This document shows, in pieces, positions 1 through 32,595 of a stretch of 32,595 nt of DNA; position 1 is the first letter of the stretch; the number at the start of each line of letters is the position of its first letter. The notes beneath the pieces are model-generated. The model had not been told where the DNA came from. It saw only the letters and a list, made by a program, of their open reading frames with translations, and ran no database searches. The stretch spans positions 1-32,595 of IMG/VR virus record IMGVR_UViG_3300047561_000635, one strand, 5' to 3'. Source of the stretch: a virus. Taxonomy: Duplodnaviria > Caudoviricetes. Both the position numbers and the translations under genes were made by a program.

Positions 1-229
1 TCCAATGCTCATCGTAATCCTTCTTCCACGAAGAAGGCCGAGGCTTGGTCGGGGCGGGTGCGGGTTGCTCGTCTTGCGGTGGGGTGGCAAAGCGGCCAGC
101 ATCGTCGCGTGGAGCTTCTGCTGCGGGGGCAGCGTCCTGCTCAACGGCAGGAGCAGGCTCATGCTCCTCGACAGCCGACTCAATGGCATCGCGCAAGGTA
201 ACCTGCGGTTCATCCATTTGCTCGTCCAT
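1..229 (-). CDS. Probable capsid scaffolding protein, N-terminal part (runs off the window start)
   Basis: Not in the ORF track. Translated by hand from ATG 229-227, which overlaps the upstream stop (TAATG): MDEQMDEPQVTLRDAIESAVEEHEPAPAVEQDAAPAAEAPRDDAGRFATPPQDEQPAPAPTKPRPSSWKKDYDEHW. The acidic, Pro-rich sequence with RDxxGRF and PSSWKK..W motifs fits podophage scaffolds. It would precede the MCP if the genome is circular. Confidence 0.7.
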   Translation of the reverse strand, partial: MDEQMDEPQVTLRDAIESAVEEHEPAPAVEQDAAPAAEAPRDDAGRFATPPQDEQPAPAPTKPRPSSWKKDYDEHW

Positions 230-603
230 TATGCAGACTTGCTAGGCAACCATTGCGTGGCGGTAACTTTGAAATACTCAACGATAGCATAGGTTGTGTG
301 CGTATAGGCAGCGTTAGCGGTGCCGAGGCCGGTGCCAGGCACGGCAATCGCCTCGCCAGTTGCGCCGTAGACCTTTAGCGAGCTGCCGCTGTTGTTAACC
401 AGCCAGACCGTATCGCCAACTTCAGCAACCAGACGAACACCCTTAGTGCCGTCTGCTGCGGTCACAACGTGTGTGCTGGCCGTGACGGGCGCGGCATCAG
501 TTTGGGTAGAACCCAAAGCGACCAGACCAGCGTAACCGCCGCCCATGCCTCGTGCCTGACCAGCCGAAAATCCGGCCAACATTACTTCGCGTGCGAGTGC
601 CAT
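229..603 (-). CDS. Hypothetical virion-module protein
   Basis: ORF 229..618. Likely start is ATG 603 (MALAREV) after GGAAGGA. G/A/T-rich, beta-strand-like sequence. Confidence 0.65.
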   Translation of the reverse strand: MALAREVMLAGFSAGQARGMGGGYAGLVALGSTQTDAAPVTASTHVVTAADGTKGVRLVAEVGDTVWLVNNSGSSLKVYGATGEAIAVPGTGLGTANAAYTHTTYAIVEYFKVTATQWLPSKSA

Positions 604-628
604 TTTAAATCCTTCCAAAAGATTGTGG

Positions 629-1003
629 CTATCTTAACCGATCATTGACAATTTCCGCAATCCGTCGTTTCAAAACGGCTGCGGGCTCCTGTTTGCGTTC
701 GTTCTTCAGATACTTCGTTTCGTTTCCAACTTCAATCAAACCATTGCGCTTGAGATGCTCTCGATGCTGCGCCCTGCCGCCTACCAGCTCGCCGGTGGCC
801 ATTGATTGGTAGGGCTGTATGTCGGTCATAACCATGTGAGTCTCGGGCGCAGCGGCGTGGTACTCATTCTTGGGCACCATCTGACCATTCACAAACACCC
901 AAGAGCCACGCTTGATGCCGCCATCAAAGATGCGATCAAAGTTGGATGCAAACGCTGCATCGTTGCCTGGCCGTCTGTTGTCACCTTTTCCACCGTCTGA
1001 CAT
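629..1003 (-). CDS. Conserved phage hypothetical protein
   Basis: Likely start MSDGGKG (ATG 1003) after GAGG. Contains DIQPYQSMATGELVGGRAQHREHLKRNGLIEVGNE, a motif type seen between portal and scaffold genes. Confidence 0.65.
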   Translation of the reverse strand: MSDGGKGDNRRPGNDAAFASNFDRIFDGGIKRGSWVFVNGQMVPKNEYHAAAPETHMVMTDIQPYQSMATGELVGGRAQHREHLKRNGLIEVGNETKYLKNERKQEPAAVLKRRIAEIVNDRLR

Positions 1004-1011
1004 GGTTTGCC

Positions 1012-1305
1012 TCACATCAACAACAACAAAGATTCTTCATCGTCTTGCTCGGCCTCAAAGTCGGCCTGAGCTTTGCGAGCCTGCACCAAGTCAGGCAACC
1101 GATCCATCGGCGGCAACATGACCTCACGCATCTGCGCGGCCATCTCAGCGGCTGGCAACTCGGTGACAAGTTCCTCAACATCTTCATGCCTTTGTTTGCG
1201 CTTCTTCTTGCCTAGCCCGCCTTTGCTGCCCCAAAACGGTGTTGGAGTAACAACAATCGGCAGGCCCGAGATGGGCAGCGCCGAGATGGGCGCAAAGCCA
1301 AGCAT
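1012..1305 (-). CDS. Hypothetical protein
   Basis: 97 aa, abuts both neighbours. Starts MLGFAPISALPIS and ends in acidic DDEESLLLLM. Confidence 0.6.
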   Translation of the reverse strand: MLGFAPISALPISGLPIVVTPTPFWGSKGGLGKKKRKQRHEDVEELVTELPAAEMAAQMREVMLPPMDRLPDLVQARKAQADFEAEQDDEESLLLLM

Positions 1306-1941
1306 TTACCAACTCACAGTTTCAACTTCTTCCACCGTGGTGGCAGCGTCAATCTGCGCCACCAGCCCTGATTCCTTCTCATACAGCGGGATCACTTGGG
1401 CTGCAATCTCAAGCGCGATCTGCTCCAACTGCGCCAGCGTGTACGTTGACCACACACCCGCCGCGTCTTTGTATCCACACTCGGCTGGCTGTCCTGCTGC
1501 TGCCGCCAACTGCGTGATTTGGATGCAAATGCTCAGTTTGTTGTTGTCCGACTCGGTGCTGCCAAACACGCCCAACGTGGTCGTCTTGTCGGCGTACATC
1601 TCGACGTTGCGAGCAGAGGCAATCTCAGCCTTCTTCTTAACCTTGGCTTTGTCCAGATCGCTCAAGATAACATCTGGCGTAACCGTGCCGCCGAACAACT
1701 TGCAAGTGGCGTCAGCGACAAGCAGGGTTTCTGCCGTGGCGACTAAGCCCGTAGTAATGGGCGTGTGAATCTGCCACGAAAACCGATCAACGGAGCGATC
1801 CTTATCCGTGGAGCGGTCTGCGCTGATGTAGGACGACACCGTGGCGAACAGATTGTCCTGCGCGTCCACAATGACCGAGTTAATGCGGTGGTATTCGTAG
1901 ACGATACCAGCGGCGTTGGTGAGTTGTTTTGTGATAGCCAT
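1306..1941 (-). CDS. Tail-fibre assembly/chaperone-like protein (DUF4376-like C-terminus)
   Basis: Follows the fibre-like gene. The LDKAKVKKKAEIASARN segment and the IDAATTVEEVETVSW ending are typical of this chaperone class. Confidence 0.6.
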   Translation of the reverse strand: MAITKQLTNAAGIVYEYHRINSVIVDAQDNLFATVSSYISADRSTDKDRSVDRFSWQIHTPITTGLVATAETLLVADATCKLFGGTVTPDVILSDLDKAKVKKKAEIASARNVEMYADKTTTLGVFGSTESDNNKLSICIQITQLAAAAGQPAECGYKDAAGVWSTYTLAQLEQIALEIAAQVIPLYEKESGLVAQIDAATTVEEVETVSW

Positions 1942-1943
1942 GA

Positions 1944-3140
1944 TTATGCGGTGGTTGAATCTGTAATAAGACCAAGGGCTGCAAGTTTAGAAAGCAAACT
2001 TACCAAAGCAGCACCTGTGGCGCGGGAACCTGTGACTACGGGTTTGGCTACAGGGGTTGCGCTAAAAAACCCCATTTGTGAATTATTAGAAACATCTTGC
2101 AAAATTGTTAAACAATCAATATGCGAATCCGTTCCAATATAAACTCCGCCATCTGTTGCGCCGCCACCAGAATTAATAAAAATGTCGCCCCCAGTTCCAA
2201 GCAAACAAGTTCCAGCAACAAGAGAAAAACTACCGCCAAAACCCGCGCCAACAACACCCCCAGCGGACATTTGAAAACTACCACCATCAAACGTACCCTT
2301 TCCATTACCAGCAGCCGCAATAAAATTTCCCCCGTTGCTGTTGGCTCCTGTTCCATTTCCGCAAGTAAAACTCATATCCCCCGCGCTGACTGTTCCATTC
2401 CCTGTGGAAAATGAAATAGGGCCAGCAGCATTCGTAGATGCCGCTGTAGAAACACTTAAACTACCAGATGAGCCAGTTCCTAATCCGGCTCCTGTACTAA
2501 CAAAAATGCTGCCGCCAGCACCGTTGGTTGCGCTGGCATTTTTAGTGCGTATGCTGATTGATGTGGACGTTTGTGACCCTGTTGGAGCAACAGGCTCAAT
2601 GATTACGCTGGTACTGGCGGGTGCAATGTTGAACGTAGACGTTGAAGTATCGTAAGAAAACCCTGCCGTAGCCCCAAACACCCCAGCGTTGTTGTACTGA
2701 ATCTGGGTGGTGGAGCCAGCAGGGGCTGTCGCTGGCGGGGCGGCGAAGGTGCCGTCTGCTCGCAGGAAGTTGGCTGTGCCGCCGCCTGACGCTGGGACAA
2801 CGCCTTGGTTGGCTGAAGTGAAGGTGTCAAGATACTTGGCTGGTGCGGTGCAGAAAACGTCTTGCGTGCCGCCGCTGAAGTTGGTCAGCGAACCGCCGTT
2901 GCTTGAAGACAAAACGGTCGTGCGGGCAAGCGTGTTGGCCGAGCCGTTGTAACTTCCTGTGCCAACCTCCCAATTGGGGCCGGTCTGGTCTGCAATGCAA
3001 TACGCAACCGTCTGCGTGCCGGTGCCAAAGGCCGTCAAGAAAGACTGATAGCCGGTGCCGGTTGTGGCCAGCGTCAGCGTGACGGTGCCGGTGCCGGTAA
3101 TGCCCAGGCTTTGCTTGACTCGGTCAGCGTACAAAGCCAT
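1944..3140 (-). CDS. Fibre/spike-like structural protein
   Basis: 398 aa. N-terminus ADRVKQS..TGTGTVTL..WEVGTG..TLARTTVLSSSNGG..VFCTAPA, followed by PAGSTTQIQYNNAGVFG and G/S/T-rich repeats. Confidence 0.65.
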   Translation of the reverse strand: MALYADRVKQSLGITGTGTVTLTLATTGTGYQSFLTAFGTGTQTVAYCIADQTGPNWEVGTGSYNGSANTLARTTVLSSSNGGSLTNFSGGTQDVFCTAPAKYLDTFTSANQGVVPASGGGTANFLRADGTFAAPPATAPAGSTTQIQYNNAGVFGATAGFSYDTSTSTFNIAPASTSVIIEPVAPTGSQTSTSISIRTKNASATNGAGGSIFVSTGAGLGTGSSGSLSVSTAASTNAAGPISFSTGNGTVSAGDMSFTCGNGTGANSNGGNFIAAAGNGKGTFDGGSFQMSAGGVVGAGFGGSFSLVAGTCLLGTGGDIFINSGGGATDGGVYIGTDSHIDCLTILQDVSNNSQMGFFSATPVAKPVVTGSRATGAALVSLLSKLAALGLITDSTTA

Positions 3141-5341
3141 CAGTTCAGCCCGGTGATCTTGCCGTCAATTGAGCGCATGACCGTGCGGGGTCTGGCAAGG
3201 CGCTCTAGAGCCGCTTGGAAGCCTTCCATTGCCACAGCCATCGTTTGCTGTAGGTCGGTGGCTCCCGTTGTCCTAATAGCCTCTTGCTGGATCATCTGAT
3301 CTGCTTGGATGGCGTCGGCCTGAGACTTCTGCGCGGCAGCAATCTGGGCCACGATGACCTTGGTTTCGGCTTCAAGCTGGGCAATGCGCCACTTGAGATC
3401 AGCGTCGGCCTCCATCTTGGCCTGCTCAATCATCTGGGTGGTTTGCGAGTCTACGGCCTTGAGTTGCGTCTCATGATTCATGCGGGCCATCTCAAGCTGC
3501 GCCTGATGCTGCTGGTCGGCTTGCTTGAACTGGGCCTCGGCTTGCAGTTTCATTTGATCGGACTGCGCTTGAGCCTGCATTTTGGTCTGATCCATCTGCA
3601 TCTGGTGCTGCATCTTCATCTGCTCAGGATCAGGAGGTGGCGGCTGTTCAGGTTGCTGCTGCTGTTGCTCCAGTTGCTCCTTGAACTGCTGGGCAGTCTG
3701 GTCAATCTGGCCTTCCATGCTCTTGCCAATCTTGAACGCACCGACGCCGAACTTGAGCATATCAAGCGACAGCGGGACGATCTGAGGCGCAACCTGGCTA
3801 GCCTGCACAGCCTTCTCAAGGAAACTCGAGACTGCGCCCAAGAACTCCATGCGATCCTGCTTTTCTTGGCTCTCGTCCATCATGATGAGCGAGTCAGTGC
3901 TGATCTCAATTCTGAACGAGCGCATAGGCTCGTTGCGCAGCAGCTCCAGCGCCTGCGGCACCAGTTGCTGGTCAACCGGACTGAGCTGGTCGGCAGCAGA
4001 CATCATCAGAATGGTCTGAGGATCAAACAGTTGGCAGATGATCTGGGCCTTGAGCTGGATCATGTGCGTAGCGAACCGCGCTACATCGTCCTGATAACTT
4101 TTAAGCCGCAGCGAGGCGTATTGGCCTTTGATCTGCTGGGCGGTCGCTGTCTCGCTGGCCACAGACTGACCACGCACAATGTCGCTGATGCCGGTGACGT
4201 CGTAGATTTGCGATTTGACTTGCTCAAACGCTTGGTAAGCCTGCATCAAAGCGCCAGCAATTGGCGTCAAATCAACCATGTCAATTGATCCGGCCAGACC
4301 GCGCTTTTCCGAGAACGACATCCAGTTCTTGATCGGAATCAGGTCGTTGTTGTTGGCCTCGGTAAACAGACGGGCCAGCTCAGGGGAGGCAGCGTCGTAG
4401 ACGCCTTTGACCTGCAATGCCTTGACCAGACCATCAATGCGGTCGCTCAAGATGTCAAGCGAGTTCGCTTGATCTTGATACAACGCAAAATCAGGAACGG
4501 GCACTAGGCTTTCGTTGGTGATCGTGCTGAAAAGCGGCTTCGGGCAGGGATAGAACCCTTCCAGCTTCAGCGGGTCGTCCTGCTCGTCCAAGAACTCATT
4601 GAACGACTTGGACATCCACACGGCCTTGCCGGTTTCTTTGTCCCACAGCTCAATGATCATCGCCCGCTTGTCCACGCCTTCGCGGGAGGCGTTCTTCATC
4701 TCGCTAGGCTCGGAGTCCAGCGGAATCTTCTTGGCTATCTCGTCGCCAAAGCGCTCGCGCAACATGGGGCGGGTCATGTAGACCTTGCGCCAGACAATGC
4801 AAGTCTCTTCCCACGTCCTAGCCACGTTGTGGCCAAAGTCGCGCCAATGGACGTAGTCGCAGGGGGCGCACTCGTAGTCCAGCATCTCGTCGGTACGCGA
4901 CTCTTCATCTTCGGTGATCTGTACCTCGCCCTTTTTGAATCTGGGCTCGTACCGCACCCATGCCACGCCACGCCCAGGCAAGAAGCGGTCGTACAGCGCA
5001 GAGGTCAACGTCTCGCGGTAGTCGGGGTAGTGCGTGATCTCGTAGTCAAGCGCACGCTCAAGCAGCATGGAGGCCACACGGCCAACTTGATCGTTGTCGC
5101 GGAAGCGTCGGCTAACGTCAGGCTTTGGCAGGCGAGCAAACGTCGCGGCCTTGAGCGTCTGGACGTTTGACCAGAGGATGTTGAACCGCGAGCCGCTGTC
5201 TTGGCTGTTGCGGGTGTCGTCCCGATACCGCTTGAGAATCTTCTTGGCTCGCGTCTCCCATGAAGCAAACTCGCGGTCATACGCTGCAATGTGGTTCAGA
5301 TAATACTGAACCTCGGGCTTGACGGTATCTTCCTCGGCCAT
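3140..5341 (-). CDS. Portal protein
   Basis: 733 aa, close downstream of TerL. Has FNILWSN, IYDVTGISDIVRG..SETATAQQIK portal-type motifs and a long Q/M/A-rich coiled-coil C-terminus. Confidence 0.85.
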   Translation of the reverse strand: MAEEDTVKPEVQYYLNHIAAYDREFASWETRAKKILKRYRDDTRNSQDSGSRFNILWSNVQTLKAATFARLPKPDVSRRFRDNDQVGRVASMLLERALDYEITHYPDYRETLTSALYDRFLPGRGVAWVRYEPRFKKGEVQITEDEESRTDEMLDYECAPCDYVHWRDFGHNVARTWEETCIVWRKVYMTRPMLRERFGDEIAKKIPLDSEPSEMKNASREGVDKRAMIIELWDKETGKAVWMSKSFNEFLDEQDDPLKLEGFYPCPKPLFSTITNESLVPVPDFALYQDQANSLDILSDRIDGLVKALQVKGVYDAASPELARLFTEANNNDLIPIKNWMSFSEKRGLAGSIDMVDLTPIAGALMQAYQAFEQVKSQIYDVTGISDIVRGQSVASETATAQQIKGQYASLRLKSYQDDVARFATHMIQLKAQIICQLFDPQTILMMSAADQLSPVDQQLVPQALELLRNEPMRSFRIEISTDSLIMMDESQEKQDRMEFLGAVSSFLEKAVQASQVAPQIVPLSLDMLKFGVGAFKIGKSMEGQIDQTAQQFKEQLEQQQQQPEQPPPPDPEQMKMQHQMQMDQTKMQAQAQSDQMKLQAEAQFKQADQQHQAQLEMARMNHETQLKAVDSQTTQMIEQAKMEADADLKWRIAQLEAETKVIVAQIAAAQKSQADAIQADQMIQQEAIRTTGATDLQQTMAVAMEGFQAALERLARPRTVMRSIDGKITGLN

Positions 5342-5343
5342 GA

Positions 5344-5667
5344 TCAGGCTGAGAAGATGCCGACAGCCATGACCTCAACGCCTGCGCCAGTCGTGATCTT
5401 CCACGCGCCGTTTGCGCTGATTGCGTTCAGCTCAATGACGTAGCACCCAATGCCGCTGCCCACGTTATTGGGTAGTACGGTGTGCGTCAGGATGCCAGTT
5501 CCGGTGCCGTCAACAACGACAACTGAGCTGGTGGCGGCAGTCGTGACCGTGCAAATCAAACGATGAATGTAATCGCCAACTGCGCCTGTGCCGCCCAGCA
5601 CTTGGGCAGTTGCGCTTGCTGCGACGTGTTCGTATTGAAATCGGTACGGTGCGTTTACGCCTGCCAT
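5344..5667 (-). CDS. Small hypothetical (probably structural) protein
   Basis: 107 aa, strong RBS (TAGGAG), between TerL and portal, beta-rich. Confidence 0.7.
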   Translation of the reverse strand: MAGVNAPYRFQYEHVAASATAQVLGGTGAVGDYIHRLICTVTTAATSSVVVVDGTGTGILTHTVLPNNVGSGIGCYVIELNAISANGAWKITTGAGVEVMAVGIFSA

Positions 5668-5676
5668 GTGTTGCTC

Positions 5677-7028
5677 CTAAATTCGGTTAGTTCGCTTTGG
5701 ATTCTCGCGCCACAGAGTTTCAAGTGGGGCAAGCTCAATGCGCGAATTATGCCCCGTTACAGCAAAAACCGGAGGTTTTTCGGGTTCTTTTGGCTTAATT
5801 TCCTGCCAAGCGATGGCCATCATGCGAAACGCATCAGCGCAATGGCTGGTGAAATCGTGCCGTGGCCGCTCGCGGAACATCTTCTTCTCGTCGTCCCATT
5901 CGCGCTGATACTGCTTGAGCAGCTCCACGCCCTCGCCACAGCGTTCGCGGTCAAACCACACGCGCCGCATCATGACCCGCGCTGCCTGGATGCCGTCTTG
6001 CACGCTGAGAGACGGCACGATGGCCATGTGCTTAAGGCCAAGGCTGGCGTCCAGTTGCTCAATGATGGACTTGCCGCCTGATGCCAGCGTCTTGGCCCGA
6101 GCGTCATGCGGCAGATAGTGTGTCGCGTACCGATACGCCTTGCCAATCACCACGTTGGCATAGTCGTCAATGGTCAGGCCCGAGGCCGAGTAGTAGTCAA
6201 TGATCCGCAGCTCGGAACCGGACATCTGCCAGAACCAGATAGCTGTATCGTCGTGGAACCCGAGATCCCAGGCAGTAAACACGGGCAAGTTGCGGTCGTG
6301 ATCCACGACGGTGATGCGGCCTTCGTCCTCGATGGCCCGCAACTCGCGCCCAAAGTACGCACCCAAGATCGCGGCTTCAAAACTGCACTCAAACTCCTGC
6401 TCGTATTGATCCTCGGTCATGCCCCGGCTTGCGTCGGCCAGCTCGTCTGGCTTGATCAGGCCAGACTGACTTGCTTTGATGCTGGTGGAGTACCAATCGG
6501 GCGAGCCTTGAGCCTGCGTCCAGATGCTATGAAAGAAGTTGTGCCCCTTTGGCGTGCCGATAAACACGGCCCAGCCCTCTCTGTCTGCCAACAGCGGTCG
6601 GATGATCTCGCCCCAGACCCTCGGTCTCATATCGGCCACTTCGTCAAGTACGACACCATCCAAATACAACCCCCGCAGGGCGTCGGGGTTGTCTGCCCCA
6701 AAGAGCCTGATGCGCGCCCCGTTGAGCAGCTCAACCCAAAGCTCTGACGCATTGGCCTGAGTGCGCACGTCGGCGGTGTAGCGCAACAGGTAGTCCCATG
6801 AGATGGACTTAGCTTGGCTGTAAAACGGCGCAATGTAGGCGTAGCGTCCGTCTGGCTTGCCGTCCATGAAGGAGCGACGGATGAGGTCGTTGATGCACGC
6901 TACGGTCTTGCCAGCACCCTTCGGCGGTGGGCGACTAAACACGCCCACCGCGCACTCCTATCGTGAAACGCCGCAAACGCCCTGCGAGGCGAATAGGCGA
7001 TTGTTATTCGTCGCTCGGTCGCTGCCAT
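5677..7028 (-). CDS. terL: Terminase large subunit, reading frame interrupted at 6916-6920
   Basis: The main frame (5677..6915) has AGKTV, LRGLYLDGVVLDEVAD (Walker B), FIGTPKG, AWDLG and HCADAFR (RNase H-like nuclease). The natural N-terminus MAATERRITIAYSPRRAFAAFHDRSARWACLVAHRR is in another frame (ATG 7028 to 6921), separated by AGGGT. Confidence 0.9.
6924..6951 (-). other. Perfect 10-bp hairpin just 5' of the TerL frame break
   Basis: mRNA sense GCGGUGGGCG-UGUUUAGU-CGCCCACCGC; the arms are exact reverse complements. Confidence 0.75.
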
Positions 7029-7438
7029 TCGATCACGGTCTTGATTGCAGCGCCATCAACGCCGCTGTGTTCGTGCTTCTGTGTTTCGGCCCAACGCATC
7101 TGAGTCTTTGACCACCAGATCATTGCTGCCGTGTCACCGCCCATTGCCTTTTGAAACAAGGTCTTGCCAATCTGCCCGTTTGCCTTGCCTTTGCCCGTCA
7201 CCAACTCAGCACCAAAGTGAGCGCGAAGAGTGTCAACGTGGATGCCATTTCGCACCAGCACCGCAATCTGGTCAATGGGCAGACCGTAGCCTGAGAGCGC
7301 CTCGACCTGTTTGCGCTCGGCATCGGTTGGCTCAAACTCAGGTCTGCCGGCGCCTTCACGAGCGCCGCCATTAGATTTGCGTGCGTCCTGTTTTTTTACA
7401 ACAGGTTTTTCAATCTTGGTTTGTTTCTTGCTTTCCAT
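7004..7438 (-). CDS. terS: Terminase small subunit
   Basis: Directly upstream of TerL. GGAREGAGRP motif, HTH-like segment, GKGKANGQIGKTLFQKAMGGDTAAMIWWSKTQMRW and HEHSGVDGAAI tail are typical of TerS. Confidence 0.8.
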   Translation of the reverse strand: MESKKQTKIEKPVVKKQDARKSNGGAREGAGRPEFEPTDAERKQVEALSGYGLPIDQIAVLVRNGIHVDTLRAHFGAELVTGKGKANGQIGKTLFQKAMGGDTAAMIWWSKTQMRWAETQKHEHSGVDGAAIKTVIEWQRPSDE

Positions 7439-8663
7439 CTTTTACCTTTGCAAAAAGCATACCAGTTTCTGCATGTGTTGCAATTTTACCTGTGAAGTCC
7501 TGCCAGCGTTTGATGATGACGTCACAGTACTTGGGGTCGAGTTCCATCAGGCGTGCAATGCGACCATTTTTCTCTGCCGCAATCATTGTGGTGCCTGATC
7601 CACCAAAAGAATCCAGCACGATATCGCCGCCCTTAGTGTTGTTGAGCAGTTGATACTCAAACAACGCCACCGGCTTCATCGTCGGATGCTCACCATTGCG
7701 AGATGGCTTATCAAACTCAAGAATCGTAGTCTGCTTTCGATCCGTAGCCCAGAGGTGGCCCGCACCCTCTTTCCAACCGTAAAGGCACGGCTCATGTTTC
7801 CAATGGTAATCTTGCCGCCCCATCACAAGGCTGGACTTCTTCCAAATCAAGCATTGCCGCACTTTCCATCCCGCATCTTGCGCCGCGCCTCGAAAGTTGT
7901 AGCCTTCTGAATCGGCGTGCCAGATGTAGAACACGGCCCCCGGCTTCATCACCGCATCGGCGGCAACGTAGGCGTCCCGCAAGAACTGGCGAAATTGATC
8001 ATCGCCCATTGAGTCGTTTTGGATGGTGAGCTTTTCTTTGGTTCCCCCTTCATACGCCACGTTGTACGGTGGATCGGTCAACCACACGTCAACCTTGGCC
8101 TCACACAGCCTTTCAAGCGCCTCGATGCTAATGCTGTCCCCACACATCAGCCGATGCTTGCCCAGCACCCAAACGTCGCCCAGCACCGTCACCGGCTGCA
8201 CTGGCACCTCGGGCACCGCATCCTCATCCGTCAAACCATCGGTCAACTCCACCGGCATAAGTGCTGCGATCTCTTCGGCGCTGAAGCCCGTCAGGTCAAG
8301 ATCAAAGTCCAGGCCTTGCAACTCGCCCAGCTCCAACGCCAGCATCTCGTTGTCCCACCCAGCGTTCAATGCAAGTTTATTATCCGCCAGAATATAAGCC
8401 CGCTTTTTTGTATCGCTCCATCCTTCGGCAACCATAACCGGCACTTCTTTTATATTAAGTTGCCGAGCCGCCATTGTCCTACCGTGGCCTGCAATAATAT
8501 TACCCGTCTCATCCACCAATATAGGTGTCGTCCACCCCCACTCTTTAATACTGGCTGCAATTTGCGCCACCTGATCGCTGCTGTGCGTTCGCGCATTGCG
8601 TGCGTAAGGCACCAGCCGTTCGATGGCCCATTGCTCAATTTTTTCTGCTGGGTTCTTGCTCAT
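7410..8663 (-). CDS. ParB-like N-terminal domain fused to an amino-DNA methyltransferase (beta class, probably N6-adenine)
   Basis: PYARNARTH..IAGHGR..ADNKL (ParB/Srx domain), then TDPPYNV (motif IV), HPTMKP and VLDSFGGSGTT (motif I). Confidence 0.9.
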   Translation of the reverse strand: MSKNPAEKIEQWAIERLVPYARNARTHSSDQVAQIAASIKEWGWTTPILVDETGNIIAGHGRTMAARQLNIKEVPVMVAEGWSDTKKRAYILADNKLALNAGWDNEMLALELGELQGLDFDLDLTGFSAEEIAALMPVELTDGLTDEDAVPEVPVQPVTVLGDVWVLGKHRLMCGDSISIEALERLCEAKVDVWLTDPPYNVAYEGGTKEKLTIQNDSMGDDQFRQFLRDAYVAADAVMKPGAVFYIWHADSEGYNFRGAAQDAGWKVRQCLIWKKSSLVMGRQDYHWKHEPCLYGWKEGAGHLWATDRKQTTILEFDKPSRNGEHPTMKPVALFEYQLLNNTKGGDIVLDSFGGSGTTMIAAEKNGRIARLMELDPKYCDVIIKRWQDFTGKIATHAETGMLFAKVKDGKQETNQD

Positions 8664-8700
8664 CCTTGCCTTTCAGTTTGTTAGTGTCCACTTACTTGTT

Positions 8701-8838
8701 GGGAACAACTTTCCCCGCATCGCTCCGGGAACTCGGGAACTGTCCTAAGGGACAGTGTTCCCGTTCGTTCCCGATTCGCGCTGTTTTGCCCCCCAGAACT
8801 GTTCCCGAACAGTTCCCGCCTAGTTCCCGAGTTCCCGG
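8701..8838. repeat. Iteron-like GGGAAC/GTTCCC cluster with central palindrome; putative replication origin
   Basis: GGGAAC at 8701, 8727, 8735. GTTCCCG at 8757, 8767, 8801, 8812, 8823, 8831. ACTGTCC-TAAG-GGACAGT at 8739-8756. 17-bp inverted repeat 8725-8741/8822-8838. Lies directly after the primase-helicase stop. Confidence 0.7.
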
Positions 8839-8844
8839 CAGTTC

Positions 8845-10860
8845 TCACTTCTCATTTTTCCTGATCATCATCGCGCTGGCCTCTGCTGGATCGGTGACGA
8901 CCCACCCGCCATCGGCAGGCTCAATGATCTGCGAGACCAGCAGCTCAGATATTAACTTGCCACTTGCAGAAGGTCGAATATACACCTTTGCAGACGCCTC
9001 TTTCACATCCATTTTGTTCACCAAATAATCTAACAGCGCACCGCGCTCAATATAAGGCTGTCCATTCCTCTCTGGCGCACCTGATGCCCACCATGCATTT
9101 TCAATGGTGCGTCGATGTGTGGCCAGCCTATTATCCTGCTTTGGTTTTACTTGCTCACTTGATGCCACCACAACTGCGCTGGTGACCGACAATCCATCCT
9201 CGTCGAACCAGCCAGGGATCGTGACCTGATGCAGCTCCACGTTGATGTTTTCTGCCAATTCAGCATCCTTGCTCTTGCGCTGAATGATCTGCATGGGCGC
9301 ATCCTTAGTGCCTGGCACGATGCTCACCTCAATGTCCAAAGCGCCTCGCCATGCTGACGATCCACGGGCACGGTGCTGGGCCTCGTCGCTAACGCCCGTG
9401 TGGTGAACAAGAATCACGCTGCACTTGAATTCGTGCATCAATCGTGCGCAAGCGTCCAACATCGTTTTGGCATCTTGTGAGCTGTTCTCGTCGCCTGCTA
9501 AAAACCTGTGCAGCGTGTCCACCACAATCACGCCGGGTATACGGGGCAACGACCTGATATGCGCTGCGGCCAATTGATAGCCCTCGGGGGTGTTGAGATC
9601 GCAGCCCGATTGACTTAGCCACATCGACAGGCTGGTGACGCTGTTGTGGTGCTTCCACGCTGCGATGCGGCCACGCAAACCTTGGTGACCCTCGCCTGCA
9701 AGATAGACAATGTCGCAAGGCTTGACCTTGTGGCCCTGCCAATCTGTCTGACCGCTGGCAAGGTGCAGCACCCAATCCAGCACCACGAACGTCTTGCCGC
9801 CACCGGATGGGCCATGCACCATCACCAAGGCGTCGGCCTGTATCCAACGCTTCACCAGCCACCTGACCGGAGCTGGCTGGGCGCTGAACAAGTCAGCAGG
9901 TACCAGCCAATCGTTGACTGGTGGTGAGAGCAACGCCAACAGATCACCGCCTGCTTGGGCGTAGTCGTTCGCATCGCCTTCATCCGGCGGCATTACCATG
10001 CGTGCGCCGTGCTTGGCTGATGCCTGCTCGGCGTACCGCTGGCCGACTCCGCTTTTATCATTGTCGGCAACGATCACTAGGTCAGAAACTGGATGGAGCG
10101 CACGCAAGATGCCTGTCACGGGCACAAGGTTGCTGGCGCTGTACGCTACCACCACCGGCCTCGAGGTGACTTGGTGAATGGTCGCAGCGGTGGCGAAGCC
10201 TTCGGCAACGTAGATGCTGCCAGGCTCATCCATCAGCCCTAGCACCCAAAACTTGCCGCTTGTCTGCCCGCCTGGGTGGTACAGCTTGCCACCCTCGCCA
10301 TCAATATATTGAAGCGACGACATCGTGCCATCAGCATCGTACAAAGGCACCACCAGCCTGCCATCGCCTGTGACCCTTGCACCGTGGGGTGAGATGCCCT
10401 TGCGTTTGAGGTAGGGATGATCTGGCGAAGCACCTGTGCAGTCGACCCAGATTTGGTCAACCACATCCGCAGCCACCTCGTGCTTGCGGGCTTGCTCGAT
10501 GTCTCTGGCGGCTTTGGCCTCGCTCATCCTGCGAGCAAACGCCATCTCATCGGCTTGGTTGAGCTGCCTGCCCACCTCTGCCCGCCACGTCTGCTCCATG
10601 CCAGCACGCCAACAGCCAAAACGCCCTGCTGGGATGCCGTCAGAGAAGGCAATGTACCAACCAGGCCTGTCACCGTGGCCTGGCGATCCCTTGGTGCCGG
10701 AGCGGAAGCGGTGAATCTTGCCGTCAAGGTAGATGGTGTCGGGCGGCTCAAGGCCAACCTCGCGCATGGCGTCCTGGAGCTGCTGCTCCGGCGGGGCCAG
10801 CACGGGCGCTGGGGGTGGCGACCATGAGCCGCCGAGGATGTGTCTTAGATCAGCCATCAA
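8845..10860 (-). CDS. DNA primase-helicase (TOPRIM + RepA-like AAA_25 helicase)
   Basis: HPYLKRKGI, VAEGFATA, VADND and DANDY (TOPRIM); GPSGGGKT (Walker A), IVVDTLHR, LVHHTG and RARGSSAW (RepA/SF4-like). Confidence 0.9.
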   Translation of the reverse strand: MMADLRHILGGSWSPPPAPVLAPPEQQLQDAMREVGLEPPDTIYLDGKIHRFRSGTKGSPGHGDRPGWYIAFSDGIPAGRFGCWRAGMEQTWRAEVGRQLNQADEMAFARRMSEAKAARDIEQARKHEVAADVVDQIWVDCTGASPDHPYLKRKGISPHGARVTGDGRLVVPLYDADGTMSSLQYIDGEGGKLYHPGGQTSGKFWVLGLMDEPGSIYVAEGFATAATIHQVTSRPVVVAYSASNLVPVTGILRALHPVSDLVIVADNDKSGVGQRYAEQASAKHGARMVMPPDEGDANDYAQAGGDLLALLSPPVNDWLVPADLFSAQPAPVRWLVKRWIQADALVMVHGPSGGGKTFVVLDWVLHLASGQTDWQGHKVKPCDIVYLAGEGHQGLRGRIAAWKHHNSVTSLSMWLSQSGCDLNTPEGYQLAAAHIRSLPRIPGVIVVDTLHRFLAGDENSSQDAKTMLDACARLMHEFKCSVILVHHTGVSDEAQHRARGSSAWRGALDIEVSIVPGTKDAPMQIIQRKSKDAELAENINVELHQVTIPGWFDEDGLSVTSAVVVASSEQVKPKQDNRLATHRRTIENAWWASGAPERNGQPYIERGALLDYLVNKMDVKEASAKVYIRPSASGKLISELLVSQIIEPADGGWVVTDPAEASAMMIRKNEK

Positions 10861-11709
10861 TCAATCTCCACAAAAGCAACTAATTGCTTCTTCGTCTTTG
10901 TCAAACATATCGCGTTGCTCTTTGCTGAATTTCAGCATGGCGGCGTAGGAAGGTCTATCGGTACGGAACTTAGCACCGTCAGGCTTAGACGCCAACGCCA
11001 ACGCCAACGCCTCCATCTTTGCCCACCACACAGCACGTTCTGGTTTTTCTTGAATAAGAGAAAAAATTTGTGATCCTCCCTTCAAGTAACACAAATCGCA
11101 GTTGCCGTGCATGGTCACGCCGTTCATGTTTGGAAGCTCCAAATCAAACGGCATGGCTCTCCAGAACTCTCCGACCATTTTTTTGGTGATGCCTGCTCGA
11201 CCAAGTGGCGCTAACTTTTCTTCGTGCTTGCCGTAGTCTTGCTGACCAATCTTTGCCAGCCTTCGCTGCTCATCGGCCCTGATGCCAAGCATTGACTCCC
11301 ATTCAATCCATCCAATGCTTTTTAAGTAGCGGTGAATGGCCCTGACCTTCAACTCCACCGTACAAAACCGACTGACGGGATTGGGCAAGTAGTTGCGTTT
11401 GCGAATGACTGCCTCAAACGGCTCACCGTTCCTGCTGGCCGTCTCAAAATCAACAACGCGAAACCGATCCTTAGTTTCATCAGCATTGATGTACTCCACC
11501 CAAGCAATCGGAATTTCCCATTCTTGGGCACATCGGTCAACAAAACGCAACGTTGCCTCGTCCTCCTTGCCTGTGTTCGCAAAACACACCCGCGCCTCGT
11601 CTGGCAACCCGCCGTTGCTTTGGAGGACGCGCCACAACATATAAGCACTTGTGCGGCCACCAGAAAACGAGATGCAAGTAGGACTGTCTATCTTAAACGG
11701 GTCACTCAT
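10861..11709 (-). CDS. PAPS-reductase-family (PP-loop) protein
   Basis: ISFSGGRTSAYM PP-loop, FANTGKE, RFCTVELK, GIRADE, GNCDLCYLK and C-terminal CFCGD. Confidence 0.8.
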   Translation of the reverse strand: MSDPFKIDSPTCISFSGGRTSAYMLWRVLQSNGGLPDEARVCFANTGKEDEATLRFVDRCAQEWEIPIAWVEYINADETKDRFRVVDFETASRNGEPFEAVIRKRNYLPNPVSRFCTVELKVRAIHRYLKSIGWIEWESMLGIRADEQRRLAKIGQQDYGKHEEKLAPLGRAGITKKMVGEFWRAMPFDLELPNMNGVTMHGNCDLCYLKGGSQIFSLIQEKPERAVWWAKMEALALALASKPDGAKFRTDRPSYAAMLKFSKEQRDMFDKDEEAISCFCGD

Positions 11710-11887
11710 TAACCGTCACCGTACTGGTGTCGCGCAGATAGTTCTCAATTGAGCGCATGGTTGACTTGCTTGGCCGAGTCTTGCCGTTGACGAGCCTGTA
11801 TAGCGTGAACACGCTCAGTCCTGTGGCCTCTGCTACTACCGGCAGTCGGCGGTCAGCTAGGCGTTGTTGAATTTCGGTGAGGTTCAT
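11702..11887 (-). CDS. Cro-like helix-turn-helix regulator
   Basis: MNLTEIQQRL..VAEATGLSVFTLYRLVNGKTRPSKST is an XRE-type HTH. It is the first gene of the leftward arm; likely start ATG 11887. Confidence 0.75.
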   Translation of the reverse strand: MNLTEIQQRLADRRLPVVAEATGLSVFTLYRLVNGKTRPSKSTMRSIENYLRDTSTVTVNE

Positions 11888-11915
11888 AAATGTCAAAAAA
11901 AGTTGCAGAAAGTGC

Positions 11916-11944
11916 TTGCATCCTAGCATCAATGCCGCTACAGT
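11916..11944 (+). promoter_or_regulatory. Rightward sigma70-like promoter
   Basis: TTGCAT (11916-21), 17-bp spacer, TACAGT (11939-44), with an A-tract upstream. Confidence 0.55.
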
Positions 11945-11948
11945 TCAA
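11920..11948 (-). promoter_or_regulatory. Leftward sigma70-like promoter overlapping the rightward one
   Basis: Minus strand TTGAAC (11948-43), 17-bp spacer, TGC-TAGGAT (-10 at 11925-20, extended TG). Upstream of the HTH gene. Confidence 0.55.
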
Positions 11949-11949
11949 C

Positions 11950-11979
11950 TCATGCGCTGAACAGATTGTCTGACCAGCG
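11950..11979 (+). promoter_or_regulatory. Leader hairpin, copy 1
   Basis: TCATG-CGCTG-AA-CAGA-TTG-TCTG-AC-CAGCG; homologous to 12197-12228. Confidence 0.55.
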
Positions 11980-11998
11980 GGCCACCAAGGAACTGACC

Positions 11999-12145
11999 AT
12001 GAACACCTACCTTATTACCGCCTACGCAAAACTTTTCACCATCATTCGCCATGTGCAGGCCAACAGCACCAGCGAAGCAGCAGCGCAACTTGACCAGACC
12101 GGCATCAGGTTGATGTGGGTTGAGTTGGCTGTGTTTGAAGACTAA
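11999..12145 (+). CDS. Small early protein (48 aa)
   Basis: Below the ORF-track cutoff. AAGGA RBS; MNTYLITAYAKLFTIIRHVQANSTSEAAAQLDQTGIRLMWVELAVFED. Confidence 0.6.
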   Translation: MNTYLITAYAKLFTIIRHVQANSTSEAAAQLDQTGIRLMWVELAVFED

Positions 12146-12162
12146 ATAAATTGCAAAAAGTC

Positions 12163-12192
12163 AGCACAGGCTGCAAAAGCCTGTGCTATGAT
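12163..12192 (+). promoter_or_regulatory. Second rightward promoter (extended -10) overlapped by a 10-bp inverted repeat
   Basis: TGC-TATGAT (-10 at 12187-92); AGCACAGGCT-GCAAA-AGCCTGTGCT at 12163-12187. Confidence 0.5.
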
Positions 12193-12196
12193 TGCA

Positions 12197-12228
12197 TCAT
12201 GCGCTGACCGGATGTTCCGACAAGCGCA
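12197..12228 (+). promoter_or_regulatory. Leader hairpin, copy 2
   Basis: TCA-TGCGCT-GAC-CGGA-TGT-TCCG-ACA-AGCGCA, followed by the RBS AGGAG. Confidence 0.55.
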
Positions 12229-12244
12229 AAACAGGAGAAGCAAA

Positions 12245-12526
12245 ATGGAACAGAGCATGAACAAGCACACACCGGGGCCGTGGAGTGCTTCCGAAGAGTT
12301 TGACGACGGCGAAAGCCTTGGCATCGCCATCACAGCGGGCCGACTGGGTCAAGTTGTGCGCGTCTTTGACGTCGGCCAAGAGGGGTTTGCAAACGCAGCC
12401 CTGATCGCTGCTGCGCCAGAACTGCTGGCTGCTCTGGAACACGTTCTAGACCGCGCCACCATGCCGAAGTTCCTGCGCGACAAGGTGAAAGCCGCCATTG
12501 CCAAGGCTACGGGGGTGGCGGCATGA
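12245..12526 (+). CDS. Phage hypothetical protein (HTPGPW...ANAALIAAAPELL family)
   Basis: AGGAG RBS then ATG 12245; the motif pair is common in small early phage proteins. Confidence 0.75.
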   Translation: MEQSMNKHTPGPWSASEEFDDGESLGIAITAGRLGQVVRVFDVGQEGFANAALIAAAPELLAALEHVLDRATMPKFLRDKVKAAIAKATGVAA

Positions 12527-12621
12527 AGCGCCTGCTGATCGAGGTGGCCCAAGCCACCCTAGCCGCCGCCATCATCGGCGCACCGTTCTTCTACTACTTC
12601 ATCTTTGTGATGAAGCCCTAA
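12523..12621 (+). CDS. Small membrane peptide (32 aa)
   Basis: ATGA overlap with the upstream gene; MKRLLIEVAQATLAAAIIGAPFFYYFIFVMKP has a single hydrophobic segment. Confidence 0.6.
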   Translation: MKRLLIEVAQATLAAAIIGAPFFYYFIFVMKP

Positions 12622-12681
12622 TGCTTTACCGCCGCCGGTCGGCCACCGGCACCTACCAACGCCAAACCGGAGAAACCCAAC

Positions 12682-13356
12682 ATGGCTATTTCACTCAAAA
12701 CCACCAGCGGCCTGTCGGCCAACGGGGTCAAAGTCTTGGTGTACGGCCAAGCAGGGGCTGGTAAAACCAGCCTCATTAAGACGCTGCCCGATGTGGTGGT
12801 GCTATCAGCGGAGGGTGGACTGCTGTCCATTCAGGACGCCGACTTGCCCTACCTCGAGATCACCAGCATGGCTGATCTCATGGAAGCCTATGAGTGGCTT
12901 TCCAGCGGCGAGGCCAAGAAGTTTCAGAGCGTTGCCCTTGACTCAATTAGCGAGATTGCCGAGGTGTGCCTTGGCATTGAAAAGAAGGCAGCAAAAGACG
13001 TGAGGCAAGCATACGGTGCCATGCAAGAAGCAATGGCCGACGTCATTCGAGCCTTCCGCGATCTTCCAGGCAGGCACGTCCTGATGACCGCGAAACTGGA
13101 GAAAGCCACCGATGAAATGGGGCGCATTTTGTATAGCCCATCAATGCCGGGTAACAAGACCGGCCAGAGCCTGCCTTATTTTTTTGATGAAGTGCTGGCC
13201 CTGCGCGTCGAGAAAGACGCCGACGGCGTGAGCCAGCGTGCGTTGATGTGTGACTCGGACGGTCTTTGGATTGCCAAGGATCGCAGCGGAAAGCTGTCGC
13301 CTTGGGAGGCACCTGACCTTGGCGAGATTATCAAGAAGATCGGTGGTCAGACATGA
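12682..13356 (+). CDS. AAA_24 / Sak4-like ATPase (single-strand annealing recombinase family)
   Basis: LVYGQAGAGKT, VALDSISE, AKDRSG; sits near DUF669 SSB and nuclease genes, as in Sak4 modules. Confidence 0.8.
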   Translation: MAISLKTTSGLSANGVKVLVYGQAGAGKTSLIKTLPDVVVLSAEGGLLSIQDADLPYLEITSMADLMEAYEWLSSGEAKKFQSVALDSISEIAEVCLGIEKKAAKDVRQAYGAMQEAMADVIRAFRDLPGRHVLMTAKLEKATDEMGRILYSPSMPGNKTGQSLPYFFDEVLALRVEKDADGVSQRALMCDSDGLWIAKDRSGKLSPWEAPDLGEIIKKIGGQT

Positions 13357-13739
13357 GGCCCATGCGCGAGATTGCCGCTGAATGGGCGGCCGAGAAAGAG
13401 GTTGAGCGTCAAGCCACCGAGAACCGCCGAATCCTTGAGGACGAAATGGTCAAGTCATTTGGCTTGCAACCTGACCTCGACAGCACCGTCACCAAAGACG
13501 TTGATGGTTACGTCATCAAGATCACGGGACGCATTGACCGCAAGGTTGACGCCGACAAGATTCAAGAACTTGCTGCCCAGCACGGTCTTGAGTCGCACCT
13601 TGGCACGTTGTGCCGTTGGAAACCAGAGTTGAACATAACCGTATGGAAGAACACCAGCCCACAAATCACGTCTCTTTTGGCCCCAGCGATCACCGCGAAA
13701 CCCGGTCGGCCAAGCTTTACCGTCAATCACAAGGAGTAA
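13353..13739 (+). CDS. Conserved hypothetical protein of the recombination module
   Basis: ATGA overlap; RWKPEL..W and AITAKPGRPSF motifs. Confidence 0.7.
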   Translation: MRPMREIAAEWAAEKEVERQATENRRILEDEMVKSFGLQPDLDSTVTKDVDGYVIKITGRIDRKVDADKIQELAAQHGLESHLGTLCRWKPELNITVWKNTSPQITSLLAPAITAKPGRPSFTVNHKE

Positions 13740-13744
13740 GAACG

Positions 13745-14227
13745 ATGAAACTTTCAGAAACCTACAGCGCAGCCGAGCTGCAACCGTCCCAGTCCTATGA
13801 CCTTTTGCCGTCTGGCTGGTATACCTGCATCATCACTGAGGCAGAACTCAAGACCACGAAGGCCGGAACTGGCGAGTACATCAAGGTGCGCTATGACGTG
13901 ACCGGCCCGAGCTGCCAAGGCCGTTGCGTTTTCGGCAACTTCAACATCAAGAACCCAAACGCCAAGGCCGAGGAGATTGGCCGGCAGCAACTGGGTGATC
14001 TGATGCGTGCCTTGGGACTGCCTGCGGTTAACGACACAGACCAGCTCATCAACGGCCATCTGAGCATCAAGGTAGACATTCGGCCAGCATCAGGCGAATA
14101 CGGCGCTCAGAACGAGGTGAAGGGCTGGAAGTCCAACACCGGCAGCTTACCGCCGCAGCCTAAGCCAGACGCAGCAGCAACTGGCAATGCCAGCACCAAG
14201 GCCGCGCCACCGTGGGCGCGTAAGTAA
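13745..14227 (+). CDS. DUF669-like single-stranded DNA-binding protein
   Basis: AAGGAG RBS, ATG 13745; YDLLPSGWY, TKAGTGEY, QNEVKG and C-terminal PPWARK. Confidence 0.75.
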   Translation: MKLSETYSAAELQPSQSYDLLPSGWYTCIITEAELKTTKAGTGEYIKVRYDVTGPSCQGRCVFGNFNIKNPNAKAEEIGRQQLGDLMRALGLPAVNDTDQLINGHLSIKVDIRPASGEYGAQNEVKGWKSNTGSLPPQPKPDAAATGNASTKAAPPWARK

Positions 14228-14233
14228 AAAGGC

Positions 14234-14323
14234 GGGGCGCTCGATTTGGTCGTCGATAAAGCTGAGTGGAAAGTCAGAAAAACCTCAGCGTTGACATCCT
14301 CGATTGCTGACTTGACGCGCCCC
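14234..14323 (+). ncRNA. Candidate structured cis-RNA with a pseudoknot
   Basis: GGGGCGC/GCGCCCC, GTCGAT/GTTGAC and GCTGAG/CTCAGC stems; loop AAGTCAG is complementary to downstream CTGACTT. Confidence 0.5.
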
Positions 14324-14351
14324 AAACTGAACTGAACAAAGGAGAGAACCA

Positions 14352-15380
14352 ATGGAGATTCCCCAGCCAGAGAATACCATCACGGCGCTAATCGACAAGC
14401 ACCATGAGGCGCAGGCCCAGCAAGAGATGCCACGCCCTCACATGGGCTGCTCCATCGTCGGCCATCCCTGTGATCGCTGGCTGTGGCTGAACTTTCGCTT
14501 TGCGGTCAAGCCAGCGTTCCCCGGCAGAGTCCTGCGGATGTTCAGACGGGGCCGGAACGAGGAAGCCACCATCATTGATGATCTGAGGGCCATCGGCATC
14601 AAGGTGCGGGCGCTCGAGGCCCAGATGCGGGTGGAGTTTGGCAGTCACCTGTCGGGCAGCATTGACGCCATCCTCGAGGGTGGTGTGCCAGGCGCAGTCA
14701 AGACCAAGCACATTGCCGAATTTAAGACGCACTCAAGCAAGAGCTTTGCCGATGTAGTCAAGCAAGGCGTCGAGAAGTCAAAACCCGAACACTTTGTGCA
14801 GATGCAGTTGTACATGGCGGGGACAGGCATCCATCGAGCCCTGTATCTTGCCGTCAACAAGGACGACGACAGCATTCACACCGAACGGCTGGCGTATGAC
14901 GCAGCGGTGGCCGACAAGTACATCAAGCGAGGCCAAAGGATCGCGCTGGCCGACCGGATGCCCGAGCCGCTGAGTACCGATCCCAGTTGGTATCAATGCA
15001 AGTGGTGCCCAGCTTACTCAATGTGCCATGAGGCGCAGCCAACCCGCGAGGTTAACTGCCGCACCTGTGCCCACAGCACAGCCAAGGCCGACAGCACCTG
15101 GCATTGCGCCAGACACGATGCTGACGACATCCCGCTCGAGTGGCAAGTCAGCGGCTGCGAGAGCCATGTCTTGCATCCTGATCTCGTGCATTGGAAGCGC
15201 AAGGATGGCCCGAATGAGTGGACTGCGATCTATGTCATCGACGGCAAAGATGTCTGCAATGGCGACCCAGACGCGCATATTTACTCCAGCAAGGAACTGC
15301 TGGCTAATCCGTCAATGTGCGCCGCTGGGGATGCGGAAATTGAGAGGCTGCGGGGGAACGGGGCGAGGGTGGTGGGGTGA
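14352..15380 (+). CDS. Cas4-like PD-(D/E)XK exonuclease with a Cys cluster
   Basis: GHPCDRWLW, GSIDA..AEFKT, QMQLYM, CKWCPAYSMC, plus CRTCAH..C..C. Confidence 0.8.
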   Translation: MEIPQPENTITALIDKHHEAQAQQEMPRPHMGCSIVGHPCDRWLWLNFRFAVKPAFPGRVLRMFRRGRNEEATIIDDLRAIGIKVRALEAQMRVEFGSHLSGSIDAILEGGVPGAVKTKHIAEFKTHSSKSFADVVKQGVEKSKPEHFVQMQLYMAGTGIHRALYLAVNKDDDSIHTERLAYDAAVADKYIKRGQRIALADRMPEPLSTDPSWYQCKWCPAYSMCHEAQPTREVNCRTCAHSTAKADSTWHCARHDADDIPLEWQVSGCESHVLHPDLVHWKRKDGPNEWTAIYVIDGKDVCNGDPDAHIYSSKELLANPSMCAAGDAEIERLRGNGARVVG

Positions 15381-16312
15381 ACAAGATTGAATTTGGGGAT
15401 TGCAGGACAACCATGCGCCGCTGGAAAGAGCAGGGCATCAAAGCGCAAACTTGCGTGACTAGCCCACCCTACTACGGCTTGCGCGACTACGGGCACGATG
15501 GGCAGATTGGTCTGGAAGAAACACCAGAAGACTACATCACGGCAATGGTCGAAGTGTTTCGTTGCGTTTGGGATGTGCTGGAAGACAACGGGACGCTGTG
15601 GTTGAACATTGGGGACAGCTACTACAACTACCGGCCTGGCCAAGGTCAACGCCAAGGCAAACAATCAATTGCAAGTCAGAAATTTTCAGAGGTCGAGGTT
15701 TGTCATAAGCGGGGCTTAAAACTTGACGGCCTAAAAGAAAAAGACCTGATTGGCATTCCGTGGATGCTGGCCTTCGCCCTTCGCGCAGATGGTTGGTATT
15801 TGAGACAAGACATTATCTGGCACAAACCAAACCCCATGCCTGAGTCGGTGCAAGACAGATGCACTAAGGCGCATGAGTACATCTTCCTGATGAGCAAGGC
15901 GCAGCAGTATCACTATGACCATGAGGCTATCAAAGAGCAATCAACATCTAAAAGCGAAGGCAAAAGATTTGGCGGTAACAAATACGGGGATGATGATGAT
16001 CCCAAATATGCAACCAAGTCAGGCAATGTCAGCAAAGAATACGACAAGGCAAACAAACGAAGTGTTTGGACGGTCACCACCAAACCTTACGCTGGAGCAC
16101 ACTTTGCCGTTTTCCCATCCGACCTGATTGAACCTTGCATCCTTGCTGGCGCACCCGTTGGTGGCATTGTGCTTGACCCGTTTATGGGCAGCGGAACAAC
16201 GGCGCAAGTGGCCCAGAATCTTGGGCGGCAGTACCTTGGATGTGAACTGAATCCAGAGTACGAAGCATTGCAGCAAAGTCGGCTGAGTCAATTAAGTTTG
16301 GGGTTGGAATGA
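15377..16312 (+). CDS. DNA methyltransferase, beta class (SPPY; probably N4-cytosine)
   Basis: VTSPPYYGLRDY, IIWHKPNPMPES, HFAVFP and VLDPFMGSGTT. Confidence 0.9.
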   Translation: MNKIEFGDCRTTMRRWKEQGIKAQTCVTSPPYYGLRDYGHDGQIGLEETPEDYITAMVEVFRCVWDVLEDNGTLWLNIGDSYYNYRPGQGQRQGKQSIASQKFSEVEVCHKRGLKLDGLKEKDLIGIPWMLAFALRADGWYLRQDIIWHKPNPMPESVQDRCTKAHEYIFLMSKAQQYHYDHEAIKEQSTSKSEGKRFGGNKYGDDDDPKYATKSGNVSKEYDKANKRSVWTVTTKPYAGAHFAVFPSDLIEPCILAGAPVGGIVLDPFMGSGTTAQVAQNLGRQYLGCELNPEYEALQQSRLSQLSLGLE

Positions 16313-17904
16313 TCGAACTCCGCCCATACCAACGCCGCACCATCGACGATCTGTATGCCTGGTTCTCAGCAGGCAACACCGGCAACCCCTGTGTCGTGCT
16401 GCCAACCGGAGGCGGCAAGTCGCACATCGTGGCTGCGCTTTGCAAAGACGCTTTGCAAAACTGGCCCGAGACGCGCATCTTGATGCTCACGCACGTCAAG
16501 GAGCTGATTGAGCAAAACTGCGAAAAGATGCTCCAGCATTGGCCTGATGCGCCGCTGGGTATCTACAGCGCCAGCCTCAACAAGCGTCAGATTGAACCCA
16601 TTACCTTTGCCGGGATTCAGTCGGTACGCCGCAAGGCTGGCCTGCTGGGCCACATTGATCTGGTGCTGGTCGATGAGTGCCACCTTATCAATCACAAGGA
16701 AGAAGGCGGCTACCGAACGCTGTTGGCCCAGCTTAAGCTCATCAACCCGCAGTTACGGGTAATAGGTTTGACGGCCACGCCTTACCGTTTGGGCCACGGA
16801 ATGATCACAGACGAGCCTGCGCTGTTCCACGGCCTGATTGAGCCGGTAATGATTGAGGAGTTGATTCACAAAGGGTACTTGTCTACTTTGCGATCCAAAA
16901 ACACCAAGTTCAAACTAAGTGTTGATGGCGTACACAAAAAGGGTGGCGAGTATATTGAATCGGAGTTGCAGGCAGCGGTGGACAATGAATTGAGCAACGC
17001 CCAGGTAGTCGCCGAGACAATTAGCCGCGCTGTGGATCGCAAAGCGTGGCTGTTTTTTTGCGCTGGCGTGAAGCACGCTGAGAACATTTGCGAGGAATTG
17101 ATTCGACAAGGCATCAAGGCTGCGTGCGTTACTGGCGAGACGCCCAGGCTAGAGCGCGAGCAGATGCTGGCCGACTTTAAGTCTGGTGCGTTGCAAGCAT
17201 TGACCAACGCCAATGTGCTGACGACAGGCTTTGATCACAGCGCCATTGACCTGATTGCTATGTGCAGACCTACGATGTCGCCTGGGCTATATGTCCAGAT
17301 GGCAGGTCGCGGTCTGCGTCCTAGCCCCGGCAAGACCGATTGCTTGGTCTTGGACTTTGCCGACATTATCAGCACGCACGGGCCTATCACCGCCGTGACG
17401 CCGCCCAAAAAGCCGGGTGAGGGCAATGGCGTCATACCCATGAAAGCGTGCCCCCAATGCGACGAGCTGGTGCATATTGCGGTGATGGTTTGCCCTCAAT
17501 GCGGTCATTTGTTTGAGGCGCAAGACAAAGCAAAGCTCAAGCTGCGTGATGACGTAGACATTATGGGTTTGGACGGCATTGAAATGCCTTTGACCGGCTG
17601 GAAGTGGCGCGAACACACTAGCCTAGCCAGCGGCAAAATGATGTTGGCGGTCAGCTACTACGGGCGGCTGTCTGATCCTGCCGTGACCGAATACTTTCCG
17701 GTCTTGCATGAGGGTTATGCAGGACAGAGAGCCATGAAGGAGGTCATCAAGATCGCAGACCGAGCCAAGATTGTCGGCATGAATGTGGACAATCTGAGCA
17801 GCTTGGCAGCGCAGTTGAGCAACGGCAATCCACCGATTCATATCAAGTATAAAAAGGACGGGAAGTTTTTTAGGGTTTTGAAAAAGGAGTGGCATGAAAA
17901 CTGA
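16309..17904 (+). CDS. Superfamily 2 helicase (RadD/YejH-like) with C-terminal zinc finger
   Basis: LPTGGGKS, DECH, GLTATP, VLTTGFD, QMAGRGLR and CPQC..CPQCG. Confidence 0.9.
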   Translation: MIELRPYQRRTIDDLYAWFSAGNTGNPCVVLPTGGGKSHIVAALCKDALQNWPETRILMLTHVKELIEQNCEKMLQHWPDAPLGIYSASLNKRQIEPITFAGIQSVRRKAGLLGHIDLVLVDECHLINHKEEGGYRTLLAQLKLINPQLRVIGLTATPYRLGHGMITDEPALFHGLIEPVMIEELIHKGYLSTLRSKNTKFKLSVDGVHKKGGEYIESELQAAVDNELSNAQVVAETISRAVDRKAWLFFCAGVKHAENICEELIRQGIKAACVTGETPRLEREQMLADFKSGALQALTNANVLTTGFDHSAIDLIAMCRPTMSPGLYVQMAGRGLRPSPGKTDCLVLDFADIISTHGPITAVTPPKKPGEGNGVIPMKACPQCDELVHIAVMVCPQCGHLFEAQDKAKLKLRDDVDIMGLDGIEMPLTGWKWREHTSLASGKMMLAVSYYGRLSDPAVTEYFPVLHEGYAGQRAMKEVIKIADRAKIVGMNVDNLSSLAAQLSNGNPPIHIKYKKDGKFFRVLKKEWHEN

Positions 17905-18238
17905 ACATTGTGAACAACGAGAGTTTGTGCAATGGTTTCGCCAGACTTACCCCGGCACGCTTATCTTTGCCATCCCCAACGGCGGGGCTCGGTCACCGGC
18001 CACCGCCTCAAGGCTGAAGGCTGAAGGCGTGGTGAAGGGCGTGCCAGACCTCTTTGTGCCAGCTTGGGAGACATGGATCGAGATGAAACGCACCAAAGGC
18101 GGAAGTCTCAGCCCAGAGCAAAACTTGATGCACTTGCACTTGCGAGGCTTGTTTTATAAGGTGCTGGTGACCAAGGGATTTGAAGACGCACAACGACAAA
18201 TAGAGGACTTGAGAAATGAAGTGGATGAAGTGGAATAA
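17894..18238 (+). CDS. VRR-NUC domain nuclease
   Basis: EHCEQ..FAIPNGG..LKAEGVVKGVPDL..WIEMK..LSPEQ. Confidence 0.85.
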   Translation: MKTEHCEQREFVQWFRQTYPGTLIFAIPNGGARSPATASRLKAEGVVKGVPDLFVPAWETWIEMKRTKGGSLSPEQNLMHLHLRGLFYKVLVTKGFEDAQRQIEDLRNEVDEVE

Positions 18239-18446
18239 GGGAAGCCCCCCAGAGGCGGGTTGGTATCCGACGATGAGAATCCGTTCACCGAGTTGGAACA
18301 ACGGCTGGCGCTGGTGGGACGGCGAGCGTTGGAGCTGGCCTGCGTTTCCGCATGAGTCGGCGGTAAAGGCAAGCAAGTGGGCCGCGATGAAAGAGCCTGC
18401 TGGGCATACCCCAGAGATTATGTGGGGGACAGCATGGGTGTTTTGA
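18216..18446 (+). CDS. Trp-rich hypothetical protein
   Basis: 76 aa with 12 Trp; PPEAGWYP..RWWDGERWS resembles GWY..RWWDG..W (DUF2510-like) motifs. Confidence 0.6.
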   Translation: MKWMKWNKGSPPEAGWYPTMRIRSPSWNNGWRWWDGERWSWPAFPHESAVKASKWAAMKEPAGHTPEIMWGTAWVF

Positions 18447-18694
18447 AGCAAGCAGCGGAGAAAGCGTTGCAGTGTTTGGATTTTCTTGATGGATATGCAA
18501 CTGACGCGCGCGATCACAAAGTCGCTCAAGCGGGCATCAGGGCGTTAACCGCTGCCCTCGCGCAGCCTGATACGGAAATGCAGACATACAAAGATGCACT
18601 TACTTGGATTTCCTCGGTAAATGCTATGGATTATGAGTACCAGCGCAAAGCAATTAACGCTCTCAAAGCGCATGGAATTGGGGGTGAGGTATGA
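18434..18694 (+). CDS. Small accessory protein, paralog 1
   Basis: Likely start MGVLKQAAE (ATG 18434); AALAQP linker and KAHGI ending. Confidence 0.6.
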   Translation: MGVLKQAAEKALQCLDFLDGYATDARDHKVAQAGIRALTAALAQPDTEMQTYKDALTWISSVNAMDYEYQRKAINALKAHGIGGEV

Positions 18695-18933
18695 GTGACC
18701 TACGCAAAGCAGCGCAACAAGTATTGAAGACTTGGGACACCGAGGACTGGTTTGATGCGGACGCCCTCCGCGCTGCCCTCGCGCAGCCTGAGCGCAAGCC
18801 GCTGACGGAAGAGGAGATTGAGTTGGCTTACCGAGAAATCTGGCGTGATTTGTCAGATAGCTTTAGCCACACATCAGCAGAGTGGATTGAAGCAGGCATC
18901 CGCTACGCTGAAAAAGTGCATGGGATTGAGTGA
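18691..18933 (+). CDS. Small accessory protein, paralog 2
   Basis: GAGG RBS and ATGA overlap; LRAALAQPERKPLTEEEI..KVHGI. Confidence 0.7.
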   Translation: MSDLRKAAQQVLKTWDTEDWFDADALRAALAQPERKPLTEEEIELAYREIWRDLSDSFSHTSAEWIEAGIRYAEKVHGIE

Positions 18934-18950
18934 TTTTAGGAGAATTATCA

Positions 18951-19112
18951 ATGAGCGATAAATACCACCGCACAATGCAGTCAGCTTTTGGCCCCTACAC
19001 ATCGAACCAAATTGATGAAGACCTAGACCCCGCAGAAACGTGGCTGTTTTGGCTGGCCATCGGCGTCACGATCTTGCTGGCCATTCTGATCATAGGGTTG
19101 CTGGTATGCTGA
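18951..19112 (+). CDS. Small membrane protein
   Basis: AGGAG RBS, ATG 18951; RTMQSAFGPY motif and a C-terminal TM helix. Confidence 0.65.
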   Translation: MSDKYHRTMQSAFGPYTSNQIDEDLDPAETWLFWLAIGVTILLAILIIGLLVC

Positions 19113-19297
19113 TCTTCCGCAGAGCCATGCTGGTGGCTATGATGACCGAGGACGCACCAGTTGAGAAGGCAGAGGCCATCGTGCTGGGGGCGTTGGCCGC
19201 TGTCGGCTACACCATCCCCACGCCCCTTCCTGTGCCCATCCTTCAAGACGTCGTGGCTTTGACTTTGTACATCCGCAACTATGCAAAACCACTTTGA
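19106..19297 (+). CDS. Hypothetical protein
   Basis: ATG 19106 (MLIFRRAML) overlaps the upstream stop, within ORF 19040..19297. Confidence 0.5.
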   Translation: MLIFRRAMLVAMMTEDAPVEKAEAIVLGALAAVGYTIPTPLPVPILQDVVALTLYIRNYAKPL

Positions 19298-19433
19298 AGA
19301 TTGGCAGCGCGAGACGTTGATCCAGTTTGCGAACGAAGCAAACGAAAAACTGAAGCAGCAGCAGGCCGAGATCGAAGCGCTGCGCTCAGATTTGAAGATG
19401 TTGCTAAAGGTGTGGCGTGATCAAATGTCCTGA
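19281..19433 (+). CDS. Small coiled-coil protein (50 aa)
   Basis: Hand-translated MQNHFEDWQRETLIQFANEANEKLKQQQAEIEALRSDLKMLLKVWRDQMS; fills the gap between neighbours. Confidence 0.6.
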   Translation: MQNHFEDWQRETLIQFANEANEKLKQQQAEIEALRSDLKMLLKVWRDQMS

Positions 19434-19599
19434 GTGCGGACGCCACGCCAAGGTCAAGGAGTCACGCCCGCGCCCGTGGGGGCGATACCGGCGGTTTGAG
19501 TGCCAAACAGGGCATCGGTGGAGCGTTGTGGAACGCAGTACAGATACGCCCCCTGCTGCTGACAGTACCAAAGATCGTCCTCCTCCTCAGGAGGAGTAG
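19417..19599 (+). CDS. Zinc-ribbon protein (NrdR N-terminus/Ogr-like)
   Basis: KCPECG..VKESR..RRFECQTGHRWS. Confidence 0.65.
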   Translation: MIKCPECGRHAKVKESRPRPWGRYRRFECQTGHRWSVVERSTDTPPAADSTKDRPPPQEE

Positions 19600-19636
19600 C
19601 GCAGCCTATCAGCAGGAGCAGGATTAGCCGCCACAC
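19454..19636 (-). CDS. Putative lipoprotein of the lysis cassette (spanin-like candidate)
   Basis: GTG start overlaps the endolysin end; MWRLILLLLIG-C lipobox (LIGC) plus two further Cys. Confidence 0.45.
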   Translation of the reverse strand: MWRLILLLLIGCATPPEEEDDLWYCQQQGAYLYCVPQRSTDALFGTQTAGIAPTGAGVTP

Positions 19637-20139
19637 ATCTTGAGCGCGGTCACTCGGACTTCTTCAACCCGGCGCTCCCAGCCTTTGCCGAAGGTCGGCC
19701 AGGTTTCGCGTCTTTGAAGAAACGCAAGCCGGTTTGCGCTGTACTTGTCGATCAGCATCGTAGGGTTGGTCAACAGCACCAGCTTGAGGGTTTGCTCACC
19801 GATTGCGCCATCGGCAACGGCTGCGACAGTCGTCTGGATCCACTTGGCTGCCCTGCTGACGCCTGAGTTGACGGCAGCGTCAAACACGCAGTAGTCCACG
19901 CCAGCAGGCAGTTTGTCGCCCTTGACGCGATCCCAGTACATTTCGCGGTACAGCGGCGCAACCTTGGCTGGCGTGAGCGCCTTCATCTCGGCCTCGCTTA
20001 CTGCGCGGTCGATCCAGTCCTCCCATACGACCTGCGTCACTCCGTGGTTGGTGCGACCACCTGGGTCTTGCGGGTGGTCACTGTAACCCCCTTCTGAACG
20101 GAGCAAATGCTCAAGAGCTTTGTCAAAGTTTTCGCGCAT
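19624..20139 (-). CDS. Endolysin, glycoside hydrolase family 108 with peptidoglycan-binding C-terminus
   Basis: EGGYSDHPQDPGGRTNHGVT, FDAAVNSG, DGAIG and FGKGWERRV; start MRENF at 20139. Confidence 0.9.
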   Translation of the reverse strand: MRENFDKALEHLLRSEGGYSDHPQDPGGRTNHGVTQVVWEDWIDRAVSEAEMKALTPAKVAPLYREMYWDRVKGDKLPAGVDYCVFDAAVNSGVSRAAKWIQTTVAAVADGAIGEQTLKLVLLTNPTMLIDKYSANRLAFLQRRETWPTFGKGWERRVEEVRVTALKMCGG

Positions 20140-20605
20140 CTTTTTCCTTGCTTCCAATACTGGAACCAAACCAAAAGTTCAGCATGGTGGCGATGACCGT
20201 GCCTAGGATAAACCCGAGAATCGTATCGGCGAACCGGACATTTGTATCTGGAATTATCGAGAAAGTAATAAAACCAATGTAGACCGCAGCAGCAATGCTC
20301 CAAAACGAGGTCAGGTACATCGTGAACCGCTTGCTGAACACGTCCGACTGGGCCAGCGCAGCGATCTGCATGGCCCGAGCGTTTTCGGTGTTGGCGTATT
20401 CTGCTTTCAGTTTATCTAGATCGATCTGCGCCAGCTTCAGCGCGGCTTCGGGATCTGCCCTGACTGCCTGCGTCACCGCCTCAACCGTGTCGGCGACACC
20501 CAGCTTGCCAGCAATAGCCGATACAGCCAGACCCCCCAAGGGGCCAGCAACAGCAGTTGCAAGAGTGGGGGCAATGCTTCCGAGAAGTTTGAGCAGTTCA
20601 TTCAT
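20123..20605 (-). CDS. Holin-like membrane protein
   Basis: IAPTLATAVAGPLGG N-terminus, two C-terminal TM helices and FWFGSSIGSKEKD; directly upstream of the endolysin. Confidence 0.7.
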   Translation of the reverse strand: MNELLKLLGSIAPTLATAVAGPLGGLAVSAIAGKLGVADTVEAVTQAVRADPEAALKLAQIDLDKLKAEYANTENARAMQIAALAQSDVFSKRFTMYLTSFWSIAAAVYIGFITFSIIPDTNVRFADTILGFILGTVIATMLNFWFGSSIGSKEKDARKL

Positions 20606-20835
20606 TTGTCTGCCTTGTTGTCTAATCTGTCAAACAATTTAGTCAACATATCTTTGATCTCACGAATGTCATCTTTGTAATCATCGCGCACAACATATGT
20701 GCGGGGCAACTCCTCACGCAGTTTGGCGAGATCGGCCTTCAACTCTTTCACCGCATTCCACAGCTCGCGAGCAAACCATCCAAGCACGGCAGACGCCGCA
20801 CCGAACGCCAAGTTGATGAGGTTCTGGGAGTCCAT
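20602..20835 (-). CDS. Small TM + coiled-coil lysis-region protein (holin/antiholin-like)
   Basis: Start MDSQNLINL (ATG 20835); one TM helix then coiled coil LPRTYVVRDDY..LDNKADK. Confidence 0.65.
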   Translation of the reverse strand: MDSQNLINLAFGAASAVLGWFARELWNAVKELKADLAKLREELPRTYVVRDDYKDDIREIKDMLTKLFDRLDNKADK

Positions 20836-21224
20836 CAGGCACTCACCTGAGACGCCGCCACGAACAGGTCGTCGACTTCGGTGCTGGTCAGGCCCAGCAT
20901 TGTCGCCAGCGCGTTCAGCGTCGGTGAACTTCTCTCCCAGTCTGCCGCATTTTCCCAAGCCAGCCTTTGGACGTTATTTGCGTCCAGCGTGGCGATATGG
21001 GTTCTGACGGTGTCCAGATACCCGCCAGCCGCGAGGATCGCAAGGGCTTGAAACCTCGTCACCGTGCTGGGGATGGGTGGCGGTGGTGGCACATAAGGCT
21101 CAGGCACGTTGCCTTCGGCGAGCCATTGCAGATATTGCTGGTAGTCGGTGTTGCCGGGGTCGGCTGGGATATATGCGCCGTCAAAAATGCGGATAATTGT
21201 GGTGGAAGCAGTTAAGTTATACAT
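20835..21224 (-). CDS. Tail-fibre assembly-like protein
   Basis: IPADPGNTDYQQYLQWLAEGNVPEP and VTRFQAL..VDDLF; follows the tail fibre gene. Confidence 0.7.
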   Translation of the reverse strand: MYNLTASTTIIRIFDGAYIPADPGNTDYQQYLQWLAEGNVPEPYVPPPPPIPSTVTRFQALAILAAGGYLDTVRTHIATLDANNVQRLAWENAADWERSSPTLNALATMLGLTSTEVDDLFVAASQVSA

Positions 21225-21226
21225 GA

Positions 21227-22384
21227 TTACAACTCCGCAGATGCTGACAAGGTTTCAGAAAATTGAACATTGCTTGATGCTGTTGCGGCTCTGTAAACTG
21301 TCACACCATTAAATAAACCACCTAAAATGTATGTCGATGTAGAGCCTACATTTTGCTGGGTAAGTGTCACATTATTGGCAACTTGTGCTATTGTTGGTGC
21401 GGCTCTTTTATCAACTTTCCAATAAGCGGTGCCGCCATTGTTGTTTCCAGAAACACTAGTTGGCAAAATAAAACTAAACGGCGCAATTTCATAATACCTC
21501 TGACACAACGCCAACTCCATCCCAATCGGACGTTGCTCAAATGGCGTGGCTACGCTTCCAAATTCCAACTGCCAATTTCCAATATTCCACGTTCCAGATA
21601 TTTGAGCGCCAACGCTTAATTCAATTTCAATACCTGTTGTTGCTGCGGCTGGAATGGTAATATTTGTGCTATAGCGAGTCAGCGTTGAATTAACGGTAAA
21701 CGTGCCAGTGGCAATAGATGTGCGAGTTGGGCTTGCAAGCGTGCCAAAAGTGTTTGCGGTGTTGGCATACCATGCCGTCCAAGTGACGGTGGTCAGCAGG
21801 CTGTTAGACAGGTCTATCGACAGCGTGGCGGTGTTGCCAGCAAGGTCTTGACAGTTAAGGTTTTCAATTCGCTGTGCAAAACCAATCTTGGTGACCGATG
21901 CCGCGCCTGTGAAACGGTAGAGATAAGCGTTGGGTGCCGTGCCAGCCACGCGCTGGCCGGTGACGTTTGCGCCCGTGCAATAGGCGTAAAACCGATCTAC
22001 CGTGTAGGCCAACGCGGCGGCGGCGGTGATGGTCTGTGATGCGCCAGAATTTTTTTGGTCAGCGTAGAAATTTCCATTAATGATACGATTACGAAGGCCT
22101 CCAAACGCTCCACCCATCAAATTAGATGCAGTAATAGAACCCAACGAGCTGCCATATGCCAGCGCATCGCCTGCCACCGTTGGTGCGCCCAAACCCGTGA
22201 GCTTAAAGCTGCCCATCGGGATGTTGGCCGTAGGCACGGTCTGGCCATCCTTGGCCAGACTTTGCGTCAAGGCCGTGGCAATGTCAGACAGCGTGTTATT
22301 GGCCCAAGTGCTGCTAATGGTCGTGCCGGTAACTACCGGATTACCCGCAGCTAACGTATATGTTCCTGCTCCGTTGCGACTCAT
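21227..22384 (-). CDS. Tail fibre protein
   Basis: MSRNGAGTYTL..GTTISSTWAN..DG N-terminal anchor; RNRIINGNF..VDRF, QLEFGSVATPFEQRPIGMELALCQRYY and terminal SAEL. Confidence 0.8.
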   Translation of the reverse strand: MSRNGAGTYTLAAGNPVVTGTTISSTWANNTLSDIATALTQSLAKDGQTVPTANIPMGSFKLTGLGAPTVAGDALAYGSSLGSITASNLMGGAFGGLRNRIINGNFYADQKNSGASQTITAAAALAYTVDRFYAYCTGANVTGQRVAGTAPNAYLYRFTGAASVTKIGFAQRIENLNCQDLAGNTATLSIDLSNSLLTTVTWTAWYANTANTFGTLASPTRTSIATGTFTVNSTLTRYSTNITIPAAATTGIEIELSVGAQISGTWNIGNWQLEFGSVATPFEQRPIGMELALCQRYYEIAPFSFILPTSVSGNNNGGTAYWKVDKRAAPTIAQVANNVTLTQQNVGSTSTYILGGLFNGVTVYRAATASSNVQFSETLSASAEL

Positions 22385-22391
22385 GTGATCC

Positions 22392-22754
22392 TCACTTCAG
22401 CGTCAGTTTGTACAGCGTGGCCAGATACAGCCCAACGATCTCGTCGATGATGTTGTTCAGCGGCGAGTCATCTGCGGGCACAAAGTCTCGCGTCTCCTCA
22501 ATGGCATCCATGTGCAGCTTCAGCACATCCACAATGTCGCCCTTGGGGTTGCTCAGGTTTGGCAAACTGCCAATGCGCTGACCCGTGCGGCCCATCCAGG
22601 CCTCGGTAAACTTGTCGGCCAACTCAATGACCGAATCGTAGAACCCGCCCAATGCCATGTGCTGGGCAAAACTGGTCGTGTTCAAATGGGCAATGTGCGC
22701 TGCGTCTCGGCTGAGAAACAGCAGGGCTAGGAATTGTTGGGCGTCGGATTTCAT
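22392..22754 (-). CDS. Ferritin/Dps-like four-helix protein (DUF5856-like)
   Basis: AHIAHLNTTSFAQHMALGGFYD..LADKFTEAWMG..NIIDEI..TLYKL. Confidence 0.65.
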   Translation of the reverse strand: MKSDAQQFLALLFLSRDAAHIAHLNTTSFAQHMALGGFYDSVIELADKFTEAWMGRTGQRIGSLPNLSNPKGDIVDVLKLHMDAIEETRDFVPADDSPLNNIIDEIVGLYLATLYKLTLK

Positions 22755-22755
22755 G

Positions 22756-24582
22756 TCATTGCTCTGCGTTAGCGATGGCTGGCATAGCCATCAGGACTGA
22801 CTGCGGAAGATTCCGAATGATCTGCTGCCGTTGAGTTGGTGGGATGCGTGCAAGTTCTTGCTCAACCAGACGAGCCACGCCCGCTGGATCGGTGGCAAGC
22901 ATCTGATCCAGTTGCGCCAACACCCGAGCATTTTGCCCGCTAGTTGCCACAGATGCCAACCCAGAAACACCACGGGTGGCCATGTTCAAACCGGGCACTT
23001 GACTGCTTATCTCAAGCAATCGGGAGATGACCGGCGCTTCACTTGTGATGTGCTGGGCAATCATGTCGCCTTGGGCCAATCGGCGGGCTGTGGCTGATCC
23101 TGTGCCTGCGCCACGCTTGAGTGCTTCGGCCATGCGAGAAGCATCCGAGGTGACGCCTTGCACGGTCGTCATCTGCTGTGGCGTTAGCACTCTGGCCATT
23201 TGTGAGCCTGAAAACCCCGTGGCATTGCGAGCCAAAGCATCAGGGTCTTGCATTGTTCTGGCCAATGATGCGTAGTTCAAACTGGCAGGCACATCGCCAG
23301 CGGTAGCAGGAATTAACCTATTTGCTAATGCTTGACCAATTTGCCGCTGATTGATTGGCTCGCTCATTTGTTGAAATGTTTGACGTGCCAAATCATAAGT
23401 TGAACTGATTTGCGCCATGCCTTCAATCAAATCTCTTTGCAATCCTTGATATGCTGATGCCATTTCATTGTCGCCAGCCCGTACAGCTTGCCCAATTTTG
23501 CTATCAATGGCTTTTTTGACCCAATGCATTCCTTGAATAGAAGATTCATTGTCCATATTGACGCCACGAATTCCTGCAAGTTCTCTAGCGCGAGCTAAAA
23601 CATCTTCTGGAATTCTTTGTTGAAAAGCTGCAATGTTGGCTTGTGCTTGTGGCTCCAAAGTTGCCAGATCAATACCTTCTGCTCTTGCTTGGCCATACAA
23701 AGTGTCTGCCGTAGTTCCACGTTGCGTTATCAACTGAGCCAATTCATCAGGAGTACCGCTAATATCCCGCAACGCATTGGCCAACGCCGTGCGATTGGCT
23801 TGAGCAGACCGAGCCAGCTCACCTGATGACAACTGAGCTGTAATTGCATCTTCAATGGCGTTCAACCCTTCGCTGGTCGTCCTTGCCCCAGCAGACAAAT
23901 TGACGCCTGGAGTGGCTGCACCTTGACCACCGCCGCGCAGTTGCGCTGCCAGTTGCTGCGCGTCTGCTCCAGCGGCTCGGGTCAGCATCCCGCCAACAAT
24001 GCGATCAGTCCCTGCGAACGGGTCGTAAAACGTAGCACGAGCAGCGCGGTAGCCGCCCACAGCAGCAGGCACGATGCCGCCCGTAACACCGCCAAAAACG
24101 GCGTTTCCAAAGCGGCTGTCGCCTGTGCCTACTGGTTGTACCAGCCCCATGCCCGTGCCAAGTGCAGCGCCGCCCACTAACGTATTGACGCCAGGAATGG
24201 CAGCAGTTGGCAAGAACGCCGCCACATTGCCAGCAATGTTGCCTGCCATGCCCGAGCCTGTGGACATCAAGGACTCGTCTAGGCGGCGAGACTCATCAAT
24301 GTCGGCCTGCGTTGGCAGGCCCATGCGATTGGCTAGTTTTTCGGGCAGCACACCTCGAGCCGCTTGTCCAAGGCCACGGGCAATGTCAGCGCCAGCTTTG
24401 CCATAGCCTGCCGTTAACAACTCAAGGGTTGACATATCCTCCGTCGGATTGACAGCCATTGCGGGTGCTTGCTGCTGCTTGCTTTGATGGTACTCATTAG
24501 CCATGCGCCATGCAGTCTTGGCATCAGGCGCATCAACCTCATAGGTCTTGCCGCCGACGTCGACATCAAAGGTCTTGCTCAT
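22756..24582 (-). CDS. Probable internal virion/DNA ejection protein (large)
   Basis: 608 aa, A/G/Q-rich and helical; last of three genes after the nozzle and GNAT. Confidence 0.6.
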   Translation of the reverse strand: MSKTFDVDVGGKTYEVDAPDAKTAWRMANEYHQSKQQQAPAMAVNPTEDMSTLELLTAGYGKAGADIARGLGQAARGVLPEKLANRMGLPTQADIDESRRLDESLMSTGSGMAGNIAGNVAAFLPTAAIPGVNTLVGGAALGTGMGLVQPVGTGDSRFGNAVFGGVTGGIVPAAVGGYRAARATFYDPFAGTDRIVGGMLTRAAGADAQQLAAQLRGGGQGAATPGVNLSAGARTTSEGLNAIEDAITAQLSSGELARSAQANRTALANALRDISGTPDELAQLITQRGTTADTLYGQARAEGIDLATLEPQAQANIAAFQQRIPEDVLARARELAGIRGVNMDNESSIQGMHWVKKAIDSKIGQAVRAGDNEMASAYQGLQRDLIEGMAQISSTYDLARQTFQQMSEPINQRQIGQALANRLIPATAGDVPASLNYASLARTMQDPDALARNATGFSGSQMARVLTPQQMTTVQGVTSDASRMAEALKRGAGTGSATARRLAQGDMIAQHITSEAPVISRLLEISSQVPGLNMATRGVSGLASVATSGQNARVLAQLDQMLATDPAGVARLVEQELARIPPTQRQQIIRNLPQSVLMAMPAIANAEQ

Positions 24583-25814
24583 CTCGATGGCCTTTCCCTG
24601 ACTGCGCCCGTGGGAGGCTGATTGCTTGATTCAGCAGGCATCCCAAGCGGGAACACAGCGTTTTCAACGCGCATTTTTATGTTTGCCATGATGTCTTTGT
24701 TTGTCTTGGCATCATAGTCTCTGCTTGGAAGTTGAATACTAAGAGCTTTTTGATCCGCGTCGGTTAATGTGCCTTCTCCTGCAATTCTGAAAACTTTTCT
24801 TAATTCTCCAGAAAGCTGTTCTTTTAAACTGTCAAATTTTTTCGCTTCTTGACTTCCGCCAGAAAGAATGCCTTTGTATCCAAAATAACCACCGGAAGGC
24901 GTAGTGTCAATCAACCCTGTAGTTTTTACCGCTTGACCATTTTGGTCAATACCATCTTCACCAACAAATTGCTTGCTTATTGAATCAATGCTTTTATAAG
25001 CACCCAATTTGCCAAATGATGGCGTAACAGTTCCATAAGGATTTTCAGGCGTTGGTGCAGTTACAAATGAATCTGAAGCTGCATGATAAACAGGTTTGAT
25101 TTCTTGTTTTACTGCCGCAGGGCCACCCGCAATAGGTTCCATACTTCCGTCTGGTTTCCAACGATATCCTTGCGGAGGTTTGTTTTCGCCTTGCTTTCGA
25201 ACATTAGCATCTATTTCACGTAGGCGCAGTTCAAATGCCATGCGTTCTTTTGCCGACATCCTTTCATTTTTGAGCCTGTATTCCAGATTTTCTCTTTCAG
25301 CCGTAATTTGACGCTCAGTTTGACCCTGACGGAACGCCCTATCCTCAAGCCTTGCCGCCTTAGCTTCAGCCATTTGAGGCAACTGCGCCATGCCGCTAAA
25401 TCCAAACTGTTGCAGCATCGGATCACGCGCACCCATAGCCGCAGCGTATGCAGCCGTAGGATCAGCCGCCTGCTCAGGCGCGACCGGCCCTTGCTGGTCT
25501 GCTGGCAAAGTGATGGCAGGCGTTGGACGTAGCAGCTCGGCAACCTTCTGACGGTCTGCCTGCGTCTGAGCCTGACGCCCTTCATACAGCGCCTTGGCCT
25601 CCTCGTCGGCCTGTTGCACTCCCCGAGCGCCCATGTACTGCTGCAAGCCTTTGGCAAGGTACTGCGTGATGGATGGCTTGACGTAAATGCGCCCTGCCAT
25701 TGAGCCTTGCTCCATCGGCTGTTGGGCTTGCTGCATGAGCTGCTGCGCCATTTGCTGGCGGCGCAGGATGGCAAGTTCTTCGGGGTCTTGCTGTTGAATG
25801 TAGGGGTTGGCCAT
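24579..25814 (-). CDS. Probable internal virion/DNA ejection protein
   Basis: 411 aa with a Q/A-rich N-terminus and PPQGYRW..MEPIAGGPA motif; position in the ejection cluster. Confidence 0.6.
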   Translation of the reverse strand: MANPYIQQQDPEELAILRRQQMAQQLMQQAQQPMEQGSMAGRIYVKPSITQYLAKGLQQYMGARGVQQADEEAKALYEGRQAQTQADRQKVAELLRPTPAITLPADQQGPVAPEQAADPTAAYAAAMGARDPMLQQFGFSGMAQLPQMAEAKAARLEDRAFRQGQTERQITAERENLEYRLKNERMSAKERMAFELRLREIDANVRKQGENKPPQGYRWKPDGSMEPIAGGPAAVKQEIKPVYHAASDSFVTAPTPENPYGTVTPSFGKLGAYKSIDSISKQFVGEDGIDQNGQAVKTTGLIDTTPSGGYFGYKGILSGGSQEAKKFDSLKEQLSGELRKVFRIAGEGTLTDADQKALSIQLPSRDYDAKTNKDIMANIKMRVENAVFPLGMPAESSNQPPTGAVRERPSR

Positions 25815-26812
25815 TACAAAGCTCCGTAATCAACAGCCATGAACCCGTCAGGCATAAAGTGAACTGCGCTTGGCTTGATTTCGATAACTTCCTGGGCCAT
25901 CACGCCAATGTGCATTGGGCCACCAGACTTGTAGCGGTACGAATAGACGTTCAAACCGTTATCAAGCTGGCCAACCTTGCTGATGTTTTCCTTGAGGCGA
26001 CGGTCGGAATACTTCATGATGCCTGCACCGCCCAAAGTTCCGCCCAACCCCATCAAGCCACCCATGAAGTTACCTGACGCTTGTTGCTTGGCGTTGTAAG
26101 CGTCAAGTTGGCCTTGATACTGTTGCTGACCCGCCTGCGAGTAATTGGCCCCGCCAGGCGTGGCCCCAAATTGCGGCGTGGTAACTTGCGAGCCGCTACG
26201 CAGCGCATTCAAGTTGTTGATGTCGCGGGTGTTCATGTAGTTCTGCTCTTGCAAGCCTTGCTGACGTTGGCGCATGCCAAGGTCAATGCCGGTCATGGCA
26301 GCTTGCTGATACAGATCGTTTTCGCGTTGGTTCTGGTCGCGTAGGGCGTTGTTGTAGGCTTCCGTGCCTCTGGCCAGACCTTGGTTACTTAGTTGCGTCT
26401 CAAGCCCGCTGCGCTGCTGTTGCAGCGTTGGCTGCAAGCGATTCAAAATGGCTTGCGTGGCCGTGTTGGTATCGGCAAGCGAACTGTCATCCCATTGGCG
26501 AGCTTGTTGCGCTGCAACCTTGGCAGCGGCTTGATCTTGCAGATTGCCAAGAGCCAAACTGGTCTTGTTCTGCTGATCCAGCAATGCCTGCTGCTCAGGC
26601 GAGAGCGTTAGTGTCTGGCCGTACTGAGGCTGGCCCGTGCCAGGTATTGGTTTTCCGGTCTTGGGGTTGATCTTGCCGCCGGTTTCGCCCATCTGACTGT
26701 ACGTCAGCGAACCATAGGGCGAGTATTGATTGACCCGCTGGCCTGCGGCAGTCTGTTCTGCCAGGGCCGTGTAGTCAGGCGCCTTGGGCGCTTTTCCACC
26801 TTTTTTGCTCAT
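25814..26812 (-). CDS. DNA pilot/ejection protein with C-terminal peptidase S74 (intramolecular chaperone) domain
   Basis: APKAPDY N-terminus, Q/N-rich helical body, G-rich hydrophobic patch, then YSDRRLKENI..VYSYRY..IGVMAQEV..GFMAVDY. Confidence 0.7.
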   Translation of the reverse strand: MSKKGGKAPKAPDYTALAEQTAAGQRVNQYSPYGSLTYSQMGETGGKINPKTGKPIPGTGQPQYGQTLTLSPEQQALLDQQNKTSLALGNLQDQAAAKVAAQQARQWDDSSLADTNTATQAILNRLQPTLQQQRSGLETQLSNQGLARGTEAYNNALRDQNQRENDLYQQAAMTGIDLGMRQRQQGLQEQNYMNTRDINNLNALRSGSQVTTPQFGATPGGANYSQAGQQQYQGQLDAYNAKQQASGNFMGGLMGLGGTLGGAGIMKYSDRRLKENISKVGQLDNGLNVYSYRYKSGGPMHIGVMAQEVIEIKPSAVHFMPDGFMAVDYGAL

Positions 26813-27212
26813 ATTTCTCTCCTAAGAATCGGCAATCGTCTTTGAACATCACATAGACAATCGCGTCAGCCGTTGGAAAGTAGTTTCGCAAGGTTGCTTC
26901 GCGCTGAAAGCCTAGATGCTCGTTGAGCTTTTGGGCTTTCAAGTTGGTAGAGTAAACTATACCACTCAGTCTCTTGACGCCCAACTGTTTGAACGGGTAG
27001 TCGAAAATTGTCCAGTACCATTGCATGGGTACATAGCCATCAACACGGCTGTGAATCTGAATGTTGGCTTCGTTGTACTCGTTGTACAAAACGCCCGCGA
27101 TCAGCTCGCCGTTGCGTTCCCAACCGATAGTGGCATCGCCTGGCTTGTAGTCGCAGCCAGACTTCTCGGCCACCCACGGGCCGACAATGTCAGCGTCAAG
27201 CACAAGACTCAC
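26775..27212 (-). CDS. GNAT-fold acetyltransferase-like protein
   Basis: FDYPFKQLGVKRL..NLKAQKLNEHLGFQREATLR; located between nozzle and ejection genes. Confidence 0.7.
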   Translation of the reverse strand: MSLVLDADIVGPWVAEKSGCDYKPGDATIGWERNGELIAGVLYNEYNEANIQIHSRVDGYVPMQWYWTIFDYPFKQLGVKRLSGIVYSTNLKAQKLNEHLGFQREATLRNYFPTADAIVYVMFKDDCRFLGEKYEQKRWKSAQGA

Positions 27213-28747
27213 AGAATGGCACCTACCTCAAAGACCACATCGGTCGACACCCAGCGAATGTCAATGCCATTAGCGGCACATTGGATTTGAGGTGCGCCGT
27301 AATAGCCGACGCCCGTTGCTCCCTGCCAAGGCTGCAAAACGGTCAAATCGCCAGCCCAAATGCCTGTATCCCACAAGGCCGAATCCCACACGCCATAGGC
27401 CGTTGGCGAGAATGACAACGACGCCGCAGACAGATCAAGGTTGAAATCCAGATTGATCGAACCCAATACGGCAGGCGTTCCGTTGGTGCGGAAGATTGGG
27501 CGCATCATGGTAAAACGCTTCAACAGGCCGTTTGAGCTATAACCAGAAAACGCTTGCAGCGCCTTGCCGTTGATGTTTGCGCCGTTGTCGGTTAAGCCTT
27601 CCCACGCCAACCCAACAAAACCGTTGCCTCCGTAATACGGATGATCCAAAAACAGTTCCCAGCAGTTGGCCTGCCAGCCTGTGAACTGCGCCCAGTTCTT
27701 TGTGATGGTGTTCATCACATACTGCTGCTGGTCTTGCCCTTCGGACACGGGCACGTTGAGGTACAACTGGTTCTCTCTGGCAAGATACATCAATTGCCAG
27801 CCGTAGTTGTCTCCATAGGTGCTGATGGCGGCACTAACGGCATATTGAATCTTCTCGGTCAGCGCCACGCGGGGATTGACTCGGCTTGACTGCAACGCAC
27901 CCGCAAGCGGAATCAAACCATCTTGCGAGATGTACAACAGATCGCCCGCCAGTTTGTACAGGCAACGCTCGCCAACAGGGTGGCCAAGTTGCCACACGCC
28001 TTTAAGTGCAAACGTGCTTGCGCTGCTGGGGTCTGTGCCTTGATAGATGATGACTTCACCCATTGAGGTGACAGCCACATAGTAATCGTCCACGCCTTGA
28101 CCAGCGTCCAGCGACCAAGTGTAGTGACACACAATGTAGCCGCCCAACTGGGCAACGGACGACATATCAATCTTGTTTGCCGCCCCGCCAATGCTGTCGG
28201 TTGGCAAGTACCAAACGACAAGCGTTGAGTCTTGGATAAACCACAGACGGTTTTTAAAGGTGATCGGATTGTTGAGCGTGGTCGTGGTCACGCCCGTGAT
28301 TGCGGGCGTGGATGCTCCGTCAATGGGCGTCCATGTTGCGCCGTTATACAACAGGGGTTTGTCAACGCCGTTGGCAACATACATGAAGTTGCCGCCTGCG
28401 GTTGTGATGTTGACGTACTGCCAGCGGCTGTTAGATTTGCCCGTGACTACCGCTGCGCCAACCGCTGCGTTGGCGGTCGTATCGTAAAACGCCCCGCCTG
28501 CGGCTGCAAACAACTTGTTTGTCGTTGCGCCTGCGTAGACGAACAGGCTTTCAACTTGGCCCGAAATGCCCGTCGCCCATTGCGTGTAGCCCTTGCGTAA
28601 CGTCACCTCGGTCGTCAACGGAAACCAGTTGGTCATGATGACCGCATCGGCAGGCGGCATATCAGCCAACGAGTCGCGGGCGTTCCAACCGCCAACGGGG
28701 GCCGTAACCGAGACGGAACGGGATTTGGCGCGGGAGATGAGTGCCAT
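27209..28747 (-). CDS. Tail nozzle / packaged-DNA stabilisation protein (P22 gp10-like role)
   Basis: 512 aa, beta-rich; APVGGWNARD, NGVDKPLLYNG and FKNRLWF; follows the adaptor gene. Confidence 0.65.
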   Translation of the reverse strand: MALISRAKSRSVSVTAPVGGWNARDSLADMPPADAVIMTNWFPLTTEVTLRKGYTQWATGISGQVESLFVYAGATTNKLFAAAGGAFYDTTANAAVGAAVVTGKSNSRWQYVNITTAGGNFMYVANGVDKPLLYNGATWTPIDGASTPAITGVTTTTLNNPITFKNRLWFIQDSTLVVWYLPTDSIGGAANKIDMSSVAQLGGYIVCHYTWSLDAGQGVDDYYVAVTSMGEVIIYQGTDPSSASTFALKGVWQLGHPVGERCLYKLAGDLLYISQDGLIPLAGALQSSRVNPRVALTEKIQYAVSAAISTYGDNYGWQLMYLARENQLYLNVPVSEGQDQQQYVMNTITKNWAQFTGWQANCWELFLDHPYYGGNGFVGLAWEGLTDNGANINGKALQAFSGYSSNGLLKRFTMMRPIFRTNGTPAVLGSINLDFNLDLSAASLSFSPTAYGVWDSALWDTGIWAGDLTVLQPWQGATGVGYYGAPQIQCAANGIDIRWVSTDVVFEVGAIL

Positions 28748-28750
28748 GTT

Positions 28751-29659
28751 TTAGCCCTGCCCGTAGATGCTGCCATCTGGGATGTTCTCAAACCCAATCA
28801 GCACCGACGACATCTTCGGAGCCATGCTCAAGGTCATTGAGCCGCCGTCGTTGGCCTTGGCCACGTTGAGCTGCTGGTAGAAGTCGCGGTAGTAGGCCGT
28901 GCTGTCAAAGCCCTTGACCTCAAAGAATCTGAGCTTGAGGCCCAAGACCATCAGACGGTCAGGAAAGATGCAAGTGTCTGCGTCGGCTGTAAACGATGAC
29001 TGCGGTGTGGTCGTTTGATTGACCCAGCCGTTTGAGACGTACTCATAGCCCAAATACTCGTTGGTCGTGACGTTTGGCCAGATTTGGAAGTTGCCGCCAA
29101 TGAAGCGGTAGCGCATCCGTGGGCCGGTGCTGATGTAACTGGACTTCAGAAACTCCCATTGCTGGGCAGTCTCTGGGCCGAGCATCTCCCACCGCTTTGA
29201 CTTGTCGTAATGCGTGCGGTCAATCTGCCGGTCAAAGTCAGACGGCAGCGGGTAGATGGTCTGGCCAAAGTTGAGCGTGGCACCGATGCTGGTTGCCGAC
29301 GCTGCTTGAGTCAGCGTTACCTGAGTGCTGCTGTCAACAGACAGGATGTAGGTATCCTGATTGATGCCCGTGCCAGCCAACATATAGTAGGCCGACAGCC
29401 CCGTTGTGCTGGGGATGTTGGTGACTACTGCGCTGTTTTGGGTAACGTCGCCAGTTGTGATTAGAAACTGAGTGGTGAACCGATACGGGATGTTCAACGC
29501 TTCCCACGGGTACTCTCTTCGCAACTCATTGCCCACCGAGTTGATCAAGTAAAGCATCTGCGTCACTTGAGTGTCGGTGTTCCCAACGACTTGCGTCGGG
29601 ATGGTCAGCCCCATTTCGGCGCTGGCCTGCTGGATGAGTTGCAAGAGAGTAGATGACAT
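28751..29659 (-). CDS. Head-tail adaptor (tail tubular protein A-like role)
   Basis: TLLQLIQQASAEMGL N-terminus, W.AL, YPLPSDFDR and LMVLGLKLRF..KG. Confidence 0.65.
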   Translation of the reverse strand: MSSTLLQLIQQASAEMGLTIPTQVVGNTDTQVTQMLYLINSVGNELRREYPWEALNIPYRFTTQFLITTGDVTQNSAVVTNIPSTTGLSAYYMLAGTGINQDTYILSVDSSTQVTLTQAASATSIGATLNFGQTIYPLPSDFDRQIDRTHYDKSKRWEMLGPETAQQWEFLKSSYISTGPRMRYRFIGGNFQIWPNVTTNEYLGYEYVSNGWVNQTTTPQSSFTADADTCIFPDRLMVLGLKLRFFEVKGFDSTAYYRDFYQQLNVAKANDGGSMTLSMAPKMSSVLIGFENIPDGSIYGQG

Positions 29660-29660
29660 A

Positions 29661-30263
29661 TCAGCTTTCTGTTACGGCCTCATCGGCCATTTTGGGCGGT
29701 CTGCCCCGCCTTGGCGTATCGACCTTGTTCATCAGTTCCGACATCTGCTGCTTGAGCGCCTCAATCTCGGTGTCGCGCTTGCGCAGCTCGTCAGACTGAG
29801 CATCCACAATGGCCGAATCCTTGGCTCGGGCCAAGTAGTTACGGGCACGGTCGCGGAAGGCGTGATTGCCCATGCCGACAATCATGCCGATCTTGGACAG
29901 TTGCTCGTCGCTGGCGTTAGCGCATTGCTCAACGGTGTAGAAGTGATAGTGCTTGAGTTCACGCGCCTGAGCTGCGGTGAGCAGCGGCCAATCGCGCAGC
30001 AGGGTTCCAGAGATGTCATCCTCGCCCATGTCGCGCTTCTCGTTTTGATAGTGCGCCCATTGCGTTGGATACTGTTTCTTGTGCGTATCGTTGGCAAAGG
30101 TGTCGATAATGGTATATTGATTCCCAGGAATCTCAATACGAACAAAGTCGGTCATGTAGTAAATGGGGCGACCTTCTTGCTGCGTTTTGAATTCGTGCAG
30201 CATCTCTTTGGAGTAGAACCGAACTGCTGGCAGGATTGACCCGCCGAAATCTGAATCAAGCAT
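29661..30263 (-). CDS. Conserved hypothetical protein with HhH-like segment and AT-hook-like tail
   Basis: Start MLDSDF (ATG 30263) after GAGG; ELKHYHFYTVEQCANASD, coiled coil and PRRGRPPK. Confidence 0.7.
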   Translation of the reverse strand: MLDSDFGGSILPAVRFYSKEMLHEFKTQQEGRPIYYMTDFVRIEIPGNQYTIIDTFANDTHKKQYPTQWAHYQNEKRDMGEDDISGTLLRDWPLLTAAQARELKHYHFYTVEQCANASDEQLSKIGMIVGMGNHAFRDRARNYLARAKDSAIVDAQSDELRKRDTEIEALKQQMSELMNKVDTPRRGRPPKMADEAVTES

Positions 30264-31605
30264 TTTCTTCCTCAAGTGGTTGAGTTACGAAAAACATCAC
30301 CGCTGTGTCTTGTGTACTTTCCCAGCGGGCGGTGTAGCCGAGGGACAAGAAAAGTTTGCGCCACCACTTTGTGTCCTGCACCGTAAGGTGCAACGGATGG
30401 CCAATCAATGCGCCCATTGTATCGGTGACGGTCGAAATCTGAAAGAACACTTGCGGCGTTGCAGCCATGATGTTATGGATCACGGTAGTGACTTGCTCAG
30501 ACGGGATGTGTTCCATCACATCGGTGCAAAAGCCGTAGTCGGCACGATGCGGGATGGGCTGAGTCAAGTCGGCCACAGCAAAGCGCAGTTTGTCGCCCAG
30601 CTTGGCCCTGACGCGCTCATCAAGGCAGTTGTCTGCAAAGTCCAGCATCAGCACATGGCAATCATGCGCATCATGTATGCGCAACGCACCTCGACCCGTG
30701 CCTGCGCCAAAGTCAATGACGGTGCTGGATGCGGTAGGCAGCGTAGCAAGGCAGAACAAGTCGGCCACGCCTTCGCCAGGCGCTGCGTTGCGGTAGGCGT
30801 CAATCGCCCACATGGCTTTGTACTTGTCTTGTTCGTCTATTGGCTCGGGCGCAATGGCCGCAGCCTTGCTTGTCCACGGCAGCAGGCCGTCGCCACGGAT
30901 GGTAATCGTGCAGCCAAGGTCAATGAGGCTGTCTGAGAGCTGCGGGAACAACTCGGCTTGCTTGGCCATAGCCAAGGTAGTCTGAAACTCTTTGCCAGCG
31001 ACTGTGGCCACGCAATCAACGCGTTGCGGGTCGTTTTGGCTGTAGGCGTGGCAATGGCCGTCGCGGTAGCTTGAATCGTAGCCATATAGGTGCAGCGAGC
31101 GATAGCCCATCGCATAGGCCACGACCATTCCGCTAAGACCCACAGTCGTGCCACCGCCGATCAGCGTGTGCGCGGGTGGATTGGCAGGCAAGCAGGCGTC
31201 AAAGCGTGCCATGTCCTGCGGGTACTCTTGATGCCACAGCATGGCATCGGGGCACAAATCAAACAAGCTCGGGTGGCATTGGCTGGCCAGCAAGTATTGC
31301 TTGGCATAGCCCAGCATGGACAGGTTGATCTCGCGGGCGTCTACGATGATGCAGTAGTCAGCTTCAATGTCGTGTTGAGCGAGCCAGCGGGCTGCGCCAT
31401 TGAGCGCAAAGATGGTCTGGCCGTGCTGCTTGCGGGCGCGGATTTCGTCAACCCAATCGGCCACGCTCGGGCCACCGCCGACGATGACAGCAAAGCCGTC
31501 GTGAGCATCAGCAGAGAAAAGCCAATCATTGGCTCGGTGGCTGTTGAACTTGATCTGTTCAAACAGTATGTCGTCGGATGTGTTGCAAGTGGTTTCGATG
31601 TTCAT
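30256..31605 (-). CDS. DUF115/MptE-like (Maf-type) domain fused to a class I SAM-dependent methyltransferase
   Basis: AVIVGGGPSV..IFALNGA..VDAR..LASQCHP..GGGTTVG..LYGYDSSY in the N-half; VIDFGAGTGRG..LDFA..DL..FCTDVMEHIP in the C-half. Confidence 0.75.
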   Translation of the reverse strand: MNIETTCNTSDDILFEQIKFNSHRANDWLFSADAHDGFAVIVGGGPSVADWVDEIRARKQHGQTIFALNGAARWLAQHDIEADYCIIVDAREINLSMLGYAKQYLLASQCHPSLFDLCPDAMLWHQEYPQDMARFDACLPANPPAHTLIGGGTTVGLSGMVVAYAMGYRSLHLYGYDSSYRDGHCHAYSQNDPQRVDCVATVAGKEFQTTLAMAKQAELFPQLSDSLIDLGCTITIRGDGLLPWTSKAAAIAPEPIDEQDKYKAMWAIDAYRNAAPGEGVADLFCLATLPTASSTVIDFGAGTGRGALRIHDAHDCHVLMLDFADNCLDERVRAKLGDKLRFAVADLTQPIPHRADYGFCTDVMEHIPSEQVTTVIHNIMAATPQVFFQISTVTDTMGALIGHPLHLTVQDTKWWRKLFLSLGYTARWESTQDTAVMFFVTQPLEEENA

Positions 31606-31621
31606 GCTGTAGGCATTTAGA

Positions 31622-31660
31622 TTGAAAAATGCCCCCAAAGCTGTGAGCCTGGGGGCATTT
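31622..31660 (-). terminator. Rho-independent terminator after the capsid/decoration genes
   Basis: Minus strand AAATGCCCCCA-GGCTCACAGCTT-TGGGGGCATTT followed by TTCAA (T run). Confidence 0.75.
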
Positions 31661-31680
31661 AGTGCAAGCGCAAAAACAGG

Positions 31681-32223
31681 TCAGGTAATTCTGCCCTGGA
31701 GATGCGGACGGTTCAAAATGAGCTGTACCGTGGTCGTTGCCGACACAGTCGAGTTGGCCGTGCGAGCGCCCAGAATCTGTTTGCCAGATGCCGAGGTGCC
31801 CACCTTGCCAGTAGAACTGACGCCAATGGCCACGTTAGTGGCCAAGCCAACAGCAGATTTGGCAACCACAGCCACGCCTTCAATCTGGTAGTAAGACCAG
31901 TTTGAAGACGAGGTGTTTGCGGTCATTGAGATGGCCACAGGCGAGCCAAGGTTGGCCGTGACAGGGCAAAGCGTCGTGGTGTAGCTTGTGGTGTTGTAGA
32001 TCACCAGCGAGCCAACAGCCGTTGAAGCCACGCCCTTGAGCAAGATGAACTCGCCCATGCCGTAGGTCGGATCAAAACCCTTCACGATCTGGCCGGGAAC
32101 GGCTGGAGGGCTTGGGATAGTGGTCGTTGTACCAGCCGAGACTGCGGTAGCAGTCAGGGTGCCGGTATCAATGACGCCAATAGGCGTAAAGCCTGCTTCG
32201 TGGTCGGTAATGGTATATGCCAT
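31681..32223 (-). CDS. Capsid decoration/cement-like protein
   Basis: Directly after the MCP with a strong AAGGAG RBS and before a terminator; DPTYGMGEFILLKGVAST and RPHLQG motifs; T/S/A/V-rich. Confidence 0.65.
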   Translation of the reverse strand: MAYTITDHEAGFTPIGVIDTGTLTATAVSAGTTTTIPSPPAVPGQIVKGFDPTYGMGEFILLKGVASTAVGSLVIYNTTSYTTTLCPVTANLGSPVAISMTANTSSSNWSYYQIEGVAVVAKSAVGLATNVAIGVSSTGKVGTSASGKQILGARTANSTVSATTTVQLILNRPHLQGRIT

Positions 32224-32243
32224 GATTTTTGCTCCTTAAGCGA

Positions 32244-32595
32244 TCACGCAATTAAAACGCCCTGGAACTGAGCGCCCGAGGTGGTCAGATTACCAGCCCA
32301 GCCGATCAGTTTCACGATTGCGTCTTGGTTGACAGCTTGGCGCTCACCTCCTATTGGGACAAAGTTCCGATCCTTGTGAGGACGGAAGCTGATGTACTTG
32401 GTGTTCAAGAACCACATATGGTTGGCCGTTGCGTGTGAACCAATACCGCCGCCAAGCACAACGTCAGCAGAAGTACCGCCGCCGTAGAACTTGAGCGAAG
32501 CAAAACCAGCGCCTGCCTCGTTTTCAGAGGTAACACGCTGAATGGCTTGCAGCGAATTGACGTACAGGCTGTAATAGGTGTTGTCAGCCACCAGC
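32244..32595 (-). CDS. Major capsid protein, C-terminal part
   Basis: Open to the window end; LQAIQR..AGAGFASLKF..WFLNTKY..RQAVNQDA..WAGNLT..QGVL fits a podophage HK97-fold MCP C-terminus. Confidence 0.8.
   Translation of the reverse strand, partial: LVADNTYYSLYVNSLQAIQRVTSENEAGAGFASLKFYGGGTSADVVLGGGIGSHATANHMWFLNTKYISFRPHKDRNFVPIGGERQAVNQDAIVKLIGWAGNLTTSGAQFQGVLIA

Follow-up and report, generated by a model that had tools for sequence, protein, structure and literature searches.

A candidate ribosome hop over a short gap in the Walker A motif of phage terminases and its association with a homing-endonuclease-like cassette

The window analysed here, a stretch of 32,595 nt that represents an entire virus record with portal, head, tail, primase, helicase and methylase genes (40 ORFs scanned), carries a terminase gene (TerL) that is interrupted in its Walker A loop by five extra bases, and these five bases are a real non-coding gap. 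The break is genuine and recurrent and very probably recoded. Judging from sequence comparisons, ribosomes probably hop over it with exact restoration of the native HRRAGKT, which is likely because relatives contain 4-7 extra bases at the same spot, with the same two signals and often beside a nuclease gene. With more reserve, but on the whole in favour, we propose that this essential terminase is made by way of a minimal hop, for which a homing element would have written an SD motif and a hairpin into the synonymous positions of 14 codons, so that the peptidyl-tRNA-Arg would come down 4-7 nt further along, whatever the frame, on an xGU triplet that is not cognate to it, with the split SD as ruler, and that this arrangement is widespread in freshwater phages.

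The samples that match the window best are freshwater metagenomes. The window has one TerL, which is encoded on the minus strand and flanked by TerS (7438-7004) and by a small gene that precedes the portal gene. Its features are as follows, genes with the gap being called gapped and those without it continuous:

7004..7438, minus strand: terminase small subunit (TerS) gene (PHROG 309, E 1.7e-13), overlaps the TerL start, shared with the continuous relative L005
6921..7028, minus strand: TerL ORF1, 36 codons, from the start ATG 7028 up to and including the initial Arg pair (HRR) of its Walker A motif
6996..7003, minus strand: empty site without HNH gene, where gapped relatives have their HNH gene; switch point from L005-like to L001-like DNA in the alignment
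6955..6959, minus strand: internal SD-like AGGAG, 3 nt 5' of the stem
6924..6951, minus strand: GC-rich 10-bp hairpin with 8-nt loop, arms 6951-6942 and 6933-6924, perfect
6946..6948, minus strand: in-stem GTG in the frame of ORF2, 6 nt after the SD motif, possible alternative start in the +5 class only
6921..6923, minus strand: predicted take-off codon CGA (Arg); CGA, CGC or CGT in 43/43 distinct cassettes
6916..6920, minus strand: 5-nt coding gap AGGGT, with the slow codon AGG (6920-6918) and the predicted landing triplet GGT (6918-6916)
6900..6902, minus strand: frame-0 stop TAG, giving a 42-aa product if the ribosome does not hop
5677..6915, minus strand: TerL ORF2, 412 codons, from AGKT to the stop (ATPase and nuclease; PHROG 2, E 7e-36; Pfam Terminase_6C)

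The hairpin lies in the codons for R-W-A-C-L-V-A-H-R, and its last base immediately precedes the take-off codon. The coordinates given in the preliminary description for the ATG (7028), CGA (6923-6921), AGGGT (6920-6916), TAG (6902-6900) and the 10-bp arms all hold, and its statement that there is no canonical XXXYYYZ slippery site is borne out by the sequence, which contains none; the SD-like AGGAG at 6959-6955 was missing from it. ORF2 of the window is 93-96% identical to several continuous relatives, and the closest isolates, with 42-44% identity in TerL, are Methylophilales phage Venkman, Rhodoferax phage P26218 and HTVC010P-type pelagiphages. A GTDB scan for the host returned two matches, both in non-terminase sequence. 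TerS and a ParB/methylase module (7004-8663) are common to the window and L005; L006 and L007, in which TerL is 96% identical to that of the window, possess an unrelated TerS of 85 aa, which points to TerS swapping beside the cassette. Downstream of the head genes, the minus strand of the window contains a perfect 11-bp inverted repeat (31627-31660) that is perhaps a terminator.

Frame 0 from the ATG at 7028 reads ...WACLVAHRRRVLARP and ends at the TAG at 6902-6900 (42 aa), and AGKTV starts at 6915 in a different frame that is open through 5677. The assembly was checked in contigs. In run X1, a possible source of the window, a contig of 8,140 nt with a depth of 28 spans positions 6300-7500 with six other letters and no alignment gaps. 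Contig pieces from X2, which belongs to the sample of X1, and from X3, which belongs to a different study, align across the break in the same gap-free manner, as do contigs of further studies (X8, X17), and the IMG/VR loci L001 and L003 contain the identical five nucleotides.

The break recurs at the same position in other phages. A scan with the pattern WACL[VI]AHR-gap-AGK, which does not require the hairpin, returned 49 viral loci, all of them broken, with gaps of +4 (n=30), +5 (n=13) and +7 nt (n=6) that are bounded by CG...GT in every case. The gap-less version of this pattern is represented by about 870 stretches (an estimate from 9 of 64 parts), of which 120 were fetched and found to be continuous throughout. 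Five of 60 protein-found loci with enough upstream DNA are broken at the same codon (two +5, three +7), and when viral and metagenome contigs were scanned for the hairpin, more distant terminases came to light, along with two +6 gaps (L302, L382) that contain a TAA in frame. From the 119 hairpin loci, 28 were dropped as chance pattern matches without TerL context; rows dropped on this ground are L360, L363, L366, L374, L376 and L406 and, further, L370, L371, L493 and L494. Among the TerL loci with a perfect-core hairpin, 21 of 91 are continuous. The pooled 216 gapped site records, which include repeats between scans, correspond to 43 distinct cassettes and 18 gap types, with gap lengths of +4, +5, +6 (stop-containing) and +7 nt across all scans and no gap of +1, +2 or +3 among the loci collected. 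Because these lengths need all three frames, no single frameshift explains the family. The -1 frameshift that had been offered as a mechanism is therefore not retained for the family as a whole, all the more as genes with a one-residue insertion (HRRxAGKT) number zero in IMG/VR, as against 175 collected loci for the same pattern minus the extra codon.

The gapped genes are diverse and appear to be maintained. The 63 distinct gapped sequences with at least 330 ORF2 residues fall into 30 clusters when grouped at 90% identity and into 10 when grouped at 60%, with identities down to 41%; ORF2 is open at full length over the 30 clusters at 90% identity, and the codons of ORF1 vary with the motif residues kept. 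Ribosomes that do not hop in gapped loci would meet a stop after 1-64 further codons. Each of five gapped records checked, four of them complete, has one TerL. Alleles with and without the gap exist side by side in TerL genes that are 95-99% identical. A quickly built tree of 36 gapped and 70 continuous representatives (106 in all, with gapped rows enriched by design) needs 23 label changes, of which 15 are forced by well-supported branches, and entire supported clades are gapped. The cassettes probably all go back to a single origin. Counts of gaps and signals are therefore not independent trials, and the CG...GT boundary could partly be inherited from a split CGT codon; the weight lies in the positions that remained unchanged while the gap length and the middle bases changed. 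A continuous TerL with SD motif and hairpin, in which the gap is missing and the outer stem pair is broken (L270:1485-1530), looks like a revertant. The literature searched, with few subscription journals and without preprint supplements, contained no match to the terminase-gap family.

Two signals accompany the gap, as seen in three sets of loci that were all collected without requiring the SD motif or the stem. The SD core and an 8-pair stem core occur jointly in 49/49 gapped loci of the pattern set, 39/39 of the HNH-found set and 5/5 of the protein-found set, compared with 0/120, 0/55 and 0/1 continuous loci. Taken singly, GGAG is present in 49/49 gapped and 0/120 continuous genes, and a looser SD core in 49/49 and 39/39 gapped versus 13/120 continuous genes; all eight core stem pairs are Watson-Crick in 49/49 gapped versus 0/120 continuous genes, and a stem that allows G-U is found on its own in 11/120 continuous genes. 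The 28-nt fold has a mean of -20.5 kcal/mol in gapped and -8.9 kcal/mol in continuous genes, without overlap. For the window, the hairpin (48 nt) yields -23.1 kcal/mol (z -3.3), a 191-nt region folds no better than its shuffles (z -0.31), and no conserved structure spanning the gap was found. By itself the hairpin is weak evidence, since the codons for Arg-Trp-Ala and Ala-His-Arg are partly self-complementary anyway, and continuous genes have 5-8 of 10 Watson-Crick pairs at the stem positions; what is non-random is the gap, the perfect stem and the SD motif together. Stem covariation is almost nil, with pairs 2-9 invariant and largely set by the amino acids and pairs 1 and 10 often mismatched. 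Of the idea that frame-breaking insertions recur with a covarying hairpin, the recurrence is borne out by the 43 cassettes; the stem varies too little for covariation to support the structure.

The codons around the gap follow a pattern as well. The codon preceding it is CGA, CGC or CGT in 43/43 cassettes, whereas 35 of 149 distinct continuous genes have CGG, AGA or AGG there. CGA, CGC and CGT are the codon set of tRNA-Arg(ICG) in most bacteria. The next in-frame codon, which would occupy the A site, is TAG, TAA, AGG or AGA in 16/18 gap types and a Lys codon (AAG, AAA) in 2/18; AGG accounts for 43 of the 406 Arg codons in genes of the phage itself, where it is no more than moderately rare. The last triplet of the gap is GGT, AGT, TGT or CGT in 16/18 types, AGA in one and CGG in one. 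Its middle base is G in 18/18 and its third T in 16/18, and both exceptions without T are Arg codons, so that at least two pairs with the ICG anticodon are always possible. A full match (CGT) occurs in 3/18 types, and the GGT of the window keeps 2/3 pairs for tRNA-Arg(ICG), with the mismatch at position 1. The earlier remark that take-off and landing codons are not matched is therefore strictly correct for the window but too narrow for the family. The SD motif of the window is 36 nt from the landing triplet in linear distance and 8 nt with the 28-nt hairpin looped out; closing the hairpin leaves 3 nt between the SD motif and the take-off codon and, across the +4 to +7 classes, 7-10 nt between the motif and the landing triplet. 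The landing triplet never ends in C, though inosine pairs with C, for which ancestry, an unmodified A34 or the GTG made by the T and the next codon are possible reasons. This GTG (6915-6917 in the window) is in the +1 frame with SD-like spacing in 41/43 cassettes and opens ORFs of 5-59 codons; a conserved out-of-frame peptide was ruled out because of these differing lengths and the lack of conservation.

A hop could proceed in the following way. The ribosome would stall with peptidyl-tRNA-Arg(ICG) on CGA while its A site holds the slow codon AGG, whose place is taken by a stop in many relatives. The peptidyl-tRNA would release the CGA, and the hairpin, closing directly behind, would pull the mRNA through. 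The anti-SD would pair with the AGGAG, which is 8 nt from the landing triplet once the hairpin has been looped out, the tRNA would re-pair on GGT via positions 2 and 3, and decoding would restart at GCT to give the native HRRAGKT. The +6 gaps with in-frame TAA (L302, L382) exclude any one-base shift, and a classic hop from Arg to Arg is what L382 and the gap types of +7 that end in CGT resemble. With regard to the product, the N-terminus of L005 was aligned so that HRRAGKT corresponds to GRQSGKS of the P74-26 TerL (LGRQSGKS), with a weak alignment of the first domain and a strong one of the second. The register alone leaves room for a loop longer by one residue, because the Arg would stay in register. 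However, a single deletion would turn the commonest gap, +4, into +3 and end the need for recoding, yet no +3 gap was found among the collected loci or in IMG/VR, from which we infer the native product; the working model is a native sequence produced via CGN take-off and re-pairing on the last triplet. Counting against a hop are the mismatch at position 1 of the window's landing triplet and the Lys A-site codon in 2/18 gap types. Of the three options in the preliminary description, the 5-nt hop fits best, and its broader proposal of programmed recoding in an otherwise intact TerL is supported by the recurrence of gap, SD-like motif, hairpin and codon pattern. A phage-supplied tRNA as reader of the gap was rejected, since the window contains no tRNA gene and a quadruplet tRNA is unable to cover +5, +6 and +7. 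A tRNA-Gln(TTG) gene is located at L495:143-214 in a gapped complete genome (G001), the sole tRNA carrier among five related records.

Other explanations have to be weighed against the hop. Class-specific shifts without re-pairing (+1 for the +4 and +7 gaps, -1 or +2 for +5, read-through or a skip for +6), combined with a P-loop that works with at least one extra residue, are unlikely. Such a residue would leave the Arg in the R-x-x-G-K-T register of the P74-26 TerL, stops and AGG are classic +1 triggers, and ordinary +1 and -1 shifts are stimulated by internal SD motifs (PMC5009743). However, several mechanisms would be needed behind one conserved cassette, XXXYYYZ is absent, the hairpin lies 5' instead of 3', and the linear SD distance is 31 nt, as opposed to 3 nt (+1) and 9-14 nt (-1) in that article (PMC5009743); the zero count for +3, one deletion from +4 and free of any need for recoding, speaks against shifts as well. 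It is distinctly improbable that the gap is removed from the RNA, by a hairpin-driven polymerase skip or by cut-and-ligate processing, and that the ribosome reads a normal message. The end of the hairpin adjoins the site, and excision between the C and the final two bases would yield an Arg codon in 18/18 types, but the SD motif, the stop or AGR codon after the Arg and the restriction to CGA, CGC and CGT would be left unexplained; moreover, the site lacks a repeat on which a polymerase could realign, the gap is not spanned by a conserved structure, and the 40 window ORFs scanned include no RNA ligase.

The SD motif and hairpin could also form a split ribosome-binding site for internal initiation, resulting in a TerL in two pieces or with a new N-terminus, which we regard as very unlikely. 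The layout of SD, hairpin and start is that of T4 genes 38 and 25 (PMC3014915), a GTG follows the gap in 41/43 cassettes, and in the +5 class a GTG in the ORF2 frame is situated 6 nt after AGGAG. In the +4, +6 and +7 classes, however, this in-stem GTG does not share the ORF2 frame, and a start at it would cost the protein the Walker A strand and the Arg; the ORFs that begin at the post-gap GTG, in the +1 frame, have 5-59 codons and are not conserved, and no in-frame start follows the gap. To a similarly slight degree it is conceivable that the gapped genes are dead and the terminase is borrowed from co-infecting relatives, given that continuous relatives at 95-99% identity are common (about 870 continuous versus 49 gapped for one pattern). 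Against this, ORF2 is open in 30 clusters (90% identity), the motif residues of ORF1 and the translation signals are kept, gapped clades are well supported and complete genomes have no second TerL. An artefact of assembly or sequencing at the GC-rich hairpin is hardly credible: although the evidence consists of contigs, the identical gap is present in contigs of several studies and in L001 and L003, which largely disposes of the assembly error considered earlier, the 18 gap types sort by lineage with a codon-level pattern, 21 hairpin-bearing genes are gap-free, and the gap is linked to a gene 80-100 nt away.

That gene encodes an HNH_3 protein of 161-164 aa and sits between TerS and TerL in many gapped loci. 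Where 650 nt or more of upstream DNA was available (53 shorter contexts were dropped), an HNH is directly upstream in 35/64 gapped and 1/121 continuous contexts, and in terms of clusters at 85% identity in 19/24 gapped versus 2/39 continuous; in six mixed clusters, the HNH-bearing members are always gapped. Conversely, 39/40 loci found through the HNH alone at 50% identity or more have an adjoining gapped TerL, and the other 36 of 76 HNH-found loci contain distant HNHs without such a TerL arrangement. The HNH is absent upstream in 29/64 gapped contexts including the window, in which no HNH or GIY-YIG match was found. A GIY-YIG gene similar to LEM-3 lies upstream of TerS in 5/29 HNH-less gapped loci (L085:1125-1715, L093:900-1529, L015, L100, L389) versus 0/108 continuous loci and is possibly a second nuclease carrying the gap. 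Two HNHs beside a continuous TerL (L449:2001-2600 and L142:1592-2107, one with HRRFGKT) may have another target or another form of immunity. Distant HNH relatives (L457-L471; 42-49% over the N-terminal 105 aa) are located about 700 nt downstream of a remote TerL match (26% identity) in 12 loci. A sequence search of the PDB with the HNH gave no matches, and a Foldseek search with its model (pLDDT 64) gave nothing at E <= 0.001, the best being I-HmuI (E 0.096). The distances between HNHs are correlated with those between the TerLs (rho 0.58, 171 pairs). Transfer over a long range is therefore not rampant, and the element appears to be old and to have spread mostly from one close relative to another.

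Occupied and empty alleles occur in near-identical phages (L001/L008, 98%; L107/L132, 99%), and DNA identity between L107 and L132 falls 5' of the gap and recovers 3' of it. In the 45 nt before the gap, the window matches the L068 group, whose terminase is about 55% identical, in 43 positions, as opposed to only 28-29 for its 93-96% identical continuous relatives. The window is L005-like to the TerS stop and then L001-like from about 6996 through the gap, and the X17 contig, which matches the window on either side, has 521 other letters at 6996-7003, the size of an HNH gene; from this size and from L001, the insert is taken to be the HNH gene. Taken together, the data point to a homing-endonuclease cassette and not to the control of TerL dose or the Avs-related motive suggested in the preliminary description. 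The gap cassette is likely the cargo of a homing endonuclease that protects the target site. In mixed infections, the HNH would cut gap-less TerL alleles near the conserved Walker A motif and copy itself, the TerL 5' end and the gap into the cut allele, which the gap would render immune with the protein unchanged; the window would have kept or received an immune allele without the nuclease.

To our knowledge, the natural cases of programmed bypassing in bacteria and phages are gene 60 with its homologues and three terminase genes of Streptomyces. The gap family adds 43 natural cassettes in 18 gap variants, which at about 50 nt each are small enough for full mutagenesis in a standard reporter, which makes it possible to test the minimum signal for an efficient bacterial hop, the sufficiency of two-out-of-three re-pairing and the 5' hairpin as motor. 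On the practical side, TerL is a standard phage marker gene and is called truncated or wrongly started in gapped genomes. If the proposal is true, the family would be a second, independently evolved mobile element of nuclease and bypass after MobA/gene 60, and bypassing would join introns and inteins as a third general way in which homing elements can occupy conserved genes.

The bypass of T4 gene 60 is carried by the MobA homing-endonuclease element, for which recent gains, loss of the nuclease but not of the gap, replacement by GIY-YIG genes and a gap that blocks nicking are reported, and the cassette was called unique and its origin a puzzle (Manning and Atkins, bioRxiv 10.1101/2022.08.31.505936). 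The gap family resembles it in the free-standing HNH gene with an element-borne piece of the host gene that ends in the bypassed gap, in alleles with and without the element in near-identical phages, in a gap that outlasts the nuclease, in the stop or AGG after the take-off codon, in the SD motif and in the GIY-YIG gene of some nuclease-less copies. As in gene 60, a genomic non-coding gap interrupts a conserved coding sequence and is absent in relatives, and a stop or hungry codon follows the take-off codon in 16/18 types (AGG in the window); as for MobA, an endonuclease lies beside the gap in relatives, although the HNH is absent from the window, and occupied and empty alleles in near-identical phages show an element ending at the gap. 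In contrast to gene 60, take-off and landing do not share a fully matched tRNA (CGA/GGT with 2/3 in the window, CGT in 3/18 types), and the take-off codon is not contained in a stem-loop, the stem ending at 6924 and resembling the 5' stem-loop, which acts as motor in the current model of gene 60 (PMC5009743; bioRxiv 2024.12.09.627546). The SD of gene 60 is 5-7 nt 5' of the landing codon, compared with 36 nt linear and 8 nt with the hairpin looped out in the window. MobA targets the topoisomerase II large subunit and comprises 269-279 aa, whereas the gap family targets TerL with an HNH of 161-164 aa.

For the Streptomyces phage phiHau3, TerL bypass was shown by MS in E. coli with a UAA variant, and gaps of this type were found in 3/100 Streptomyces ter genes (Antonov et al., 2023, PMC10732093). 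Common to both are a short gap in the P-loop region of the terminase (10 nt at KGWG|KD in phiHau3, with 7 nt in a prophage), a 5' stem-loop, a flanking SD, a slow-codon trigger and the argument of an insertion-intolerant junction. However, phiHau3 has a different TerL family and host, and its trigger is a bldA-dependent UUA with a proposed role in lysis/lysogeny and no link to a nuclease in the sections covered, whereas the gap family comprises 43 cassettes in all three frames with Arg take-off, and its A-site codons are TAG, TAA, AGG, AGA, AAG or AAA in 18/18 types, without UUA at the 5' end of the gap. The byps of Magnusiomyces mitochondria and synthetic stop-hops are similar in their imperfect matches, two-out-of-three pairing and hopping over a stop or unused codon, but the former involve mitochondrial ribosomes and 27-55 nt without an SD and the latter are synthetic constructs (PMC5009743; bioRxiv 2022.08.31.505936). 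In T4 genes 38 and 25 a hairpin shortens the SD distance from 22 to 5 nt and from 27 to 11 nt, comparable to 36 to 8 nt in the window, but their split site serves initiation, whereas that of the window is predicted to set the landing in elongation (PMC3014915). The gap family works like a gene 60/MobA cassette, is placed where phiHau3 bypasses and is a member of neither.
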